Assembly (NCBI GenBank): GCA_963727535.1 | Contig: CAVSGR010000005.1 | Coordinates: forward strand, 11,251-75,250 | Direction of reading: 5' to 3' | Length of the DNA: 64,000 bases | Source: an uncultured Ignavibacteria bacterium | Lineage (GTDB): Bacteria > Bacteroidota > Ignavibacteria > Ignavibacteriales > Ignavibacteriaceae | Shown: positions 1-64,000 of the stretch, one piece after another | How positions within the stretch are numbered: position 1 is the first letter of the stretch | Layout of the letters: each line of letters starts with the position of its first letter | The notes under the pieces: generated by a model | What the model saw: only the letters and a program-made list of their open reading frames with translations | Told to the model about the DNA's origin: nothing | Databases searched by the model: none | Program-made: the position numbers and the translations under genes

Positions 1-1270
1 CTCTCAATCAAAAAGAAATGCTTGGTATTGGGTTCCTTCCCTTTATTTTGCTGAAGGTATGCCATACATAATCGTGATGTATGTCGCCGGGGTAATGTAT
101 AAAAAAATGAATATTTCAAATGCAGATATCACACTATACACAAGCTGGCTTTATCTGCCCTGGGTTATAAAACCATTGTGGAGTCCGGTTGTCGATATTT
201 TAAAAACCAAAAGGCTTTGGGTAATCCTAATGCAGGGAGTAATAGGAATTACTTTTGCAGGAGTTGCTTTTACTATTCCGGTTTCAAATTTTTTTCAGTA
301 TACACTCGCATTCTTTTGGTTGATGGCGTTTAGTTCTGCCACACATGATATCTCTGCAGATGGTTTTTATATGCTGGGATTATCCGAACGTGATCAGTCT
401 TTTTTTGTTGGTATTCGTTCTACTTTTTATCGTGCTGCTGTTTTAGCAGGAAACGGTTTACTAGTTATATTGGCTGGCTATTTTGAGCAAACTCTTAATA
501 ATATTACTCAAGCCTGGGTAATCTGCTTTTTTGTACTTGCGGCATTATTTTTATTCTTTTGCATTTACCATTATTTAATACTTCCTTACCCACAGAGCGA
601 CCGATCTGTTGCAACAGGTGAAACTCGTAGCTTTATTAAAGAATATTTAAGAACATTTGTTTTGTTCTTCAAAAAAGATAAAATTATAATCATAATAGTT
701 TTTATTCTTTTGTACAGATTGGGTGAAGCACAGCTTTCAAAATTGGCTCCGCTTTTTTTGCTTGATTCAAAAGAGGTGGGTGGTATTGCGTTGTCAACTT
801 CAGAATATGGGTTTATTTATGGTACAATAGGAATAATTTTTCTTGTGGTTGGGGGAATTCTTGGTGGTGTTCTCGCTTCAAGAAAAGGATTAAAATATTG
901 GATATGGTGGATGTTACTGGCAATAAATCTTCCCGATATTGTTTATGTTTTTCTTGCTTATACTCAAACATCAAATTTGGTATTAATAAATTTTTGCATA
1001 GCTATCGAGCAATTAGGTTATGGCTTTGGTTTTACTGCTTTTTTACTTTTTCTCCTTTTTGTTTCTAAGGGCGATCATCAAACTTCACATTATGCAATTG
1101 CTACAGGCATTATGGCTCTTGGAATGATGATACCGGGAATGTTCAGCGGCTGGCTGCAGGAAATCTTAGGATATAAACTTTTCTTTATCTGGGTTTGTGT
1201 CGCAACAATACCGGGATTTATTATTACAAAGTTTGTCCCAATTGACCCCGAATTTGGAAAAAAGAATTAA
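1..1270 (+). CDS. ampG: AmpG-family MFS permease; 5' end may lie off-window
   Basis: The frame is open from nt 2 (SQSKRNAWYWVPSLYFAEGMPY...), upstream of the ATG at 59. Multi-TM protein with AmpG-like N-terminal motifs (LYFAEGMPY, LPWVIKPLWSPVVD). Confidence 0.7.
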   Translation, partial: SQSKRNAWYWVPSLYFAEGMPYIIVMYVAGVMYKKMNISNADITLYTSWLYLPWVIKPLWSPVVDILKTKRLWVILMQGVIGITFAGVAFTIPVSNFFQYTLAFFWLMAFSSATHDISADGFYMLGLSERDQSFFVGIRSTFYRAAVLAGNGLLVILAGYFEQTLNNITQAWVICFFVLAALFLFFCIYHYLILPYPQSDRSVATGETRSFIKEYLRTFVLFFKKDKIIIIIVFILLYRLGEAQLSKLAPLFLLDSKEVGGIALSTSEYGFIYGTIGIIFLVVGGILGGVLASRKGLKYWIWWMLLAINLPDIVYVFLAYTQTSNLVLINFCIAIEQLGYGFGFTAFLLFLLFVSKGDHQTSHYAIATGIMALGMMIPGMFSGWLQEILGYKLFFIWVCVATIPGFIITKFVPIDPEFGKKN

Positions 1271-1407
1271 CAAATCAATCATTAGCAAGAGCTTAAATAG
1301 TCATTCCCTAAGCAAAATTTCTGCATTTAATATAAAAAGGCTTTCAGGTTTAATATATTACCAAAGTTAAAATTGTTAATTTCTTGGATAAGTAAGTTCA
1401 GAAAAAA

Positions 1408-2879
1408 ATGAACAAAAAAATTACAGCCTTTCTTCCTTTCCATGGTGCTGATTACACTCATAAATTAGTTGCTCAACTTACAGACTCAGATCTTGTTGAG
1501 AAGATTTTTCTCTTATCATCAGATGATAAAAGTAAAATGGGTGGATGTGAAACTTTAGTAGTTCAAAATCACTGGGGAACAGAAACAGTCGAAAAAATTA
1601 TTTCAAACGTTTCATCTGGTTTTGTTTTAATTCTTCTTGATGATGTCCGGGTTGAGCTTCAAAAATCTACTTTAGAGAGATTTATAGAAACCGCAGAGTC
1701 AACTGGAGCTGGAATTGTTTATTCTGATTTTTATGAATTAATAAACAGAAATAATATTTCTTATCCGCTGATTAATTATTTACCAGGAAGCTTGCGTGAC
1801 GACTTTGACTTCGGCTCATTATTATTATTAAAAATATCAGCGATAAAAAGAGTTGTTCAATTAATAAATAAAAAATATAAATATGCCGGATTTTATGATC
1901 TTCGTTTAAAGATATCCGAAAATAATTCTTTATTAAGAATACCTGAAAATCTTTATACAATTAAGAAGCAGGAAAACAAAAGAAACTCAGAAGAGCAATT
2001 TGCCTATTTAAATCCGCAGAACAGGGAAATTCAAAATGAAATGGAAGATGCAGTAACTGAACATTTACAAAGAATCGGGGCTTTTCTGGAGCCTGATTTT
2101 GAAAGAGTAAATTTTGAGGAATATAAATTTAATGTTGAAGCATCGGTCGTTATTCCAGTGAAAAATCGTGAATCCACAATTGGCGATGCGATAAAATCGG
2201 CACTGAAACAAAAAACAGATTTCTCTTTCAATATAATTGTTATAGATAATCATTCTGATGATGGAACTGGAAAAGTTATTGAATCGTTTGTAAAAAAGGA
2301 TAAAAGAGTTACTCGTTTAATTCCGAAAAGAAAAGACCTTGAAATTGGTGGATGTTGGAATGAAGCTGTTCAAAATTCTTTATGCGGAAAGTTTGTTTGC
2401 CAGCTTGATAGTGATGATCTATATAAGGACGAAAATACTTTGCAAAAAATCATTGAAGTTTTTAAAAAGAAAAAACTGCCATGGTAGTTGGATCCTACCT
2501 GCTTACAGATTTTAGTTTAAAAGAAATTCCTCCTGGAATTATTGATCATAGAGAATGGACTACGGAAAACGGGCATAACAATATTCTTAGAATTAATGGA
2601 TTCGGAGCGCCGCGTGCATTTTATACACCCGTGTTAAGGAAAATACAAATACCAAATGTAAGTTATGGTGAGGATTATGCGATTGGGTTAGCTATTTCCC
2701 GCAACTATAAAATCAGCAGGATCTATGAACCAATTTATTTTTGCCGCAGGTGGGAAGGCAACTCGGATGCAAAATTAGATATCACAAAAATAAACGCTAA
2801 TAATTTTTATAAAGATAGTTTGAGAACTGCTGAATTGATCGCGAGACAAAAAAAGAATACTACAAAGAAACTTCTTTAA
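1408..2879 (+). pseudogene. Family-2 glycosyltransferase (N-terminal extra domain + GT2 domain) split by a single-base frame disruption in an A-run
   Basis: ORFs 1408-2487 and 2481-2879 read as one protein if one A is added at A5-G-A6 (2464-2475): ...[15 protein letters not shown].... GT2 motifs VVIPVKNRE, IIVIDNHSDDGT and QLDSDD are present. Confidence 0.7.
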
Positions 2880-3849
2880 GTTTTTCTAACTCGGTCCAAA
2901 TTAAAGCACCGGCACCCACAATTGCTGAAGTTCCTCCGGTTAATCCGGATGGAAGAAGCTTTACTTTATTCTTTAATATATTCAGCAAATACATGTTCAT
3001 ATATTTTTCCGTAGCCTTAAACAAAATATCTCCTGCAGAAGTTAAGCCGCCAAAGAGAATTATTGCCTCTGGATTTATAATTGCAGCCAGGTCAGCCAGT
3101 TTTATTCCCAGAATTTTGGATGTAAAATCAAATGTTTTAAGGGCAATCTTGTCTTCCCTGTAGGCAGCATCGCAAATTATTTTTGGAGTAAGATCTTCAA
3201 ATTTATATTCAGTTAGTTCACTTTTCTCTGTAGAATTCGAAAGTAATTCATAAGCAGTCTTTTTAATTCCTGTTGCAGAGACATAAGTTTCGAGGCAGCC
3301 TTTTCTTCCGCAACCACAAACTCTTCCTTCAGGATCATAAATAGTGTGTCCGAGTTCTCCAGCAAAACCATCTTTTCCATAATAGAGTTCCCCGTTTACA
3401 AAGATTCCGCTTCCGACACCTGTACCTAATGTAACTACCACAAAATTCTTCATTCCTTTGGCAGCGCCATACAGAAACTCTCCAATAGCAACAGCATTTG
3501 CGTCGTTGGTTATGACTGCAGGTAATGAAAAATGTTTTTTTATTATTTCTGCTACATTTGTGGTTCCCCACTTTAAATTCGGGGGTTGTTCAACTGTCCC
3601 TTTAAAGTAATTTGCATTAGGTGCGCCTATTCCTACTCCAACCAGATTATAATTATTTCCAATTTTTGAAAGAAGCAATTCACTTTCAGAAATAAGTCTT
3701 TTGAAAAATTTATCGGCAGGGTCCGCAGAGTTTGTTGGAATTGTAGATGAAGTTATAAGATTTCCTTTCTTATCAACGTAGCCGAAAGCTGTGTTGGTAC
3801 CTCCAATATCAATTCCAAGTGTGATATTAATTCTTGTGTGATTCTTCAT
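2860..3849 (-). CDS. ROK-family sugar kinase (glucokinase-like)
   Basis: N-terminal [11 protein letters not shown]-binding motif, ROK Cys motif [10 protein letters not shown], and GAGALIW near the C-terminus. Confidence 0.85.
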
Positions 3850-3859
3850 TTAACTCTCG

Positions 3860-4552
3860 GATTCATAGAAAATAAAAAAAATCATCTTTAAAGGGAGCTA
3901 GCTCACCAAAAAAATCTCCCTAGGAAAGAGTATTTAGAATTTTATCCTCATCGCTTGTTAAAACTTTAAGCTTTCCTTTTATTAAAAAATACATTTCATT
4001 TCCCCAGTCATCTTGTTTAAAGATATAATCACCCGGAGTATAAACAACCGGTCATAAATGCAAAGATACTTCTCTAAGAAAACTATCCCTTTAAACAATG
4101 GTACTCTTTCAAGGATATTTCTTTTAAGATAAATTTCCACGTCTGTTTTTAAACCCATCGGCAAACCGGCGATAAATTCTATTCCATTATAGCCGAGCTT
4201 CTGCCTCCAGATATATTTGTAATAATTTCGTATTCTCTTTTGAAGTACAGACGGTATCTTATGAAAGTTAACGAACGATCTTAGCTTTTCCAGATTATTA
4301 AGAAATTGAGTTCGCGCCGGATTTCTTTTTAAAAGAATATTTGTGATGTTACCAAAAACAAAGCCATAAACACCAACACCAAACAACATTACTACCATTG
4401 CATATATCTTGTGAGAAAAATCAGTCGGCACGACATCGCCGTAACCGACTGTCGTAATTGTTTGAATGCATCAGTATAAAGAATTGACGTATTCTTCACC
4501 AAAATTAATGTGAGTTTTACCCAGAGCTATCCCCTTATTTATTTCCTTCGCT
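3860..4552 (-). pseudogene. Decayed cyclic-nucleotide-binding K+ channel remnant (pore + cNMP domain only)
   Basis: Selectivity filter TTVGYGD is readable at about 4440-4460. There is an in-frame TGA at a Trp-like position (NSLY*CIQTITTVGYGD), a frameshift after VPLFKG, and further TGA and TAG stops inside the cNMP domain (HL*PVVYTPGDYIF..., LS*GDFFGE). The S1-S5 segments are missing. Confidence 0.8.
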
Positions 4553-4620
4553 TATGAAAATAAATTTTCACCGCTCACAAAATAAATAATGTCCGCTAAT
4601 TATACGGACATTTTGTTTTG

Positions 4621-4707
4621 CGGAGAGACAGGGATTCGAACCCCGGAAGGACTTGCATCCTTAACGGTTTTCAAGACCGCCGCATTCAACCACTCTGCCA
4701 TCTCTCC
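4621..4707 (-). tRNA. tRNA-Ser (anticodon UGA), class II with long variable arm
   Basis: Folded by hand: acceptor GGAGAGA/TCTCTCC, D-stem GCA/TGC, anticodon stem GCGGT/ACCGT with loop CTTGAAA, variable arm AGGA..TCCT, T-arm CGGGG-TTCGAAT-CCCTG, discriminator G. CCA is not encoded. Confidence 0.9.
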
Positions 4708-4946
4708 GATTTTAACAATTGCTTAAATTTTATTCCGCTCTTAAAGCTTTTTATTTCTCGTTCTCTTCTAAAAGCTTCAGATTTAGTTTCGAACTCTTCA
4801 GTGTAAACTATCTTCCAGGGAATATATCCTTTGGTTGATTTTGTTTTCCCGGAATTATGCTCATCTAATCTCTTAGTTAAGTTATTTGTATGGCCAATAT
4901 AATATCTCTTTATTTTTAGACTTTTAAGTATATAAATCCAGTACAT
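4686..4946 (-). CDS. Small GIY-YIG nuclease-domain protein (catalytic domain only, about 86 aa)
   Basis: MYWIYILKS...YYIGHTNNL..RLDEHNSG.....KGYIPWKIVYTEEF..KSEA.RRE.EIK matches the GIY-YIG pattern. The start is taken at Met24 of ORF 4686-5015. The 3' end overlaps the tRNA by 22 nt. Confidence 0.8.
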   Translation of the reverse strand: MYWIYILKSLKIKRYYIGHTNNLTKRLDEHNSGKTKSTKGYIPWKIVYTEEFETKSEAFRREREIKSFKSGIKFKQLLKSERWQSG

Positions 4947-4965
4947 TTTCCAAAAATGTTTCTCC

Positions 4966-5052
4966 TCAAGACCGCCGCATTTCCCGCGAAGCGGGATCTC
5001 GCTTTGCGATGACAACCTTTATCCCGCTACGCGGGAACTCTGCCATCTCTCC
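4966..5052 (-). pseudogene. Orphan copy of the 5' half of tRNA-Ser(UGA) (5' end to anticodon), with a 56-nt hairpin insert in place of the D-loop
   Basis: 4966-4981 is identical to 4671-4686 and 5038-5053 is identical to 4693-4708. The sequence between differs: 56 nt here versus 6 nt in the functional gene. Confidence 0.75.
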
Positions 5053-5248
5053 GGTCTATAAAAACTAGTAAATTTATATTTACTACATACCAAATATATC
5101 AATACTTTCTTGATTGGACAATTCTTAATGAATGTATAATGTAGAGTTTAGAATGTAGAATTATTTTTTTTCATAAATCTTTGTTTACTCCTTGTTTGAT
5201 TTAAGATGGTAAGGAAATATATTTAATTTTTAAAATTCAGGAAAAAAA

Positions 5249-6016
5249 TTGAACAAACAGGAATTAGACAACTTCAAATCTTTCAGCAAATACCTTTCTG
5301 ATGAAAGTGGCGAGATAATAAAGAATTATTTCAGGACAGATTTTAATATCGAATCCAAACAAGATCTTTCTCCCGTTACAATTGCAGACAAGAAATCTGA
5401 AGAGACGATGCGTGAAATTATAATGAAAGAATTTCCGGATCACGGGATAATTGGGGAGGAGTTTGGCGAGTATAATAAAGATGCCGAGTATAAATGGATA
5501 CTCGATCCGATTGACGGGACAAAAAGCTTTATTTGCGGTGCGGTTGCTTTTGGTACTTTGATTGCACTTACAAAAAACGGGGAACCCGTTTTGGGTGTTA
5601 TCAATCAACCTATTCTAGATGAGTTTTTGTTAGGTGATAATAACAGCACAGAATTAAATGGTCGGGCAGTTAAGATGAGAGCTTGTAATAAAATTGAAGA
5701 TGCTGTTCTAGTGACAACTGATTTTCTGCACATAGAAAAATATCAAAACATAAAAAAATTTCAGGAATTAATTAAGAAAGTAAAATTGTACAGGGGATGG
5801 GGAGATTGTTATGGTTACTATTTGCAGGCAACAGGCTATATAGATATAATGGTCGACCCGGTTATGAACATCTGGGACATGATGGCATTGGTTCCGGTTA
5901 TAAAAGGAGCGGGAGGAATAATTACTGATTACCAGGGTGAAGATGTGCTTAAAGGAACTAGTGTTATTTCAGCTTCACCAGCTATTCATTCAGCAGTAAT
6001 TAAATCGCTTAATTAA
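5249..6016 (+). CDS. Inositol monophosphatase family protein (IMPase / HisN-like)
   Basis: Motifs GEE, WILDPIDGTKSF and WDMMA are present. TTG start as given in the ORF track. Confidence 0.85.
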   Translation: MNKQELDNFKSFSKYLSDESGEIIKNYFRTDFNIESKQDLSPVTIADKKSEETMREIIMKEFPDHGIIGEEFGEYNKDAEYKWILDPIDGTKSFICGAVAFGTLIALTKNGEPVLGVINQPILDEFLLGDNNSTELNGRAVKMRACNKIEDAVLVTTDFLHIEKYQNIKKFQELIKKVKLYRGWGDCYGYYLQATGYIDIMVDPVMNIWDMMALVPVIKGAGGIITDYQGEDVLKGTSVISASPAIHSAVIKSLN

Positions 6017-6020
6017 GTTT

Positions 6021-6479
6021 TTAAATCCTTACTAACAGAAAAACTAAAGCAGTAATAATTGAGAAAACCAGAGCGGGAAGTTTTGGGTTCCTTGAATTAA
6101 AAATTACTATCATTGCTATTATCCAAATGACAAACAAAATAATCGATTGTAAATCGAAAAGTTCGGTAATTGGCGGAACTTCTTTGTTTAAGGCGTTAAG
6201 CTCATAGGTTTTTCTAAGAGGAGTTATAGCTATTGAATAAAAAAAGAAAAACGTAACAGCGGGCAAAGTAAGCTTCTTTATTTTCTGATTTTCATTAAAA
6301 TATTCAAGCCCGATTCTAAAGCTTAAAAATAAAGCAGTAAATAAAACCAGAGAACTTAAAGTATTTACTCTTGAAGGTAATGATAAAACAGCAGAGTTTT
6401 CTCCAGTGCTTCTTTGAATGTAAAAAACAATAAGAGTAATGATTATGGCTGTTGTCCAGAGAATAAAAGAGCGCTTCAT
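6021..6479 (-). CDS. Hypothetical integral membrane protein (4-5 TM)
   Basis: Hydrophobic-segment pattern only; no recognisable family. Confidence 0.45.
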   Translation of the reverse strand: MKRSFILWTTAIIITLIVFYIQRSTGENSAVLSLPSRVNTLSSLVLFTALFLSFRIGLEYFNENQKIKKLTLPAVTFFFFYSIAITPLRKTYELNALNKEVPPITELFDLQSIILFVIWIIAMIVIFNSRNPKLPALVFSIITALVFLLVRI

Positions 6480-6811
6480 GCTTTGAGAATTTTTTTTGTT
6501 CTCAACATAAAATAATTAGATGGAAGTTCCTACTTACACGGAAGATTTGCCTGTTGATTTTGAAACAATAATAATTCAAAGCATATTCAGAGTATTTCTT
6601 ACATTAAAAATCTAACATTAGAAATCTGTAATTTTGCATTGATATTTATTAAAAGATTTGAGTATCTTTATTTTACTTCCCGGTAGGCTAAAATGATAAT
6701 CAGGTAGAATTTTCATTTAGCATCTTTATAAAAATAATCCAATGTTGTTAGAAGTTTGTGATGAATTCCTGATTCATCTTAAAGATAATTAATAAGAGGA
6801 TAATTAAGAAT

Positions 6812-7881
6812 ATGACTGGAGAAAAATTAAAAGGAAGAGGAACGAATTTAAATCCTAAAAACAGGTTTGAAAAGTTATCTATCGAGGATTTTACTTTTGA
6901 TGACTGGCAGGATTTTGAAGAACCAGAAGACAATAATTTTCTTACTGAATATTACCTCGATGAATCGAGAACAGTTATCTCTAAAAATAATAGTGAAGAT
7001 GTAGGATTTGATTATTCTTTTAATCCTTACCGAGGTTGTGAACATGGTTGTATTTATTGTTATGCAAGACCAACTCATGAATATCTTGGCTTTTCCTCAG
7101 GAGTTGATTTTGAAACTAAGATTATGGTGAAACCGAATGCGGCATCTTTACTTGAAGAAGAATTTAAAGGAAAAGCTACAAACCCGATATAATAATTTTT
7201 TCGGGAAACACCGATTGTTATCAGCCACTTGAAAAGAGAATGAAAATAACAAGAGAAGCACTTAAAGTCTGCTTAAAATATGGAAACCCGGTTGGAGTAA
7301 TAACAAAGAATGCTCTTATTCAAAGAGATATAGATATACTTAAAGAAATGGCGGCACTGGGAATTGTTGCCGTTACAATTTCCGTTACAACTTTGGATAA
7401 AAATCTTGCAAGAAAAATGGAACCAAGAGCATCGACTCCTGAGATGAGATTAAGAACTATTGAAGTTATGGCTGAAAATAATATCCCTGTTACTATAAAT
7501 GCAGCTCCGATAATTCCGGGATTAAATGATAAAGAAATTCCTAACATACTTAAGGAGTCTTCAAGAAGAGGTGCTGAATCTGCGGGATACATAATGTTGA
7601 GACTTCCTTATTCTGTTAAAGATCTTTTTATAGAATGGATACAAAGAGAATTCCCCGAAAGAGCGTCAAAAGTAATTAACAGCATAAAGTCTATAAGAAA
7701 CGGAAAGCTTAATTCGTCTGAATGGAGAAAAAGATTCAGAGGAGAAGGAGAGCTTGCTGATACAGTTAGAAATCTGTTCCAGATTAGCTGCCGGAAATAT
7801 GGATTGAACAGGAAACAATTTAATCTTACAACAGAACACTTTAAGTCTAATTTTACCAAACAATTACAGTTATTTGAATAA
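6812..7881 (+). pseudogene. Radical SAM protein (PA0069/Rv2578c-like) split by a single-base frame disruption
   Basis: [10 protein letters not shown] radical-SAM cluster motif. The second frame is already open at [20 protein letters not shown]. The two parts join if one A is added to the A4 run at 7171-7174. Confidence 0.75.
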
Positions 7882-7961
7882 GCAGTTTTTCAAATAAAAA
7901 AGATTTGTATCTTTGAAACCAATTATAAATTAAAACATCAAACACTCAATTATTATGTATT

Positions 7962-8177
7962 ATGGCACAAAAGAAAAATACTAAGACGAGGCAAATCGGA
8001 AAGAAACCGCCTGAGAAAAAGCATCTTATTAATCCAAGATATAAGAATGCCTTCTGGACGACAATAATTATTATAATCCTGGTAATATTTTTTATTGTAA
8101 ATAATACCAGGAAAGAACCAGAAAGAGGACCTTATCCTCCGGGATATAATCCTCAAAGCACTGAGCTACCAAAATAA
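7962..8177 (+). CDS. Small hypothetical protein with one TM helix
   Basis: Basic N-terminus, a single hydrophobic helix (FWTTIIIIILVIFFIV) and a Pro-rich tail. Coding status is uncertain. Confidence 0.35.
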   Translation: MAQKKNTKTRQIGKKPPEKKHLINPRYKNAFWTTIIIIILVIFFIVNNTRKEPERGPYPPGYNPQSTELPK

Positions 8178-8206
8178 TTGTAATAAAAAATATTTCTTAA
8201 AAGAAA

Positions 8207-8773
8207 GTGAAAGTTATGAAAGTGAATAAACATTTCTATTTAGTTTTCCTTATTGTTTTAAGCTTTAGTGCATTTAGCTGCAGCAAGGAAAAAACCGAAG
8301 ATGCTTCATCAAATGATCAGATGCAGGGACAGGTTAGTGCAAGTCAAAGTAATAAAATGAAAGCTCCCGAATTTACTTTAACCAGCACAAACGGCAAAAA
8401 AATAAATCTTTCCGATTACAAGGGAAAAATAGTTGTTCTCGATTTTTGGGCAACCTGGTGCGGACCTTGCAGGAGAGGAGTTCCGGATCTTGTTGATATT
8501 CAAAAAGAATTTAAAAATAAAGTTGTAGTTATAGGAATTTCTCTTGATGATCAGCGTACGATGAACGATATACCGCCCTTTATGAAACAGTACGGAATTA
8601 ATTATCCTATTGTTTATGGTACAAATAAAGTTGTGATGGATTATGGAAATATCGAAGCAATTCCTACATCATTTGTAATTGATAAAAAGGGATTTATTGT
8701 TGATCAGAATGTAGGTCTAGTGCCTAAAGCAAAATTTGTGGATAAAATTAATAGCTTGATAAAAGAGTCATAA
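8207..8773 (+). CDS. TlpA/ResA-like thiol-disulfide oxidoreductase lipoprotein (thioredoxin fold)
   Basis: Lipobox-like LSFSAFSC, followed by FWATWCGPC (CxxC) in a redoxin-like context. Confidence 0.85.
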   Translation: MKVMKVNKHFYLVFLIVLSFSAFSCSKEKTEDASSNDQMQGQVSASQSNKMKAPEFTLTSTNGKKINLSDYKGKIVVLDFWATWCGPCRRGVPDLVDIQKEFKNKVVVIGISLDDQRTMNDIPPFMKQYGINYPIVYGTNKVVMDYGNIEAIPTSFVIDKKGFIVDQNVGLVPKAKFVDKINSLIKES

Positions 8774-8995
8774 TTATTTCTTGAAAAGATAAATTATCAA
8801 GCTGATCACCAGGCTAAGTATAAGTGAAGTGACAATAGGAAAATAAAAGGTAAAGTTTTTTTTCTTGATATAAATATCTCCAGGCAGTTTGCCGATAAGA
8901 GGAATTTTGTCTCCAAAGAAAAAAAACAGACCTAATATGAGGATAAAAATCCCCACGAAGATTAACAGCTTTCCTATTTGTTGAAATTCAGACAT
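8774..8995 (-). CDS. DUF2905-like small membrane protein
   Basis: The pattern GKLPGDIYIKK.NFTFYFPI between two TM helices is characteristic of DUF2905. Confidence 0.65.
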   Translation of the reverse strand: MSEFQQIGKLLIFVGIFILILGLFFFFGDKIPLIGKLPGDIYIKKKNFTFYFPIVTSLILSLVISLIIYLFKK

Positions 8996-9127
8996 CTGGG
9001 ATTAGTTCCAACTTAATTGAAGACTATTTTTTTTACAAACATTTATCCCCTATGAGGATATTTTGAGAATTCAGTAGAATTAAATTTATATTAAAAAATC
9101 TTTATAACACACGAAGAATATTTTCAA

Positions 9128-9196
9128 GAATTCCGTTAGGAATTCAATGTTTGTAAGAGAGAATAGTTCCCATTTTTCTGAACCCCTACGGGGTTC
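9128..9196. repeat. Two GC-rich short-loop hairpins (REP-like family)
   Basis: GAATTCC-GTTA-GGAATTC (9128-9145) and GAACCCC-TAC-GGGGTTC (9180-9196). Confidence 0.6.
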
Positions 9197-9203
9197 AATA
9201 ATT

Positions 9204-10238
9204 TTAAAGCCCTTCTCTTAAAAACCGTGGTTCTTCGAGAGTGAGTATTAACGAAATTCTGTGTGAGTCGGGAAGCCTGTCAATTTCAGATTGACTGAAT
9301 CTTGCAAATGAATAATCAATGTTAAGTTTTGGAAGTTTAATACCTGCGCCAACTGTGAATTGTTTTACATCGTTATAACCACCACGTATTGAAAAGAGGT
9401 TCTTAAATGTATATTCCAAACCAACGTGAGTATCGAAACTAATAGGTCCTAAATTTCCATAAGCTGATGATCTTCTGTTCTCAAATCTCACATCTACATC
9501 AAAAGCGGGAGTAACTGTACCACCAAGTATATTTAGTTGATAAGCTGTTCCTATTTTGGCAGTCGGAGAGATTAGTTCATTTCTGCCGGTACTCCATGCG
9601 ACAATTGTAGTCGTTACATCCTGAATGTTTGCGCCGAAATAAAGATTCTCGATTGGTGAATAAAGAGCGCCAACATCAAAGCCGATTCCATTTGCATAGT
9701 ATTCAGCAATATTCCTGTGAATTATTTTTACACTGGCTCCCCAGTAAAAATTATCAGAATGTTTTTTTGCAAAGGATAAATAAAAAGCCCAATCCTGGTT
9801 GCTGAATTCAGTTATCTTACTGTAATCCAATCTGTCGGTATTTATATCAATTATGCCGTCTCCGTTTGCATCGTAGAGTGCATTGCGCGTATCCGGGATT
9901 CCATCTATCCCGAGACGAATAATGCTTAAGCCGAAACTCATATCGCTTTTATAAGGAATAGCAACTGCTGCGTAATCATAATTTTCAAGACTGCCGAATT
10001 GTTCAGCGTGCATTAAAGAAATTTCAGGATAATTTAGATTTGCAAGTCCTGCAGGATTATAATAACCGGCTGTAATATCGTTTGCAACAGCGGTAAAAGC
10101 TCCGCCCATGCCAAGCGCTCTTCCGCCAACTCCTATAGCCATAAATTCACCTGCATATTTAGCAAAAACTGTTTGCGCATTAGATTGGGAAATGAAAAGC
10201 GAAATGAATATTGCTAACACGAAGAGTTTTTTATGCAT
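9204..10238 (-). CDS. Outer-membrane beta-barrel protein, PorV/PorQ (FadL-like) family candidate
   Basis: Signal peptide, then GGRALGMGGAFTAVANDITAGYYNPAGLA and an alternating beta-strand pattern to the C-terminus. Confidence 0.6.
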   Translation of the reverse strand: MHKKLFVLAIFISLFISQSNAQTVFAKYAGEFMAIGVGGRALGMGGAFTAVANDITAGYYNPAGLANLNYPEISLMHAEQFGSLENYDYAAVAIPYKSDMSFGLSIIRLGIDGIPDTRNALYDANGDGIIDINTDRLDYSKITEFSNQDWAFYLSFAKKHSDNFYWGASVKIIHRNIAEYYANGIGFDVGALYSPIENLYFGANIQDVTTTIVAWSTGRNELISPTAKIGTAYQLNILGGTVTPAFDVDVRFENRRSSAYGNLGPISFDTHVGLEYTFKNLFSIRGGYNDVKQFTVGAGIKLPKLNIDYSFARFSQSEIDRLPDSHRISLILTLEEPRFLREGL

Positions 10239-10375
10239 TAGGGAGTCCCGGTATTTGTTTTATTGCAACTAAAATCTTGCTCAAAATTGACAATTTGGTT
10301 TTGAAAGTCAAGGCTAAATTCTCTTGATAATTAAATCTATTTAATTGCATACTGTCAACTGAATATTGCTTACTT

Positions 10376-11125
10376 TTATTTTGCCTTTCCCTGGTTTGCG
10401 ACTGCCTGAGCAGCTTTAGCAATTTCTTCAGGGTCGCCGAGATAATAATTATTAATTGGCTTTAAATTTTCATCAAGTTCATAAACAAGAGGTATGCCAG
10501 TAGGAATATTCAATTCTACTATCTTATCTTCAGGAATATGATCAAGATATTTAACCAAAGCTCTCAAGCTGTTTCCGTGAGCGGCAATAATAACTCTCTT
10601 ACCAGATTTTACAGTCGGTGCAATTACATTCTTCCAGTAAGGAACAAATCTCGCAACAGTATCTTTTAGACATTCGGTTAATGGAAGATCCTTTTCATCA
10701 AGATCACCGTAACGCGGGTCTTTGCCCGGGAATCTTTCATCGGTTTTTTCCAAAACAGGCGGTTGAATATCGTAGCTTCTTCTCCAGATTTTTACCTGGT
10801 CATCTCCATATTTCTTTGCTGTCTCAGCTTTGTTTAATCCCTGCAGAGATCCATAGTGTCTTTCATTCAATCTCCAGTTACGAATGACAGGGATCCACAT
10901 TAAGTCCATTTCATCCATAACTGTCCACAAAGTTCTTATTGCTCTTTTTAAAACGCTTGTATATGCAATATCAAAAACGAACCCTTCCTTTTTCAAAAGC
11001 TCACCGGCTTTTTTCGCTTCTCCTTTTCCCTTTTCGGATAAATCAACATCGGTCCAGCCGGTAAAACGGTTTTCTTTATTCCAGGTGCTTTCGCCGTGGC
11101 GAAGCAGAACTACTTTATACATCAT
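10376..11125 (-). CDS. gpmA: 2,3-bisphosphoglycerate-dependent phosphoglycerate mutase
   Basis: [26 protein letters not shown] and [10 protein letters not shown] motifs; 249 aa. Confidence 0.92.
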
Positions 11126-11191
11126 TACTCCATTATTTTCTGAAAAATTTTACACCGTAAAAATACATATGATAATTCCCCTTTCAAAAAA

Positions 11192-11668
11192 TCAGGATAT
11201 CCAGTCTCCAATCATTTTTCTTACGGCTATAATCTGACCTGCATGGTGAGAGTTATGATCAACTACAATTAATATTTCTCTTAAATAAGTATGATTTTTT
11301 GTATGAGGAATTACTGAAGTCAAATCTGTGTTTTCGTCCTTAATAATATCAACAAGTTTCTGAAGATCATCATCAAATTTTGAAATGGAGTTATTCCATT
11401 CTTCATCCGAAATTTTACCATTCTTCTTTGGCCAGTAACCCTGCGGCCATTCAGGAGACTTCCAGTCCGGGGTTAGAATATATTGCACAATATCTTCCTG
11501 CGCTATTCTTATGTGTTCGAGAAGCTGCCAGACTGAATGAAAATCAGGAGAGGGTTTTTTATTCCGATTTTCAGGCTTCAAGTTTTCTATAGCGGACTTA
11601 AGTGAAATATGTGCCTGTTCTTTTGTGAGTGCATTAATTAAATTTTCTCTGAAAACTTTTTCGTTCAT
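11192..11668 (-). CDS. DinB-family (DinB_2-like) metal-dependent protein
   Basis: His triad pattern (...WQLLEHI..., ...HNSHHAGQI). Start moved to Met30 (MNEKVF) of the listed ORF. Confidence 0.7.
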   Translation of the reverse strand: MNEKVFRENLINALTKEQAHISLKSAIENLKPENRNKKPSPDFHSVWQLLEHIRIAQEDIVQYILTPDWKSPEWPQGYWPKKNGKISDEEWNNSISKFDDDLQKLVDIIKDENTDLTSVIPHTKNHTYLREILIVVDHNSHHAGQIIAVRKMIGDWIS

Positions 11669-11809
11669 TTTATTGTTCCTAATAAACTGAAACAATATTG
11701 ATAGATTATTTTTCAAAATCAATATTTTTAAATAAAAATAAGATGGATTGAACATAACCGTATTCTTGTTTGTCTAAGCTGTTAGAAGAACAAAAAATAA
11801 GGGCATAAA

Positions 11810-12631
11810 ATGAAAAAACTATTTGTGAGTCTGCCGATATTAACACTGATTTTACTGAACGGCTGTGGTGATGAAGAAATAAAAAGTATTTGGAATGATA
11901 ATTCAATTGTTATCGATGGAAACCAGGCAGACTGGCTTGGAAAGCTTAAGTATTTTCCTGATCAAAAAGCCGGTGTGGGGATAGCAAACGATGGCGAAAA
12001 TCTATATGTGTGTCTGGCAACAAGTGATACCGGCAGGATGTTTCAGCTTTTTGTAACCGGTTTTACTGTTTGGTTTAATCCATCCAGTGGAGAAAAAATC
12101 GGAATTCAATATCCGTTAAGATTAGAGGAAACTGGTGGAATGATGCTGAGAGGGAACAGGCAGAGAGGAGAGATGCCCGATTTTAAAGTCAGGCTCAACC
12201 AATTTAAAAGTGCCCAAACAGAATTCAGAATTGTTAATGCAGATAATTTTCCGCTGACTTCGTATAATCTTAAAAATGATGTAGGAATAAATATAGATGT
12301 TGGATACCAAATGGGATTATTAGTTTATGAAATGAAAGTTCCTCTGAAAGGTAATCTTGTTGGAGATCATATTTTTAACTTATCATCCGGGGATGAATTT
12401 ACTTTAGGTTTTGAATCAGGTGAATTTAACAGGAGGAATTTTGGGGGACAAGATAGAAGTTCCGGTATGGGAATGGGAAATCCGCCTGAAGGAGGTATGG
12501 GGGGAAGAGATGGCGGAATGCCAGGTGGTGGTGGAATGTCTCCTCCTGGTGGTGTGGGAAGAGGCGGGCAAAGACCCACTCTTGAACAAATTGATTTTGA
12601 AGTGTCGGTTATTCTTGCTGCAGGTAAATAA
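11810..12631 (+). CDS. Hypothetical lipoprotein with Gly/Pro/Met-rich C-terminal tail
   Basis: Lipobox LLNGC. The low-complexity tail GMGMGNPPEGGMGGRDGGMPGGGGMSPPGG produces the spurious alternative-frame ORFs here. Confidence 0.6.
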   Translation: MKKLFVSLPILTLILLNGCGDEEIKSIWNDNSIVIDGNQADWLGKLKYFPDQKAGVGIANDGENLYVCLATSDTGRMFQLFVTGFTVWFNPSSGEKIGIQYPLRLEETGGMMLRGNRQRGEMPDFKVRLNQFKSAQTEFRIVNADNFPLTSYNLKNDVGINIDVGYQMGLLVYEMKVPLKGNLVGDHIFNLSSGDEFTLGFESGEFNRRNFGGQDRSSGMGMGNPPEGGMGGRDGGMPGGGGMSPPGGVGRGGQRPTLEQIDFEVSVILAAGK

Positions 12632-12639
12632 TATTTAAT

Positions 12640-12662
12640 GCACTCCACTTTCTGTGGAGTGC
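12640..12662. terminator. Bidirectional hairpin between convergent genes
   Basis: GCACTCCAC-TTTCT-GTGGAGTGC, a perfect 9-bp stem. Confidence 0.6.
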
Positions 12663-12667
12663 AAACT

Positions 12668-13798
12668 TTATCCCAATCTTTTTCTAAATCTTAATGAACT
12701 TAAGGTAAGAATAAGAATTCCGATTCCAAGCAATGTTAGAGTTTCGGGAATTAGTTGAAATAATCCATCTCCTTTCAGAATTACGCTTCTTAAAATAGTA
12801 ATATAATATCTTAAGGGAATTAAATAAGTAATTGGTTGTATCCACCCCGGCATATTTTCTATTGGAAATGCAAAACCGGAAAGAAAGTTCATTGGCAGAA
12901 GTATACCGAACATTGATACCATCATTGCCTGCTGTTGGTTCTTCGATACTGTAGAAATAAATAAACCCAAGCCTAAAGAGGAAAGAACATAGATGAATGA
13001 AGCGAACATTAAGTAGAAAAAGTCTCCTCTTATTGGAATTCCAAACCAGAAAACCATTACACCCGTTACTAAAAGAACGTCCATAAATCCTACTATAACG
13101 AAAGGTACCGTTTTACCAATTATAAGATGGAAAGGTTTAATAGGGGTAACAATTATCTGTTCTAAAGTACCTATTTCACGTTCTTTTACAATACCCATTG
13201 CCATAAGTGTAGTTGTAATTATTGTTAATATTAAACCCATTATACCGGGAAGCATAAAAAACCTTGTCTTGAGATCAGGATTATACCAAACCCGGAGTTT
13301 GGGAGTTATTATTCCTGATAATGATATTTTCAAACCGGATTTGTCTCTTAAATCCATAAGAATTTTTTTCGAATAGCTTGAAACCAAATTGGTAACATAA
13401 CCAAAGGCAATTCCCGCTTTATTGCCATCCGATCCATCAAATAAAACCTGGACATTTACCTGTTCATGCCTGGTTAATTTTTTTTCAAAATCTTTAGGTA
13501 TTACCAAAGCCCAGAGGTCATTACCCTTATTTATCTGATCTGTAATTTGCTCATAGTTATTAGCATAATTATTTATCAAGAAATAGCCGGAACTTTGAAA
13601 TTTTTTTATAAAATCACGACTTGCTACTGTCTTATCCTGATCATAAATAATAGTATTAATGTTGGTTATATCAAGATTAGCGGCATAACCCAATAAGATT
13701 AGTTGCATAATAGGTGCGATAAAAATAATTCCAAACAGACGTGGATCTCTTTTTAGCTGTAAAAATTCTTTGATGATTATGTTAATTATTATTTTCAT
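12668..13798 (-). CDS. ABC-2 type transporter permease
   Basis: 376 aa: N-terminal TM, large periplasmic loop and 5 C-terminal TMs. Paralogous to the adjacent gene. Confidence 0.85.
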   Translation of the reverse strand: MKIIINIIIKEFLQLKRDPRLFGIIFIAPIMQLILLGYAANLDITNINTIIYDQDKTVASRDFIKKFQSSGYFLINNYANNYEQITDQINKGNDLWALVIPKDFEKKLTRHEQVNVQVLFDGSDGNKAGIAFGYVTNLVSSYSKKILMDLRDKSGLKISLSGIITPKLRVWYNPDLKTRFFMLPGIMGLILTIITTTLMAMGIVKEREIGTLEQIIVTPIKPFHLIIGKTVPFVIVGFMDVLLVTGVMVFWFGIPIRGDFFYLMFASFIYVLSSLGLGLFISTVSKNQQQAMMVSMFGILLPMNFLSGFAFPIENMPGWIQPITYLIPLRYYITILRSVILKGDGLFQLIPETLTLLGIGILILTLSSLRFRKRLG

Positions 13799-13819
13799 TG
13801 TTAACCTCGAAGGTTATCT

Positions 13820-14950
13820 CTACGCTGTTTTATTTTTTTTGTTTATTAAAGTCGATAACCCTAAAAAGAAACCGATAAAAATTAATAGATAAATCAACTG
13901 CGGCCAGAATGCTTCTATCCCTACTCCTTTAAGCAATATGTCTCTTAAAATAATTATATAGAATTTTACCGGCGTTATGTTTGTTAAAACCTGAATTACA
14001 GGCGGCATACTTTCAATAGGAAACACAAATCCAGACAGCAAAAATGAAGGAAGAAGAGAAACCATAGCTGATATTTGAAAAGCAACCTGTTGAGATTCTG
14101 AAATTGACGAAATCAATATGCCTAAGTTTAAGCAAGCAAAAAGAAATATGAGTGTTGAAACGAATAATAATAAGTAACTTCCTTTTACAGCAACGCCAAA
14201 CAAAATGTGACCTGCAAACAAAATTGATGAAGCAATAAGCAATGCTACCAGTGAATAGGGAATAGTTTTGCCGAGCAATAATTCAAATGATGAAAGCGGC
14301 GAAACATTTATTTGCTCCATTGTGCCTCTTTCCTTTTCCCTTACGATAGACATCGCAATAGAAATAACAGCGGTCATTATTAAAATCATAGAAATTAAGC
14401 CGGGAACCAGGTAAAGAGTAGAATTCAAGTCGGGATTAAACCAAAATCTTGGCTCGAGATTTATAGGTACATATTGTTGCTTTCCTCTTATTTCTAATGT
14501 TTCCTGGCTTATTTTAGAATTATAAGTTGCGGTAGCAGCGTTCATATAGTTTGAAATTACCGAAGCAGTATTTGCGTCTATGCCTTCAACAAGAATTTGA
14601 ATCTTTGCCTCTTTTCCCGAAAAAAGATTTTGTGAGAAGTCTTCTGGAAAAACTAAAACCACCTGCGCTTTCCCATCATCTAAAACTTCTCTTATTTGAT
14701 TTTCAGAATCGATATATCCAACAAGATCAAAATAGTTTGAGCTTGTTAAACGGTTAATAAACTCTCTTGTATTCACAGATTTATCAAGATCATAAACAAC
14801 CAGCTTAATATGATGTACATCAAAATTAATCGCATATCCAAAAATAATAAGAAGCACAAACGGGAACACAAAAAGAACATATAACATCCTTGTGTCGCGT
14901 TTTAATTGTCTTATTTCCTTTTTTGATATGGCTAAAATTCTTGTGAACAT
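13820..14950 (-). CDS. ABC-2 type transporter permease
   Basis: Same architecture as 12668-13798. Confidence 0.85.
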   Translation of the reverse strand: MFTRILAISKKEIRQLKRDTRMLYVLFVFPFVLLIIFGYAINFDVHHIKLVVYDLDKSVNTREFINRLTSSNYFDLVGYIDSENQIREVLDDGKAQVVLVFPEDFSQNLFSGKEAKIQILVEGIDANTASVISNYMNAATATYNSKISQETLEIRGKQQYVPINLEPRFWFNPDLNSTLYLVPGLISMILIMTAVISIAMSIVREKERGTMEQINVSPLSSFELLLGKTIPYSLVALLIASSILFAGHILFGVAVKGSYLLLFVSTLIFLFACLNLGILISSISESQQVAFQISAMVSLLPSFLLSGFVFPIESMPPVIQVLTNITPVKFYIIILRDILLKGVGIEAFWPQLIYLLIFIGFFLGLSTLINKKNKTA

Positions 14951-14953
14951 TTT

Positions 14954-15877
14954 TTAATAAGTCTTTTCCAAAAGGTGAATAAATACATCTTCAAGAGTCG
15001 GAACAATTTTGTTTATTCTTATTACACTTATAGAATTTGAATTTAATATATTTTTTATTTGATCTTCGTTTTTATATTTATCATTAACGATAATGTGAAT
15101 TTGATTTCCAAAGATTGAAGTTTCATCAACAAAATCTTCTTCCTCGAGTATTTCCATTGCGGTTACAACTTTTTCGCATTCTATTTCAAGAATTGTGTTT
15201 TTCAAATAATTTGTTTTTAATTCTTTTGATGTCCCTTCTGCGATAAGTTTTCCCGCATTTATCAGAATTATATTATTGCAGTATTCAGCCTCTTCAAGAT
15301 AATGTGTTGTTACTAAAATAGTTGTACCCTGTGCCGACAGTTCATTTATTAAGTCCCAGAAATTTCTTCGCGAAATTGGATCGACACCACTCGTAGGTTC
15401 ATCTAAAAAAACAATGCCCGGCTGATGAATTACTGCGGTGCCAAGTGCAAGTCGTTGTTTTATTCCTCCCGGAAGGGAACCGGTGAGAGTTTTTTCCTCC
15501 CCTTCTAAGTTGGCTGTTTTCAAAACCCAACTTTTTCTTTCCTTAAAATGATTTCCTTCAAGTCCGTAAACTCCTCCAAAGAAATTTATATTTTCTTCAA
15601 CTGTTAAATCATTATAAAGAGAAAACCTCTGCGACATATAACCGATATTTTGTTTTACATTGTCGGGTTCATTTTTTACGCTAAAACCTCCAACTGAAGC
15701 ATCGCCCGAAGTTGGTTCAAGAATTCCACAAAGCATTCTTATTGCTGTTGATTTTCCAGCACCGTTAGCCCCAAGAAAGCCGAAGATTTCCCCTTTCTTT
15801 ACTTTAAAAGAAATACTATTAACGGCTGTAAAATCCCCGAATTTTTTTGTAAGATTATTTACTTCTATACTATTCAT
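14954..15877 (-). CDS. ABC transporter ATP-binding protein
   Basis: Walker A GANGAGKST, signature LPGGIKQRL, Walker B IVFLDEPTSG. Start moved to MNSIEV, 2 nt after the upstream stop. Confidence 0.9.
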   Translation of the reverse strand: MNSIEVNNLTKKFGDFTAVNSISFKVKKGEIFGFLGANGAGKSTAIRMLCGILEPTSGDASVGGFSVKNEPDNVKQNIGYMSQRFSLYNDLTVEENINFFGGVYGLEGNHFKERKSWVLKTANLEGEEKTLTGSLPGGIKQRLALGTAVIHQPGIVFLDEPTSGVDPISRRNFWDLINELSAQGTTILVTTHYLEEAEYCNNIILINAGKLIAEGTSKELKTNYLKNTILEIECEKVVTAMEILEEEDFVDETSIFGNQIHIIVNDKYKNEDQIKNILNSNSISVIRINKIVPTLEDVFIHLLEKTY

Positions 15878-15878
15878 T

Positions 15879-16787
15879 CTAATTGCTAACCAAATAAATA
15901 AAAACATTTTCTAGAGAAGCCGAGACCTGTCTGTGATTGATAATAGCTATTCCGTTTCTTTCAAGAAGGTCTTCCAGGGATTTATATTCTGTTTCATAAT
16001 TATTAACCATTACGTTAACCCTATCACCAAACATCTGTACCTCATAATTTGTGTTCTCTTTAACCAGTTTCTGAGCTTCTCTTGCATTACTGCATACGAT
16101 TTCAATTACTTCTTTGTTAATAGATCCTTTTATCTTTTTAGGGGTATCGAGGCTGATTATTTTTCCATTATGCATCAGTGCAACCCTGTTACATCTTTCT
16201 GCTTCATCTAAGTAAGGCGTAGTCATAAAAATTGTAATTCCTTCTTTTAAAAGACTCGAAAGTATCTTCCAGAAATCTCTCCTGGAAACAGGATCGACAC
16301 CTGTAGTTGGTTCATCTAAGTAAAGAATTTTAGGACGGTGAATAAGGCTGCAGGCAAGTGCAAGCTTTTGTTTCATTCCCCCCGATAAATTATCAGCTAA
16401 CCTTTTCCTAAAGGGAGTTAATCTTGTGAACTCGAGTAATTCATTTCTTCTTTCCTCAAAGTTTTTTACACCGTGAATATCTGCAAAAAATTCGATGTTT
16501 TCATCAACAGTCAGATCACCATATAAACTAAATTTCTGTGATAAATATCCAACCTGGTTCTGAATCTCCTTCCGATTCTTCGTTATATTTTTATCAAATG
16601 TTAATGCCTCTCCCGAATCCGGGATTAATAATCCACAAAGTATTCTGATTGTTGTGGTTTTTCCGGCGCCGTCTGGTCCAACCAAGCCAAACATTTCACC
16701 TTTACCAACTTCATAAGTTACGCCGCGAACAGCTTTAACGTCAGCATAGGATTTTTTTAAATCTTTTATTTTAATTATTGATTCCAT
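15879..16787 (-). CDS. ABC transporter ATP-binding protein
   Basis: Walker A GPDGAGKTT, signature LSGGMKQKL, Walker B ILYLDEPTTG. Confidence 0.9.
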   Translation of the reverse strand: MESIIKIKDLKKSYADVKAVRGVTYEVGKGEMFGLVGPDGAGKTTTIRILCGLLIPDSGEALTFDKNITKNRKEIQNQVGYLSQKFSLYGDLTVDENIEFFADIHGVKNFEERRNELLEFTRLTPFRKRLADNLSGGMKQKLALACSLIHRPKILYLDEPTTGVDPVSRRDFWKILSSLLKEGITIFMTTPYLDEAERCNRVALMHNGKIISLDTPKKIKGSINKEVIEIVCSNAREAQKLVKENTNYEVQMFGDRVNVMVNNYETEYKSLEDLLERNGIAIINHRQVSASLENVFIYLVSN

Positions 16788-16910
16788 ATTAGATTACAAA
16801 ATTGCAAAATTCGGAATGGGTTTCATTTATTTTTCTTCTAAACGATTTTATTTCCATATTATTCACTTCTTCATAAGTCATCTTACAATCTTGGATTTGG
16901 AGTTTTGCAA

Positions 16911-17873
16911 TTATAATTTAACAACTGCATCCGCAGGCATTCCCGGTTTTAATTCGAATTTGGGATTTTTAACTTCAATTTTTACGGCAAAAACAAGTTT
17001 AGTTCTTTCATCTTTAGTCTGAACATTTTTTGGTGTAAACTCAGCTTCGGGAGAGATGTAAGTAATTTTTCCTTCATATTTTTTATCTGGATATGTATCT
17101 GAACTAACGTCAGCAGTTTGTCCTAATTTTACTTTTCCCAATTCCTCTTCGGAAACATAAATAATAAGATTAACAACATTTAAATCGGAAACTTTGAACA
17201 AGGAAGAAAGCATTGTTACAGTTTCTCCCGGCTCAAAAAACTTTTTAACAATAATTCCACTGATAGGAGATTGAACATAAGAATCACGGATTTGTTTCTT
17301 TAAAATATTAACTGTGGCTACTTGTCTGTCAACATTTGCCTGGGCTTGTTTTATGTCTTCGGGTCGTGCGAGATTTTTTAGTTTTTTCAAATTCTCTTTT
17401 GCAGATGTTAACTGAGCCTGAGAAATATCCAGCCTTGAAATGGCGTCTTCAAATTGTTTTTTAGTTATAGATTTGGAATTAAAAAGCGCTTTCATTCTTT
17501 CTGCATCTTTCTTAGCAGTTTCAAAACTTACCTGCGCCTGTGTAACCCCTTCTTCTCCTTGTTTAATATCTTCTTCTCTGGCACCGGCTTTAAGCAAACT
17601 AAGCTGTGCCTGTGCAGCTTCTTCCGCTGCGAGTGCCTGCTGAAGTTGTAAAGCTAATGTTTCGTGATCAATTATTAAAACAGTATCACCTGCACTGACT
17701 CTTTCACCTTCATCTTTCAATAAAGAAAGAACCTTTCCTGTAACCTGTGAACTTACTATAACATTTGTTGCTTCAATATTGCCGGAAGCTTCTATTGTAT
17801 TTTTGTCATTCCCGTTTCCGCATCCAAATATCAATAATAAAATAAATGCGGGTATACAATTAATTACTTTCAT
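16911..17873 (-). CDS. HlyD-family periplasmic adaptor (membrane fusion protein)
   Basis: Lipobox FGC, long coiled-coil hairpin (QAQLSLLKAG...), and barrel-sandwich and beta-barrel segments. Confidence 0.85.
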   Translation of the reverse strand: MKVINCIPAFILLLIFGCGNGNDKNTIEASGNIEATNVIVSSQVTGKVLSLLKDEGERVSAGDTVLIIDHETLALQLQQALAAEEAAQAQLSLLKAGAREEDIKQGEEGVTQAQVSFETAKKDAERMKALFNSKSITKKQFEDAISRLDISQAQLTSAKENLKKLKNLARPEDIKQAQANVDRQVATVNILKKQIRDSYVQSPISGIIVKKFFEPGETVTMLSSLFKVSDLNVVNLIIYVSEEELGKVKLGQTADVSSDTYPDKKYEGKITYISPEAEFTPKNVQTKDERTKLVFAVKIEVKNPKFELKPGMPADAVVKL

Positions 17874-18480
17874 TTGTCTGCTCCGATTTAAGTAGTTTAA
17901 AAGCTTTTTTACCTTTTTCTGTCATTATTCCGTTCATAATAATTTCAATAGTTTCATCCAATGCGGTCTTAATAGAAAATTTATTATTCATAATAAATTC
18001 AGGATTAATTATTCCTCTTACAGAAGAAGTGAAAATGCCAGTAATAATCGCAGATTGTTTATCTATAAACACTCCCTCGTTTTTTCCCTGTTCAATAACT
18101 TTTCCAATATTTATCGTCATCATTTTTGTCCTGAAGTTATCAATATGTTTCCACAAGTCAGGCATATGTATTTGTATATCTCTAATAAATTTTTCGTTTA
18201 TTTTTGAAATCATTTTCCCGATATAATTGAAAATATTATAGAGCTTTGTAACAGCACTGGAATTATCATCAATAATCTTCGAAACATTTCCCTTATGAAA
18301 CTTTAAGAATCCGAGTACAGTTTCTTTAACTAACTCCTCTTTTGTCGGATAATATTTATAAATAGTTTTTTTGCTCATTCTTAATTGAACTGCTATTTCA
18401 TCCATAGTAGTTTTATAAAAACCGTTCTCTAAAAAGTAATCTTTACAAAATCCTAATATTTTTTGCTGATCTGTGTCCAT
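17860..18480 (-). CDS. TetR/AcrR-family transcriptional regulator
   Basis: HTH TTMDEIAVQLRMSKKTIYKYYPTKEEL. Start placed at Met14 because the longer ORF would run through the operator palindromes. Confidence 0.8.
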   Translation of the reverse strand: MDTDQQKILGFCKDYFLENGFYKTTMDEIAVQLRMSKKTIYKYYPTKEELVKETVLGFLKFHKGNVSKIIDDNSSAVTKLYNIFNYIGKMISKINEKFIRDIQIHMPDLWKHIDNFRTKMMTINIGKVIEQGKNEGVFIDKQSAIITGIFTSSVRGIINPEFIMNNKFSIKTALDETIEIIMNGIMTEKGKKAFKLLKSEQTNESN

Positions 18481-18490
18481 TTCCTCTATC

Positions 18491-18557
18491 GAAACTATTT
18501 TCGTTTTTATAGTTTCCAAAATAATAAATGGAAACTATTTTGTCAAGGATAGTTTCC
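18491..18557. promoter_or_regulatory. Two copies of the palindrome GAAACTAT-N10-ATAGTTTC, a candidate TetR operator pair
   Basis: Half-sites at 18491-18498, 18510-18517, 18532-18539 and 18550-18557, immediately upstream of tetR. Confidence 0.5.
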
Positions 18558-18617
18558 AGTTTTTTTATTAAATAATAGTTATTATTATTTTTTGTTATAA
18601 AAAACATCGGGGGCACT

Positions 18618-18956
18618 ATGAAAAACGCTTATTTTCTTAGTTTCTTTTTAATCTTGAGTTTTTGTTGTCCGTGTAAGGGACAAACTAAAAATGAAGAGGA
18701 TATTGATATTGCATATCAGAATGCAAAGAAGGGAATATACTGGGCATTAGAAAATATTCCGGAGAAGAAAAAACTTGATAACGATCTTATTTTGGATGAT
18801 AAACTTTATGCGAGTGTTAAACTTGAGAAAGAGGTTAACGGAATAAAATTGGAATCAACGGGTTACTATCTATCCAATTTAGTCATGATCAAAATCTATA
18901 AATCCTACGATAGTCTTGTTAAAGAAGGGTATTTAAAACGAATTCCCTCCGATTAA
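18618..18956 (+). CDS. Hypothetical secreted protein
   Basis: Signal-peptide-like N-terminus; no recognisable family. Confidence 0.45.
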   Translation: MKNAYFLSFFLILSFCCPCKGQTKNEEDIDIAYQNAKKGIYWALENIPEKKKLDNDLILDDKLYASVKLEKEVNGIKLESTGYYLSNLVMIKIYKSYDSLVKEGYLKRIPSD

Positions 18957-19060
18957 TTTTTTCTAATACTTTAGTTCTTTATATTATTTTAAAGGACAAG
19001 GTAATAATACCGGAAGTAGATGAAGAATTTATAGAAAGTATTACGATAGGAGAAACTGAA

Positions 19061-19540
19061 TTAATTCTTAATTATTTCAGAGTTGGATTCTTCAACAAAA
19101 CTTTTGACCAGAACCTGGACTTCTTCTTCATTTCCCAGCAGATCTTTAAGTGTCATTTTTAAAACAACATTATCAACAACATTTTGAATTGTTCTCCAGA
19201 GAGAACGGATTGAACAATCAATTGAATTGGTACAAATATTCTCAATGCCTGTATGACTGCTGCAGAAATCTTCTTCAAATAATTTTCCTCCCAGAACAAC
19301 GAGAACTTCACCAATTATAATTTCTTCCGCAGGTTTAGCAAGTTTATAGCCTCCGCTCTGTCCGCGCGTAGCTTCAATAAAACTACCAAGGCGAAGCGTT
19401 CTTAAAAGTTTCCCAACGTTAGCTGTTGATAATCCTTCAAGATCACTTATCTCAGGAATGGTAAGTCCGTTTGGAGATTTAGACTTACCGATCCTAAGCA
19501 AACATCTTAAACCATATTCTTCTTGTGAACTGAATTTCAT
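19061..19540 (-). CDS. Rrf2-family transcriptional regulator (IscR/SufR-like, Cys-containing)
   Basis: MKFSSQEEYGLRCLL.. winged-helix N-terminus, and the Cys cluster CSSHTGIENICTNSIDC. Confidence 0.85.
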   Translation of the reverse strand: MKFSSQEEYGLRCLLRIGKSKSPNGLTIPEISDLEGLSTANVGKLLRTLRLGSFIEATRGQSGGYKLAKPAEEIIIGEVLVVLGGKLFEEDFCSSHTGIENICTNSIDCSIRSLWRTIQNVVDNVVLKMTLKDLLGNEEEVQVLVKSFVEESNSEIIKN

Positions 19541-19543
19541 TTT

Positions 19544-20077
19544 CTAACCTTTGAACAGAGGAATTTTTGATCCGCACATTTTCGCATTAATTACCTGTGC
19601 AAAATTCTCGGGACTTATTGAAGGTCCCTGGTTTGAGCATAACTCATCAAATACAGAGGTAAGAGTTTCAGCGATTTCTTTATGAGATCTTCCTTCGATT
19701 TCATATCTTGGCATAAAATAAATCAGTTCTCCGTTTTTAAATAAAGCAATACTCGGAGACGATGGGGGGAAATTTGTTACATATTGTCTTGCTTTATCAA
19801 CCGCGTCTCTTTCCATTCCTGCAAATACAGTATAAAGTCTATCCGGAATTGTTTTATTCTGAAGTGCAAGAGAAACTCCCGGTCTTGCACTGCCGGCAGC
19901 ACATCCGCAAACAGAATTGACCATTACCAAAACAGTTTTGTCATCTTTAACATTTATTGCTTTATCAACTTCCTCCTGTGTAAGCAGTTCGTCAAAACCA
20001 ACAGCAACAAGTTCATCTCTCATCGGCTGAACAGCTTGAGGATCATACATCGGGGGACGTGAAATAATATTTAACAT
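19544..20077 (-). CDS. BrxA/BrxB-type bacilliredoxin (DUF1094) with about 35-aa C-terminal extension
   Basis: PMRDELVAVGFDEL...VLVMVNSVCGCAAGSARPG carries the CGC redox motif typical of YphP/YqiW proteins. Confidence 0.8.
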   Translation of the reverse strand: MLNIISRPPMYDPQAVQPMRDELVAVGFDELLTQEEVDKAINVKDDKTVLVMVNSVCGCAAGSARPGVSLALQNKTIPDRLYTVFAGMERDAVDKARQYVTNFPPSSPSIALFKNGELIYFMPRYEIEGRSHKEIAETLTSVFDELCSNQGPSISPENFAQVINAKMCGSKIPLFKG

Positions 20078-20153
20078 ATCTACTCCTTTTTTATTATTAA
20101 TGATCTTATTTCAAAATTTTGGCTAAAGCCATGATTATTCTTTATTAACATTC

Positions 20154-20205
20154 CCCCGACATAAATGTCGGGGCTATTAAATTTCACTCTCCCATTTGGG
20201 GAGAG
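20154..20205. repeat. Two GC-rich hairpins inside the suf operon (REP-like family)
   Basis: CCCCGACA-TAAA-TGTCGGGG (20154-20173) and CTCTCCC-ATTTG-GGGAGAG (20187-20205). Confidence 0.6.
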
Positions 20206-20220
20206 ATGGAGAGGGGCTCT

Positions 20221-20541
20221 TCACATCATCCCTAATTCCAGTTTAGCAACATCGGACATCATATCTTTATCCCACGGGGGAGTCCATACTAACTGAATTT
20301 TAACATCATTTACTTCTGGTATATCTCTAATTCTGTATTCAACTTCTCCCGGCAATGAACCGGCAACAGGACAAGCAGGTGAAGTTAAAGTCATTTTAAC
20401 TTCAACATTTGCGTTATCATCAATTGCAATTTCATATATCAATCCAAGTTCAAAGATGTTGACCGGAATTTCCGGATCGTAACAATTTTTTAAAACTTCG
20501 ATTACTTTCTCTTCGATGACCTGTTTATTTACCTCAACCAT
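20221..20541 (-). CDS. sufT: SufT-like Fe-S assembly protein (DUF59/MIP18 family)
   Basis: DPEIPVNIFELGLIY...MTLTSPACP motif; 106 aa; located in the suf operon. Confidence 0.85.
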   Translation of the reverse strand: MVEVNKQVIEEKVIEVLKNCYDPEIPVNIFELGLIYEIAIDDNANVEVKMTLTSPACPVAGSLPGEVEYRIRDIPEVNDVKIQLVWTPPWDKDMMSDVAKLELGMM

Positions 20542-20550
20542 TTTTAATAA

Positions 20551-21009
20551 CTACTCTGTTGTAACAATTTTACTCTCATTTTTCAAAGCAGTAAGCATTG
20601 TATGCCATGCAAGGCTCGCACATTTAACTCTCATAGGAAATTCCTTTACACCAGAAAGTACAGCAAGCTTGCCGAGTTCTTCAATGCTTGTATTTTCATC
20701 AAGCTTACCTGTTATGAGATCATGAAATTTTTCAAATAACTTTTTTGCTTCATCGACAGTTTTACCTTTTATAATTGTGCTCATTAAAGAGGCAGATGCT
20801 TTTGATATTGCACAACCGGAGCCTTGAAAAGAAATGTCTTTCACAATATCATTTTCCACATCTAAAAAAATATCGATCTTGTCTCCGCACAAAGGATTGT
20901 AACCTTCTGCGGTTCTGTTTGCAGACTCAAGTTTCTTAAAGTTTCTCGGACTTTTATTGTGATCTAAAATCACTTCCTGATAAAGTTCTCTTAATTGAAG
21001 ATCGATCAT
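20551..21009 (-). CDS. sufU: SufU/IscU-like sulfur-acceptor scaffold
   Basis: NPLCGD, GSGCAISKASAS and C-terminal KCASLAW motifs. Confidence 0.88.
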   Translation of the reverse strand: MIDLQLRELYQEVILDHNKSPRNFKKLESANRTAEGYNPLCGDKIDIFLDVENDIVKDISFQGSGCAISKASASLMSTIIKGKTVDEAKKLFEKFHDLITGKLDENTSIEELGKLAVLSGVKEFPMRVKCASLAWHTMLTALKNESKIVTTE

Positions 21010-22265
21010 TAAAAAACCTCAACTATTTTTTTTAATGAATCTACAAGTGTATCAACTTCTTTGGTTGTATTGTAGAGGCCAAAAGAGGCTCTCGATGTTG
21101 CGGGAATATTATACCTTTCCATTACAGGTTGTGTGCAATGATGACCTGTTCTTACAGCGACACCTTCAAAATCTAAAAAGGTTCCAACATCATGGGGATG
21201 AATATTATCAAACACAAAAGAAATAACTGCTGACTTTTGTTTTGCCGTACCGATTATTTTTAATCCAGGAACTTCTTTTAATCTTTGTGTTGCATAATCA
21301 AGTAAAGAGGTTTCGTGAACAGAAATTTTTTCCATTCCGATTGAAGTAATGTAATCTATTGCTGAACCGAGACCGATAGCATCGGCAATGTTTGATGTGC
21401 CTGCTTCGAATTTATATGGCAATTCATTAAAGGTTGTTTCTTCGAAAGTAACTTTTGCAATCATATCGCCGCCGCCCATAAATGGGGGCATCGATCCCAA
21501 AATCTTTTCCTTTCCATAAAGAACACCAATTCCGGTTGGACCGTAAAGTTTATGTCCTGAAAAAGCTAAGAAGTCACAATCAAGTTCTTGAACATTAACA
21601 GTTTTATGATTAACTGTTTGAGCAGCATCGAGTAAAACCGGAATATCATATTTACGTGCAATTTCAATAATATCCCTAACAGGATTAATTGTCCCGAGCG
21701 AATTCGATATATAAACAACAGAAACTAATTTTGTTTTGTCTGATATAAGCTTAACAAATTCATCTAAAATAATTTCTCCATTATCATCAATAGGAATAAT
21801 CTTCAGTTTGGCTTTCTTTTCATTACAGATAAGCTGCCATGGAACTATGTTTGAATGATGTTCCATATTTGAGATAATTATTTCATCTCCTTCTTTAATA
21901 TTACTTCTACCAAAAGAATTTGAAACAAGATTAATACTTTCAGTAGTGCCTCTTGTAAAGATTATCTCTTTCTCGCTCGCAGCATTAATAAAATTCTTTA
22001 TTTTTATTCTTGCCTCTTCGAAAGCATCAGTTGCAACTCCGCTCAAATAATGTACACCTCTGTGAATATTTGAATTCATCGAAGTGTAATATTTATTCAA
22101 TGTATCAATAACCTGCTTAGGCTTTTGAGTTGTTGCGGCATTGTCAAAATAAACTAGAGGCTTATTTCTTACTTTTGTCTTAAGAATTGGAAAATCCTCA
22201 CGAATTTTATAGACGTCGTAAATTTTATTTATTTCCTGCACAACAGGTTCCGGTTTAACTATCAT
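21009..22265 (-). CDS. sufS: Cysteine desulfurase, SufS type (class V aminotransferase, group II)
   Basis: PLP region SGHKLYGPTGIGVLYG and active-site RTGHHCTQP. Confidence 0.92.
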   Translation of the reverse strand: MIVKPEPVVQEINKIYDVYKIREDFPILKTKVRNKPLVYFDNAATTQKPKQVIDTLNKYYTSMNSNIHRGVHYLSGVATDAFEEARIKIKNFINAASEKEIIFTRGTTESINLVSNSFGRSNIKEGDEIIISNMEHHSNIVPWQLICNEKKAKLKIIPIDDNGEIILDEFVKLISDKTKLVSVVYISNSLGTINPVRDIIEIARKYDIPVLLDAAQTVNHKTVNVQELDCDFLAFSGHKLYGPTGIGVLYGKEKILGSMPPFMGGGDMIAKVTFEETTFNELPYKFEAGTSNIADAIGLGSAIDYITSIGMEKISVHETSLLDYATQRLKEVPGLKIIGTAKQKSAVISFVFDNIHPHDVGTFLDFEGVAVRTGHHCTQPVMERYNIPATSRASFGLYNTTKEVDTLVDSLKKIVEVF

Positions 22266-23600
22266 TTATTTTTTTTCTTCTGTCGGGTTAAATTTTTCGT
22301 TCAATATATCTTCAATGTAATTTTTTACTGCGTCAACTTTTACTGACTTGAATAACATCACTTGCAAAAGCATGAATGAGAATTGTACGTGCGGTCTCTT
22401 CTCCGATCCCTCTCGATTTAAGATAGAACATCGCTTCTTTATCAAGTTGTCCAATTGTTGCGCCGTGAGAACATTTAACATCGTCGGCAAAAATTTCAAG
22501 CTGTGGTTTTGTGTTTATCAAGAGCTTCTTTTGAAAGAATAATATTATTGTTTTCCTGGAAAGCATTTGTTTTTTGAGCATCCTGTCTTACGATTACCTT
22601 GCCGTTAAAAACTCCGCGGGAAGCATCATTCAAAATTCCTTTATAATGTTCGTGGCTGTTGCAATGCGGTTTTGCATGATCTATTAAAGTATGAACATCG
22701 AATAACTGAGTTCCTTCTGTAAGGAATAAACCGTTAAGCATACATTCTCCACCTTCATCATTAAACTTGGAATTGAATTCATTTCTTGTCAGAGATGCCC
22801 CAAGAGAAATAAAATGAGAAGAAAAATTGCTTGTTCTTTCCTGGTCAACTTCCATTCTTCCAATATGAAATGCAGATTTACTTTCTTCCTGCAATTTTAT
22901 GTGATCTACAATTGCATTCTCACCCACAACTATTTCTGTTACGGTATTTGTGAAATAAATACCCGAATCGATATTTACAAAGTGTTCTATAATTGTCGCC
23001 TGTGAATTCTTTTCTGCTACAAAGAGATTTCTCGGCTGAATTAAAAGTTTTTCTTTTCCTGAATCAGTAATAAAGAGAATATGAATCGGCTGTTCGACAA
23101 TTTTTCCTTCAGGAATATGAATAAGTACGCCATCTTTTGTAAAAGCAGTACTGAGAGAAGTAAAAATGTGAGTTGTAAAATCCGCATATTTGCCTAAGTG
23201 TTCTTTAACTAAATGGAGAATCTGAAGAGATTGCTTTTGCAATACTGCTTACTTCAACTCCCTTTGGAATGTTTTTAAAAGTTGTCAATTCATCCGAATA
23301 GAATCCATTAACAACCACAACCACATTTGAATCAAGATCTTCGAAAAGAAAATTCTTAACCTGTTCTTTCGTTAATTCTTTTTTCTTTAAGCCGGGTGTA
23401 AAATTATGTTCAAGAAGAGGAGCGATACTTGTGTATTTCCACTCTTCATCTTTTGTAGTAGGGAAATTAAGCTCAGAAAATTTGCCGAAGGCTGCTTTTC
23501 TCAAACCACTGATTGAAGAAATCCTGTCTCCATTCAGACTATTCTCAAATAACTCGTAACTTTTCAGATATTGATTTTTTATATCTTTTAATTCACTCAT
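22266..23600 (-). pseudogene. sufD: sufD broken into four frames (three frame disruptions)
   Basis: The pieces 23600-23205, 23242-22496, 22581-22333 and the tail of 22499-22266 together read as a complete SufD, including PQLEIFADDVKCSHGATIGQLD. Junctions are near 23205-23216, 22515-22525 and 22341-22350. Confidence 0.85.
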
Positions 23601-23623
23601 TGAAATTTATTCTCCATCAACAA

Positions 23624-24388
23624 TTAGTTTGTTACCAGTTCGTTCTTATCTTCTTTAAGCCAGTCATAACCTTTGTCTTCAAGTTCAAGAGCTAATTCCT
23701 TACCGCCTGATTTAACTATTTTTCCATTATATAAAACGTGAACGAAATCAGGAATGATGTAATTCAAAAGACGTTGATAATGTGTAACAACAATAACAGA
23801 ATTTTCTTTTGATTTGAGTGCATTCACTCCATTTGCTACAATTTTTAGTGCATCAATATCAAGCCCGGAATCAGTTTCATCAAGAATAGCAAGTTTAGGT
23901 TCAAGCACTGCCATCTGGAATATTTCATTTCTCTTTTTTTCACCTCCGGAAAATCCTTCATTAACGGAACGGCTTAACAAACGCTGGTCAAGTTCAACAA
24001 GTTTGGTTTTTTCTTTTATGAGAGAAAGAAATTCCATCGCGTCAACTTGTTCCAGACCTCTATATTTTCTTATTTCATTTAAAGCAGTTTTTAGAAGATT
24101 CGTATTACTAACACCCGGTAATTCGATAGGATATTGAAATGCAAGGAACAAACCTTCTCTGGCTCTGTCTTCGGGAGATAATTCAAGAAGATTTTTACCA
24201 TTATAAGTTACTTCGCCTTTTGTAACTTGGTACTCTTCATGTCCCGCAAGAACCTGGGCAAGCGTACTTTTACCGGAACCGTTAGGTCCCATTATGGCAT
24301 GAACTTCTCCAGCATTAACTTTTAGGTTGATGCCTTTTAATATTTCTTTGCTTTCTATATTAGCGTGCAGGTTTTTAATTTCTAACAT
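23624..24388 (-). CDS. sufC: Fe-S cluster assembly ATPase SufC
   Basis: GPNGSGKSTL, FSGGEKKRNEI, LAILDETDSGLD. Confidence 0.95.
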   Translation of the reverse strand: MLEIKNLHANIESKEILKGINLKVNAGEVHAIMGPNGSGKSTLAQVLAGHEEYQVTKGEVTYNGKNLLELSPEDRAREGLFLAFQYPIELPGVSNTNLLKTALNEIRKYRGLEQVDAMEFLSLIKEKTKLVELDQRLLSRSVNEGFSGGEKKRNEIFQMAVLEPKLAILDETDSGLDIDALKIVANGVNALKSKENSVIVVTHYQRLLNYIIPDFVHVLYNGKIVKSGGKELALELEDKGYDWLKEDKNELVTN

Positions 24389-24398
24389 TATCTTTCCT

Positions 24399-24731
24399 TC
24401 ATTCTAAGTTTGTCTTTAATTCATAAACCTCATGCGGTTTGATTATAGATATTCTTTCTAAAATCTTGCTCATAAGAGGTTTGATAAATTCAATTTTTGT
24501 TCTAAAAATATCTAACACTATAATTCCTATAGGAAACTTTTTTATATTTTGTTGATGTTTTAGATGTTTATCAACTGTGATAAAAATTTCAAATCCATTT
24601 TCAACAGCAAGTTCTAATAATTCTCCATTCTTTTTTCCAAGCCAATTCATATCATTTACCGTAAATACCTCGTGGCTCGTAAATTCTTTTTTCAGTTCAA
24701 CAGGAAGAGATTCATCTATCAGAATTTTCAT
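24399..24731 (-). CDS. DUF5615/COG4634 PIN-like protein (putative toxin)
   Basis: MKILIDESLP...GKKNGELLELA..NGFEIFITVDK pattern. Overlaps the upstream gene by 1 nt. Confidence 0.75.
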   Translation of the reverse strand: MKILIDESLPVELKKEFTSHEVFTVNDMNWLGKKNGELLELAVENGFEIFITVDKHLKHQQNIKKFPIGIIVLDIFRTKIEFIKPLMSKILERISIIKPHEVYELKTNLE

Positions 24732-24949
24732 TAAACCGATTCTTCGGGAGAGATTAGTTTCTCTGCCTTTTCTAATAATTGAACTACGAACTCTCTTTTA
24801 ACAGATGGGAAATCTTTTAAGAAGGATTCTATTGATTCTCCCGTTTCCAAATAATCAAAGAGGTTTTTAACTGGAACTCTTGTCCCCTTGAAAACAGGGG
24901 TTCCACTTAAAATTTCTTTGTCTACATTAATTATATCATTTGTTTTCAA
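24731..24949 (-). CDS. DUF433/COG2442 protein (putative antitoxin)
   Basis: ILSGTPVFKGTRVPVKNLFDYLETGESIESFLKDFPSV is the DUF433 core pattern. Confidence 0.8.
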   Translation of the reverse strand: MKTNDIINVDKEILSGTPVFKGTRVPVKNLFDYLETGESIESFLKDFPSVKREFVVQLLEKAEKLISPEESV

Positions 24950-24967
24950 GATTTATTCCTTAATAAA

Positions 24968-26425
24968 TTATCCAACACTTCCTTCAAGACTAATGCTTAA
25001 AAGCTTTGTCGCTTCAACTGCAAATTCCATTGGAAGTTCTTTAAATACTTCTTTACAATAACCATTAACAATTAATCCAATTGCATCTTCGGTTGAAATT
25101 CCTCTTTGATTGAGATAGAAAATCTGGTCTTCTCCAATTTTAGAAGTTGTCGCTTCATGTTCTATTTGTGCAGTCGGATTATTTATTTCCAGATATGGGA
25201 ATGTGTGAGCACCGCATTTATCTCCAATTAAGAGAGAATCACATTGTGAAAAATTTCTCGCACCATCTGCGCGTTTTTGAATCCTAACCAAACCACGGTA
25301 ACTGTTATTGCTTTGTCCGGCAGAAATCCCTTTTGATATAATTGTACTTCTTGTATTTTTCCCAAGGTGTATCATCTTTGTGCCTGTATCGGCTTGCTGC
25401 ATATGGTTTGTCATCGCAACCGAATAAAACTCTCCAGTGGAATTATCTCCCTGCAAAATGCAACTTGGGTATTTCCATGTAATTGCGGAACCGGTTTCTA
25501 CCTGTGTCCACGAAATTTTTGAATTAATTCCTCTGCAGGCGCCTCTTTTAGTAACAAAGTTGTATATGCCGCCTTTACCTTCTTTATCACCAGCATACCA
25601 GTTTTGAATTGTTGAATATTTTATTTGCGCATTATCAAGAGCAACCAATTCAACTACTGCAGCGTGAAGTTGATTCTCATCTCTCATAGGGGCAGTACAT
25701 CCTTCAAGATAACTTACATAAGCACCTTCATCAGCAATTATTAGTGTCCTTTCAAACTGTCCGGTGTTTGCGGCATTAATTCTGAAATAAGTTGAAAGTT
25801 CCATTGGGCAACGGACGCCCTTTGGTATGTATACAAAAGAGCCATCGCTGAATACTGCTGCATTAAGAGAAGCAAAGAAGTTATCAGTATAGGGAACAAC
25901 ACTTCCAAGATATTTTTTTACAAGATCGGGATGATTTTTAATTGCTTCACTCATTGAACAAAATACTATTCCCATCTCAGAAAGAGTTTCTTTAAAAGTT
26001 GTTGCAACGGAAACACTATCAAAAACGGCGTCAACAGCAACGCCTGAAAGTCTTTTCTGTTCATCTAAAGAAATACCCAGTTTCTCAAATGTGCTTATTA
26101 ATTCCGGATCGACTTCTTTTGCTTCTTCGAGGCTATTGAATTGTCTTTTCTTTTTGGGAGCCGAGTAGTATGAGATAGACTGATAATCAATAGGATTGTA
26201 TTTTACATTAGACCAATGAGGTTCTTTCATCATTAGCCAATGCTTATAAGCTTTCAGTCTCCACTCAAGCATCCATTCCGGCTCGCCTTTTATTTTGGAA
26301 AGTTGTTCTATTACATTCTCATTCAAACCATTTGGAAGGCTCTCTGATTCTATATCAGTAACGAATCCGTACTTATATTCTTTGTTGGCTATTTCTTCAA
26401 TCGTCTTAACTTCAGTAGTGCTCAT
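24968..26425 (-). CDS. sufB: Fe-S cluster assembly scaffold SufB
   Basis: Highly conserved SufB sequence throughout (…[19 protein letters not shown]…). Start set at MSTTEV (Met24 of the listed ORF). Confidence 0.95.
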
Positions 26426-26577
26426 TTTATCTCCAATGTGCTCAATTTCATTATTTTCATACCTAAACCTATGGAATCTGTACAAAATAGTCAAGATTAA
26501 AATGGGCGCAAAATCCTTAAATCTGATAGATAATCAGAATTAGAATTAAAACCCCAAAGTATTAGAACGTTATACAA

Positions 26578-27876
26578 TCAATAAATAAAATTTTTAATCT
26601 CTAGCGATGAAGGATTTCCAATCAATACATACTGCAGGTTTTTAATATATTCTTTAGTGACTTTTTGAATATCTTCCGGGGAAACCTTTTTAACAAAATT
26701 TAAATATTTATCTGCATTTGCATATCCGGAACCTGAAAGCTCATATCTTGCAAGCAAACCGGCTTGCTGAGCAAATGTTTCATTTCTCATATAATATCCT
26801 GTTGCAAAAGTATTAACCTTATTTGCAAGCTCCTGTGCAGATATAGGGTCTTCCTTTATTTTATTAAGCTCATTCAACATAATGTTTATTGTTGAGTCTG
26901 GATATACGGTGGTAACATAAATTGCGCCGCTGTTTGAAAAGCTGCCATTTGTCCACGCTGAGGGGGCATAAGATAATGATCTTTTTGTCCTAACTTCTTC
27001 AAATAATCTATCTCGTAAGATCGAAGTTGCAACAGCCATTGAATAATAATCATCCGATGCAAAAGATGGTGCGGGAAAAACGCCTTCCATATAAACTGTC
27101 GGCAACTCTCTATCTACCAGCTTTAAAGTTGTTTCACTATGCTCAACCGGTGGTAATTGAGGTTGCGTAAAATTTCCTGTCGGAATATTTCCAAAAGATT
27201 CTTTAACTATATTTTCGATTTCTGCTTTTGAAATATTTCCCACAACTACTAATAACATTCCTGATGTTTGCAGACGGTTTTTATAATATTCTTTAATCTG
27301 TTTCTGCGAAAAGGAATTGAGTGTTGCTTCATTTCCGTAAACTTCAACTCTGTAGGGATGATTATTATAAAAAGCATCAGCTACTAAATGATTTAAGTAA
27401 CTATCTGGATTATCCTGCCCCTGTTTTACGGCATTAATTTGTTGTTCTTTTTCAAGCTGAAAATCTTCATTTGTAAAAGATGGATTGGCTATAACATCTG
27501 AAAATATTTTCCATGAGTCACCAAAATATTGTTTTACACAAAGAAGATTTATACTTGAATAATCTAATCCGGATGAAGCAGAAAGTTGAGAATTCATACT
27601 TTCCAATTTTGAACTCAAGATGTCTCTTGAATAACTTTTAGAAGCATCGGTTGCTATTTGAAGAGTTAAAGCTTCTAATCCGGCTCTTTCAGGGTCAAGA
27701 AGAGCAACTCCTCCCTTGAAATACATTTGTGCAGCAATAATATCTGTTGATGTATTTTGTTTGAATATTACTTTTAACCCATTAACAGTGAATGATTCTG
27801 TTTGTTGGGCAAAACCCGATTGTATTGTTAAAATTATAATACAAGAAAAGAGAATTTTATTAATTTTCTGTAACAT
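26578..27876 (-). CDS. M16-family peptidase, non-catalytic-type subunit (no HxxEH)
   Basis: Signal peptide plus pitrilysin-like two-domain layout. Paired with the upstream catalytic subunit. Confidence 0.8.
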   Translation of the reverse strand: MLQKINKILFSCIIILTIQSGFAQQTESFTVNGLKVIFKQNTSTDIIAAQMYFKGGVALLDPERAGLEALTLQIATDASKSYSRDILSSKLESMNSQLSASSGLDYSSINLLCVKQYFGDSWKIFSDVIANPSFTNEDFQLEKEQQINAVKQGQDNPDSYLNHLVADAFYNNHPYRVEVYGNEATLNSFSQKQIKEYYKNRLQTSGMLLVVVGNISKAEIENIVKESFGNIPTGNFTQPQLPPVEHSETTLKLVDRELPTVYMEGVFPAPSFASDDYYSMAVATSILRDRLFEEVRTKRSLSYAPSAWTNGSFSNSGAIYVTTVYPDSTINIMLNELNKIKEDPISAQELANKVNTFATGYYMRNETFAQQAGLLARYELSGSGYANADKYLNFVKKVSPEDIQKVTKEYIKNLQYVLIGNPSSLEIKNFIY

Positions 27877-29242
27877 TTTTCAACTCTCCTTTTGGAATTT
27901 TAATTGCAAGCTCTACTTTTTCTTTTTCTTCCGGCGAAGTTAAAACGCCCATTACATAAGATTTGTCTATAACATATTTTTTCAGATAATCCTGTATGTC
28001 TTTTCGTGTAACCTTTTTAAGATTATCTACATAGTTTAAGTAATAATCCAAACCAGCAACACCCCACCAGAATCCAACAGTATGCACGAATTGGCTTGGC
28101 TGCTGTCTTCCATATTGCTCATTTATTGCAAGAATAGTTTTTGCGTTTTCAAGTTGTTCGTCAGAAAAGTAGTCATCCTTTAACATATTATTTAATTCAT
28201 TAAAAAAAGCCTTCTGGAAATCATCAAATTTATCTCCTGAAGTTTGAGCAAATAAGGAAATTGGTCCTGTGTGATTTAATGTATAATAACCGAAGCTTGC
28301 AGAGAAGGCTAAGCCACTTTCAACAAGATCTTTTTGAAATTTAGAAGTTTTTTGACCAAGTATATATGATAACACATCTGCTGCATAAGTAGCTTTTGTA
28401 TCTTCTTTAACAGATGGTCCCTGCCACTCATAATACACAGTTGTAGACTTTACTGGCTTTACAACTATTACAGCTTCAGTTTTTTGAATTGGCGGATGTT
28501 GAGGGATAGGGAATTCTTTAAAGGGATCCGGACCTTTTTCCCAACCAGCAAAATATTTTTTTGCGAGATTGAAGCCTTCTTCAGGAGTAATATCTCCAGC
28601 TAAAATAAGCGCTGCGTTGTTAGGAATATAATATCTATGTTGAATGGTGTGCATTTTTTCTGGTGTTGTAGTTAGAATAATATTCCTGTCGCCAATAACA
28701 TTTTTTCTACTGTAATATTTCCACCACACTTTTTTATTTACGGCAGTACTTAACTGAAAAAACGGGTTTGCTTCATTTCTATCATATTCTCCTGTTACAA
28801 CAGGTCTTTCTTTAACTAATTCTTCTTCTTTAAATAAAGGAGAAGTAATTGCATCATACATAAACTGCATTCCAGGTTCAATACTATCCTTTTGAAGAGT
28901 AATAAAATAATTTACTCTTTCTTCACTTGTTGAACCGTTCCAAACCGCTCCAAGCTCACGTAGTCTTTCCATATATTTTTCCTGGCTTGGAATCTCTTTA
29001 TTTGCTTTAAAGAACATATGTTCATACAAATGCGAAAGTCCGTCATATTCCGGTGCTTCTGTATACGCTCCGTTCTTTACATCGAACTCTATTGTTACGA
29101 GGGGTACTACCGGGTTGTGGATTACAATAACATCCATTCCGTTATCCAAAGTTTCCTTTGTAATCCCATACTTTTGTCCAAACAATAAAGAAGTAAAGAC
29201 AAAGCAGAACAGGATTAAAAAAAGCCTGCTTCCTTTAAGCAT
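27860..29242 (-). CDS. M16-family zinc peptidase (insulinase-like), catalytic subunit
   Basis: HLYEH (HxxEH) zinc motif and a downstream E-rich region. Confidence 0.85.
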   Translation of the reverse strand: MLKGSRLFLILFCFVFTSLLFGQKYGITKETLDNGMDVIVIHNPVVPLVTIEFDVKNGAYTEAPEYDGLSHLYEHMFFKANKEIPSQEKYMERLRELGAVWNGSTSEERVNYFITLQKDSIEPGMQFMYDAITSPLFKEEELVKERPVVTGEYDRNEANPFFQLSTAVNKKVWWKYYSRKNVIGDRNIILTTTPEKMHTIQHRYYIPNNAALILAGDITPEEGFNLAKKYFAGWEKGPDPFKEFPIPQHPPIQKTEAVIVVKPVKSTTVYYEWQGPSVKEDTKATYAADVLSYILGQKTSKFQKDLVESGLAFSASFGYYTLNHTGPISLFAQTSGDKFDDFQKAFFNELNNMLKDDYFSDEQLENAKTILAINEQYGRQQPSQFVHTVGFWWGVAGLDYYLNYVDNLKKVTRKDIQDYLKKYVIDKSYVMGVLTSPEEKEKVELAIKIPKGELKNVTEN

Positions 29243-29471
29243 TATTCCTCCTAAAATATTTTTTTTCGTTTTTAATAACTGGAATAAAAGTTAATATTTA
29301 TCAAAAGAAAAGACAATTGATAATTATTGGAACAAATTTTTTTAAGAACTATCTATTATCAGGCTCTTTTTGTTCTGCTATTACTACCTTTGAGTCTAAG
29401 TTTAATTGTTTTTCAGGGATAATTGGATTAATTTTGATTTAGCTAATCATTAAATATGGATATGTAGATAA

Positions 29472-30567
29472 TTGGAAGAACAGGAAAAGAAGGACAACGC
29501 AGGCTCTGAAGTACAGAAAAGTGGACAGGAAACAAAAAGTTCATCACAAGACAGGGGCAATCAGCAAAGAAGAAGATTCTACAACAGGAACAGGAGACAT
29601 TATTCTCCACGTTATTCTCAACAAAACAGAGATAAAATAAAATTCAATAAAGTTTCAATAGTGATTCCGCTTCTGAATGAAGAAGAATCTCTTAACCCGC
29701 TGACTAATGAAATAAAAAAAATTTTGAAACTGACCGATGTAAGCTATGAGGTGATTTTTGTTGATGACGGCAGCACCGATAATTCTTTGAAAATTATAAA
29801 AGAAATCTGCAGAACCGATAAGAGATTCAAATATTTTAGCTTGAGAAAAAACTATGGAAAATCTGCTGCACTCCAGGTTGGCTTTTTACAAGCAACCGGG
29901 GATGCTGTAATTACCATGGATGCAGATTTACAGGACGATCCTTCCGAGATTCCAAATCTTTTAAGAAAGCTTGCAGAAGATTTTGATCTTGTTTCCGGGT
30001 GGAAAAAAATCAGGCAAGATCCTTTTGTAAAGAAAATCTCATCCAGGTTTTTCAATTTTGTAACAAGAGTAATCAGTAAAGTTAAAATTCACGATTTTAA
30101 CTGTGGATTAAAAGCATATAGAAAAGAAGTTATTCTTAATATACAGGTTTATGGAGAATTGCATAGATACATTCCTCTGTCTAGCTCACTGGAAAGGCTA
30201 CAGAGTTACTGAGATAGTTGTAAAGCATCATCCACGCCGTTACGGAAAAACCAAGTTTGGAATTTCACGTTTCTTTAAGGGATTTATAGATTTAATTACT
30301 GTTGTTTTTACTACGCGGTATATTCGACGTCCTTTACATCTGTTTGGGTTTTTAGGTGCCATCGCTTTTGCTGCCGGTTTTATTGTCAACAGCTATCTTA
30401 CTTACCTTTGGATTACAGGAGGGTACTTAAGCAACAGACCTATGCTGTTTCTTGGTATCCTTTTAATTATAGTTGGTGTTCAGTTTTTTTCAGTCGGTCT
30501 TCTTGGAGAAATGTTTGTGCACAATACAAGAAGTGAAAAAGAATATATCATTAAAGAAAAAGGATGA
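29472..30567 (+). pseudogene. GT2 glycosyltransferase (polyprenol-phosphate sugar transferase type) with one frame disruption
   Basis: VSIVIPLLNEE, VDDGSTD, MDADLQDDP. ...GELHRYIP (frame 1) continues as LAHWKGYRVTEI...RRYGKTKFG (frame 2). The junction at about 30174-30184 is not in a homopolymer. Arg/Gln-rich N-terminal extension. Confidence 0.75.
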
Positions 30568-30614
30568 TAATAGTTATTCTTTAAAAGCAGAATAAAAAAT
30601 TTTAGTAGGATTAA

Positions 30615-30648
30615 AAAAAATCCCTCTTGTAAAAAAGAGGGATTTTTT
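30615..30648. terminator. Bidirectional rho-independent terminator
   Basis: AAAAAATCCCTCTT-GTAAAA-AAGAGGGATTTTTT, a 14-bp perfect stem with A/T tracts on both sides. Confidence 0.75.
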
Positions 30649-30652
30649 ATTT

Positions 30653-33600
30653 TTACTTATTCTTAATTGGATAGGGCGGACGTTCAGGTATTTTAACAGG
30701 ATGTTGTTTAAGTTCATCGAGCGCAACCTGGATTGCTTTATTTAACTGCTGATCAGTTCCTTCATATTCAAGAGCAGGATCATTATCCTGGTAAATGTCC
30801 GGTTCAACTCCTCTTCCTTCAATGACCCACTTTTTACCTTCAAAATCTAATGGGGCAAATTCCGGCTTGTTGAGAAATCCACCATCGACAAATGGATTTG
30901 TGCCTCGTATTCCTACAACACCTCCCCATGTTCTTTTGCCTATAAGCTTCCCGATTTTATCTGTTTTAAACCTGTAGGGAAAAATATCTCCGTCGGAAGC
31001 GGAAAATTCATCCATCAAACACACTTTTGGTCCGACCTGCATTCCATCAGGATTATAACTTAAAGCCGCGTTTCTTGCTGCATCCAGGAAAACACCTTCG
31101 CGTGTTAATCTTTCAATTATTTGCCGTGAAACATTTCCTCCACCGTTTCCTCTAACATCAATAATCAATGCTTCTTTTTTAAGCTGAGGATAAAAATATT
31201 TTGAAAACTCATTTAATCCGTGCGCTCCCATATCCGGTATATGTATGTAACCGACTTTACCATCGGTTGCATCGTTAACTTTTTTAATGTTATCCTGTAC
31301 CCAGGTATAATAGTAAAGTGGATGTTCATCCTCTATTGGAACAACTACATTATCTTTAGCTCCTTTTTCTTCGGGAACAGAATTGGTTTTTAATATTACC
31401 TGTTTATCTGCTTTATCAACAAGCTCGGAATAAATATTTTTTATTCCTTTAGTAGATTTCCCATTGATCTCGATAATATAGTCTCCCTCTTTGATATCGA
31501 CACCAATGTCGGTGAGGGGATTTCGTATTCCTTTATTCCAGTTCTGGCTGTTTAATATTTTTTTGATCTGGAAATAACCGGATTTATCCTTTACTATTTC
31601 TGCACCAAGCAATCCGAGCTTTACACGTTTTGGTTTTGGGTAATCACCACCGCCGACATAAGTGTGACCGGAATTAAGTTCCCCAATCATTTCACCGAGT
31701 ATATAAGTTAAGTCTGCACGATGGTTAACATATTTAACTAAAGGTTCATAAGTCTCTTTTATTTTTTCCCAATCAACACCATTCATAATTGGCGAATAAA
31801 AGAAGTCCCTCATTTGTCTCCACGACTCATTAAAAATTTGTTCCCATTCTGCATGGCGGTTGAGGTCCACTTTCATATCGGAAAGGTTGAGTTGATCTTT
31901 CATATCAATTTTCTGTGATGGAAGATCAATTATTGCATAAGTATGTTTGTACCCGACAAGCATTTTTTTATTGTCGGCAGAAATTTCAAAACCATCTGCA
32001 TCACCAAGATCAGTTTCTTTTTGTTTATCCAGATCGAACATTAATAATTTTGATTGGTCATCCTTACTTCCGTTTCTTGTATAATAAATTTTATCTCCAG
32101 CAGAGGTTACATTTCTATAACTTGAAGCTTCAATAGGAAGTTCCAAAATCCTGTTGCCTATTCCATCAATGTCAACAGCGACATTCATTTTATCTTTTGA
32201 ATCTTTTTTATCCTTCTTTTCTTCAGTTGATTTGCTATCCTTTGATGTAGTGTCTTTTTGAATCCCTACTTCATCACTCTTAGGTTCAAATGGAGACTTG
32301 GTATCCTTGGCAAGAGTTACAAGATAGATTTTGTTCATATCATTATAAATATGATTCCATTCCATCCAGCCATACTTGGGTGAAAAACTTCTGTCAGATA
32401 TGAAGAAAAGATATTTCCCGTCATCACTGAATTCTGGTCCACTTGAAGAATACCATCCGTCGGTTACTTCATATTTTTCATCTTTATCCAAAGAGTATAA
32501 ATATACTTTTGTCATCACATCTTCTTCAGGTTTTGCATAAGTTACCCACTTGCTATCCGGCGACCAACTGTATTCCCTGATTTCCCAGGCAGTGGCTTTA
32601 TCGACAAGTGTAATTTTTTTAGTGTCGATATCTACAAATTGCAGCCTTTGCATTTTATCACCCCACAAAAGTTTTTTACTATCGGGTGACCAATACATTT
32701 GATACTTATATGTCTCCCCGTTATTTGTTACCTGGATTGGATCGGATTTGCCATCCTGAGCTAAAATATAAAGTTCATCTTCTCCCGAAGCATCTGAAAT
32801 ATATGCTATCCATTTTCCATCGGGTGACCATTTTGAATTTCTTTCGTGTACTCCGCTTGTGTTTGTAAGATCTCTTGTATTGCCATTCTTTGCAGGAACA
32901 GTAAAGATATCGCCACGCGCTCCGAACAATGCTCTGTTGCCATCCGGAGAGATTTCATAATTTGCAACTTCTTTACTTACATCTTTTAGTCCACCTCTTC
33001 CGCCGACAAAATCTTCATTCAGATATATCGTAACTTTTTCGGCTTTGTTTGTTGCAAGATCAAACTTGTAGATATAACCGCCGTTTTCAAAAACAATTGC
33101 ATTATCTCCAAGTGAAGGAAATTTTATATCGAAGTCTGTAAAGTTGGTAAGCTTCTTCGTTTCTTTTGTTGTAAGATCATAAACGAAAAGATTCATTCTC
33201 AAATCTCTATCCGACAAAAAATAAATCTTATCTTTATACCACATTGGAATTATATCCTGTGCGGGATTATTAGTTGCGTTCTCAATCTTCTTCGTAGCAA
33301 AATCATAAATCCAGATATCATCAGCCATTCCACCACGGTATCTTTTCCATGTCCTGAATTCTCTGAATATACGATTGTAAGCGAGTTTCTTTTTATCGGG
33401 AGAGTAAGAACAAAATCCTCCGCGGGGAAATGGAAGCTGTTCGAGCATTCCACCATCTTTTGGCTGAAGATAAAGTTGACCGTTAAAATCATTGAACTCT
33501 TTCCAGCGTGAGCGCAATATAATATTGTCATTATCTTTCCAACCCATAACTATATTGTTAGGTCCCATTCTGTCTGAAACATCATCACGGTTTAAAGTTG

Positions 33601-33913
33601 CAGTATAACTTAATCTCTTAGGAACTCCTCCCTCGGAAGGTATAAGATAAACTTCTGTATTACCATCATACTGACCTGTAAAAGCTATCCATTTTCCATC
33701 AGGTGAAAACCGGGCAAACATTTCATAGCCTTCATCGTTGGTTAACTTGCGTGCAGTTCCGCCGGATGACGAAACAGTATAAAGATCACCTGCATAAGAA
33801 AAAACAATTTGGTTTCCATGAATAGCAGGAAATCTTAAAAGACGAGCCTCCTCCTGTGAGTATACTACTATGGAGAAAAGCAACAGGAAGGAAAAGATGA
33901 ATCTGAACTTCAT
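30653..33913 (-). CDS. Tricorn-type protease homologue (TolB-like beta-propellers + PDZ + S41 peptidase domain)
   Basis: 1086 aa. N-terminal LLRFPAIHGNQIVFSYAGDLY, repeated WSPDGK/WSPDSK propeller repeats, and C-terminal S41-like GNGGG...SASDGDIF. Confidence 0.85.
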   Translation of the reverse strand: MKFRFIFSFLLLFSIVVYSQEEARLLRFPAIHGNQIVFSYAGDLYTVSSSGGTARKLTNDEGYEMFARFSPDGKWIAFTGQYDGNTEVYLIPSEGGVPKRLSYTATLNRDDVSDRMGPNNIVMGWKDNDNIILRSRWKEFNDFNGQLYLQPKDGGMLEQLPFPRGGFCSYSPDKKKLAYNRIFREFRTWKRYRGGMADDIWIYDFATKKIENATNNPAQDIIPMWYKDKIYFLSDRDLRMNLFVYDLTTKETKKLTNFTDFDIKFPSLGDNAIVFENGGYIYKFDLATNKAEKVTIYLNEDFVGGRGGLKDVSKEVANYEISPDGNRALFGARGDIFTVPAKNGNTRDLTNTSGVHERNSKWSPDGKWIAYISDASGEDELYILAQDGKSDPIQVTNNGETYKYQMYWSPDSKKLLWGDKMQRLQFVDIDTKKITLVDKATAWEIREYSWSPDSKWVTYAKPEEDVMTKVYLYSLDKDEKYEVTDGWYSSSGPEFSDDGKYLFFISDRSFSPKYGWMEWNHIYNDMNKIYLVTLAKDTKSPFEPKSDEVGIQKDTTSKDSKSTEEKKDKKDSKDKMNVAVDIDGIGNRILELPIEASSYRNVTSAGDKIYYTRNGSKDDQSKLLMFDLDKQKETDLGDADGFEISADNKKMLVGYKHTYAIIDLPSQKIDMKDQLNLSDMKVDLNRHAEWEQIFNESWRQMRDFFYSPIMNGVDWEKIKETYEPLVKYVNHRADLTYILGEMIGELNSGHTYVGGGDYPKPKRVKLGLLGAEIVKDKSGYFQIKKILNSQNWNKGIRNPLTDIGVDIKEGDYIIEINGKSTKGIKNIYSELVDKADKQVILKTNSVPEEKGAKDNVVVPIEDEHPLYYYTWVQDNIKKVNDATDGKVGYIHIPDMGAHGLNEFSKYFYPQLKKEALIIDVRGNGGGNVSRQIIERLTREGVFLDAARNAALSYNPDGMQVGPKVCLMDEFSASDGDIFPYRFKTDKIGKLIGKRTWGGVVGIRGTNPFVDGGFLNKPEFAPLDFEGKKWVIEGRGVEPDIYQDNDPALEYEGTDQQLNKAIQVALDELKQHPVKIPERPPYPIKNK

Positions 33914-34004
33914 AAATAATCTTTCATTTTTTTGTTGTTAAAATAGAGAACTCCCCGCCGGGTTTGAAACATCCCTGAATATTCATAACTCTAATTGAGG
34001 TGCC

Positions 34005-34418
34005 TTATATTATAGTCAGAAGGGCAAAATCACTCATTACTAAATTTCCCGGAGAAATTTTGCAAACCTGAATTTTCTCTTCAAACCATTTTATAGAAAT
34101 ACTATTATCAACTGCAGTTTTCCTGAGCCATTCTATTTCCATTATAGGAGTTTTATTATCAGAAAAAGCAAGCATTAAAGCATCGGATAAAAATGATTCG
34201 GCAATTTTTATATCAGAAAATTTAACAGGATCTTCGACAAGATATTTATTTGCAAGCAGGTTGCTCAGAGTTTCTTCATAAAATTCAGATGAGAATCCTA
34301 ATCTATTGGCTATTTCTCTTATAATCTTTTTTTCAGATTCGGCGAGTTTTTTATCTTTGCGTGCAGTTATTAATAATCCTTTTAAATAATTACTTTTATC
34401 AATTACAGGTATGTTCAT
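34005..34418 (-). CDS. Hypothetical protein (possibly TerB-like helical domain)
   Basis: ORF length and helical periodicity only. Confidence 0.45.
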   Translation of the reverse strand: MNIPVIDKSNYLKGLLITARKDKKLAESEKKIIREIANRLGFSSEFYEETLSNLLANKYLVEDPVKFSDIKIAESFLSDALMLAFSDNKTPIMEIEWLRKTAVDNSISIKWFEEKIQVCKISPGNLVMSDFALLTII

Positions 34419-34633
34419 TTTCGACCCAAGAATATTTGATTTACAAATGTTAAACTACAAAATTTTACTCATCGGAAAAATTCATTAATTATTTTGATTG
34501 TAAATCTTCCATTTATTTTATCATACTTCAAGGTAAAAGGACTTGTTCTACTGCCGTTCATCATAATTCTAAAAAAATAATTGTAAATTATATATTATTA
34601 TGATTTTCCTAATTCAAACCAGGGAGATTTAAA

Positions 34634-36022
34634 ATGGAATTCAGAATTGAATCTGACAGCATGGGAGAAATTAAAGTTCCCAAAGATAAATATTACGGTG
34701 CGCAAACAGCACGTTCATTAATGAATTTTAAAATTGGCGGAAACAGGTTTCCGCGCGAACTGATAAGAGCGCTTGGCATTTTAAAGAAAGCAGCAGCTTT
34801 GGTAAACAAAGAGCTTGGTTTGCTGCCGGCTGAAAAAGCAGACTTAATTGTGAAAGCCGCAGATGAAGTAATCGATGGAAAGCTCGATGATCATTTCCCT
34901 CTTGTCGTGTGGCAGACAGGAAGCGGCACACAAACTAATATGAATGCTAATGAAGTCATATCCAACCGGGCTATAGAAATTTCCCGCGGAGAAATGGGAA
35001 GTAAAAAACCAATCCATCCAAATGATGATGTTAATAAAGCACAATCTTCTAATGATACTTTTCCAACAGCAATGCACATAGCCGCCGTTGAGGAAATTCA
35101 TAGAAGACTTATTCCTATGGTTACAAAGCTGAGAGATGCTCTTGAAAAAAAGTCGGGCGAATTCAAATCAATTATAAAGACAGGAAGAACTCATTTAATG
35201 GATGCTACTCCTTTAACTCTTGGACAGGAATTTTCGGGATATGTGCAACAATTAACAAACGGACTTGAAAGAATTAATGGAGTTCTTCCAAGATTATACG
35301 AACTCGCTTTAGGAGGAACTGCAGTTGGAACAGGTTTAAATACTCATCCTGAGTTTGCTGTTAAATCTGCCAAGAAAATTTCAGAGTTAACAGGGAAACC
35401 TTTTGTTACAGCAAGAAATAAATTTGAAGCACTTGCTGCTCACGACGCAATGGTAGAATTGCATGGAGTTTTAAAAACTCTTGCAGCATCTTTAATGAAA
35501 ATAGCAAATGATGTTCGTTGGCTTGGTTCGGGACCTCGTTGCGGAATAGGTGAAATTCATCTCCCAGAAAATGAACCGGGAAGTTCCATAATGCCGGGCA
35601 AAGTTAATCCAACTCAATCAGAAGCTATGACAATGGTTTGCGCACAGGTTTTCGGAAACGATGTTGCTGTAAACTTTGGCGGCGCAAGCGGAAATTTCGA
35701 GCTCAATGTTTTTAAACCGGTTATAATTTTTAATGTCCTTAATTCTATCAGACTTCTTTCAGATGCATGTGAAAGTTTTACAGATAATTGTGTGGTTGGA
35801 ATTGAAGCGAATAAAAAGAACATTGAAAAACATCTTGAAAATTCTTTGATGCTTGTCACTGCTCTAAATCCTCATATTGGCTATGATAATGCAGCTAAGG
35901 TTGCTAAGAAAGCTCATAAAGAAAATAAAACTTTAAAAGAAGCAGCAGTTGAGCTTGGGCTACTTACTGCGGAAAAGTTTGATGAGATTGTAAGACCGGA
36001 AAAGATGATCGGACCGAAATAA
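34634..36022 (+). CDS. fumC: Class II fumarate hydratase
   Basis: [16 protein letters not shown] signature; [11 protein letters not shown]; 462 aa. Confidence 0.95.
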
Positions 36023-36113
36023 CTTCAAGTTTAAGTGCAGGTTCAAGAGCAAGAGTAAAGAATGAACGAAATAATTCTGAATATTTATCTTATTATTAAA
36101 CGATGGATTTGTT

Positions 36114-36392
36114 GTGGAGTTCCGTGCAATTGCTTACGAAAACGAAGGAGGAGATGACAGGAAAATCGCATTTCTTAAAAGTAAAGCTGTAGAGGATTTT
36201 GATAAATCATACCGCTTTGAAGCTCCCACTGATAAACGTGGTAAATTTATGCCTTACTATAAATTTTCAAGACTCGAATCAAAAGGCAGACAATTTGAGC
36301 TATTCGAAGAAATATTCAATAATTTTAGTGTTCCGGAAAAACCTTTAATTTGTGTAACGCCTGTTGTAGACGGCAAGATTGTAACTAATTAA
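36114..36392 (+). CDS. Hypothetical protein (GTG start)
   Basis: ORF only; coding status uncertain. Confidence 0.3.
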   Translation: MEFRAIAYENEGGDDRKIAFLKSKAVEDFDKSYRFEAPTDKRGKFMPYYKFSRLESKGRQFELFEEIFNNFSVPEKPLICVTPVVDGKIVTN

Positions 36393-36470
36393 GTGATTAA
36401 CATATATTTAAATAAATTCTACTAATGCTGCCTTTCCATTTCACAATTATTCTAAGGAATCTATATTCAT

Positions 36471-38489
36471 ATGCATGATGAATCCGATCTACCTGACAAA
36501 CAGCTAGAATATTTAAAGAAGCTCAATGAACTGGATAAATTTTATTCAACTAAAAAGCTTGGTTCATTTGTTGAAAAAGGTAAAACCCATTTCAGGTTGT
36601 TTACACCGAATGCAGAAAAAGTTACTCTTGTTGTTTTTGATAAATTAGAAAACAGCAAAGGTCAGGAATTTGAAATGGAAAAAGATAATAATTGTGTTTG
36701 GGAAACTTCGATTGATGGTGAAAGATATGGACTTTATTATAGCTTCAAAGTTAAACATAACGGAAAGCAATCAGTTCTTTGTATTGATCCGTATGCAAAA
36801 GCAGTTGCATCTTTTAATACATATTTCAATCCGCGGAAATCAATAGTTGTAAAAGGAAATGATTACGATTGGGAAGGCGATACGTGGATAAAAAGAGATT
36901 GGCGTGATTTGATTATTTATGAAATGCATATTCGTGACATGACAATTCATCCTTCTTCAGAAGTAAAAGATGCTGGGACATATCAAGGTTTAATTGAAAA
37001 AAATAGGCGGGGAGGATTAGACTATATTCACTGTCTGGGGGTAAATACAGTCGAACTTCTTCCCGCCCAGGAATTTGGAAATATTGAGACACCATATAAA
37101 AAATCTATGCATGAAAAACTGAATGAATGGAACCCTTACGAAAGAAATCATTGGGGATATATGACAGCGGCTTTCTTTGCACCGGAAACTTATTACAGCG
37201 AAAGTGTTAAAGAAATAAAGTGGGATAGCTGGGATGGAAAGGATACAAAATCGATAAGAGATTTTAAAGACATGATAAAAGCTTTTCATAAAGAAGGCAT
37301 CGGTGTGATAATGGATGTCGTGTACAATCATCTCTCCGAATACGAACTTGGTAACCTTAAAGAAATTGATAAAGAATATTATTTCAGGTTGGATGAGAAG
37401 GGAAATATTATAAACCAGAGTGGAACAGGTAATGACCTGCGTACTGAAAGACCGATGCTAAGAAGATTAATTATTGATAGCGTCCTTTACTGGATGAAAG
37501 AATATCACATAGATGGTTTCCGTTTTGATCTTGCTAAACTAATTGACTGGAAAACAATAGAAAAAGTTAAAGAAGAAGCAAAAAAAATAAACCCGGATGT
37601 TGTTTTTATTGCTGAGCCGTGGGGCGGCGGATATGATCCTGCAGGATTTTCTCAAAGAGGATGGGCAAGCTGGAATGATCATATCCGTAATGGAGTAAAA
37701 GGTGAAAATCCTGTTAACTGCCCCGGCTGGACTTTTGGCAAGTGGTACGGCAATAATAATCCTGGCAGAATTAAGAGTTATGTTAATGGAACTTTAGTTA
37801 GAGATGAATTTGGCTCGTTTGAAAAACCCGAACATTCTGTAAACTATCTGGAATCTCACGATGGTTATACGCTTGGTGATTTTATAAGGATTGGTTCAGG
37901 GGAAATGAATGAGCAGCAAGTTATAAAAGAGGTAGATAGTTATATAAAACTTTCACCACAACAATTAAAACTTAACAAGTTGGCTGCTTTGTTTCTTTTT
38001 ACCTCTCAGGGAATTATAATGATGCATGCCGGGCAGGAATACGCCCGCAGTAAAGTAATTCCTGAAAACAATAATATTGAAGATGAAATGAAAGGAAAGA
38101 TCGATCACAATTCTTATAACAAGGATAATGAAACGAACCATATTAATTATAATCATGTACAAACCAATAAAGAGCTTGTCGATTATTATACTGGCTTAAT
38201 CGAATTAAGAAAAAAATATCCGGCTTTCAGAAGAGCAAAGTATGAAGAGATAACTTTCTATGATCCAAATGAGAATGAGTTTGCTTTGGGTTTTCATCTT
38301 TCACATAGTGGAGAAGATTTTATAATTTTATTTAATGCAAATCCTTCTAAAGAAGAAAAATTTCATCTGCCAGAAGGGAAGTGGGATGTTTTAGTAAACA
38401 AGGATAATGCAGGAATAAAAATTCTTAACACAATCACAAAAGAAATTGTACTTGAACCTTCTACAGGAACCGTCTTAAAGAAAAAATGA
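36471..38489 (+). CDS. GH13 debranching enzyme (type I pullulanase-like)
   Basis: GH13 regions DVVYNH, GFRFDLA, AEPWG and YLESHD, with an N-terminal CBM48-like domain. Confidence 0.85.
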   Translation: MHDESDLPDKQLEYLKKLNELDKFYSTKKLGSFVEKGKTHFRLFTPNAEKVTLVVFDKLENSKGQEFEMEKDNNCVWETSIDGERYGLYYSFKVKHNGKQSVLCIDPYAKAVASFNTYFNPRKSIVVKGNDYDWEGDTWIKRDWRDLIIYEMHIRDMTIHPSSEVKDAGTYQGLIEKNRRGGLDYIHCLGVNTVELLPAQEFGNIETPYKKSMHEKLNEWNPYERNHWGYMTAAFFAPETYYSESVKEIKWDSWDGKDTKSIRDFKDMIKAFHKEGIGVIMDVVYNHLSEYELGNLKEIDKEYYFRLDEKGNIINQSGTGNDLRTERPMLRRLIIDSVLYWMKEYHIDGFRFDLAKLIDWKTIEKVKEEAKKINPDVVFIAEPWGGGYDPAGFSQRGWASWNDHIRNGVKGENPVNCPGWTFGKWYGNNNPGRIKSYVNGTLVRDEFGSFEKPEHSVNYLESHDGYTLGDFIRIGSGEMNEQQVIKEVDSYIKLSPQQLKLNKLAALFLFTSQGIIMMHAGQEYARSKVIPENNNIEDEMKGKIDHNSYNKDNETNHINYNHVQTNKELVDYYTGLIELRKKYPAFRRAKYEEITFYDPNENEFALGFHLSHSGEDFIILFNANPSKEEKFHLPEGKWDVLVNKDNAGIKILNTITKEIVLEPSTGTVLKKK

Positions 38490-38492
38490 GCA

Positions 38493-38515
38493 GGAACCCG
38501 ATCAGATCAGGTTCC
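38493..38515. terminator. Palindrome between convergent genes
   Basis: GGAACCCGATC-A-GATCAGGTTCC (one mismatch). Confidence 0.4.
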
Positions 38516-38538
38516 CACATATTAATTCTACAAACTAC

Positions 38539-38709
38539 CTATCTTACGCGTTTACCAGCTTTGATTCCTTTGCAGGCACCGCACAATTTTTTACCGCCTT
38601 TGCCTGAAACTTTTAATCTTTTCTTGATACTTTTCCCTGCGGAACAATCGCTGAAAATGTGATAAACGCTTCCCTCTTTGGAGTAATAAGGACTCGAGGC
38701 TCTTGCCAT
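38539..38709 (-). CDS. 56-aa Cys-containing small protein, below the ORF-track cutoff
   Basis: MARASSPYYSKEGSVYHIFSDCSAGKSIKKRLKVSGKGGKKLCGACKGIKAGKRVR. A GGAGGG Shine-Dalgarno lies 7 nt upstream. Pattern YH..(D)C ... CxxC. Confidence 0.5.
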   Translation of the reverse strand: MARASSPYYSKEGSVYHIFSDCSAGKSIKKRLKVSGKGGKKLCGACKGIKAGKRVR

Positions 38710-38814
38710 AACGCACCCTCCAGTTTTGTTAATGGTTCATAATAATTAAAGAACATTTTTAACCTATAAAAACTTTTTAAGTAAAGCAATAATTTTTTTA
38801 TAATTATAATGAAA

Positions 38815-38848
38815 TGTAGGAACTTGACCCGCCCTTGTCGGGCAAGTT
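38815..38848. repeat. REP-like palindrome starting TGTAGGAAC
   Basis: AACTTGACCCG-CCCTTGT-CGGGCAAGTT. Its 5' end resembles the palindrome at 48137. Confidence 0.5.
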
Positions 38849-38858
38849 AATCAAGTTC

Positions 38859-39794
38859 TTATTTACAATATTTTTGAATCTGCTCGTATGAATAAATATT
38901 GCCTAGTTCTCCTGCTCTAATCAGGTCTTTGCACCCATTATCTTTTTGCTTTAGTTTGATAAGACACAAGCCTCTGTAATAAAATGCCCCGGAATTGGTA
39001 GAGTCTTTTTTTAATACTCTTGAAAAATCGTTTACTGCTTGTTCACATAGTTCCAAATCTGTTTCCAATTCTCCGCGCTGGTAATATAAATCTGTGTATT
39101 CAGGCTTAAGCTTTATAGCAGTTGTAAAATCATCGATTGCACCTTTCTTGTCTCCTGTTAATGCTCTATCTCCCGCACGGCTTATATAAGCATTAATTTC
39201 ATAAGGGTCCTTTTCAATTGCTTTTGAAAAATCTTCAATAGCTCCTTTGTAGTCATCGAGATGACTTTTTACATTTCCCCGGTTAACATAAGCGTGAGTG
39301 TAATCAGGATTAACTTCGATTGCTTTTGTATAATCTTTAATTGCTTCCTTAAATTTTCCTTTAAGATTTTTTGCATATCCTCTGCTGAAGTATGCAATAT
39401 CCAAATTTGGCTCAAGCCCTATTGTTTTATCAAGATCGTTTACTGCTAAATTGTAATCACCAAGATTCAGATATTCGATTCCTCTATTTAAATAAGCCAG
39501 GTAAGAATCAGGGTCTAGTTCGATCGCTTTTGTATAATTTTTTATTGCATAATCATGATTTCCAAGATTACTGTAAGATTTTCCTCTTTGCAGATAAGCA
39601 TCATAATTGCTTGGGTCAATCTCAATAAGTTGAGATAAATCACTAATTGCGGCGTAATAATCTCCCCGGGAATATTTTTGATTTGCCAAATCAAAGAGCA
39701 ATGAATTGGTAGACGAGCAGCCCCCGGTTAAAAGAAACAATATGGATATTCCCCACAGGAGATATCCGCAAAACAGACGAAATTTGAAATTCAT
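38859..39794 (-). CDS. TPR-repeat lipoprotein
   Basis: Lipobox LTGGC, followed by about 7 tandem 34-aa TPR units (...AI.DY.KAIE.DP....AY.NRG...). Confidence 0.85.
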   Translation of the reverse strand: MNFKFRLFCGYLLWGISILFLLTGGCSSTNSLLFDLANQKYSRGDYYAAISDLSQLIEIDPSNYDAYLQRGKSYSNLGNHDYAIKNYTKAIELDPDSYLAYLNRGIEYLNLGDYNLAVNDLDKTIGLEPNLDIAYFSRGYAKNLKGKFKEAIKDYTKAIEVNPDYTHAYVNRGNVKSHLDDYKGAIEDFSKAIEKDPYEINAYISRAGDRALTGDKKGAIDDFTTAIKLKPEYTDLYYQRGELETDLELCEQAVNDFSRVLKKDSTNSGAFYYRGLCLIKLKQKDNGCKDLIRAGELGNIYSYEQIQKYCK

Positions 39795-39923
39795 AAGCTA
39801 AAATTAACAATTAGAATCTTTTTATACACACTATTTTTTCGGAGTGCATTATAGCTTATAAATATCTATTTTTAAAATGTAATTTAAATTCTACATTATA
39901 CATTCTGCATTTTACATTAAAAA

Positions 39924-40631
39924 ATGGAACCCGAAAAACCTGATTTGTTTTTTATTCTTCTTAAGCTAAGATCATATCTTGTTAGTTTACTGAATAGTCC
40001 TGAAGAATGTGATGACAGCTTTACTTACACCGAAGAATTCCTTGATCGACGTTATCCCGAATTTAAGGGGGAAGTGTTGGAGCTCCTTATCTCAAATAAT
40101 ATTAACAACGATATGGATATCGCTTTTAATGAAAAGATAGTTTTCCGCTTTAAAGATATGGTTGCAGGGAATGAAGAACACACCGACCTTCCCGGACTTC
40201 TTAAAAAACTTGAGATCGAAGCACGTTCAATTGAGGAAGAAAACAAGCAGAAACTGAACTACATAAATGAAAGAGAACGGGAACTGAATAAAATTGTTGA
40301 GATTCTCTTTCAGCTTGCGACTAACTGGGCGGTACACAGGGAACTTGAAAGCCGTGTTGATGATTATTCTACATTAAGTGATGAAGAACTTATTCGTCCT
40401 GAAGAGGAAGCAAGCTTCGATACTCTCGATAAGAATACTTATTTATCGTTTGATAAAATTTCTAAACTGACGGAAAAATATATTCATATTTTAACAGATT
40501 ATTATTTTAAATACGGCGGCGACTTAACTCTTATAGAATTTGTCGAAGAGCTCGATAGAATTAAAGCTTCTGTATTTAGAAAATATTCCGAATTGTTCAG
40601 AAAACATGGGTTTGGAGAAAAGCTGGATTAA
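39924..40631 (+). CDS. Hypothetical acidic protein
   Basis: ORF only; no family recognised. Confidence 0.5.
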   Translation: MEPEKPDLFFILLKLRSYLVSLLNSPEECDDSFTYTEEFLDRRYPEFKGEVLELLISNNINNDMDIAFNEKIVFRFKDMVAGNEEHTDLPGLLKKLEIEARSIEEENKQKLNYINERERELNKIVEILFQLATNWAVHRELESRVDDYSTLSDEELIRPEEEASFDTLDKNTYLSFDKISKLTEKYIHILTDYYFKYGGDLTLIEFVEELDRIKASVFRKYSELFRKHGFGEKLD

Positions 40632-40745
40632 AGTCGGCTAAATATTTTGTTAGCCTACCGACTAATTTCCTTAACTCACCGAATTTTAGTTTAACAGCTG
40701 ATACATATAAATTAACTTTAGCATTATCAAATATCCAGGTGATGT

Positions 40746-42872
40746 ATGAAGTTGTTTCTACTTTTTCTTTTTTGTTTAATTGATATTTCTCTTTCACAAA
40801 CAAAAATTTCAGGCAAAGTAACGACTGAAAATGGGGAAGCACTTCCTTCAGCTAACGTTTTTCTTAAAGATACTTATGACGGCGTTTCAACTGATGTAAA
40901 CGGCAATTATTCTTTTACTACTTCTGAAGAAGGGGAAGGTATTGTGGTTGCGAGTTTTATTGGTTACAAATCTCAGCAGAAAAAAGTTACACTCGATGGA
41001 AATCCTATAACTGTTGATTTTGTTCTTGAAGAAGAAGCGAGTGAACTTAACCAGGTTGTTATTTCCGCCGGCTCTTTTGAAGCAAGCGATGAAAAGAAAT
41101 CCGTAATATTAAAACCTTTGGATGTTGTAACAACAGCAGGTGCGGAAGCAGATGTTTACGGAGTTCTCCAAACTTTGCCTGGCACACAGACAATTGGAGA
41201 AACAGAAGGCTTGTTTGTCCGCGGCGGTTCTGCTGCAGAAGCAAAAACAATAATCGATGGAATGGTTGTAGAAAATCCTTATAGCTCGAGTGTCCCGGAT
41301 GTTCCTGCAAGAGGAAGATTCTCTCCTTTCATTTTTAAAGGAACAATTTTTAGTACAGGCGGTTATTCTGCACAATACGGACAGGCTTTGTCATCAGCAT
41401 TAATTCTTAACAGCCAGGATCTGGCACCTTCAACTCAAAGTTCAATTAATATTATGGCTTTGGGAATAGGCGGTTCTCATACTCAAAGATGGGAAAATAC
41501 TTCTTTGTCCGGCGAATTCAATTACTATAATCTCAAACCTTATTTTCAAATTCAAAAACAGAATACAGATTGGACGACTCCTCCTTATGGAATCGATGGC
41601 TCAATTATATTCAGACAAAAAACTTCACAGACAGGAATTCTAAAATTTTATTCGACCTATTCAAACAGCCATCTTGCATTAAATGTTGATGATATTGAAA
41701 ATCCACAGTACAAAGATCAGTTTTCACTTAAGGATGATAACATTTATTTAAATGGAAGTTATAATGAAATTCTGGGCGATGACTGGACATTGTTTACAGG
41801 AGTTTCTTATTCAAAAGATTTTAAGGATATTAATCTTGCCGATACTTTGATTGGTTCGAGAGAACAACTTGCCCAGACAAAAGTAACCTTAAGCAAAAGC
41901 ATATTTGGAAATTCCTCTCTTACTTTTGGAGGAGAATTTCATAATCTAAAAATAAACGAGAGTTATAGCCAGTACAGAAGGAAACTCGATAATAATTTTT
42001 ATGCCGGTTATGCAGAGACTGAACTTTTCATTACTAAAGATATTGCTGCGAGAATTGGTTTACGTTTTGAAAAAGATAATGCAATTGATAAAACCAATAT
42101 TGCCCCCCGCACTGCTCTTGCTTACAAAGTAGGAGAAGGAAGCACATTTAATTTTGCTTACGGACAATTTTATGAAACTCCCGAAAAAGATTTTCTTTAC
42201 AGTAATTCTTCATCTTTGAGCTTTGAGAAGGCAATTCATTACATTCTTAATTATCAATACATGGATGAATTTTATACATTCAGGATTGAAGGCTATTATA
42301 AAAAATATGATGATCTTGTTAAGCAGGTTACTTTCCCAAAGGATTATTCCTATCCTCTTTATAACAACAGCGGATCAGGTTATGCAAAAGGAATCGATAT
42401 TTTCTGGAGAGATAAAAAAACTTTTAGTTTGGCAGATTACTGGATTTCTTATTCTTATTTAGATACGAAAAGAAATTACCATGATTTTACAAGTATGGCT
42501 CAACCGACTTTTGCAACTCCCCATACTTTATCAATAGTATTTAAAAGATGGGTGCCAGAAATAACAACTTATTTAGGTTTTACATATTCTTTTGCAACTG
42601 GAAGACCATATTACAATCCAAACAATCCTGTTTTTAACGGAGACAAAACGAAGAACTATAATAATCTTAGCTTTAATGCAAGTTATCTAATAAACCTGTT
42701 TGGTAATTTTACAGTTGTCTATTTTTCAGTTACAAATGTGCTTGGTTTCGATAATGTATTTGGTTACAGGTACTCGAATGATGGAAGCTACAAGGAAGCC
42801 ATTGTTCCCACTACTTTACGTTCAGCTTTTCTTGGTATATTTATTTCGCTAGGAAGTGATAATCCATATTGA
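40746..42872 (+). CDS. TonB-dependent receptor with N-terminal carboxypeptidase-regulatory-like domain
   Basis: ISGKVTTENGEALPSANVFLKDTYDGVSTDVNGNYSF (CarbopepD_reg-like), a plug region, and a beta-barrel to the C-terminus. Confidence 0.85.
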   Translation: MKLFLLFLFCLIDISLSQTKISGKVTTENGEALPSANVFLKDTYDGVSTDVNGNYSFTTSEEGEGIVVASFIGYKSQQKKVTLDGNPITVDFVLEEEASELNQVVISAGSFEASDEKKSVILKPLDVVTTAGAEADVYGVLQTLPGTQTIGETEGLFVRGGSAAEAKTIIDGMVVENPYSSSVPDVPARGRFSPFIFKGTIFSTGGYSAQYGQALSSALILNSQDLAPSTQSSINIMALGIGGSHTQRWENTSLSGEFNYYNLKPYFQIQKQNTDWTTPPYGIDGSIIFRQKTSQTGILKFYSTYSNSHLALNVDDIENPQYKDQFSLKDDNIYLNGSYNEILGDDWTLFTGVSYSKDFKDINLADTLIGSREQLAQTKVTLSKSIFGNSSLTFGGEFHNLKINESYSQYRRKLDNNFYAGYAETELFITKDIAARIGLRFEKDNAIDKTNIAPRTALAYKVGEGSTFNFAYGQFYETPEKDFLYSNSSSLSFEKAIHYILNYQYMDEFYTFRIEGYYKKYDDLVKQVTFPKDYSYPLYNNSGSGYAKGIDIFWRDKKTFSLADYWISYSYLDTKRNYHDFTSMAQPTFATPHTLSIVFKRWVPEITTYLGFTYSFATGRPYYNPNNPVFNGDKTKNYNNLSFNASYLINLFGNFTVVYFSVTNVLGFDNVFGYRYSNDGSYKEAIVPTTLRSAFLGIFISLGSDNPY

Positions 42873-42931
42873 GATATAAAAATCGAAATGAGGAATCATT
42901 AAATCATCATAAATCACAAAGGAACATCCCA

Positions 42932-43579
42932 ATGAAAAAAATATTGTTACCTGTTCTGTTATTAATTTTTTCCTTCAATGCCAGTGCTCAAAACGAAAAG
43001 TTTGTAAAGGCAATGGAAAAGAATATTGCAATGATGGATACAGCACAGTCTGTGACCTCAGTGTTGGCAGTCGAAAATAATTTTGAACGTATTGCTAATG
43101 CAGAAAAAGATAAATGGCTGCCATATTATTATTCAGCTTATCTTTTAGCAATTTCGAGTTTTATGGATACGGTTGTAGAAAAGAAAGATATATATCTTGA
43201 TAAAGCAGAACAATTAGCTTTACTTGCAGATTCTTTAGAACCAAACAATTCGGAGATTTATACATTAAGAGGAATGATTGCCCAGGGAAAACTTACAGTC
43301 GATCCACAGAACAGATACATGAAGTATGGACAACTTTCATCGAGCTATTTAACCAAAGCGGCAGAACTGGATACCACAAATCCGCGTCCAGATTTCCTGG
43401 TTGGACAAAGCACACTTTATACGCCCCAGCAATTCGGAGGAGGTAAAGAAAAAGCTCTCCCGATTTTAAAAAAGGCAGAAGAGAAGTTTAAGAGCTTTAA
43501 ACCTGAAAGTAGCATTCATCCTGATTGGGGAGAAGATATGCTTCAACACATTTTGCAAGGAGTTGAAGCGGGTAATTAG
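42932..43579 (+). CDS. Hypothetical secreted helical (TPR-like) protein
   Basis: Signal peptide MKKILLPVLLLIFSFNASA. Start moved from the TTG at 42869 to the ATG at 42932. Confidence 0.55.
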   Translation: MKKILLPVLLLIFSFNASAQNEKFVKAMEKNIAMMDTAQSVTSVLAVENNFERIANAEKDKWLPYYYSAYLLAISSFMDTVVEKKDIYLDKAEQLALLADSLEPNNSEIYTLRGMIAQGKLTVDPQNRYMKYGQLSSSYLTKAAELDTTNPRPDFLVGQSTLYTPQQFGGGKEKALPILKKAEEKFKSFKPESSIHPDWGEDMLQHILQGVEAGN

Positions 43580-43591
43580 TTTATAAAAAAG

Positions 43592-43642
43592 AGATGACAT
43601 CTTTTTGCGCTTGTCCGCCAGTGGCGGAAAAGATGTCATCTC
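43592..43642. terminator. Strong bidirectional terminator
   Basis: GAGATGACATCTTTT ... AAAAGATGTCATCTC, a 15-bp perfect inverted repeat enclosing an inner CCGCC-AGT-GGCGG hairpin. Confidence 0.75.
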
Positions 43643-43647
43643 TATAT

Positions 43648-46600
43648 TTAACTATTTTTTAAAGCTTCCCGAAGGGATTTTTCAACTGCGTTCTTGAAAC
43701 TACTGAGATCAACAGGTTTCTGAAAAACATTGCGGATTCCAATTTCATTGTAATCATCAATTGTTTGCCTGTCGATAGAGCCGCTTAAAATTATAACGGG
43801 CGGTTTCATTTTTATATCAGCTTTCTTTATCTCAAGCGCTAATTCGTAGCCCGTCATTAAAGGTAGCTTGTGTTCGGTTATGACAAGTGCATAAGTTGAT
43901 GATAAAATTTTATCGAGCGCTTCTTTTCCATCCGACGCAGTTTCAATTTTATAATCGGAAGTAACATGTTTTAAGATTTTTGAGTAAAGAATTTTATCTG
44001 TGATTTTCGGATCGACAAGCAAAATGTTTGCGGAAGCAATAGGCAAAGTGAAAATAAAATCAGATCCTTTTTCAAATTCACTTTCTACTTTAATTGTTCC
44101 TTCATGTTTCTCAACAATTTCTTTTACAAGAGAAAGTCCGAGCCCGGTTCCTTTTTCTCCTGCTGTTCCCTCGGTAGTAAATTTATTATCTATTCCAAAT
44201 AACTTTGGCTGGTCCTCAGGTTTTATTCCTGTTCCTGTATCTTTCACGGAAAATTCATAAAATCTTAAGTGAGATGACGGCTTTGCGGAAATAGTTATGT
44301 TTCCTGTTTCTTTCGTGAACTTAATTGCGTTGGATATAAGATTATTAAAAATTTGTGTTATAAGATCAGGATCGACATAGATGAAAATATCATCCGGTAC
44401 GTTTGAGTTAATAGTAATATTTTTCTGGAAAGCTGTTCCTGCAAGCGCACGGATTGATTTAGAAATCAACTCGGAGGCATTTATTCTTTGGGGCTCAAAA
44501 CGAATTCTTCCGGTTTGCAGCCTTGTCCAATTGAGAAGCGAATTAACAAGCGATAACATTGCATTTGACGACTCCTGGATATAACGAACATACTGATTAC
44601 TTTCATTTTGTGTCAGGGTTTCATCGTTAAGAATAAGATCTGTAAAACCGAGAATTGAACTAAATGGTGTTCTCAAATCGTGAGAGATTATAGAAATAAA
44701 TTTGTCTTTTGTTTCATTCAGCTTGATAAGATTACTGGTAGATTTTTGCAAATCTGATTCGGTCCTTTTCCTTAAAGTTACATCACTTACCAAACCGGAA
44801 ATCTTCTTAACCCCACCATACTCATCGTGCATAGTTTTAATTTTGTTCCTTACCCAAAGCATATTTCCTTGTTTATTTATAATCCTGAACTCGATCTCAG
44901 CAGAAGTTCTCGTTTTACTTTTAATAAGGTTCTTCAGGTTTTCTTTTACATAAGCAAAATCATCCGGGTGGATTATCTTCAGAAATTGCTTAAGGCTTTG
45001 TAGCATTTCCGTTTGGGTGTAACCGGTTATTTTTTCTACAGAAGCTGTATAGAAGACAGGTTTAAAAAATCTTCCCTGTCTTTCGAATGTGTATAAAAAG
45101 TCATCGATACTTTCAATTAAGTTACGGTATCTTTCTTCGGATTCACGAATGCTTTGCAGTGCGCGTCTTCTTTTTGATATATCGCGGTTGATAAGTACCC
45201 GGTATATTTTCCCTTCAGTAACGAAAGAAGAGAGAGTTAATTCGCAATTAAATGTAGCTCCATCTTTTTTCTTCCCGGTAAACTCAAAAATCTCAGGAGT
45301 TTCTTTATTATTATTTCCATTTTGCAAATATCCTGCAACCTGCAATGCATCGCCGGCTGAAACAAAGTCGAGAAAATCTTTCCCTGTTAATTCATTGTCT
45401 GAAGGATATCCATAAAGTTTTGAGAAAGCATCATTTGCGATAACGATTTTGCCGTTGTTTTCAATTGCGGTTGCTTCTTTATTATATTCAAAGAGGACTT
45501 TGAAGAAGGAAAGTTTTTTTTCTTCTTTTTTCTTTTCGGAAAAATCAGAAAGATAAAGATGATACCCGCGTACAATATCTTCACTTTTTACCTGTGTGAC
45601 ATTTGCAATAAAATTAATCCTGTCTCCCTGTTTGCCGGATAACTGAAGTTCTATTGTTTTTGTACTTTGCCCAAGAAGTGTTAGCAAATCTTGATTTGCC
45701 GGATAAATAAAATCTGAAAAAGGTTGTTCCATCACCTCATCTTCAGTAAAATGAAGTTGAGCTGTGAAAGCAGGGTTCACATATTTTATATTTCCCTGTT
45801 CGTCAAGATGTATTATAATTTCATTTGATTGAGTAACGAGATTTCTGAAGTTTTCTTCAAGGGCATTTGACTTAACTTCTTTATTTTCTTGCTCTGAAGC
45901 AGAAAAGAAAGTTATCAGGATAGAAATTTCGTTATCAGACAAAAAGAAAGAAGCTTCAACTACTGCAGGTTCACCGGATTTTTTATTTATTTCAATTCTT
46001 TTCTTGAGGAATTTAACCTGGAATAAATCACGTTTAAATTGTTCAAAGTTTTCTTCACTTAATAACGGGATGAAATCCCATATTGGTTTTTGTTTTGTTT
46101 CAATTGGTGAATAGCCCGTGAAAATTTCTGTCGAGTGTGACCAGTGAGTAATTGTTCCTTTTTCATCTATAACTAAAAATCCATCTGAAATAGATTCTGC
46201 CGCTGTTTCATAGAGCTTTAAAGTTTCTGTTTGTTCTTCGAATCTTTTTCTTTCTGAAATATCTATGAACGAACAGGAAAGATATGGAGATGGTTTCTGA
46301 CTATCTCCTAAAGGACTAACAATACATTCATAAAAAGAAAATTTCTGCCCGATATTTAAATTAATCTCAAATTTATTTTCTGTTTTTTTGTTATAAACAT
46401 CGGAAAGAATTCTATCGAAATCCTGCGGTAAACCGGAAATCATTTCCTGTATTTTTATTTCATTAATATTTTCTTTTAAGATTAAGTGAAGTTTATTTCC
46501 ACCGGAATTTTTTATCATTCCGTTTTTATCAATAACAAAGAAGAGATCGACAGTTTCCTTAATAATATTCTGAAAGGATTGCAGCTTTAAAGAGATGTTT

Positions 46601-47004
46601 TCTTTTGCTTCGGCAGTTACACGTATATCTTCGATTACAAGAATTCCTCCTGCAAAACTTTCTTGCTCAAAAAATGATGAACCTTTAATAACGAGACTTA
46701 TTTCGAAGCCGCGTGAAGTCTTCAGGTTTTTTATTTCTTTTTCAAAAAGATATCCGTCTCTAAGTCCGGACATTTCTTCTCTTAATGAGATGCCGGGAAT
46801 AATTTCATCTGCAAAAATGTTTTTGCCGATGATTGAAGAGGTATTTAAGTGATAGAGATTCCCCATCTTCGAAAATGCAGAATTAACAAAATCTATTTTA
46901 CCTTCGGCATCAAAACTTATTATAGATACCGGAGCTTTTTCGAGAACCTTTAATATTCTTGTTTCTTTTTGCAGAAAGTCGGAGTCGCCGGAAAAATCAT
47001 TCAT
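43648..47004 (-). CDS. Multi-PAS hybrid sensor histidine kinase with atypical C-terminal receiver
   Basis: About five PAS/PAC modules, H-box SIISHDLRTP, N-box NLISNAIKF, G-boxes DTGTGI and GTGLGLSLV, and a REC-like C-terminus. Confidence 0.9.
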   Translation of the reverse strand: MNDFSGDSDFLQKETRILKVLEKAPVSIISFDAEGKIDFVNSAFSKMGNLYHLNTSSIIGKNIFADEIIPGISLREEMSGLRDGYLFEKEIKNLKTSRGFEISLVIKGSSFFEQESFAGGILVIEDIRVTAEAKENISLKLQSFQNIIKETVDLFFVIDKNGMIKNSGGNKLHLILKENINEIKIQEMISGLPQDFDRILSDVYNKKTENKFEINLNIGQKFSFYECIVSPLGDSQKPSPYLSCSFIDISERKRFEEQTETLKLYETAAESISDGFLVIDEKGTITHWSHSTEIFTGYSPIETKQKPIWDFIPLLSEENFEQFKRDLFQVKFLKKRIEINKKSGEPAVVEASFFLSDNEISILITFFSASEQENKEVKSNALEENFRNLVTQSNEIIIHLDEQGNIKYVNPAFTAQLHFTEDEVMEQPFSDFIYPANQDLLTLLGQSTKTIELQLSGKQGDRINFIANVTQVKSEDIVRGYHLYLSDFSEKKKEEKKLSFFKVLFEYNKEATAIENNGKIVIANDAFSKLYGYPSDNELTGKDFLDFVSAGDALQVAGYLQNGNNNKETPEIFEFTGKKKDGATFNCELTLSSFVTEGKIYRVLINRDISKRRRALQSIRESEERYRNLIESIDDFLYTFERQGRFFKPVFYTASVEKITGYTQTEMLQSLKQFLKIIHPDDFAYVKENLKNLIKSKTRTSAEIEFRIINKQGNMLWVRNKIKTMHDEYGGVKKISGLVSDVTLRKRTESDLQKSTSNLIKLNETKDKFISIISHDLRTPFSSILGFTDLILNDETLTQNESNQYVRYIQESSNAMLSLVNSLLNWTRLQTGRIRFEPQRINASELISKSIRALAGTAFQKNITINSNVPDDIFIYVDPDLITQIFNNLISNAIKFTKETGNITISAKPSSHLRFYEFSVKDTGTGIKPEDQPKLFGIDNKFTTEGTAGEKGTGLGLSLVKEIVEKHEGTIKVESEFEKGSDFIFTLPIASANILLVDPKITDKILYSKILKHVTSDYKIETASDGKEALDKILSSTYALVITEHKLPLMTGYELALEIKKADIKMKPPVIILSGSIDRQTIDDYNEIGIRNVFQKPVDLSSFKNAVEKSLREALKNS

Positions 47005-47352
47005 AGTTATTCTTTATTCATTGCCCTTCATAATGCAATTGGCTTATCAATTATAATGCTATAGTTGCTTTATTAAAAAGCACAAATTTGCCCTGTTTTG
47101 AGATGGGGAAATGCTAACTTAACCTATCAAAATTTAATCAATTATGACCAGCTTTAAGAAAATGTGTTTTTTTGAAAAATGTTCTTTTATGAAGATTAAA
47201 AATTCCTGTCTCATATTGAAGCTAAAAAATCGTGAAGTCTCATTATTAAAATATAGTTAGATTTTTTTTGCTAGTATATGTGAAGTTTCTAAAGAGACAA
47301 CTGCACAATTTTTTTATTAAATTAAAACAGCAGCTTAATATTTTTGTAAGAG

Positions 47353-48129
47353 ATGATTGCAAAGTTACTTCAAAAATTAGGAAGAACGACTTTAAACTTT
47401 TTCCAGGAATTCGGACAAGTCTCTAGGCTACTTTTTAACATAATAAAGAGTTTTGCCTGGATACCTCGCAGCCGTAAACTTATTCTTCACCAGATGGAAC
47501 ACATTGGGGTAAATTCAATTCCACTTGTTTTGATAATTGCAATTTTCACAGGAGCTGTTGCTGCATGGCAGGCTGCTTACCAGTTAAGAGGAATAGCTCC
47601 GATGTCATTCCTGGGTGCAGCTACAAGTCGGGCAATAATAACAGAACTTGGTCCTGTTTTAACCGGAATTGTAATTGCGGGTCGTGTTGGTGCATCTATA
47701 GCTGCTGAACTCGGTACAATGAAAGTAACTGAACAGATTGATGCGCTTGAAACCATGGCGATTAGTCCTGTAAGATATCTTGCGATGCCGAGGTTCCTGG
47801 CTTCTATAATTATGCTGCCGGTTCTCGTAGTGTTCGCAAATACAATAGCAGTATTCGGCGCATACATTGTTTCTAATTATTTCCTTGGAATTTCTTTCGC
47901 GGTTTTTTTTACTTCAGTAAAAAGATTTTTCTTATTTTCAGATTTTATGGGCGGAATAGTTAAAACAATTTTCTTTGGTGGAGTAACTTCTCTGTTAGGT
48001 TGTCATATCGGTTTCAGAACACAGGGCGGAGCGGAAGGCGTGGGGCTTGCAACGATTCGTTCTTTTGTTTTATCCGCAGCTCTTATTCTTATCCTCGATT
48101 ATATTTTATGGATGCTGCTGCTGAGTTGA
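47353..48129 (+). CDS. mlaE: MlaE-family ABC transporter permease
   Basis: ITELGPVLTGIVIAGRVGASIAAELGTMKVTEQIDALE is the conserved MlaE/YrbE core. Confidence 0.85.
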   Translation: MIAKLLQKLGRTTLNFFQEFGQVSRLLFNIIKSFAWIPRSRKLILHQMEHIGVNSIPLVLIIAIFTGAVAAWQAAYQLRGIAPMSFLGAATSRAIITELGPVLTGIVIAGRVGASIAAELGTMKVTEQIDALETMAISPVRYLAMPRFLASIIMLPVLVVFANTIAVFGAYIVSNYFLGISFAVFFTSVKRFFLFSDFMGGIVKTIFFGGVTSLLGCHIGFRTQGGAEGVGLATIRSFVLSAALILILDYILWMLLLS

Positions 48130-48136
48130 TTTTATT

Positions 48137-48324
48137 GTAGGGACATAGCGCGCTATGTCCTACTGTAATATATAGCAATATGTCATCCCTACGGGATTCT
48201 GATCATTTCCTGTAATATTTTTTACAATAATTTCATCCCTTCGGGATTTGAAACCATAACCCCGTTAGGGGTAAAATATTTGTAGATCAAGTTCACAACA
48301 GAGAAGTTAAAATCCCGAAGGGAT
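48137..48324. repeat. Cluster of five REP-like palindromes/hairpins
   Basis: GTAGGGACATAGCG/CGCTATGTCCTAC (48137-48163); ATCCC-TAC-GGGAT (48185-48197); ATCCC-TTCG-GGAT (48235-48247); ACCCC-GTTA-GGGGT (about 48259-48272); ATCCC-GAA-GGGAT (about 48312-48324). Confidence 0.65.
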
Positions 48325-48517
48325 GAAATATGTAGATAAACCTTTGGTTTTTTAAATGATAAATTTAAATTTCAGTGGAAATACCAGTCCAATTTTAATA
48401 ATAATATAATCTAAATAGTTAATAATTGGGTTTCTTCGTGTTGATTATAACAGCGCCAAATGTTAATTTTTAACGACAGTTAGTAGCAGTAATCTCAATT
48501 TAAAGAAAGATAGTTTT

Positions 48518-49608
48518 ATGTCAGAAATAAGATATGAATTAAAAGAGACAGCGGGCAAAATATCACTTCCGGAAAAGTTAGGTTTCGGTACCGTTTTTAC
48601 AAATCATATGTTTGTTATGGATTACGATCCGCAAATTGAGGCTGGCATAATCCTGTGATTACCGCTGTTGAAAATATTCCCTTACATCCTGCAAGTATGT
48701 TCATTCATTACGGACAGGCAGTGTTTGAAGGTTTAAAAGCTTTCAGAACAGTAGATGACGATATTGTAATGTTCCGCCCGGAAGAACATATCGCAAGACT
48801 AAACAGGTCTTGTAAAAGAATGTGCATTCCTGAAGTTGATTCTGCTTTTGTTTTGAACGCACTTAAAGAATTAGTTACTATTGAAAAAGATTGGATTCCA
48901 TCAAAACAGGGTGAATCATTATACATAAGACCTTTTGTTTTTGGTTCTGATCCTTTTCTTGGAGTAAGACCATCAACAAAATACAAATTAATAATTTTGT
49001 TGTCTCCTGTCGGTGCTTATTATGCCGAAGGATTTAAACCTGTTAAGATTCTCGTTCAGGATGATTATGTAAGAGCAGTTAGAAAAGGATTGGGAGATTG
49101 TAAAACTCCTGCTAATTATGCTTCGAGTTTGCTTGCTGCAGAAGGGGCAAAGAAAAAAGGTTACACACAGGTTTTATGGCTTGATGCAGTCGAGTTGAAA
49201 TATATAGAAGAAGTAGGAACGATGAACATCTTTATAAGATTTAAAGATGAAGTTGTAACTCCGAAACTTACGGGTGGGATTTTGCCGGGAGTTACGAGAA
49301 AATCTGTTCTTACTTTGTTAAATGATTGGGGTGTAAAAGCATCTGAAAGATTAATTTCTATCGAAGAATTAGTAGAACAATATAAGAAGGGAAATCTCGT
49401 CAGCATTTTTGGAACAGGCACCGCAGCAGTAATTTCGTCTGTAGGCTTGTTGAAATATGGTGATATGGAATTGACAATTAATAACGGTCAACCTGACGAT
49501 CTTGCAATAAAACTTTTTGATGAGTTGACAGGAATTCATTACGGTAAAAAAGAGGACACGCATAACTGGCTTACCTATGTTGTAAAGCAGGGTGCTGAAG
49601 TTTTGTGA
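48518..49608 (+). pseudogene. ilvE: Branched-chain amino acid aminotransferase with one N-terminal frame disruption
   Basis: MSEIRYEL...FTNHMFVMDYDPQIE (frame 1) continues as GWHNPVITAVENIPLHPAS... (frame 2). The parts join if one base is added near GAGG at 48638-48641. BCAT motifs follow downstream. Confidence 0.85.
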
Positions 49609-50690
49609 AAAAGCTTCTTCTCTTTTTTCTTGTTGTTCTTTTTGATGTAAATGTTTACTCTACACAGCCTCCTAGAAATATAATCATAATGATAGGGGAC
49701 GGGATGGGGGTTGGCCAGGTTTCCGCTTCTGTTCTTTCTATGAAGAACGATGCTTTCAGGAGATTTACAACTACCGGGTTTTCAGTTACGTGTTCTGCAG
49801 ATAATCTTGTAACAGATTCTGCTCCGGGCGCGACTGCAATTTCAACAGGTTACAGAACAAATAATAGGACTATTTCCGAAGATCCCTGGTCAGATAAACC
49901 ACTGACAACAATTTTTGAATTGGCAGAAAAGCTTAACAAAGCAACCGGTATCGTTGTTACCTGCTCGATAACTCATGCAACTCCCGCTGCTTTTGTTGCC
50001 CATGTAAAAAGCAGGAATGATGAATTCGATATTGCTGAACAGGAAACTGAAAGAAAAACAGATCTTTTTATTGGCGGAGGTATAAAGTTTTTTACTCCAA
50101 AGTCTGTTGGTGGAGGCAGAACCGATGGAGTAAATCTTCTTTCGAAAGTTGAGAACAATGGTTATGATTATTATGGCAGCTTTGAGAAATTGAAGAACAG
50201 TAACCCTGATAAAAAGTTTTATGCTTTATTTGATAGTACAGGATTACCGAAAGCTGCCGATAGAAATTATACTTTAGGCGATATGACAAAAATAGCTCTC
50301 GACTATTTAAGCAAACAGGATAATGGTTTTATCCTGATGATCGAAGGCTCACAGATTGATTGGGCAGGACACGCAAATGACCAGCCGTATCTTTTATCCG
50401 AGATGAAAGATTTTAATACTGCTTTAAATACTGTTTTGGATTTTGAAGAAAAGAATAAAGAAACTCTCGTTGTTGTAACTGCAGATCACGAAACGGGAGG
50501 AATGAGCATTATCGATGGCAATCTCGACGGTACTAATTTAGATATAAAGTTTTCAACAGGACATCACACAGCAAGTATGGTTGGCATTTTTGCAAAAGGT
50601 CCCGGCGAAGAAGAGTTTAGCGGCATTATGGATAATTATATGATTGGAAGAAAACTTTTTAAGATGCTGGATAAAGAGTATGAATTTTGA
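49605..50690 (+). CDS. Alkaline phosphatase (PhoA family)
   Basis: MIGDGMG, active-site TDSAPGATA, DWAGHAN and ADHETGG motifs. GTG start overlapping the ilvE stop. Confidence 0.88.
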   Translation: MKKLLLFFLVVLFDVNVYSTQPPRNIIIMIGDGMGVGQVSASVLSMKNDAFRRFTTTGFSVTCSADNLVTDSAPGATAISTGYRTNNRTISEDPWSDKPLTTIFELAEKLNKATGIVVTCSITHATPAAFVAHVKSRNDEFDIAEQETERKTDLFIGGGIKFFTPKSVGGGRTDGVNLLSKVENNGYDYYGSFEKLKNSNPDKKFYALFDSTGLPKAADRNYTLGDMTKIALDYLSKQDNGFILMIEGSQIDWAGHANDQPYLLSEMKDFNTALNTVLDFEEKNKETLVVVTADHETGGMSIIDGNLDGTNLDIKFSTGHHTASMVGIFAKGPGEEEFSGIMDNYMIGRKLFKMLDKEYEF

Positions 50691-50760
50691 GATTCTTGTA
50701 TTCTGAAATCAACAGCCTACTTATGTTATATGGCAAGGCGTCGAAGTTATGTAAGAGTTT

Positions 50761-50790
50761 TTCTCCCGATCATTAATTTGGTTGGGAGAA
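50761..50790 (+). terminator. Weak hairpin downstream of the phosphatase gene
   Basis: TTCTCCC-N16-GGGAGAA, a 7-bp stem with a large loop. Confidence 0.3.
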
Positions 50791-51747
50791 AATTTCTAAT
50801 ATATGATTATAATTCTCCAAGCCTATTTATTTATTATTCTATACAAGTCTTAATTAAATCCTATGGATTTTAAATGTAATTCTAATATTAATAGTACTGT
50901 TTCAATCTATAGGTAATATGTTTTATTGATATTCTTTCTGCAATTGCTGCTAATTAATCTTGCTATTCTTAACATGTGATTTTCGTGATCTGAATAGATT
51001 CTGCATTCAATTATCTTGCAAATTTTCATCGTATATTATATTTCTTCTCTTAGTGCTTGAATTTGTAGTTCATTAAAAATCTTATTTATGAATTGTCATC
51101 ATCAGATGTTGTCTCTATCTTCTGTTCCTTTTGCACTCAAACTAAATATATTTCCATAATGAGTTATACTTTTTTTTCATAACTTTTTTTGATGTGCTCA
51201 ATTAATTTTTCTTTTTCAGAATCAATTTTCCAAACATCAATTGATTCATAGGTATGTTTTATTATATAATACTTGTATCAAAAGGAAATTTTTTTGTTGA
51301 TCAATTGCATTTAACTAAACAATATTCGCTTAGATTTGCAATCGATTTTCTTCATACCTAATTTCAAAAAATACATTTGCGATTAAGTGTAACATATTAC
51401 TATAGTACTTAATATCATCTTTTTTCAACATTCTTATAATTTTATCCTTGATATAACTGTCTGCCCCATCTTATAAATTGTTTATTTGGCTTCAAAAATT
51501 CCACTCTTCTTGTAATGGCTCAGAATACAAGAGATATTCCATTACAATCTGCATAATTAGTGATTCCTATCATTCCCATAAATAGGAAGATATTATCTGA
51601 TACTGTACTCTACATTATTATAAAGCAGTGGTTTATCATCCATAATAAATCATTCATATTTAGTTCTAATATACTTAATCAATTTAACCACGAAAATACT
51701 TCAGCTGGACATCACAAAAATAACTCTAAATTTTTTTTAATTACCTC

Positions 51748-51787
51748 TTGACAGGTGTACATCTGTTCACTATATTTGTGGTGAACA
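51748..51787 (+). promoter_or_regulatory. lexA promoter (TTGACA-N17-TATATT, with TATATTTG fitting TAnnTTTG) bracketed by the palindrome TGTTCAC-N10-GTGAACA
   Basis: TTGACA at 51748-51753, TATATT at 51771-51776, inverted-repeat arms at 51764-51770 and 51781-51787, and the ATG at 51789. Confidence 0.5.
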
Positions 51788-51788
51788 A

Positions 51789-52454
51789 ATGAGCACTACT
51801 ATGAATGACAAAAAAAATCAATTGACAGATAGACAGGAGGAAATCCTTAAATTTATTAACTCTTACCGGGAAGTTAATGGGTTTCCTCCTACGATAAGAG
51901 AAATTGCACGGCAGTTCGGGATGTCTTCTACTTTTGGGGTGAAAAAGCATTTAGATGCTTTAGTTAAGAAGGGGTACCTGCATATTGAAAGCAATGCAAG
52001 CAGGGGAATTTCAACTCTGCAAAGCAGTGAACCGGAAAGTTCGACCATCTTTGAAAGCAACGATATTTTCAATAGAATCCCTGTGATCGGGCGGGTAGCA
52101 GCAGGTACTCCAATCTTAGCCGAAGAAAATATTGAAGGTTCACTCGTGATAGATCCTGCGCTTGCAAGTAAAAGCGGAAACGCTTTTGCGCTTAAAGTAA
52201 AAGGCGACAGTATGATTAATGCCGGAATATTTGACGGAGACTTTGTAATTGTCGAACCGCAAAAAGAAGCTAAGACGGGAGACATTGTTGTTGCACTTAT
52301 CGATGATGAAGCGACTGTTAAAACTTTTGAGAGGAAAAACGACAAGGTAAGATTATTACCTCAAAATGATAACTATAACCCTATTGATGTGACCAACAAA
52401 GAGAACTTTTCTCTTGTTGGCAGAGTCAAAGGTATTGTAAGGTATTTTAATTAA
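51789..52454 (+). CDS. lexA: LexA repressor (winged-helix + S24 autopeptidase)
   Basis: LTDRQEEILKFI...GFPPTIREIA, cleavage-site region VAAG, and catalytic KVKGDSM ... VKTF. Confidence 0.92.
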   Translation: MSTTMNDKKNQLTDRQEEILKFINSYREVNGFPPTIREIARQFGMSSTFGVKKHLDALVKKGYLHIESNASRGISTLQSSEPESSTIFESNDIFNRIPVIGRVAAGTPILAEENIEGSLVIDPALASKSGNAFALKVKGDSMINAGIFDGDFVIVEPQKEAKTGDIVVALIDDEATVKTFERKNDKVRLLPQNDNYNPIDVTNKENFSLVGRVKGIVRYFN

Positions 52455-52463
52455 GGAGTTATT

Positions 52464-52712
52464 ATGAAAACGGACATTTTTTCAAATGCCATTATGAGAA
52501 GAAATAAAATCAGGTTTCTTTATGGCTTATCCGAAGTTGTGCTCGAACCTTATTACATAGCTACTGAAAAAACGGGAAGAAAAGTTATATACGGCAGACC
52601 GTTTAATTCCAGCGAAGTAAGAAAGTTCGAATTTAGCAGGATAGCCAATATACGTGTGCTGAGGGGTGCGAGGTTTTCGCCGCTTATTCAGATCAGCGGT
52701 TATGTAAATTAA
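52464..52712 (+). CDS. 82-aa hypothetical protein co-operonic with lexA (small beta-rich, WYL/Sm-like pattern by eye)
   Basis: AAGGAG Shine-Dalgarno 5 nt upstream; 9-nt gap after lexA. The pattern IRFLY....V.EPYYI.....G.KVIYG.........RKFEFSRI..IRVL is present. Confidence 0.6.
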   Translation: MKTDIFSNAIMRRNKIRFLYGLSEVVLEPYYIATEKTGRKVIYGRPFNSSEVRKFEFSRIANIRVLRGARFSPLIQISGYVN

Positions 52713-52725
52713 AGCGAGGTATGAA

Positions 52726-53166
52726 ATGTTAGATTTAATAAAAAGAAAAAACGTTGATTTGTTAGTCGACCAATTATGGAGATATGGTTACTTAACTTTA
52801 AAAAGAAAATATGGTACTTACTTATCTGCACCGGAAAAGGTCGGCGGATTTGATATAGACATTATATCACGACAGAAAAAAGATTATGCAATCGGTGTTT
52901 CATTATCTGTTGAAGAAATAAATAATCCTAAGCTGCTTGAGAAGATTTCTTTCCTGGCAACGAGGCATACAAAATTTACAAACAACAATGTTACACTTTT
53001 CCTCGGGGTGCCTTCGGGTCATCTAAAAAAAGTAAAAGAACTTGTTGAAGTTCTCGGCGATGATATTAAAAAGAATATTAAATTTGTTTCTATTCCGGAA
53101 ACCGGAGTTCCTTCTCCCACAGAGAAAAGAAGAAAGAAGGACACAAGCAAGTCTCTGTTCGCATAA
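52726..53166 (+). CDS. 146-aa hypothetical protein, last gene of the lexA operon (alpha-beta-beta-beta-alpha-beta pattern, basic tail)
   Basis: GAGG Shine-Dalgarno; 13-nt gap. GGFDIDIISRQKKDYAIGVSLS resembles the beta2-beta3 hairpin of PD-(D/E)xK folds but lacks ExK. The C-terminus PTEKRRKKDTSK is basic. Confidence 0.55.
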   Translation: MLDLIKRKNVDLLVDQLWRYGYLTLKRKYGTYLSAPEKVGGFDIDIISRQKKDYAIGVSLSVEEINNPKLLEKISFLATRHTKFTNNNVTLFLGVPSGHLKKVKELVEVLGDDIKKNIKFVSIPETGVPSPTEKRRKKDTSKSLFA

Positions 53167-53231
53167 ATTCCCTCAAATATTTTTACCTTTACACTACTAT
53201 AGTACATTTATAATTTTCGCAATCGAAAAAA

Positions 53232-53260
53232 GAGAAAAGCCTTTTAACAAGGCTTTTCTT
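53232..53260 (+). terminator. Hairpin terminating the lexA operon
   Basis: GAAAAGCC-N9-GGCTTTTC followed by TT. TTGACA follows immediately. Confidence 0.55.
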
Positions 53261-53315
53261 GACATTATTTGCTCTTAAGGTTAATTTTACTCGATTAATC
53301 AATACGGGAAAGAAT

Positions 53316-54137
53316 TTGCGTAAGGCTGAATCGCAGTCCGATGAAAAATTACAGAATGAGTTAAAGAACTCAGGTGAAATACCGAAACATATAGCTATCA
53401 TTATGGATGGCAACGGCAGGTGGGCAAGAAGGAGAGGACTTCCGCGTGTAGCGGGGCACAAAAGAGGAGTTGAAACAGTCAGAGATATTGTTGAAGCGTG
53501 CGCCCAATTAGGCGTAAAGTTCCTTACACTTTACACTTTTTCAACTGAGAACTGGAAGAGACCAAAAGATGAAGTATCTACATTAATGAGATTACTTCTG
53601 AAAAGTTTGAAAGACAGAACAGACGAATTAGATGAAAACAATATTAAGCTTACTACCATTGGAGACACGAAAGCATTTCCCGATGTGGTTCAGAAAAGAT
53701 TATATGACGATATTGAACGGACAAAAAATAATAAAAGAATGACCCTGAACCTTGCGCTAAGTTACAGCGGAAGGTGGGAACTTCTTGAAGCTATTAAAAG
53801 TATAGGTCGCCTGGTTCAGGAAGGCAAATTAAATCCTGATGAAATTACGGAACAGCATGTTTCCGATTTTTTAACAACTAAAAATATTCCTGATCCTGAT
53901 CTTCTTATAAGAACCAGCGGCGAATTCAGAGTGAGTAATTTTTTATTATGGCAAATAGCTTACACAGAGTTTTTTATAACGGATGTTTATTGGCCGGATT
54001 TTTCAAGGAAACATCTTTACGATGCCATCAAAGATTTTCAACGGAGGGAAAGAAGGTTTGGTAAAATCAGTGAACAAATTAAAAAGAATGGTAAAGGCAT
54101 AAAGAATGTTTCCGACCTTCCCAAAGAAATTGCTTAA
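53316..54137 (+). CDS. uppS: Undecaprenyl-diphosphate synthase (cis-isoprenyl transferase)
   Basis: HIAIIMDGNGRWA, TLYTFSTENWKRP, LIRTSGE.RVSNFLLWQ. The ORF is open from 53259, but that part overlaps the terminator, so the TTG at 53316 is preferred. The start remains uncertain. Confidence 0.88.
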   Translation: MRKAESQSDEKLQNELKNSGEIPKHIAIIMDGNGRWARRRGLPRVAGHKRGVETVRDIVEACAQLGVKFLTLYTFSTENWKRPKDEVSTLMRLLLKSLKDRTDELDENNIKLTTIGDTKAFPDVVQKRLYDDIERTKNNKRMTLNLALSYSGRWELLEAIKSIGRLVQEGKLNPDEITEQHVSDFLTTKNIPDPDLLIRTSGEFRVSNFLLWQIAYTEFFITDVYWPDFSRKHLYDAIKDFQRRERRFGKISEQIKKNGKGIKNVSDLPKEIA

Positions 54138-56601
54138 AATATTTTCTCTTTTCGCTTTCCTGCTTTTCATTTCAACTGTGTATCCACAAGTTAAAAGCTA
54201 TAAAGTCCTGGGCATTACAGTTGAAGGAAATAAATCTGCCGACGGGGCAACAATAATTTCCAGCAGCGGAATTAAAGAGGGAGATGAAATCCAGATTCCC
54301 GGCGACAAAACGTTGAATGCCATTCATAATCTATGGTCATTAAATATTTTTTCCGATGTTCAAATCCTTATTGAAAAACATGTGGGTGATGGGGTTTTTC
54401 TTTTAATAAAAGTTCAGGAGTATCCGAGAATTGAAAAAACCGTTATCGAAGGAAATGATGAAATTGATACGGATGATATTGAAGCTAAAATAAATTTTAC
54501 AAGAGGGACAATATTAAAACCGCAGGACGTTACTAATCTCAAGCAAATAATTCTGAAGCTTTATGAGGATGATGGCTATCTTAACGCTAAAGTTACAGAT
54601 AAGTATTATGACTTTTACAGGGCTGATACAACCGAAGACGGAATTGAAGTAACCTGGAGAAATGAAAAAGATTTATCCGACGAATATAGTTTCCTTTATG
54701 AAACAGGTGATATAATTTATAGAAATCTTATAGACAGAATTAAAGACAGGGTTTTGTTAAAGCTTATAATAGAAGAGAATGATGAAGTAGTTGTAAGAGA
54801 AATCAAGTTTGAAGGAAACAAAGCATTTGATGACGGTGATTTAAGAGGTGTAATGGGTGAGATATCGGAAGCGAGATGGTGGAAATTCTGGAGCAGTTCT
54901 AATTTCAAGCGTGAAGGTTTTGAAAAAGATAAAGAAGCGATTAAAGATTTCTATCTCAAAAACGGCTACCGCGATGCCGAGATAGTATCGGATTCCCTTA
55001 TCTATTCTAATGATAAGAAAGATCTTGAGGTCCTAATAGATGTTTATGAGGGACCTCAATATAAAATTAGAAATATAACCTGGGAAGGAAATACAATTTA
55101 TCCGGATGCAGTATTAAACCGGGCTCTTGATTTTTCAAAAGGAGATATTTTTAACTATGAAAAGTTTAAGAGAAATCTGCATGGAAATGAAGCACAAACA
55201 GACGTAAATGCTCTTTACCAGGATAACGGGTATTTAACTTTTAATGCAAATGCTACTGAGAAAAAAGTAGGTGCTGATTCAATAGACCTGGATATAAGGC
55301 TTGAAGAAAGAAATCAATTCAAGGTTGGAAAAGTTAATGTAACAGGGAATACAAAAACAAAAGATAAAGTAATACGCCGTGAACTTTATACAGTACCGGG
55401 AGATTATTTTAACCGTGGACTTTTATTCAGAAGTATCCAGCAATTGGCTAACCTGCAATATTTTAATGTTGAAAAATTGTATGGACCACAAGGGTTGGAT
55501 TACTCTCTTCCTAATGATAGTACAGTTGACATTACATTTAATGTTGAAGAAAAATCGAGTGACTATTTGAATGCATCTGTAGGTTACAGTGGAAGTTTTG
55601 GTTTCAGTGGTGCTGTTGGTGTAACTCTAACTAACTTTTCTATTGCGGAACCTTTCTCTCTCGGAGGCGGACAAATTCTTAGTTTTAACTGGCAGTTTGG
55701 TGTTGGAAGTCTTTATAGAACATTTACGCTTGGCTTTACCGAACCCTGGCTGTTTGACACGCCTACGCTTGTAGGATTTGAAGTTTTTGATACAAGACAG
55801 CAATATATTTATGATCTTCGGCAATCCGGTGGAACAATCAGAACAGGGCGCAGGTTAAAATGGCCGGATGACTTCTTTTATATACAGGGCTTTTTTAAGT
55901 ACCAGTATAATGATGTTATTCAAGGACAAGGTTTTTATCAGGAAGGAAAATTCAATCAGTTTACACTGGGAGCTACCATAAGCAGAAAAAATATAGATAA
56001 TCCTATTTTTCCATCACAGGGCTCAAATTATGCCTTTGATGCAGAAATGTCTGGAGGACCTCTCTTGCCCGGTGAGGTTAATTACTATAAATTAACTTTT
56101 AGGGCGGAATGGTATAAAAGGTTGTTCAATTCAAATAGGGTAGCTTTTTATACTGTTGCAGATATGGGATATCTTGACGAGTTTGAAAAAAATACACCAA
56201 TAAACCCATTCGAATATTTCTTTATGGGAGGAAATGGTTTAGTAATAGCGACTACACCGTTAAGAGGTTATGATGACAGGACAGTAGGTCCGCGTGATGC
56301 ACAAGGAAACGTAATTGGAGGTAGAGTGATGACTCGTTATACAACAGAGCTTCGCTTTGCACTTGCACTTGAGCCTATCCCGATTTATCTAATTGCATTT
56401 GCTGAAGCAGGAAATGTTTTTGAAAGTTTAAAGAAAACAGATATTTTTGACCTTAGAAGATCTGTCGGAGTTGGCGCAAGAATTCTGATTAATCCGCTGG
56501 GATTAATTGGATTTGATCTTGGTTATGGGTTTGACAGAAAGTTAACTAACAATCAGGATCCTTCCTGGCTGTTTCATTTTCAGTTTGGAAAAGGTTTTTA
56601 A
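54106..56601 (+). CDS. bamA: Outer membrane protein assembly factor BamA
   Basis: 831 aa: five POTRA-like repeats, then a beta-barrel ending ...WLFHFQFGKGF. Conserved uppS-bamA-skp context. Confidence 0.92.
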   Translation: MFPTFPKKLLKIFSLFAFLLFISTVYPQVKSYKVLGITVEGNKSADGATIISSSGIKEGDEIQIPGDKTLNAIHNLWSLNIFSDVQILIEKHVGDGVFLLIKVQEYPRIEKTVIEGNDEIDTDDIEAKINFTRGTILKPQDVTNLKQIILKLYEDDGYLNAKVTDKYYDFYRADTTEDGIEVTWRNEKDLSDEYSFLYETGDIIYRNLIDRIKDRVLLKLIIEENDEVVVREIKFEGNKAFDDGDLRGVMGEISEARWWKFWSSSNFKREGFEKDKEAIKDFYLKNGYRDAEIVSDSLIYSNDKKDLEVLIDVYEGPQYKIRNITWEGNTIYPDAVLNRALDFSKGDIFNYEKFKRNLHGNEAQTDVNALYQDNGYLTFNANATEKKVGADSIDLDIRLEERNQFKVGKVNVTGNTKTKDKVIRRELYTVPGDYFNRGLLFRSIQQLANLQYFNVEKLYGPQGLDYSLPNDSTVDITFNVEEKSSDYLNASVGYSGSFGFSGAVGVTLTNFSIAEPFSLGGGQILSFNWQFGVGSLYRTFTLGFTEPWLFDTPTLVGFEVFDTRQQYIYDLRQSGGTIRTGRRLKWPDDFFYIQGFFKYQYNDVIQGQGFYQEGKFNQFTLGATISRKNIDNPIFPSQGSNYAFDAEMSGGPLLPGEVNYYKLTFRAEWYKRLFNSNRVAFYTVADMGYLDEFEKNTPINPFEYFFMGGNGLVIATTPLRGYDDRTVGPRDAQGNVIGGRVMTRYTTELRFALALEPIPIYLIAFAEAGNVFESLKKTDIFDLRRSVGVGARILINPLGLIGFDLGYGFDRKLTNNQDPSWLFHFQFGKGF

Positions 56602-56630
56602 TTCATCAACTAAAATAAAGGAAAAACATT

Positions 56631-57152
56631 GTGAGGAAATTTCTTTTTTTAATAACAGTAACGGTTATATCAACTACTTTATTTGCACAGTCCCCACAAA
56701 AACTCGGATATGTAGATTCGCAGGTAATTCTTTCACAATTCTCTGAAGCTATTAAGGCTCAGGGAGACCTGGATGCTATTACAAATAAATGGAGTGGGCA
56801 GGTTGACAGTTTGACTGTTGCATACCAGCAGGCTCTTGCTGATTATCAGAAGCAGGCTAACACAATGCCTGACGATAAAAAGCTTGAAATGCAAAAAACC
56901 CTGGTTGCCCAGCAACAAAGTGTAATTGATTTTAGAACTAAAAAATTCGGGCAGAACGGTGAGATATATCAAAAGCAGGAGGAAATTTTTACTCCGGTAA
57001 AGAAAAAGATTTATGCTGCAATTGAAGATGTTGCTAAAAAAGAAGGTATGCAGTTTGTATTTGATAAAAGCGGAGATATTGTTCTGCTTTATGCCGATGC
57101 GGCTTATGATATAACTTACCAGGTATTAGATAGACTGAAAAGAGGAAACTAA
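56631..57152 (+). CDS. OmpH/Skp-family periplasmic chaperone
   Basis: Signal peptide, KLGYVDSQVIL, coiled-coil core, and VFDKSG.IVLYA. Confidence 0.85.
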   Translation: MRKFLFLITVTVISTTLFAQSPQKLGYVDSQVILSQFSEAIKAQGDLDAITNKWSGQVDSLTVAYQQALADYQKQANTMPDDKKLEMQKTLVAQQQSVIDFRTKKFGQNGEIYQKQEEIFTPVKKKIYAAIEDVAKKEGMQFVFDKSGDIVLLYADAAYDITYQVLDRLKRGN

Positions 57153-57200
57153 TAATAATTATTTTCTACTCTCTTTAGTTATTCGTTAAACGGAGTATAT

Positions 57201-57716
57201 ATGAAGAAAATAATTTTTGTTCTTTTAGTAGCAATAATTCTGCCTGCGTTTTCTTTTGCCCAATTGAAAGTCGGGTATGTAGATTCTGATACGATTATGG
57301 ATAAGCTGCCTGATGCTCAGGATGCAAGGCAAAAGCTTGATGCACAAATAAAAGAATGGCAGGATGAGCTCAATAAACTCGAAAATAACTGGAAACAGAA
57401 ATACGATGATTATCAAAAAAGAAAATTGATAATGACTGATCAGACAAGAGCAGAAACGGAAGCAGAATTAGTTAAACTTGAAAAAGATGTTGCCGACTAC
57501 AGGGAAAAAAAGTTTGGTACAAACGGTGAACTTTTTCAAAAACAGGATGAATTGATGCACCCGGTTCAAAATAAGGTTTTCAACGCAATCCAGGAAATAG
57601 CCCAGGAAGAAGATCTTGATTTTGTATTTGACCGGAGTGGTGATGTTATGCTTCTATATGCAAAAGATCAGTATGATCTTACTCAAAAAGTTCTTGATAA
57701 ATTAAAAGTAGAATAG
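57201..57716 (+). CDS. OmpH/Skp-family periplasmic chaperone (paralogue)
   Basis: KVGYVDSDTIM...VFDRSGDVMLLYA. Confidence 0.85.
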   Translation: MKKIIFVLLVAIILPAFSFAQLKVGYVDSDTIMDKLPDAQDARQKLDAQIKEWQDELNKLENNWKQKYDDYQKRKLIMTDQTRAETEAELVKLEKDVADYREKKFGTNGELFQKQDELMHPVQNKVFNAIQEIAQEEDLDFVFDRSGDVMLLYAKDQYDLTQKVLDKLKVE

Positions 57717-57722
57717 TACTTA

Positions 57723-58784
57723 ATGGTTATTAAGCTTGCAGAGGCTGCTGAAATAGTAAACGGCAATGTTATAGGTGATAAAAATATTACCATCAGCAGC
57801 TTTGCAAAAATAGAGGAAGCAAAACCAGGCGAGCTTACATTTCTTTATCTTGATTCCTACAAAAAATTTTTCCCCTCTACAAAAGCATCAGCAATAATTG
57901 TAAAAAAAGATTTTCCTAAAACAAGAAATGATATTACTTACATAGAAGTTGAAAGTCCTAATAATGCTTTCGCTAAACTCCTGCAGCATTACTTTAAACC
58001 GGATTATAAACTTTCCGGGATCGATCCGACTGCATCCATTCATTCGAATGCAGTTATTGGTGAAAATACTGCTGTTGGAAAAAATGTTGTAATATCCGAA
58101 GGCTGCAGGATTGGTTCGAACGTAAAAATTTTTCATAATGCTGTTATTTTGGAAAATGTTGAAATCGAAGATAACTCTGTGATCTTTCAAAACGTCAGTA
58201 TTCGTGAAGGAAGCAGAATTGGCAAAAATGTAATTGTTCATGCCAATTCTGTAATTGGTTCCGATGGTTTTGGATATGATATTGATGAGAACAAAGTTTT
58301 TCATAAAGTTCCTCAAATAGGAATAGTGATTATTGAAGACGATGTTGAAATTGGTTCGAATGTTTCGGTCGACCGGGCATCTCTTGGTGCAACAGTAATA
58401 AAAAAAGGTGTTAAGATTGATAACCTTGTACAAATAGCTCACAATGTTGTGATTGGGGAAAACTCGATTGTTGCGGGACAGGCAGGCATTGCAGGTAGTA
58501 CAAAAATTGGTAAGAACTGTTATTTACTCGGACAAGCCGGAGTATCGGGGCACATAGAAATTACCGACAATGTTATTTTACATCCGCAGGCGGGTGTTAG
58601 CAAAAGTATATTGAAGCCGGGAAATTATTTCGGTTCTCCCGCAAAAGAAATAAAAACAGCCTTTAAGCTCGAATCACATTACAGGAATCTTCAGAACTAT
58701 TCTGACAGAATAACACAATTGGAAAAACAAATTGATGAATTATTAAAACAGGCAGAGGAATTAAAAAATAGCAAATCTGAATAA
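57723..58784 (+). CDS. lpxD: UDP-3-O-acylglucosamine N-acyltransferase
   Basis: Left-handed beta-helix hexapeptide repeats, an LpxD N-terminal domain and a C-terminal helix. Confidence 0.92.
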
Positions 58785-58876
58785 AAAGAACTCATTTATA
58801 CTTAATTGTATTTCGTATCCCATCTTACTATTTTCTAAATCAAATTTTTATTGAAATAACAAAAAGCAAAAAAATA

Positions 58877-60286
58877 ATGTTGGAATTACAAAGAACTATT
58901 TCAAAATCAGTTTCTATTTCGGGAATTGGATTGCATACAGGAACTAAATGCAGTATGACTTTTAAACCTGCGCCGGAAAATTACGGTGTAAGATTTATCA
59001 GGGTGGACCTGGATGGAAAACCTGAAATAGCTGCCAATGCAGATAATGTCGTTGATATTTCGAGGGGTACTACTCTCGGCGTTGGAGATGCAAAAGTTCA
59101 TACAGTAGAACATGTACTCGCTGCAATTGTCGGGTTGCAAATAGATAACATTATTATAGAGATGGACGGTATTGAGCCTCCAATTGGAGACGGGAGTTCA
59201 AGTCCTTTTGTTGAAGCATTAAAAGAAGCAGAATTTATTCAGCAGAAAGAACCTAAAGATTATTTGGTTATTGATGAAACAGTGATTTATCATGATGAAG
59301 CAAACCAGGTTGAAATAGTAGCTTTGCCGCTAGATAATTACAGGGTAACAGTAATGGTTGACTACCAAAATCCTGCACTGGGAAGTCAGCATACAGGACT
59401 TTTTGATCTTGAGAAAGAATTTGCTTCGGAATTTGCACCTGCAAGAACATTTTGTTTTTTAAGTGAGATTGAAGAGCTGGCAGGGCAGGGATTAATTAAA
59501 GGAGGAGACATCGACAATGCTGTTGTTATTGTTGATAAAAAAGCTTCCGAAGCTGAGCTCAAAAACATTCAAAAAATTCTAGGGGTAAAAGGAACATTAG
59601 CATTGGGCGAAAACGGGATACTAAATAACAAAGAGTTAAGATTTAAAAATGAGCCTGTAAGACACAAACTTCTTGATCTTGTTGGAGACCTTGCATTAAT
59701 AGGTGCCCCGATTAAAGCCCAGATTCTTGCTGCACGTCCTGGTCATAAAGCAAATGTTGAGTTTGCAAAACAGATAAGGAAACTCTACCAGCAGAAAAAA
59801 CTCGTTAAAAAATTTCAAACAGTGAAGAAGGAAGGTGTTGTTTTTGATATTAATGCCATACAGAGAATTCTCCCTCATCGTTATCCTTTTCTAATGATTG
59901 ATAAAATAATTGAGCTGGAACTTGACAAGCGGGTTGTTGGTGTTAAATCTGTTACTATAGACGAACCCTTTTTCCAGGGACATTTTCCGGGTCAACCGAT
60001 TATGCCGGGAGTTTTAATTATAGAAGCAATGGCACAAACAAGCGGAATTCTTATCCTAAATTCACTTCCAAATTTTAAGGAAAAACTCGTTTATTTTATG
60101 CAGATAAATAACGCTAAGTTTAGAAAGCCAGTTGTGCCAGGGGATCAACTATATCTTGAGATAGAATTTATTTCAAAGAAAACAAAAATTTTCTTAATGA
60201 AAGGCAAGGCGATGGTGAATGACAAAGTTGTCGCCGAAGCCGATTTTATGGCTGGCGTTGTTGACAGAGATGCACCGGTTGAATAA
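58877..60286 (+). CDS. lpxC/fabZ: Bifunctional UDP-3-O-acyl-GlcNAc deacetylase / 3-hydroxyacyl-ACP dehydratase
   Basis: LpxC part (GIGLHTG, HTVEHVLAA, HKLLDLVGDL) is fused to the FabZ part (LPHRYPFLMIDKI, FFQGHFPG.PIMPGVL). Confidence 0.92.
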   Translation: MLELQRTISKSVSISGIGLHTGTKCSMTFKPAPENYGVRFIRVDLDGKPEIAANADNVVDISRGTTLGVGDAKVHTVEHVLAAIVGLQIDNIIIEMDGIEPPIGDGSSSPFVEALKEAEFIQQKEPKDYLVIDETVIYHDEANQVEIVALPLDNYRVTVMVDYQNPALGSQHTGLFDLEKEFASEFAPARTFCFLSEIEELAGQGLIKGGDIDNAVVIVDKKASEAELKNIQKILGVKGTLALGENGILNNKELRFKNEPVRHKLLDLVGDLALIGAPIKAQILAARPGHKANVEFAKQIRKLYQQKKLVKKFQTVKKEGVVFDINAIQRILPHRYPFLMIDKIIELELDKRVVGVKSVTIDEPFFQGHFPGQPIMPGVLIIEAMAQTSGILILNSLPNFKEKLVYFMQINNAKFRKPVVPGDQLYLEIEFISKKTKIFLMKGKAMVNDKVVAEADFMAGVVDRDAPVE

Positions 60287-60304
60287 TATTGCTTTAACTC
60301 TTAG

Positions 60305-61063
60305 ATGAAATGGTATTTCCTAAATACTGGTTCAGGTTCAGGTCAGTATAATATGGATTTCGATCTTCAGCTTGCAAAAAATAACAAAGGGGATGAAGCT
60401 TTCTTTAGACTTTACAGGTGGAATCCGTATTGTATATCCCTTGGATTTAACCAGGATTTTAGTACGGTTGACGTTGATAAAGCTTTTCAGGACAAAATAG
60501 ATATTGTTAAAAGACCAACCGGGGGTAAAGCAATTTTACATGCAGAAGAATTGACATATTCAGTTATTTATCCTTTATCAGAAAATATATCCCCAAGAAA
60601 TTTTTATTACGAAATAAATAAAGCTTTACGAGAGGGTTTGATTCTTTATGATGAACGGTTATCTGGAATCGAGCTTGAATCTGGTCAACCTGATTTAAGA
60701 ACTTTTTATAAAGAATCTGTTTCTGAAATTTGTTTTTCTGTTTCTGCAAAGAGCGAGATTAATTTCTCTGGTAAAAAATTAGTTGGAAGTGCACAAAGAA
60801 AAATTAGAAATACAGTTCTTCAGCATGGTTCGATACTTTGCGGAGAATATCATAAAAAAATTATAGAATATCTTAATCTATCAGGCGAAGAATATTCAAA
60901 TGCAAAGACAAAAATGATGAATAATACTATTGAGCTTGAAAAAATTATTACAGAGAAAATTGACTATGATAAACTATCAAATTGTCTTATTAAAGGATTC
61001 GAAAAGTTTTTTAGCATTAATTTTCTTAATCTTGATAAAGAAATTATATATTTATCTGTATAA
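60305..61063 (+). CDS. Lipoate/octanoate protein ligase family protein (BPL_LplA_LipB domain)
   Basis: RLYRW.P.CISLG, VKRPTGGKAILH, GKKLVGSAQRK (catalytic Lys region). Confidence 0.7.
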   Translation: MKWYFLNTGSGSGQYNMDFDLQLAKNNKGDEAFFRLYRWNPYCISLGFNQDFSTVDVDKAFQDKIDIVKRPTGGKAILHAEELTYSVIYPLSENISPRNFYYEINKALREGLILYDERLSGIELESGQPDLRTFYKESVSEICFSVSAKSEINFSGKKLVGSAQRKIRNTVLQHGSILCGEYHKKIIEYLNLSGEEYSNAKTKMMNNTIELEKIITEKIDYDKLSNCLIKGFEKFFSINFLNLDKEIIYLSV

Positions 61064-61076
61064 ACCTTAAAATAAA

Positions 61077-61892
61077 ATGAGTACAGAGAAAGAAATAAAA
61101 AGAATAACAACCAAATCTCTTTCTCTTCTGAAAAAGAAGGGGATAAAAATATCTGCTCTTACAGCTTACGATTATATAACTGCAATGCTTATTGATAAAG
61201 CCGGTATTGATCTTATTCTTGTCGGTGATTCATTAAGTAATGTATTCCAGGGGAATGAAACGACTCTGCCTGTTACAATGGATGAAATGATTTATCATAC
61301 AAAAGCTGTTACAAAAGCTGTGAACAGGGCAATGGTTGTTGTGGATTTGCCTTTTATGTCTTACCAGTTAAGTGTTGATGAGGGATTCCGGAATGCCGGA
61401 AGAATAATGAAGGAAACTTCAGCTGGTGGGGTTAAACTGGAAGGTGGCGAAAGAGTAGCAGAAACAATTAGAAAAATTACACAAGCCGGGATACCTGTCA
61501 TGGGGCACATAGGTTTAACTCCTCAAAGTATCCACCTGTTTGGAAGTTATAGGGAAAGAGGCAGGAAACAAGAGGAAGCTGAAGAAATTTTAAGAGATGC
61601 AAAAATAGTTGAAGAATCCGGTGCCTTTGCAGTTATTGTAGAAAAGGTTCCTGCATCGCTTGCAAAGAAAATTTCAGAGTCCCTCGCAATTCCAACTATT
61701 GGAATTGGAGCGGGAGTATACTCCGATGGTCAGATCCTGGTTACCCCGGATATGCTTGGTTTAAATTTAGAGTTTAATCCCAGGTTTGTAAGACATTATG
61801 CTGAGTTAGCGGAGCAAATTAATAATGGAGTAAAAAAATATATCGAAGATGTAAAAAACAAAAACTTTCCAAGTGAAAGCGAAAGTTATTGA
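61077..61892 (+). CDS. panB: 3-methyl-2-oxobutanoate hydroxymethyltransferase
   Basis: [33 protein letters not shown]. Confidence 0.93.
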
Positions 61893-61936
61893 TTTGTATC
61901 TTGTTGATTAAGCGTTTTATTAGATATTTCGTATGT

Positions 61937-63052
61937 ATGATAAAAAAAAATTTCCTTGTTCTAATATTTTTCACTTTTCTTCCTTTTCAAATTATCCCCC
62001 AGTTGAATTACAGTGTTTCGCTCGAAGATGCCAATATAACTTCGATTACTGAAGAAAATAATTTTCTTTGGGTGGCGACTTACGGGCAGGGTATTTTCAG
62101 GCTTTCAAAAAAAGACGGTAAATGGTTCAACTTTTCCACTAAAAACGGAAACCTTGATAACGATCTTTTTTATTCAATTGCTGTAAGTAAAAACTATGTT
62201 TGGGCCGGCGGAAATGAAGGTCTTTACATTTATGATCGAAGAAAAAATAAATGGACAATGAGGAAGTTTTCTCTCGGGGGACAATTCGGCAACTGGATAA
62301 GATCGTTATGTTATGATCCTGACCAGAATATTCTGTGGATAGGAAGATTTAGAAACCTGACTAAGTTGGATGTCAGGCGCCAGGTTTATAAAGATATAGA
62401 TCTTACAAAAGGTGATGATCCGAAAACAAATACCATTAAAACTATAAAACTTGATGGTGACAGCCTTATCTGGTTCGGAACGGAGTCGGGTGTTCATCTT
62501 TATAGAAAGAAAAAGAAGACCGGGCAGGAGACATGGGAATTTATTAATAATAAAAAAGGATTCAAACAGGAAGGAGATGCTGTTTCCGTTAACGATTTTG
62601 TTTTTGAAGCTGGTAATGTTTGGTTTGCAACTGACGAGTTTGTTACTTTAAAACAACCGAGGTTTAATGTTGGGGGGCTCTATAAATATAACAGGAAGTT
62701 TATATGGGATAAATTTTCAAGAGTAAATGGGTTGCCTGCAAATGGTGTTTATTGTATTGAGAGAACAGGCAATTATATTTGGGCTGGAATTTATTCCTTT
62801 GAAAAAGAACAAAAAGAAGAATACGGTAAAGGTCTGGTTTTGATTAACCGCTTAACTGGAAAGATAACTCCGATCGATCTCAATACGCTTCAAGCTAAAT
62901 CATCAACAATAAATACGCTTTATTTTGATAAAAAAAATTTATGGATTGGGACAGACAAAGGTTTGTGGAAACTTGATATTGAAAACCCACTTGCTGTATG
63001 GACACTTAAAAAGGAAGTTAAAAAAAACAGTACTTCGAACAAACGGCACTAA
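61937..63052 (+). CDS. Secreted beta-propeller repeat protein (two-component-regulator-propeller-like repeats)
   Basis: Repeated ...W(V/F/I)(A/G)T..G(L/I/V).... motifs. Start moved to MIKKNF. Confidence 0.55.
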   Translation: MIKKNFLVLIFFTFLPFQIIPQLNYSVSLEDANITSITEENNFLWVATYGQGIFRLSKKDGKWFNFSTKNGNLDNDLFYSIAVSKNYVWAGGNEGLYIYDRRKNKWTMRKFSLGGQFGNWIRSLCYDPDQNILWIGRFRNLTKLDVRRQVYKDIDLTKGDDPKTNTIKTIKLDGDSLIWFGTESGVHLYRKKKKTGQETWEFINNKKGFKQEGDAVSVNDFVFEAGNVWFATDEFVTLKQPRFNVGGLYKYNRKFIWDKFSRVNGLPANGVYCIERTGNYIWAGIYSFEKEQKEEYGKGLVLINRLTGKITPIDLNTLQAKSSTINTLYFDKKNLWIGTDKGLWKLDIENPLAVWTLKKEVKKNSTSNKRH

Positions 63053-63126
63053 TCAGTTAACTCTTTATCCCCACTTAATTTATAGTTATTTTTAATTTTC
63101 AAATTAAATCGACTTGTTATATAGTA

Positions 63127-64000
63127 ATGCTGACTAAAAAGAAATTAAACGACCTGAGAAAAAATTTTAGCGGACAGAAGATAGCTGTTATTGGCGATAT
63201 GATGCTTGATTCATATTTCCGAGGTGATGTAAAAAGAGTTTCTCCGGAAGCGCCTGTTCCTGTAGTTGAGGTTGAGAATGAGTTCTTCCGCTTTGGCGGA
63301 GCAGCAAATGTTGCTTTGAATATTTTGAAACTTGGTGGTATCCCTCTTCCTGCAGGAGTAATAGGAAATGACAATGATGGAAAGACCTTCAAGTCTTTGC
63401 TGGAAGAAGCCAGCATGATGTCTGATGGAATTATTGTTGACTCTTCCCGCCCAACCACAGCAAAAACAAGAGTGATTGCAGGCAATCAGCATGTTGTAAG
63501 AATAGACAAAGAAAGTAAAGAAAGTATTTCTAATAAAACAGAAAAGAAGCTTCTGGAGTATCTTACTTCAAATATTTCCAGTCTTGATGGAATAATTCTG
63601 CAGGATTATAATAAGGGAGTTCTTACCAAAAATTTCATTAAGAATATTATTTCTCTGGCAAATAAAAAAGATATATTTATCACTGTTGATCCTAAATTCA
63701 ATAACTTTTTCGAATATAAAAATGTAACAGTTTTTAAACCGAATAAAAAAGAAGCAGAAGATGTACTTGGAATAAAAATAAAAAACAAAGAAGATGTTAC
63801 TAATGCAGGAAGGACAATGTTGGAAAGATTGAATGCGGGAAATGTTTTGTTAACTCTTGGCTCAGAAGGTATGGCAGTGTTTGAAAAAAATAAAACCGAG
63901 AAACGCCTGCCAACAAAAGCAAGAAAAGTTGCCGATGTTTCCGGAGCTGGAGATACTGTAATTTCCACTCTGACAATGGCATTAGTGGCGGGATCTGATA
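63127..64000 (+). CDS. D-glycero-beta-D-manno-heptose-7-phosphate kinase domain (RfaE/HldE domain I, PfkB family); 3' end off-window
   Basis: Not in the ORF track because it runs off the window. VIGDMMLDSYFRGDVKRVSPEAPVPVV, GGAANVA and DVSGAGDTVI (PfkB signature). Confidence 0.85.
   Translation, partial: MLTKKKLNDLRKNFSGQKIAVIGDMMLDSYFRGDVKRVSPEAPVPVVEVENEFFRFGGAANVALNILKLGGIPLPAGVIGNDNDGKTFKSLLEEASMMSDGIIVDSSRPTTAKTRVIAGNQHVVRIDKESKESISNKTEKKLLEYLTSNISSLDGIILQDYNKGVLTKNFIKNIISLANKKDIFITVDPKFNNFFEYKNVTVFKPNKKEAEDVLGIKIKNKEDVTNAGRTMLERLNAGNVLLTLGSEGMAVFEKNKTEKRLPTKARKVADVSGAGDTVISTLTMALVAGSD

What the first reader, a model, noticed from the sequence alone, without database searches (positions are those of the whole stretch)
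4621..5053. Minimal GIY-YIG gene wedged between a complete tRNA-Ser(UGA) and an orphaned copy of the tRNA's 5' half
Read on the minus strand, the order is: orphan 5' half (5052 to 4966), a 19-nt spacer with GGAG, the GIY-YIG ORF (4946 to 4686), then the complete tRNA (4707 to 4621). Two 16-nt blocks are identical. Block 4966-4981 equals 4671-4686; it starts exactly at the anticodon complement TCA and covers the 5' strand of the anticodon stem. Block 5038-5053 equals 4693-4708, covering the acceptor 5' strand and D-stem. The duplication therefore ends precisely at the anticodon, and the ORF's last 22 nt lie inside the functional tRNA. This is the footprint expected if a free-standing GIY-YIG homing-type cassette entered the tDNA at the anticodon loop while bringing a replacement 5' half. 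The tRNA stays functional and the old half is stranded. The cargo is only about 260 bp, a catalytic domain with no obvious DNA-binding domain.
Basis: partly seen in the sequence, partly recalled or inferred. Interest (0 to 1): 0.7.

Follow-up and report, generated by a model that had tools for sequence, protein, structure and literature searches.

The report
Minimal GIY-YIG cassette riding tRNA genes
A 345-bp insertion carrying an 86-residue nuclease gene sits in a serine tRNA gene and repairs it with its own copy of the tRNA's 5' part. The same design recurs beside many tRNA genes across bacterial phyla, which points to a widespread, apparently undescribed class of very small selfish DNA cassettes.

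Summary
On the minus strand the order is promoter, orphan tRNA-Ser 5' part (5053-4966), 86-aa GIY-YIG ORF (4946-4686), complete tRNA-Ser(UGA) (4707-4620), terminator.

This is not a one-off. In 60 of 80 homologue loci from many phyla the ORF abuts a same-strand tRNA. In 42 loci the ORF is upstream, with a hairpin-split 5' orphan. In 18 it is downstream, with a hairpin-bearing 3' orphan. The protein tree clusters by target tRNA, not by host.

Related Ignavibacteria show the same tRNA-Ser locus occupied, cleanly empty (L082), or invaded on the 3' side by another lineage (L084). The protein is a minimal Slx1/UPF0213-type GIY-YIG domain with conserved catalytic residues and dN/dS of about 0.1. Its synonymous divergence from L001 is about 7-fold lower than that of the flanking genes.

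Best reading: a homing-type selfish cassette that restores its target gene. Nuclease activity, cleavage site and the role of the hairpins are inferred or unknown. I found no published description. It is a new variant of a known kind and of high interest.

The parts
5093..5121 (-). Promoter-like box of the tRNA gene (TTGTCC-17 nt-TATATT; the TATATTTG fits the Bacteroidota-type -7 motif TAnnTTTG). It now drives orphan, ORF and tRNA.
   Evidence: 9 of 12 matches, with TG. The box ATTGTCCAATCAAGAAAGTATTGATATATTTGG is conserved in occupied loci (window, L001, L004) and in the empty locus L082. Function is inferred.
5037..5053 (-). Orphan block A: tRNA positions -1 to 16 (acceptor 5' strand, D-stem 5' strand, start of D-loop).
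   Evidence: Exact 17-nt copy of 4692-4708. It lies next to the same upstream flank that precedes the intact tRNA in the empty locus L082.
5018..5036 (-). Hairpin insert 1 (TCCCGC-GTA-GCGGGA + TAAA), inserted at tRNA position 16|17.
   Evidence: Absent in the L002 and L004 orphans. Present in L001 and L096, with a compensatory T:A to C:G change in L096.
5013..5017 (-). Retained D-loop bases GGTTG (tRNA positions 17-21) between the two inserts.
   Evidence: Alignment of orphans with the tRNA and with the L002/L004/L096 orphans.
4982..5012 (-). Insert 2 at tRNA position 21|22: mini-hairpin TCGC-AAA-GCGA, then hairpin TCCCGC-TTC-GCGGGA, which is an inverted copy of hairpin 1.
   Evidence: (I3). 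Present in all six Ser-type orphans aligned and 100% paired. Both L002 orphan copies show a G:C to A:T double change.
4966..4981 (-). Orphan block B: tRNA positions 22-37 (D-stem 3' strand, anticodon-stem 5' strand, anticodon UGA).
   Evidence: Exact 16-nt copy of 4671-4686.
4947..4965 (-). 19-nt A-rich leader between the orphan and the ATG. It is not conserved and is absent in L002 and L096.
4686..4946 (-). GIY-YIG nuclease gene, 86 aa, Slx1/UPF0213 (YhbQ/YazA) type. Its last 7 codons and TGA stop are encoded by tRNA positions 1-21.
   Evidence: PF01541, 3.5e-17; PDB 1zg2 at 2.4e-8; 1ywl; Y5, Y16, G18, R26, H30, E62, K66 conserved at 96% or more; dN/dS 0.04-0.12.
4620..4707 (-). Complete, apparently functional tRNA-Ser(UGA).
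   Evidence: ARAGORN; Rfam RF00005, 58.7 bits, full length.
4578..4612 (-). Intrinsic-terminator-like hairpin plus T tract that ends the transcription unit.
   Evidence: 9-bp stem AATGTCCG..CGGACATT followed by ATTTATTTTG.

Best explanation
The region is a selfish cassette of about 345 bp lodged in the 5' part of the tRNA-Ser(UGA) gene.

Composition, in order: GC-rich palindromic hairpins, a short tRNA piece (positions 22-37), an 86-aa Slx1/UPF0213-type GIY-YIG nuclease gene, and a fresh copy of tRNA positions 1-21. That fresh copy is fused to the resident 3' part, so a complete tRNA is restored. The displaced 5' part stays next to the original promoter, split by the hairpins.

Expression: the whole unit is read from the tRNA's own promoter as one transcript (leader, orphan, ORF, tRNA, terminator). 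RNase P would release the tRNA. Because the ORF's stop codon lies inside the tRNA, only unprocessed transcripts can yield full-length protein.

Most likely mode of spread and maintenance: homing-type gene conversion. The nuclease breaks a tRNA-gene copy that lacks the cassette, somewhere in the D-arm to anticodon-arm region. The break is repaired by copying from an occupied copy, with the tRNA sequence and its flanks supplying the homology. The hairpins in the orphan would disable that copy as a nuclease target and cut its homology to the intact copy into blocks of 22 nt or less, which would slow deletion of the cassette.

Shown here: architecture, recurrence, presence/absence polymorphism, target-specific lineages, purifying selection, and recent exchange with a sister lineage. 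Inferred: nuclease activity, cleavage site, repair route, hairpin function, and the RNase P effect.
For: Architecture and significance.

Recurrence. In 60 of 80 homologue loci a same-strand tRNA abuts the ORF (42 downstream, 18 upstream). tRNA density is 2.66/kb within 160 nt of the ORFs against 0.04/kb elsewhere, and 67 of 68 nearby tRNAs are on the same strand. At least 28 of 42 ORF-then-tRNA loci carry a 5' orphan with a pure hairpin insertion (no tRNA bases lost). In most the insertion is at position 21|22 or 22|23, and the orphan then continues to about position 30-39. tRNA-then-ORF loci carry mirror 3' orphans with hairpins. GC-rich perfect hairpins occur at 3.8/kb beside the ORFs against 0.40/kb elsewhere.

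Polymorphism at this very locus. It is occupied in the window, L001, L004 and L096. It is cleanly empty in L082. L088 and L090 have hairpins only. L084 has three tandem cassettes of another lineage on the 3' side. Tandem arrays or remnants occur in L001, L002 and L016.

Target-specific lineages crossing phyla. The Ser/Tyr clade spans Ignavibacteria, Bacteroidota, Parcubacteria, a Gammaproteobacteria MAG, Berkelbacteria and Saccharibacteria. The Arg clade spans Bacteroidota families, a Bacillota MAG and Melioribacteraceae.

Functional protein. Catalytic Y5, Y16, R26, H30 and E62 are conserved at 96% or more, and dN/dS is 0.04-0.12.

Recent exchange. dS between window and L001 is 0.11 for the ORF, against 0.71 and 0.83 for the flanking genes.

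Concerted evolution. Orphans carry their own locus's tRNA state at 171 of 184 variable sites, as expected if orphans are renewed by conversion or homing.

Precedent. The GIY-YIG homing enzyme SegB of phage T4 recognises a conserved tRNA-gene motif (PMC2330249).
Against: - The protein is only the catalytic domain, with no DNA-binding module. Site-specific recognition is therefore unexplained.
- The occupied allele keeps an intact tRNA, so there is no obvious self-immunity.
- The same double-hairpin design at the same locus in L096 (neighbouring gene only 63% identical) and L004, together with ORF dS comparable to the flanks in L004, shows long vertical persistence under purifying selection. Classical homing genes decay once fixed, so this fits a host-retained gene as well.
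- L082 is nested among occupied relatives, so it may be a precise loss through the 16-17-nt direct repeats rather than a naive target.
- The Slx1-like lineage was judged vertically inherited and not selfish in the 2006 survey (PMC1564403).
- The conserved palindromes, which appear at second sites without target duplication, are not predicted by simple homing.
- No two near-identical copies in different tRNA genes of one genome could be shown.
- Between window and L001 the orphan and hairpin segment is less similar (about 87-90%) than the ORF (97-98%). The recently exchanged tract may therefore exclude the hairpins.
Confidence: 0.55

Rival explanations
1. Hairpin-centred mobile element. The palindromes are the element's real ends or recognition structure. 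The Slx1-like nuclease is structure-specific and cuts the extruded hairpin or cruciform, or a hairpin-containing heteroduplex, rather than a sequence in an empty tRNA gene. Target choice comes from the tRNA-derived homology arms. One route would be Campbell-type or ends-in recombination of an excised or circular form carrying a hairpin-split partial tRNA. A crossover 5' of the hairpin would give the ORF-then-tRNA type, and a crossover 3' of it would give the tRNA-then-ORF type.
For: - In Patescibacteria relatives the ORF lies inside the hairpin: TTGTCCCGATT-ORF-AATCGGGACAA in L030, L031 and L033, and GTCCCGCACCTATC-ORF-GATAGGTGCGGGAC in L042.
- The same arm motif TCCCGAT..ATCGGGA occurs as solo hairpins in tRNA orphans.
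- The palindrome lies 18-60 nt upstream of most Arg-type ORFs, including loci where ARAGORN finds no adjacent tRNA.
- Hairpin type appears to track protein clade.
- Identical 20-nt palindromes occur at two sites in one orphan (L068, L073).
- The Arg-type hairpin is a perfect palindrome through its centre, and G:U does not exceed A:C among stem mismatches, which suggests a DNA-level rather than RNA-level role.
- Compensatory stem changes are seen.
- Slx1-family enzymes are structure-selective nucleases (PMC1564403, PMC7017083).
- The symmetry of 5' and 3' orphans, each with the hairpin inside the disabled copy, fits crossovers on either side of a hairpin.
Against: - GIY-YIG enzymes hydrolyse DNA and are not known to rejoin it, so no transposase-like chemistry is available.
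- There are no target-site duplications and no evidence of circular or excised forms.
- Cutting one's own border would favour loss unless it is coupled to copying.
- Covariation support is weak: 2 pairs among 6 sequences, with 27 of 500 shuffles as high.
Confidence: 0.25
2. Host-retained accessory gene. The Slx1-like nuclease does something useful at or for heavily transcribed tRNA genes, such as processing R-loops or stalled forks at tDNA, or acting in tRNA metabolism. It is kept co-transcribed with a tRNA. The partial duplications and hairpins are historical by-products of how the gene was acquired, and the cassette is no longer mobile.
For: - dN/dS is about 0.1 over long divergence, and the design is identical at the same locus in L004 and L096.
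- The ORF is obligatorily co-transcribed with the tRNA, with no spacer in L002.
- A fusion of a bacterial Slx1-like domain to a TrmH-like tRNA G18 (D-loop) methyltransferase is reported in PMC1564403.
- The family is very large, with 9467 clusters at 50% identity.
Against: - It does not explain the same design at more than 20 different tRNA species in unrelated phyla, with protein clades following tRNA identity.
- It does not explain the tandem arrays (L002, L016, L084), the clean empty site (L082), or the 7-fold lower dS against L001 compared with flanking genes.
- It does not explain invasion of the same tRNA by a second lineage or the analogous arrangement at a protein-coding gene.
- More distant UPF0213 homologues checked in phage and plasmid records are not tRNA-linked (one, in a human faecal contig filed as phage, has no tRNA nearby; the Bacillus subtilis match is yazA, and a Radiobacillus match lies by rsmI).
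Confidence: 0.15
3. Ordinary decay of a tandem tRNA duplication with an unrelated small ORF between the copies. No mobility is involved and there is no link between ORF and tRNA.
For: Tandem tRNA genes are common, and one window alone could not exclude this.
Against: The recurrence in 60 of 80 loci with the same polarity, hairpins at the same tRNA positions, ORF stops abutting or overlapping tRNA position +1, the 65-fold tRNA enrichment and the clean empty site make coincidence untenable.
Confidence: 0.02

Closest known systems
Phage T4 SegB, a free-standing GIY-YIG homing endonuclease in the tRNA gene cluster
   Same: It is a GIY-YIG nuclease gene that is not inside an intron and sits among tRNA genes. 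Its 27-bp recognition site contains an 11-bp conserved tRNA T-psi-C motif. It drives its own inheritance and that of neighbouring tRNA genes (PMC2330249).
   Different: - SegB is a phage protein and larger than the 86-aa protein here (size recalled, not checked).
- It belongs to the homing-endonuclease/UvrC lineage, not the Slx1-like lineage.
- It lies between tRNA genes and does not split one.
- It has no partial tRNA duplication and no palindromic hairpins.
- Its activity has been demonstrated, whereas here activity is only inferred.
Free-standing homing endonuclease genes of fungal mitochondria that insert into a gene's end and bring a replacement segment (for example the Allomyces atp6 case; recalled from memory, not checked here)
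   Same: The logic matches: the invader keeps the target gene working by carrying a substitute for the part it displaces, and the displaced part remains as a pseudo-fragment. GIY-YIG ORFs are among them.
   Different: Those are organellar, target protein-coding genes, usually replace the 3' end in frame, and their enzymes have DNA-binding regions. Here the setting is bacterial chromosomes, the targets are tRNA genes (and one Patescibacteria protein gene), either the 5' or the 3' part is replaced, and palindromic hairpins are added.
Bacterial Slx1-family / UPF0213 proteins (E. coli YhbQ, B. subtilis YazA; PDB 1zg2, 1ywl)
   Same: These are the best sequence matches. They have the same minimal stand-alone GIY-YIG domain of about 90-100 aa and no auxiliary domain (PMC1564403; PMC7017083).
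   Different: That family is described as vertically inherited and repair-related, not selfish (PMC1564403). The homologues checked here are not tRNA-linked: a faecal-contig homologue has no tRNA nearby, and a Radiobacillus plasmid copy lies by rsmI. The tRNA-linked proteins form their own set and share an EHNSGKTKST motif.
Genomic islands and prophages that integrate into tRNA genes by tyrosine integrases
   Same: They target tRNA genes, restore the gene with an element-borne copy of the displaced part, and leave a partial tRNA repeat at the other end.
   Different: Islands are kilobases long, encode an integrase, and displace the 3' part. This cassette is 331-345 bp, has no integrase, displaces the 5' part in the window, and splits the displaced copy with hairpins.
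Group I introns, some with homing endonuclease genes, in bacterial tRNA anticodon loops
   Same: They are mobile DNA that invades tRNA genes without killing them (PMC3984707 appeared in the results).
   Different: Introns rely on RNA self-splicing. Here no ribozyme is detected, and function is kept by duplicating part of the gene at the DNA level.

Membership tests
GIY-YIG nuclease superfamily (Pfam PF01541) | GIY and YIG motifs about 10 residues apart at the N-terminus. | tested here: met
   PF01541 at 3.5e-17 over residues 1-67. Y5 (the 'IYI' motif) and Y16-I-G18 are conserved at 98% in 81 homologues.
GIY-YIG nuclease superfamily (Pfam PF01541) | Conserved catalytic Arg and metal-binding Glu. 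| tested here: met
   R26 (98%), H30 (98%), E62 (96%) and K66 (98%) are conserved.
GIY-YIG nuclease superfamily (Pfam PF01541) | Endonuclease activity. | not testable with these tools
   Needs purified protein.
Slx1-like / UPF0213 (YhbQ, YazA) minimal GIY-YIG | Closest relatives are UPF0213 proteins, and the protein is a stand-alone domain without auxiliary domains. | tested here: met
   PDB 1zg2 (2.4e-8) and 1ywl (8.8e-6) are the only hits. The protein is 86 aa with a single domain.
Slx1-like / UPF0213 (YhbQ, YazA) minimal GIY-YIG | Absence of the C-terminal Asn typical of the UvrC/homing-endonuclease lineage (PMC1564403). | tested here: inconclusive
   No conserved Asn is seen after E62 in the conservation profile, but there is no structure-based alignment. 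The AlphaFold model was unusable.
Free-standing homing endonuclease gene | Presence/absence polymorphism at the same site in related genomes. | tested here: met
   L082 is cleanly empty, while the window, L001, L004 and L096 are occupied. The direction (gain or precise loss) is unresolved.
Free-standing homing endonuclease gene | Phylogeny decoupled from the host, or evidence of recent transfer. | tested here: met
   Protein clades follow tRNA identity across phyla. ORF dS is 0.11 against 0.71-0.83 for flanking genes, window versus L001.
Free-standing homing endonuclease gene | Site-specific DNA-recognition module joined to the catalytic domain. | tested here: not met
   The 86 aa comprise the catalytic domain only.
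Free-standing homing endonuclease gene | Cleavage of the unoccupied allele, resistance of the occupied allele, and biased inheritance. | not testable with these tools
   On sequence grounds the occupied allele still contains an intact tRNA copy, so resistance is not evident.
Integrase-mediated tRNA-targeting island | Tyrosine or serine recombinase gene within the element, and a displaced 3' tRNA fragment. | tested here: not met
   The insertion is 345 bp with one 86-aa GIY-YIG ORF. The displaced fragment is the 5' part.
Group I intron in a tRNA gene | Ribozyme core detectable, with tRNA exons interrupted and not duplicated. | tested here: not met
   No intron family appears in the Rfam E-value scan of 4000-5600. 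An uninterrupted tRNA follows the ORF.
TIR transposon / MITE (for the hairpins) | Terminal inverted repeats together with a target-site duplication and a transposase. | tested here: not met
   The inverted-repeat arms are present, but the insertions are pure ('skip 0', no duplicated flank) and no transposase is present.

The most novel reading that the evidence does not exclude
This could be a new class of autonomous mobile DNA of about 330-350 bp, which as far as I know would be among the smallest protein-coding mobile units. An Slx1-type, structure-specific GIY-YIG nuclease would work on the element's own palindromic hairpin or cruciform rather than on a long recognition sequence. Target choice would come from borrowed pieces of the target gene (tRNA halves, or the first codons of a protein gene). 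The element would keep its host gene alive by replacing the end it displaces. It would be spread across many bacterial phyla, including the Candidate Phyla Radiation.
Probability: 0.25. Interest if true: 0.9.

Novelty: new variant of a known kind. Interest (0 to 1): 0.75.

Why it matters
If confirmed, this has five consequences.

1. It assigns a biological role to part of the large UPF0213/Slx1-like family (9467 clusters at 50% identity), whose bacterial members have no established function.
2. It shows that bacterial chromosomal tRNA genes are colonised by a homing-type element that needs neither an intron nor an integrase. It uses the duplicate-the-displaced-part trick known from organelles.
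3. It offers a nuclease of about 86 aa whose specificity must come from DNA structure or from partner sequences, which is of interest for nuclease mechanism and engineering.
4. It explains recurrent annotation artefacts. These include pseudo-tRNAs (a hairpin-substituted tRNA-Val copy called tRNA-Glu in L069) and, probably, GIY-YIG proteins with spurious N-terminal extensions read through the orphan.
5. The conserved palindromes inserted at precise loop positions of the disabled tRNA copy are an unexplained phenomenon and worth an experiment in their own right.

Tried and rejected
Homologues came instead from DNA-level scans and the representative library. The look-up of encoding contigs had no record of the window's protein.
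- **AlphaFold** from a single sequence gave a poor model (pLDDT 66.7, pTM 0.25, two long helices instead of the known alpha/beta fold). I discarded it and ran no fold search.
- **Transcript evidence:** no RNA-seq run holds the region. DNA metagenome runs hold at most 29% of its sampled words. Laying their contigs on the region was dominated by cross-matching tRNA-Ser genes and gave only two weak joints.
- **Mobile vectors:** there are no relatives in viral contigs. Phage and plasmid records hold only distant UPF0213 homologues that are not tRNA-linked. PHROGs gave no hit, PADLOC only insignificant hits, and NCBIfam only a sub-threshold group-I-intron-endonuclease hit.
- **RNA-level or DNA-level hairpin selection:** G:U and A:C stem mismatches are equally frequent (11 versus 14), so the test is inconclusive. 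The covariation count on six Ser-type orphans is positive but weak.
- **L088/L090 as a decayed cassette:** the hairpins are of the right kind, but no significant similarity to the ORF remains, so this stays a suggestion.
- **Rejected readings:** a Shine-Dalgarno role for the GGAG (not conserved), the 109-aa TTG-initiated ORF as the real gene (homologues start at the ATG, which directly follows the orphan in L002 and L096), a group I intron, and an integrase island.
- **Literature:** nine full-text searches (one search failed) found no description of tRNA-linked minimal GIY-YIG cassettes in bacteria. The library is incomplete, so prior description cannot be excluded.
Full report
**1. The observation**

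Everything is described on the minus strand.

- ARAGORN finds a single tRNA in the 64-kb window, tRNA-Ser(UGA) at 4707..4620. Rfam scores it at 58.7 bits, full length.
- Immediately upstream and overlapping it by 22 nt is an ORF, 4946..4686. It encodes 86 aa and matches Pfam GIY-YIG at 3.5e-17 over residues 1-67, with no other domain.
- Upstream of the ORF are two exact copies of tRNA segments. tRNA positions -1 to 16 recur at 5053..5037, and positions 22 to 37 recur at 4981..4966.
- Each 16-17-mer occurs exactly twice in the window, against zero expected in shuffles. The second block ends with the last base of the anticodon.

The 55 nt there are two hairpin-bearing inserts that flank the retained D-loop bases GGTTG:
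- a 19-nt insert at 16|17, TCCCGC-GTA-GCGGGA plus TAAA;
- a 31-nt insert at 21|22, a TCGC-AAA-GCGA mini-hairpin followed by TCCCGC-TTC-GCGGGA.

The two large hairpins are inverted copies of each other and are unique in the window. They fold far better than shuffled sequence, as RNA (z = -4.5) and as DNA (z = -4.6).

A promoter-like box lies upstream at 5121..5093, and a terminator-like hairpin follows the tRNA at 4612..4578. The most economical reading is a single transcription unit: promoter, orphan, ORF, tRNA, terminator.

**2. It is a recurrent design, not an accident**

A scan of one genome per species returned 80 loci encoding relatives of the ORF.

- In 60 of them a tRNA gene on the same strand abuts the ORF.
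- In 42 loci the tRNA starts between 39 nt before and 52 nt after the ORF's stop; in most of them the distance is between -39 and +24 nt.
- In 18 loci the tRNA ends 0-152 nt before the ORF's start.
- tRNA density is 2.66 per kb within 160 nt of the ORFs and 0.04 per kb in the rest of the same loci. Of 68 nearby tRNAs, 67 are co-oriented.
- The tRNAs cover Ser, Arg (five anticodons), Tyr, Glu, Gln, Gly, Ala, Lys, Val, Pro, Met, Thr, Asn and Trp.
- The hosts cover Ignavibacteriota, many Bacteroidota families, several Patescibacteria lineages, Omnitrophota, Lentisphaeria, Marinisomatota, Elusimicrobiota, Nitrospirota, and single Bacillota and Gammaproteobacteria MAGs.

Almost every ORF-then-tRNA locus has an orphan copy of the tRNA that starts at position 1, lying 40-140 nt upstream of the ORF.

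- In at least 28 of the 42 loci the orphan is interrupted by a GC-rich hairpin that is a pure insertion, with no tRNA base lost.
- In most of these the insert sits at the D-loop/D-stem junction (21|22 or 22|23). The orphan then continues to about position 30-39, and occasionally to 50-57.
- In Arg- and Lys-linked cassettes the insert is the perfect 20-nt palindrome CCTGCCTGCCGGCAGGCAGG. It is identical in 16 instances across families.
- A second copy sometimes sits at 12|13 or 9|10. Longer versions keep the same 10-nt ends.
- In tRNA-then-ORF loci the orphan is downstream and runs to the tRNA's 3' end. There a hairpin replaces the anticodon arm or is inserted in the T-loop or D-loop.
- GC-rich perfect hairpins are about nine times denser beside these ORFs than elsewhere in the loci.

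**3. The same locus in relatives**

The window is syntenic with two Ignavibacteria MAGs:
- L001, with flanks 80-92% identical;
- L004, about 76% identical.

Both carry the cassette between the inositol-monophosphatase-family gene and the tRNA. L001 also has a remnant of an older tandem copy.

A metagenome scan with the neighbouring protein added four further states of this locus.

- **L096.** The neighbour is only 63% identical and the GIY-YIG protein 60% identical. It has the same double-hairpin orphan as the window, with a compensatory T:A to C:G change in hairpin 1.
- **L082.** The neighbour is 84% identical. The conserved promoter box is joined directly to an intact tRNA-Ser, with no ORF, orphan or hairpin. 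The bases before the tRNA (TTTTATGAGACC) match those before the window's orphan (TTTTTATAGACC). The orphan therefore sits where the tRNA's 5' end originally was, and the occupied state differs by a clean 345-bp insertion.
- **L084.** The upstream side is empty, but three tandem cassettes of a different protein lineage (closest to the Arg clade, about 50% identity) follow the same tRNA. Each is separated by a hairpin-riddled 3' tRNA fragment.
- **L088 and L090.** These have a pair of similar hairpins upstream of the tRNA and no ORF. That may be a remnant, but no ORF similarity is left.

In L002 two complete units stand in tandem with a 331-nt period and no non-coding spacer at all. The ATG follows orphan position 38. 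The stop codon TGA is tRNA positions 19-21, and the hairpin insertion point 21|22 comes directly after it.

**4. The protein**

- Its only matches among solved structures are the bacterial UPF0213 proteins 1zg2 and 1ywl. These are the minimal stand-alone Slx1-like branch of the superfamily (PMC1564403; PMC7017083).
- The catalytic set is conserved in 96-98% of 81 homologues: Y5, Y16, G18, R26, H30, E62 and K66.
- dN/dS is 0.04-0.12 against L001, L002 and L004, so a working protein is being maintained.
- A rough neighbour-joining tree groups the proteins by the tRNA they sit next to, and by orientation, rather than by host. The Ser/Tyr clade and the Arg clade each span several phyla.
- Between window and L001, synonymous divergence of the ORF is 0.11, against 0.71 and 0.83 for the two flanking genes. 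The ORF plus tRNA is the most similar stretch of the alignment. This indicates exchange or conversion after the two lineages split.
- Synonymous sites are free to change over longer distances: dS is 1.1 against L004 and 2.1 against L002.
- The family is large: 9467 clusters at 50% identity at E of 1e-3 or better, and 1346 at 1e-10 or better.
- It is not carried by phages or plasmids to any visible extent.

**5. Orphans are kept in step with the live tRNA**

Where intact tRNAs of the same class differ between loci, the orphan carries its own locus's base in 171 of 184 comparisons. Most orphan 1-21 segments are identical to the local tRNA. Position 7 of the Ser orphan follows the local tRNA: A in the window and L001, T in L002, L004 and L096. 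A dead relic would not do this over such distances. Two explanations fit: repeated renewal by homing or gene conversion, or a constraint on the orphan itself.

**6. How it most likely works**

Shown:
- a 331-345-bp cassette lies in the 5' part of a tRNA gene;
- the gene stays complete because the cassette ends with its own copy of tRNA positions 1-21, which also encodes the protein's last seven residues and its stop codon;
- the displaced 5' part remains next to the promoter and is split by palindromic hairpins;
- the design is polymorphic, forms tandem arrays, occurs at many tRNAs, and exists in target-specific lineages that cross phyla.

Inferred:
- the nuclease breaks unoccupied tRNA-gene copies;
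- repair from an occupied copy transmits the cassette, which is homing;
- this includes re-conversion of copies that lost the cassette by recombination between the short direct repeats, which would explain persistent purifying selection;
- the hairpins stop the orphan from being a target and cut the 37-nt repeat into blocks of 22 nt or less, which would reduce deletion;
- transcription comes from the tRNA promoter, and RNase P cleavage would remove the stop codon from the Ser-type mRNA and so limit nuclease expression.

I put this at 0.55.

**7. What does not fit, and the rivals**

Several points do not fit simple homing.
- The protein has no DNA-binding module.
- The occupied allele still contains an intact target.
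- The design has persisted vertically at this locus across deep divergence.
- L082 is nested among occupied relatives and may be a loss.
- Simple homing does not predict the palindromes.

The Patescibacteria relatives add a further clue. There the ORF lies inside the hairpin:
- TTGTCCCGATT-ORF-AATCGGGACAA in L030, L031 and L033;
- a 14-nt pair in L042.

In L031 the cassette sits before a protein-coding gene. An orphan copy of that gene family's first nine codons lies upstream of the cassette.

This suggests a hairpin-centred mechanism in which a structure-selective Slx1-type nuclease acts on the palindrome, and the borrowed gene pieces provide the targeting (0.25). A host-useful nuclease retained at tRNA loci is a weaker rival (0.15). 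It is supported mainly by the long persistence and by the TrmH (tRNA G18) fusion noted in PMC1564403. Chance is excluded (0.02).

**8. Comparison with what is known**

*What it works like.*
- It resembles free-standing homing endonuclease genes. The nearest case is T4 SegB, a GIY-YIG enzyme that recognises a conserved tRNA-gene motif (PMC2330249).
- In its 'bring a replacement for what you displace' logic it resembles organellar free-standing endonuclease genes (recalled from memory) and integrase islands in tRNA genes.

*Membership.*
- It is a member of the GIY-YIG superfamily and of the Slx1/UPF0213 branch.
- It meets the polymorphism and horizontal-transfer criteria of a homing endonuclease gene.
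- It fails the criterion of a recognition domain.
- Cleavage and drive could not be tested.
- It is not an integrase island, a group I intron or a classical TIR transposon, because there is no target duplication.

*Prior description.* Nine full-text searches found no description of this arrangement. The library is incomplete, so this is absence of evidence only.

**9. Verdict**

The finding is confirmed and turns out to be one instance of a widespread design. I rate it a new variant of a known kind: a homing-type cassette built on an unexpected nuclease lineage, with 5'-part replacement and unexplained palindromes. Interest is 0.75. There is a 0.25 chance that it is a categorically new, hairpin-based class of mini mobile element.

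Noticed in passing
window 3864-4619: The window has about 750 bp between the tRNA-Ser terminator and the ROK-family kinase gene. L001 has only 48 nt there and L004 about 344 nt. The segment holds a truncated potassium-channel-like ORF (3982-4431, preceded by a VGYGDV pore signature) with no Pfam hit. It looks like a gene fragment or an indel hotspot beside the tRNA.
   Followed up: partly
L084 1700-2802 (minus strand): The same tRNA-Ser(UGA) is followed by three tandem GIY-YIG ORFs of a different lineage (about 50% identical to the Arg-type clade). The first ORF starts 2 nt after the tRNA. The ORFs are separated by 3' tRNA fragments carrying several small hairpin inserts, such as TCCCTTTGGGA, TTCCAAAGGAA and TCCCGAAGGGA.
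   Followed up: partly
L030, L031, L033, L027 around 2975-3300; L042 2968-3273: In Patescibacteria the GIY-YIG ORF is nested inside the hairpin, with arms of 9-14 nt flanking the ORF. In L031 it lies between two tandem paralogous Cys-rich genes of about 570-590 aa. An orphan copy of the first nine codons (METKNCQNC) lies upstream and the complete gene downstream. In L042 the left arm lies inside the 3' end of a ksgA/rsmA-like gene.
   Followed up: partly
L069 3237-3314; L037 379-471: ARAGORN calls a hairpin-substituted copy of tRNA-Val(UAC) a 'tRNA-Glu(UUC)', and calls another disabled copy 'tRNA-???'. Orphans with replaced anticodon arms can be mis-annotated as real tRNAs with new anticodons.
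   Followed up: partly
Protein library hits P0002-P0150; window ORF 4686-5015: Many database homologues are 100-130 aa long, with the match starting at residue 20-60. In the window the longest ORF (109 aa, TTG start) likewise reads through the orphan and hairpin. These N-terminal extensions are probably miscalled starts.
   Followed up: no
L001 2862-2914: Upstream of its orphan, L001 has an extra piece: tRNA positions 2-17 followed by the last 14 nt of a GIY-YIG ORF (CAATTGTTAAAAAC). This is the remnant of an older tandem unit whose ORF was deleted.
   Followed up: yes
L088 and L090, 2596-3000 (minus strand): There is a 405-nt gap between promoter and tRNA-Ser. It holds two GC hairpins (CACCGCTTTTAGCGGGG and TTCCGCTAAAGCGGAA) of the kind seen in L008 and L010 orphans, but no ORF. 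This may be a decayed cassette, although no ORF similarity remains.
   Followed up: partly
window 4687 / 5012 (metagenome run X5): One metagenome contig joins 5012 back to 4687: tRNA positions 1-21 followed directly by the 21|22 insert. This is the junction expected in a tandem array or in an L002-type orphan without hairpin 1. Another contig joins 4707 to 5423. Both have low depth.
   Followed up: no
Literature (PMC1564403): The 2006 GIY-YIG survey reports a bacterial Slx1-like domain fused to a TrmH-like methyltransferase that modifies G18 in the tRNA D-loop. In the Ser-, Arg- and Lys-linked cassettes here, most hairpin inserts sit in or at the edge of the D-loop of the disabled tRNA copy. 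This is a possible lead to a tRNA or tDNA D-loop connection for this branch.
   Followed up: no

Follow-up and report, generated by a model that had tools for sequence, protein, structure and literature searches.

Bacterial responses to DNA damage are described either as LexA/RecA-based, that is SOS, or as based on WYL regulators (PafBC, DriD and related proteins). The LexA binding site of Gram-positive bacteria, the Cheo box, has a consensus of the form GAAC-N4-GTTC. For Bacteroidetes, the reported LexA motifs are GGA-N5-TCC and CTAA-N5-TTAG (PMC8565304). Extended lexA operons include lexA-imuA-imuB-dnaE2, lexA-dinF and lexA with SRAP, DinB or ImuB-C (PMC3765255). In DriD, PafBC and CapW, damage is signalled by single-stranded DNA (ssDNA) bound to the WYL domain (PMC9186387, PMC11804915, PDB 9c5g), and the ssDNA pocket of DriD is partly built by its linker and dimer domain (Tyr240, Arg288; PMC9186387). 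Small stand-alone proteins of the WYL superfamily are also known: YolD/YqjX of Firmicutes are encoded in LexA-controlled SOS operons (PMC4012209, PMC6511836).

Here we analyzed a 64,000-nucleotide stretch of DNA (the window) from an uncultured Ignavibacteria bacterium, in which lexA is followed by two small genes, orf82 and orf146, coding for 82 and 146 amino acids. We favor the reading that this is an Ignavibacteria-wide, self-repressed lexA operon, and that the co-induced orf82 and orf146 proteins form an SOS nucleic-acid-binding accessory pair for damaged DNA. We give this reading a probability of roughly 0.55. We found no earlier description of the operon in the literature on LexA/WYL operons, Ignavibacteria LexA, Bacteroidetes LexA motifs or stand-alone WYL proteins in SOS.

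All three genes lie on the forward strand, lexA at 51801–52454, orf82 at 52464–52712 and orf146 at 52726–53166. Only 9 nt separate lexA from orf82, and 13 nt separate orf82 from orf146. Each downstream gene has its own Shine-Dalgarno sequence: AAGGAG (52453–52458) is 5 nt ahead of the orf82 ATG, and GAGG (52715–52718) is 7 nt ahead of the orf146 ATG. At 76 of 81 loci, both downstream genes have an SD-like core ahead of them. The orf146/uppS intergenic region holds a terminator-like hairpin with a 12-bp stem and a 5-nt loop (53232–53260, forward strand). Terminator-like hairpins were found 3′ of orf146 at 33 of 78 loci, compared with 13 of 76 in a coding-region control; this excess supports the end of the operon to a moderate degree only. 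The initial annotation had listed the same three open reading frames, with the mechanical lexA frame opening at 51789, as well as the same spacing, Shine-Dalgarno sequences and hairpin, and all of these were confirmed.

The arrangement is conserved far beyond chance. At 79 of 80 Ignavibacteria species-level loci, lexA, the orf82 homologue (the WYL gene, see below) and orf146 occur in the same order and on the same strand; the exception (L057) is cut by a contig end. Across the loci the gap is 9–45 nt between lexA and the WYL gene and 3–40 nt between the WYL gene and orf146, and no promoter-sized gap is present between the three genes. The median gaps within the trio are 13 and 15 nt, whereas the gap between orf146 and uppS has a median of roughly 190 nt and reaches 2 kb. 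At one locus (L089), lexA and the WYL gene share 13 nt. The trio is kept at L081 despite exchanged flanks (NAD synthase upstream, PAS kinase downstream), and also at the divergent loci L082, L083, L085, L086 and L087. When the survey was reversed and started from LexA, Ignavibacteria-type loci with sufficient sequence downstream had the WYL gene in 22 of 22 cases and orf146 in 20 of 20, and neither gene was present at roughly 55 LexA loci of greater distance. Between loci, the three proteins co-vary in sequence identity (r 0.73–0.81), and orf82 is conserved as well as LexA (median 61% each). A total of 255 species genomes were matched, and the distribution is single-locus, vertical and universal within one class. 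One orf146 homologue (P0210, locus L084) is found without lexA and without a WYL gene. The wider neighborhood of ilvE, alkaline phosphatase, the lexA trio, uppS, bamA and ompH is also kept in many genomes, so vertical inheritance accounts for part of the linkage. The initial annotation had named homologues unlinked to lexA or its palindrome as evidence against its candidate SOS-controlled module; in nearly every case, homologues elsewhere accompany lexA and these operators.

A sigma-70-type promoter lies on the forward strand at 51748–51776, with TTGACA at 51748–51753, a 17-nt spacer and TATATT at 51771–51776. It matches at 11 of 12 positions and is the best of the region. Both hexamers hardly vary across 76 aligned loci, and the same holds for the divergent loci L081–L087. 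Two conserved 16-bp palindromes are found over this promoter. Box 1, GTGTACATCTGTTCAC (51755–51770; class consensus AGTGnACAnnTGnnCACT), fills the -35/-10 spacer; it has one mismatch to GTGAACANNTGTTCAC, and its position is kept in 76 loci. Box 2, GTGAACAAATGAGCAC (51781–51796), is located just 3′ of the -10 hexamer and covers the expected transcription start and 5′ UTR. Its right half is imperfect (GAGCAC), yet it is conserved class-wide. The operator consensus, CTTGACAAGTGnACATTTGTnCACTATATTTGTAGTGAACAAATGAGCACT, is conserved in the 76 loci and in the divergent loci, and a position matrix made from the operators matched at lexA promoters only in 905 kb. Judged by position, symmetry and conservation, both boxes are candidate LexA operators of the GAAC-N4-GTTC type, to which LexA presumably binds. 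The promoter-bracketing palindrome of the initial annotation, TGTTCAC...GTGAACA, is not a single bracket; it pairs the inner half of box 1 with that of box 2, each a 16-bp operator in its own right. A further Cheo-like box at 29010–29025 (AAGAACATATGTTCAT) was rejected as an operator; it falls within the coding sequence of an M16 peptidase, and its mismatches are within chance expectation.

The ATG at 51789 sits inside box 2 and is not kept as a start codon, since some relatives have AAG or AGG in its place. What is conserved is the ATG immediately 3′ of box 2, at 51801 (MNDKKNQL...). We therefore placed the lexA start at 51801, which is probably the true one.

Upstream, the operon adjoins a lineage-specific AT-rich stretch, which had been described as anomalous. 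It is unrelated to the operon except for its last 60–150 nt, which hold the promoter. In six-frame translation the stretch is broken in every frame and shows no recognizable gene remnant. Rfam over the whole window gave one tRNA only, with no match in the AT-rich stretch or in the operon.

The lexA product is a canonical LexA. It matched TIGR00498 with 220.6 bits (cut-off 110.95, E 1.5e-65) and has a winged helix-turn-helix (HTH) DNA-binding domain (PF01726, 3.9e-22) and an S24 peptidase domain (PF00717, 2.4e-38). In an alignment of 14 orthologues, the cleavage site GRVAAG (Ala-Gly), the serine of GDSM and the lysine of TVK are invariant or nearly so; the sequence has the features expected for ordinary RecA-dependent self-cleavage. 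Bound to the two operators, the first within the -35/-10 spacer and the second across the transcription start, LexA would silence lexA itself along with the two translationally packed genes downstream. After DNA damage, RecA-stimulated self-cleavage of LexA would de-repress all three genes together. Gene order, spacing, operators and class-wide linkage all favor the single tight LexA-controlled transcription unit that the initial annotation had proposed, in which co-transcription and damage induction of the three genes are expected.

The AF2 model of orf82 (pLDDT 84.5) shows an Sm layout, one N-terminal helix followed by five strands, which makes up the whole protein. When the model was compared with the PDB by Foldseek, the top 23 matches were the WYL domains of BrxR, PafBC, DriD and CapW (TMq 0.65–0.70, probability 1.00). 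In Pfam, orf82 matched WYL (PF13280) with 19.1 bits, below the 21.8 cut-off (E 1.3e-3), and 7 of 29 family members matched it at E ≤ 0.01 (best 3.4e-6). PADLOC gave the generic WYL model only (9.7e-5). There was no Pfam match of orf82 to an HTH and none to YolD at E ≤ 1, the latter also among the 29 family members; the orf82 profile and one member (P0074) had no match among PDB sequences. An RxF..RI-like motif and the basic residues R13, K40, R45 and R52/K53 are conserved. Modeled in this way, orf82 is a stand-alone WYL-superfamily protein, an Sm-like SH3 beta-barrel without HTH and without WCX. The initial description of a tiny, beta-rich protein is thereby borne out, and the fold is of a type used as a nucleic-acid sensor. 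We propose that orf82 binds ssDNA; as it has neither the linker nor the dimer domain of DriD, such binding by the bare barrel is not assured.

The orf146 protein belongs to an orphan family with 54 representatives among 1.84 billion proteins. Searches with orf146 and 27 relatives gave no match in Pfam, NCBIfam, PADLOC or PHROG. The orf146 sequence, its profile and a merged profile gave only noise against PDB sequences, and scans of IMG/VR with the orf146 alignment and with P0210 gave no real relatives. The protein has a globular part of about residues 1–125 and a basic disordered tail (126–146) ending in ...KSLFA. In the AF2 model (pLDDT 69) the topology fits the alpha-beta-beta-beta-alpha-beta core of restriction endonucleases; the tail is below 50, and the most conserved segment (residues 20–45) is of low confidence. 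Foldseek matches were weak (CdiA-CT, NucS, Cdn1, XisH, MmcB-like, Vsr; E 4e-3 to 0.2, TM 0.33–0.45). By hhalign, orf146 matched a group of small proteins with PD..ExK at 97.8%, and this group itself matches Hjc weakly (E 0.14–0.55). In this alignment Asp45 corresponds to the “PD” Asp, and the ExK motif is aligned with V58-S-L60 (V..L). The PD Asp is replaced by Ala in the divergent members P0190 and P0192. Lys51 is invariant, and could in principle substitute for the lost catalytic Lys. These weak similarities suggest that orf146 may have a degenerate Hjc-like PD-(D/E)xK fold from which ExK was lost, probably together with catalysis. The initial annotation had described orf146 as nuclease-fold-like with a basic tail, and both the weak fold similarity and the tail were seen.

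The tail ends in a motif, [E/Q]-K-[V/I]-L-F-S, at 72 of 78 loci, and divergent members have an internal [SD]LF. The motif is similar to the beta-clamp-binding consensus QL[SD]LF and differs at position 2.

A 237-aa protein (P0185) was first read as a WYL-orf146 fusion and as Rosetta-stone evidence. It is an artefact of a TGA read as Trp. The DNA of L089 has a TGA stop between the WYL gene and orf146, which are separate open reading frames under table 11, 6 nt apart, so the fusion was rejected.

Under the favored reading of an SOS accessory pair, orf146 would be a DNA-structure-binding or adaptor subunit and not a nuclease. Its tail could dock onto a partner, given the resemblance to the clamp-binding peptide, or could act as a degradation tag.

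We also considered that orf82 and orf146 are feedback modulators of the SOS switch and not repair factors. For example, orf82 might sense ssDNA and, jointly with orf146, promote or restrain LexA cleavage or RecA filament activity, as DinI, RecX or anti-repressors do, or the two might form with LexA a “split” HTH + WYL regulator. We regard this as a less likely second reading. Characterized WYL systems all consist of a WYL domain that controls a DNA-binding regulator, more than 90% of WYL proteins have an HTH (PMC6789036), and the sole HTH protein of this operon is LexA. Consistent with this, the two genes are always directly behind lexA at translational-coupling distances, overlapping in L089, they are confined to the clade with this LexA type, and orf82 matches LexA in conservation. 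On the other side, LexA already has everything it needs for ordinary RecA-dependent self-cleavage, and the WYL-orf146 fusion, potentially a hint of a complex, is the artefact described above. A more ambitious form of the idea, which we regard as doubtful, is that the bare WYL barrel and its degenerate-nuclease partner are an ssDNA sensor wired into the LexA switch. After binding ssDNA that arises from damage, or fork structures, the pair would target LexA, RecA or the clamp of the replisome, and the RecA/LexA and WYL paradigms would be merged in one operon-encoded machine. On this doubtful reading the trio might also represent a “split”, ancestor-like form of the HTH-WYL regulators.

The initial annotation had proposed a sensor-plus-effector pair of the kind seen in damage-response and defence modules. 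An SOS-triggered defence, abortive-infection or toxin-antitoxin-like module, with a WYL sensor and a nuclease effector, is unlikely. WYL domains do regulate CBASS, BREX and CRISPR systems, and orf82 matches those of CapW and BrxR as well as the PADLOC WYL model; orf146 is similar in fold to the CdiA-CT toxin and Cdn1. The unlinked homologue P0210 also lies within a block of small co-directional ORFans with a mobile-element-like look, although a PHROG scan of the ORFs around it gave no phage family, and “phage-like” remains an impression. However, the universal, single-locus and vertical distribution in one class argues against a defence island, for which a patchy, island-borne pattern is expected, and the trio is set among the housekeeping genes uppS and bamA. 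In addition, orf146 has lost ExK, some of its divergent members have replaced the PD Asp, and it has no PADLOC, PHROG or IMG/VR relative. The defence pairing was not upheld.

We consider it just as improbable that one of the proteins is an SOS checkpoint effector which, like SulA, YneA, SidA or DidA, halts cell division or replication until repair ends. As a rule, such inhibitors are small proteins restricted to one lineage and controlled by SOS or by a WYL regulator, and their genes are often neighbors of lexA; yneA is beside lexA in Bacillus. The gene for DidA is under DriD control (PMC9186387). The operon shows no other candidate for this role, and a clamp-binding-like or degron-like C-terminal tail would suit a transient inhibitor. 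But both proteins lack transmembrane segments and any resemblance to known inhibitors, and the WYL and REase-like folds suggest binding to nucleic acids, not to divisome targets.

It is very unlikely that orf82 is instead an RNA-binding Sm/Hfq-like protein or a Rof/YaeO-like Rho inhibitor, through which SOS would be coupled to RNA metabolism or termination and not to ssDNA. The protein has the Sm layout and, at 82 aa, the size of Rof, and its non-WYL structural matches have nearly equal TM-scores: YaeO/Rof (6jie, TMq 0.65/TMt 0.69), Caulobacter Hfq (6gwk, TMq 0.65/TMt 0.75) and Lsm. However, WYL proteins hold the first 23 Foldseek ranks with better E-values, the matching sequence profiles are WYL, and Rof and Hfq gave no Pfam match even at E ≤ 1. 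Least probable of all is that the trio has no functional coupling and is adjacent through inherited synteny alone, since, although the wider neighborhood is conserved too, the gaps within the trio are short compared with that to uppS and never promoter-sized, the trio persists with both flanks replaced (L081) and with variable upstream genes, and both genes are restricted to genomes of this LexA clade.

The operon places a minimal WYL protein, hard-wired together with an orphan nuclease-fold-like protein, in the lexA operon of an entire class, and joins the classical SOS switch with a domain by which other bacteria sense ssDNA. Ignavibacteria are a little-studied FCB lineage from which two species have been cultured. 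Should the pair bind ssDNA, or contact LexA, RecA or the clamp, it would teach how a WYL barrel works without HTH and WCX, would give a function to a family of unknown proteins, and would provide a first SOS outline, with operator motif and core operon, for Ignavibacteria. If the proteins are simple repair accessories, they would still be a clean class-wide addition to the SOS gene catalogue.

Compared with known LexA sites, both Ignavibacteria boxes have cores of GAAC-N4-GTTC-like form (GTGAACAnnTGTTCAC), and, like the sites of other lexA genes, they overlap the promoter. In this they resemble the Cheo box; unlike it, they are extended by conserved flanks, AGTG...CACT. They differ from the Bacteroidetes motifs GGA-N5-TCC and CTAA-N5-TTAG (PMC8565304).

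Like the extended lexA operons, the Ignavibacteria operon appears, from its sequence, to combine an auto-regulated lexA with co-transcribed, lineage-specific damage-response genes. Its cargo, however, is uncharacterized and includes no polymerase, RecA paralogue, SRAP or ImuB-C, in agreement with the initial view that these are not the usual lexA partners. Across more than 100 loci, the lexA operon never contained a polymerase gene.

For orf146, the possible likeness to Hjc, the NucS C-domain, XisH, MmcB and Vsr lies in the same order of elements (helix, G-x-strand, D-I-I-A strand, third strand) and in weak fold matches; sequence-level matches to solved structures or Pfam families were not found. 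Unlike the Hjc-type PD-(D/E)xK proteins, it has V..L in place of ExK, an Asp that is not invariant, and an added basic tail with the terminal LFS motif.

With YolD, orf82 shares being a small stand-alone WYL-superfamily protein in a predicted LexA-controlled operon. YolD proteins are paired with the Y-family polymerases UvrX and YqjW and are proposed counterparts of UmuD, whereas the partner of orf82 is an orphan with a putative REase-like fold. With PafBC, DriD, CapW and BrxR, orf82 shares the WYL/Sm-like fold and the context of the DNA damage response. These proteins are HTH-WYL-WCX transcription factors of 280–640 aa whose action does not depend on LexA or runs parallel to it. In contrast, orf82 is an 82-aa barrel alone, and its gene is part of the lexA operon, where LexA presumably represses it.

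The three genes of the trio were all found on the plus strand where the initial annotation had placed them: lexA at 51789–52454 as called, orf82 at 52464–52712 after a gap of 9 nt, and orf146 at 52726–53166 after a gap of 13 nt. The Shine-Dalgarno sequence of orf82 (AAGGAG) lies 5 nt before its ATG and overlaps the lexA stop codon, and that of orf146 (GAGG) lies 7 nt before its ATG. LexA itself is canonical, matching TIGR00498 at 220 bits together with LexA_DNA_bind and Peptidase_S24.

An alignment of orf82 relatives served as query in a scan of GTDB, each species being represented by a single genome, and 255 genomes were found to hold a relative. The best 80 loci all belong to Ignavibacteria, from Ignavibacterium to Melioribacter. 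Identical order and strand of lexA-orf82-orf146 was seen in 79 of these 80; the sole exception, L057, is cut by a contig end. The lexA-orf82 gap has a median of 13 nt (range 9–45) and the orf82-orf146 gap a median of 15 nt (range 3–40), and a Shine-Dalgarno-like core precedes each downstream gene in 76 of 81 loci. Since synteny beyond the trio is also conserved among these loci, we examined loci in which it is broken. L081 keeps the trio intact, with an orf146 relative of only ~30% identity, and neither flank is the usual one: NAD synthase lies upstream and a PAS histidine kinase downstream. Five further divergent loci likewise retain the trio; mere synteny is a barely credible explanation.

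For the reverse test, metagenomes were searched with aligned LexA sequences, giving 80 LexA loci at 38–59% identity. Within the Ignavibacteria-type LexA clade, at loci with enough downstream DNA, the WYL gene (the orf82 homologue) stood directly behind lexA in 22/22 and orf146 was present in 20/20. Among ~55 more distant LexA loci, none had the WYL gene and orf146 behind lexA. The proposal of an SOS module had been made to depend on linkage of the homologues to lexA and its palindrome, and this linkage held. The trio is most likely a class-specific extension of an auto-regulated lexA operon.

The best promoter in the region is sigma-70-like, TTGACA-17-TATATT at 51748–51776 (11/12 match). Alignment of the upstream regions of 76 loci gave a strikingly conserved consensus, CTTGACAAGTGnACATTTGTnCACTATATTTGTAGTGAACAAATGAGCACT, which is likewise retained in divergent loci and runs in the order -35 hexamer, box 1, -10 hexamer, box 2. 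Box 1, an 18-bp palindrome AGTGnACAnnTGnnCACT at 51755–51770, fills the -35/-10 spacer, and box 2, a second copy at 51781–51796, lies just downstream of the -10. Both predicted operators contain a GAAC-N4-GTTC-like core, which they have in common with the Gram-positive "Cheo box", the LexA-site consensus of the form GAAC-N4-GTTC. When 905 kb of loci and the window were scanned with an operator matrix built from the box sites, the matches lay solely in lexA promoters. LexA would bind both boxes. The motifs differ from the LexA motifs reported for Bacteroidetes (PMC8565304). A palindrome bracketing the promoter had been described; its two arms are therefore the inner halves of these two predicted operators. 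The called ATG at 51789 falls within box 2, where several relatives have AAG or AGG. Because the conserved start codon is the ATG after box 2, lexA most probably starts at 51801, judging from the alignment. A start at 51801 gives a very short 5′ UTR without a Shine-Dalgarno sequence. A perfect GAAC-N4-GTTC core, AAGAACATATGTTCAT, also occurs at 29010–29025 inside an M16-type peptidase gene (27860–29242, minus strand) and is probably a chance match.

Downstream of the trio, a hairpin with a 12-bp stem (53232–53260) follows orf146, and the next genes are uppS and then bamA. The gap between orf146 and uppS has a median of ~190 nt across loci and reaches 2 kb. Hairpins after orf146 are enriched (33/78 loci versus 13/76 in the control) and non-universal, so transcription may run through from the operon into uppS. 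In the window, the hairpin has terminator-like scores on either strand, and its T-run is better on the minus strand. Since the called uppS start, TTG at 53259, overlaps this hairpin, the true start is probably further downstream.

In the AT-rich non-coding stretch upstream of the operon (50691–51747; 1.06 kb, 26% GC versus 35% for the window) both GC skew and AT skew are reversed. The stretch is lineage-specific: relatives share only the promoter-proximal 60–150 nt plus, in locus L003, ~150 nt on the alkaline phosphatase side. It has no Rfam match and no intact frame among all six, and may be what is left of an insertion or of a decayed gene on the minus strand. Noted at first as lying next to the operon, it appears unrelated to it. 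The only Rfam gathering-level match in the 64-kb window is a single tRNA gene (4621–4707, minus strand).

The orf82 product matches Pfam WYL below threshold (E 1.3e-3, 19.1 bits; cut-off 21.8) and PADLOC WYL at 9.7e-5, and 7 of 29 relatives match WYL, up to 3.4e-6. Its AlphaFold model is confident (pLDDT 84.5), with one N-terminal helix and five strands filling the protein. In a Foldseek search of the PDB, WYL domains of BrxR, PafBC, DriD and CapW take the first 23 ranks (prob 1.00, TMq 0.65–0.70). Thus orf82 is, as modelled, a stand-alone WYL/Sm-like barrel. Below these WYL matches come YaeO/Rof, Hfq and Lsm proteins; that orf82 is an RNA- or Rho-directed Sm-like protein is highly improbable. 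Known WYL regulators are defined by HTH and WCX domains (PMC6789036), whereas orf82 has neither. ssDNA is the damage signal bound by the WYL domain of DriD, PafBC and CapW (PMC9186387, PMC11804915). By analogy orf82 may reasonably be expected to bind ssDNA, but part of the DriD pocket is formed by regions absent from orf82.

The orf146 product and 27 relatives had no match in Pfam, NCBIfam, PADLOC or PHROGs. Searched exhaustively with a profile, 1.84 billion representatives yielded just 54 proteins, so by this measure the family is a narrow orphan. The model is moderate (pLDDT 69); its core runs alpha-beta-beta-beta-alpha-beta, and its tail is disordered from residue 126. Foldseek gave weak matches to CdiA-CT, NucS, Cdn1 and XisH in the PDB and to MmcB-like, "DNA repair", Vsr and restriction-endonuclease proteins in BFVD, all of which share the restriction-endonuclease (PD-(D/E)xK) fold. 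Three borderline profile matches (P0229, P0234 and P0235; 126–150 aa, unannotated, no Pfam match) carry a textbook PD...ExK. This group aligns with the orf146 family at 97.8% in hhalign and, motif for motif but below threshold (E 0.14–0.55), with archaeal Hjc resolvases; it may be a catalytically intact sister group. In the alignment with it, Asp45 of orf146 corresponds to the "PD" Asp and V58-S-L60 stands at ExK. Because ExK is lost and the Asp is Ala in some divergent members, orf146 is probably a degenerate, non-catalytic Hjc-like domain. In principle, an unconventional active site could still be rescued by Lys51, which is invariant.

With a median net charge of +3, the orf146 tail is basic; its last residues are [E/Q]-K-[V/I]-L-F-S-COOH in 72 of the 78 species loci, and an internal [SD]LF and a terminal [FY]xN are found in divergent members. 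The pattern suggests a short linear motif. Its likeness to QL[SD]LF, the peptide that binds the beta clamp, is matched by an equal likeness to a C-terminal protease tag, and either role is speculation. The initial description of a nuclease-fold-like protein with a basic tail is borne out by the tail and, weakly, by the fold matches.

Some individual loci stand out. In public data a WYL-orf146 fusion has been called (P0185, 237 aa); we rejected it, as the call reads a TGA stop (L089 434–436) as Trp; under table 11 the two homologues in L089 are separate, 6 nt apart, and lexA and the WYL gene overlap by 13 nt. A divergent orf146 homologue of 131 aa (P0210, L084 4001–4396) is accompanied by neither lexA nor a WYL gene. 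It lies on an 83-kb contig, in a long run of small co-directional genes that have no Pfam or PHROG match; the run may be a mobile element or phage. No relatives were found in IMG/VR. In L076 (6264–8520) the orf146 homologue seems truncated (ORF 6264–6455) with ~2 kb to uppS, which suggests disruption by an insertion. In L086 (287–2751), Mu Gam-like, HTH_39 and HTH_3 genes directly upstream of lexA look like a prophage or transposable-phage remnant adjoining the operon.

We favour, with a probability of roughly 0.55, a reading in which orf82 and orf146 would form an SOS-induced nucleic-acid-binding accessory pair acting on damaged DNA. Such a core damage-response function is favoured because the distribution is universal and single-locus, and also because the three products co-vary across loci (r 0.73–0.81), the neighbours are housekeeping genes and the catalytic motif is degenerate. 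A feedback or co-sensor role of the pair on LexA or RecA is unlikely. The same features argue against a defence island or toxin-antitoxin pair, so a defence or toxin module is improbable; the defence part of the original sensor-effector framing is weakened by the distribution and the degenerate motif. A role as checkpoint effector we rate just as low.

In this operon the LexA and WYL branches of DNA-damage sensing are physically brought together, and the arrangement can be tested directly in two species that are in culture. Among small WYL-superfamily proteins of SOS operons, the nearest precedent is YolD/YqjX of Firmicutes (PMC4012209, PMC6511836), which partners with Y-family polymerases; orf82 gave no match to the YolD model. 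No description of a lexA-WYL-orf146 operon was found in the literature searched. Self-regulated lexA operons with lineage-specific cargo are already known, as are small WYL-superfamily proteins in SOS operons. What is new is the cargo, a bare WYL barrel with an orphan protein of putative degenerate nuclease fold, together with its fixed coupling to lexA across the whole class and the operator pair.
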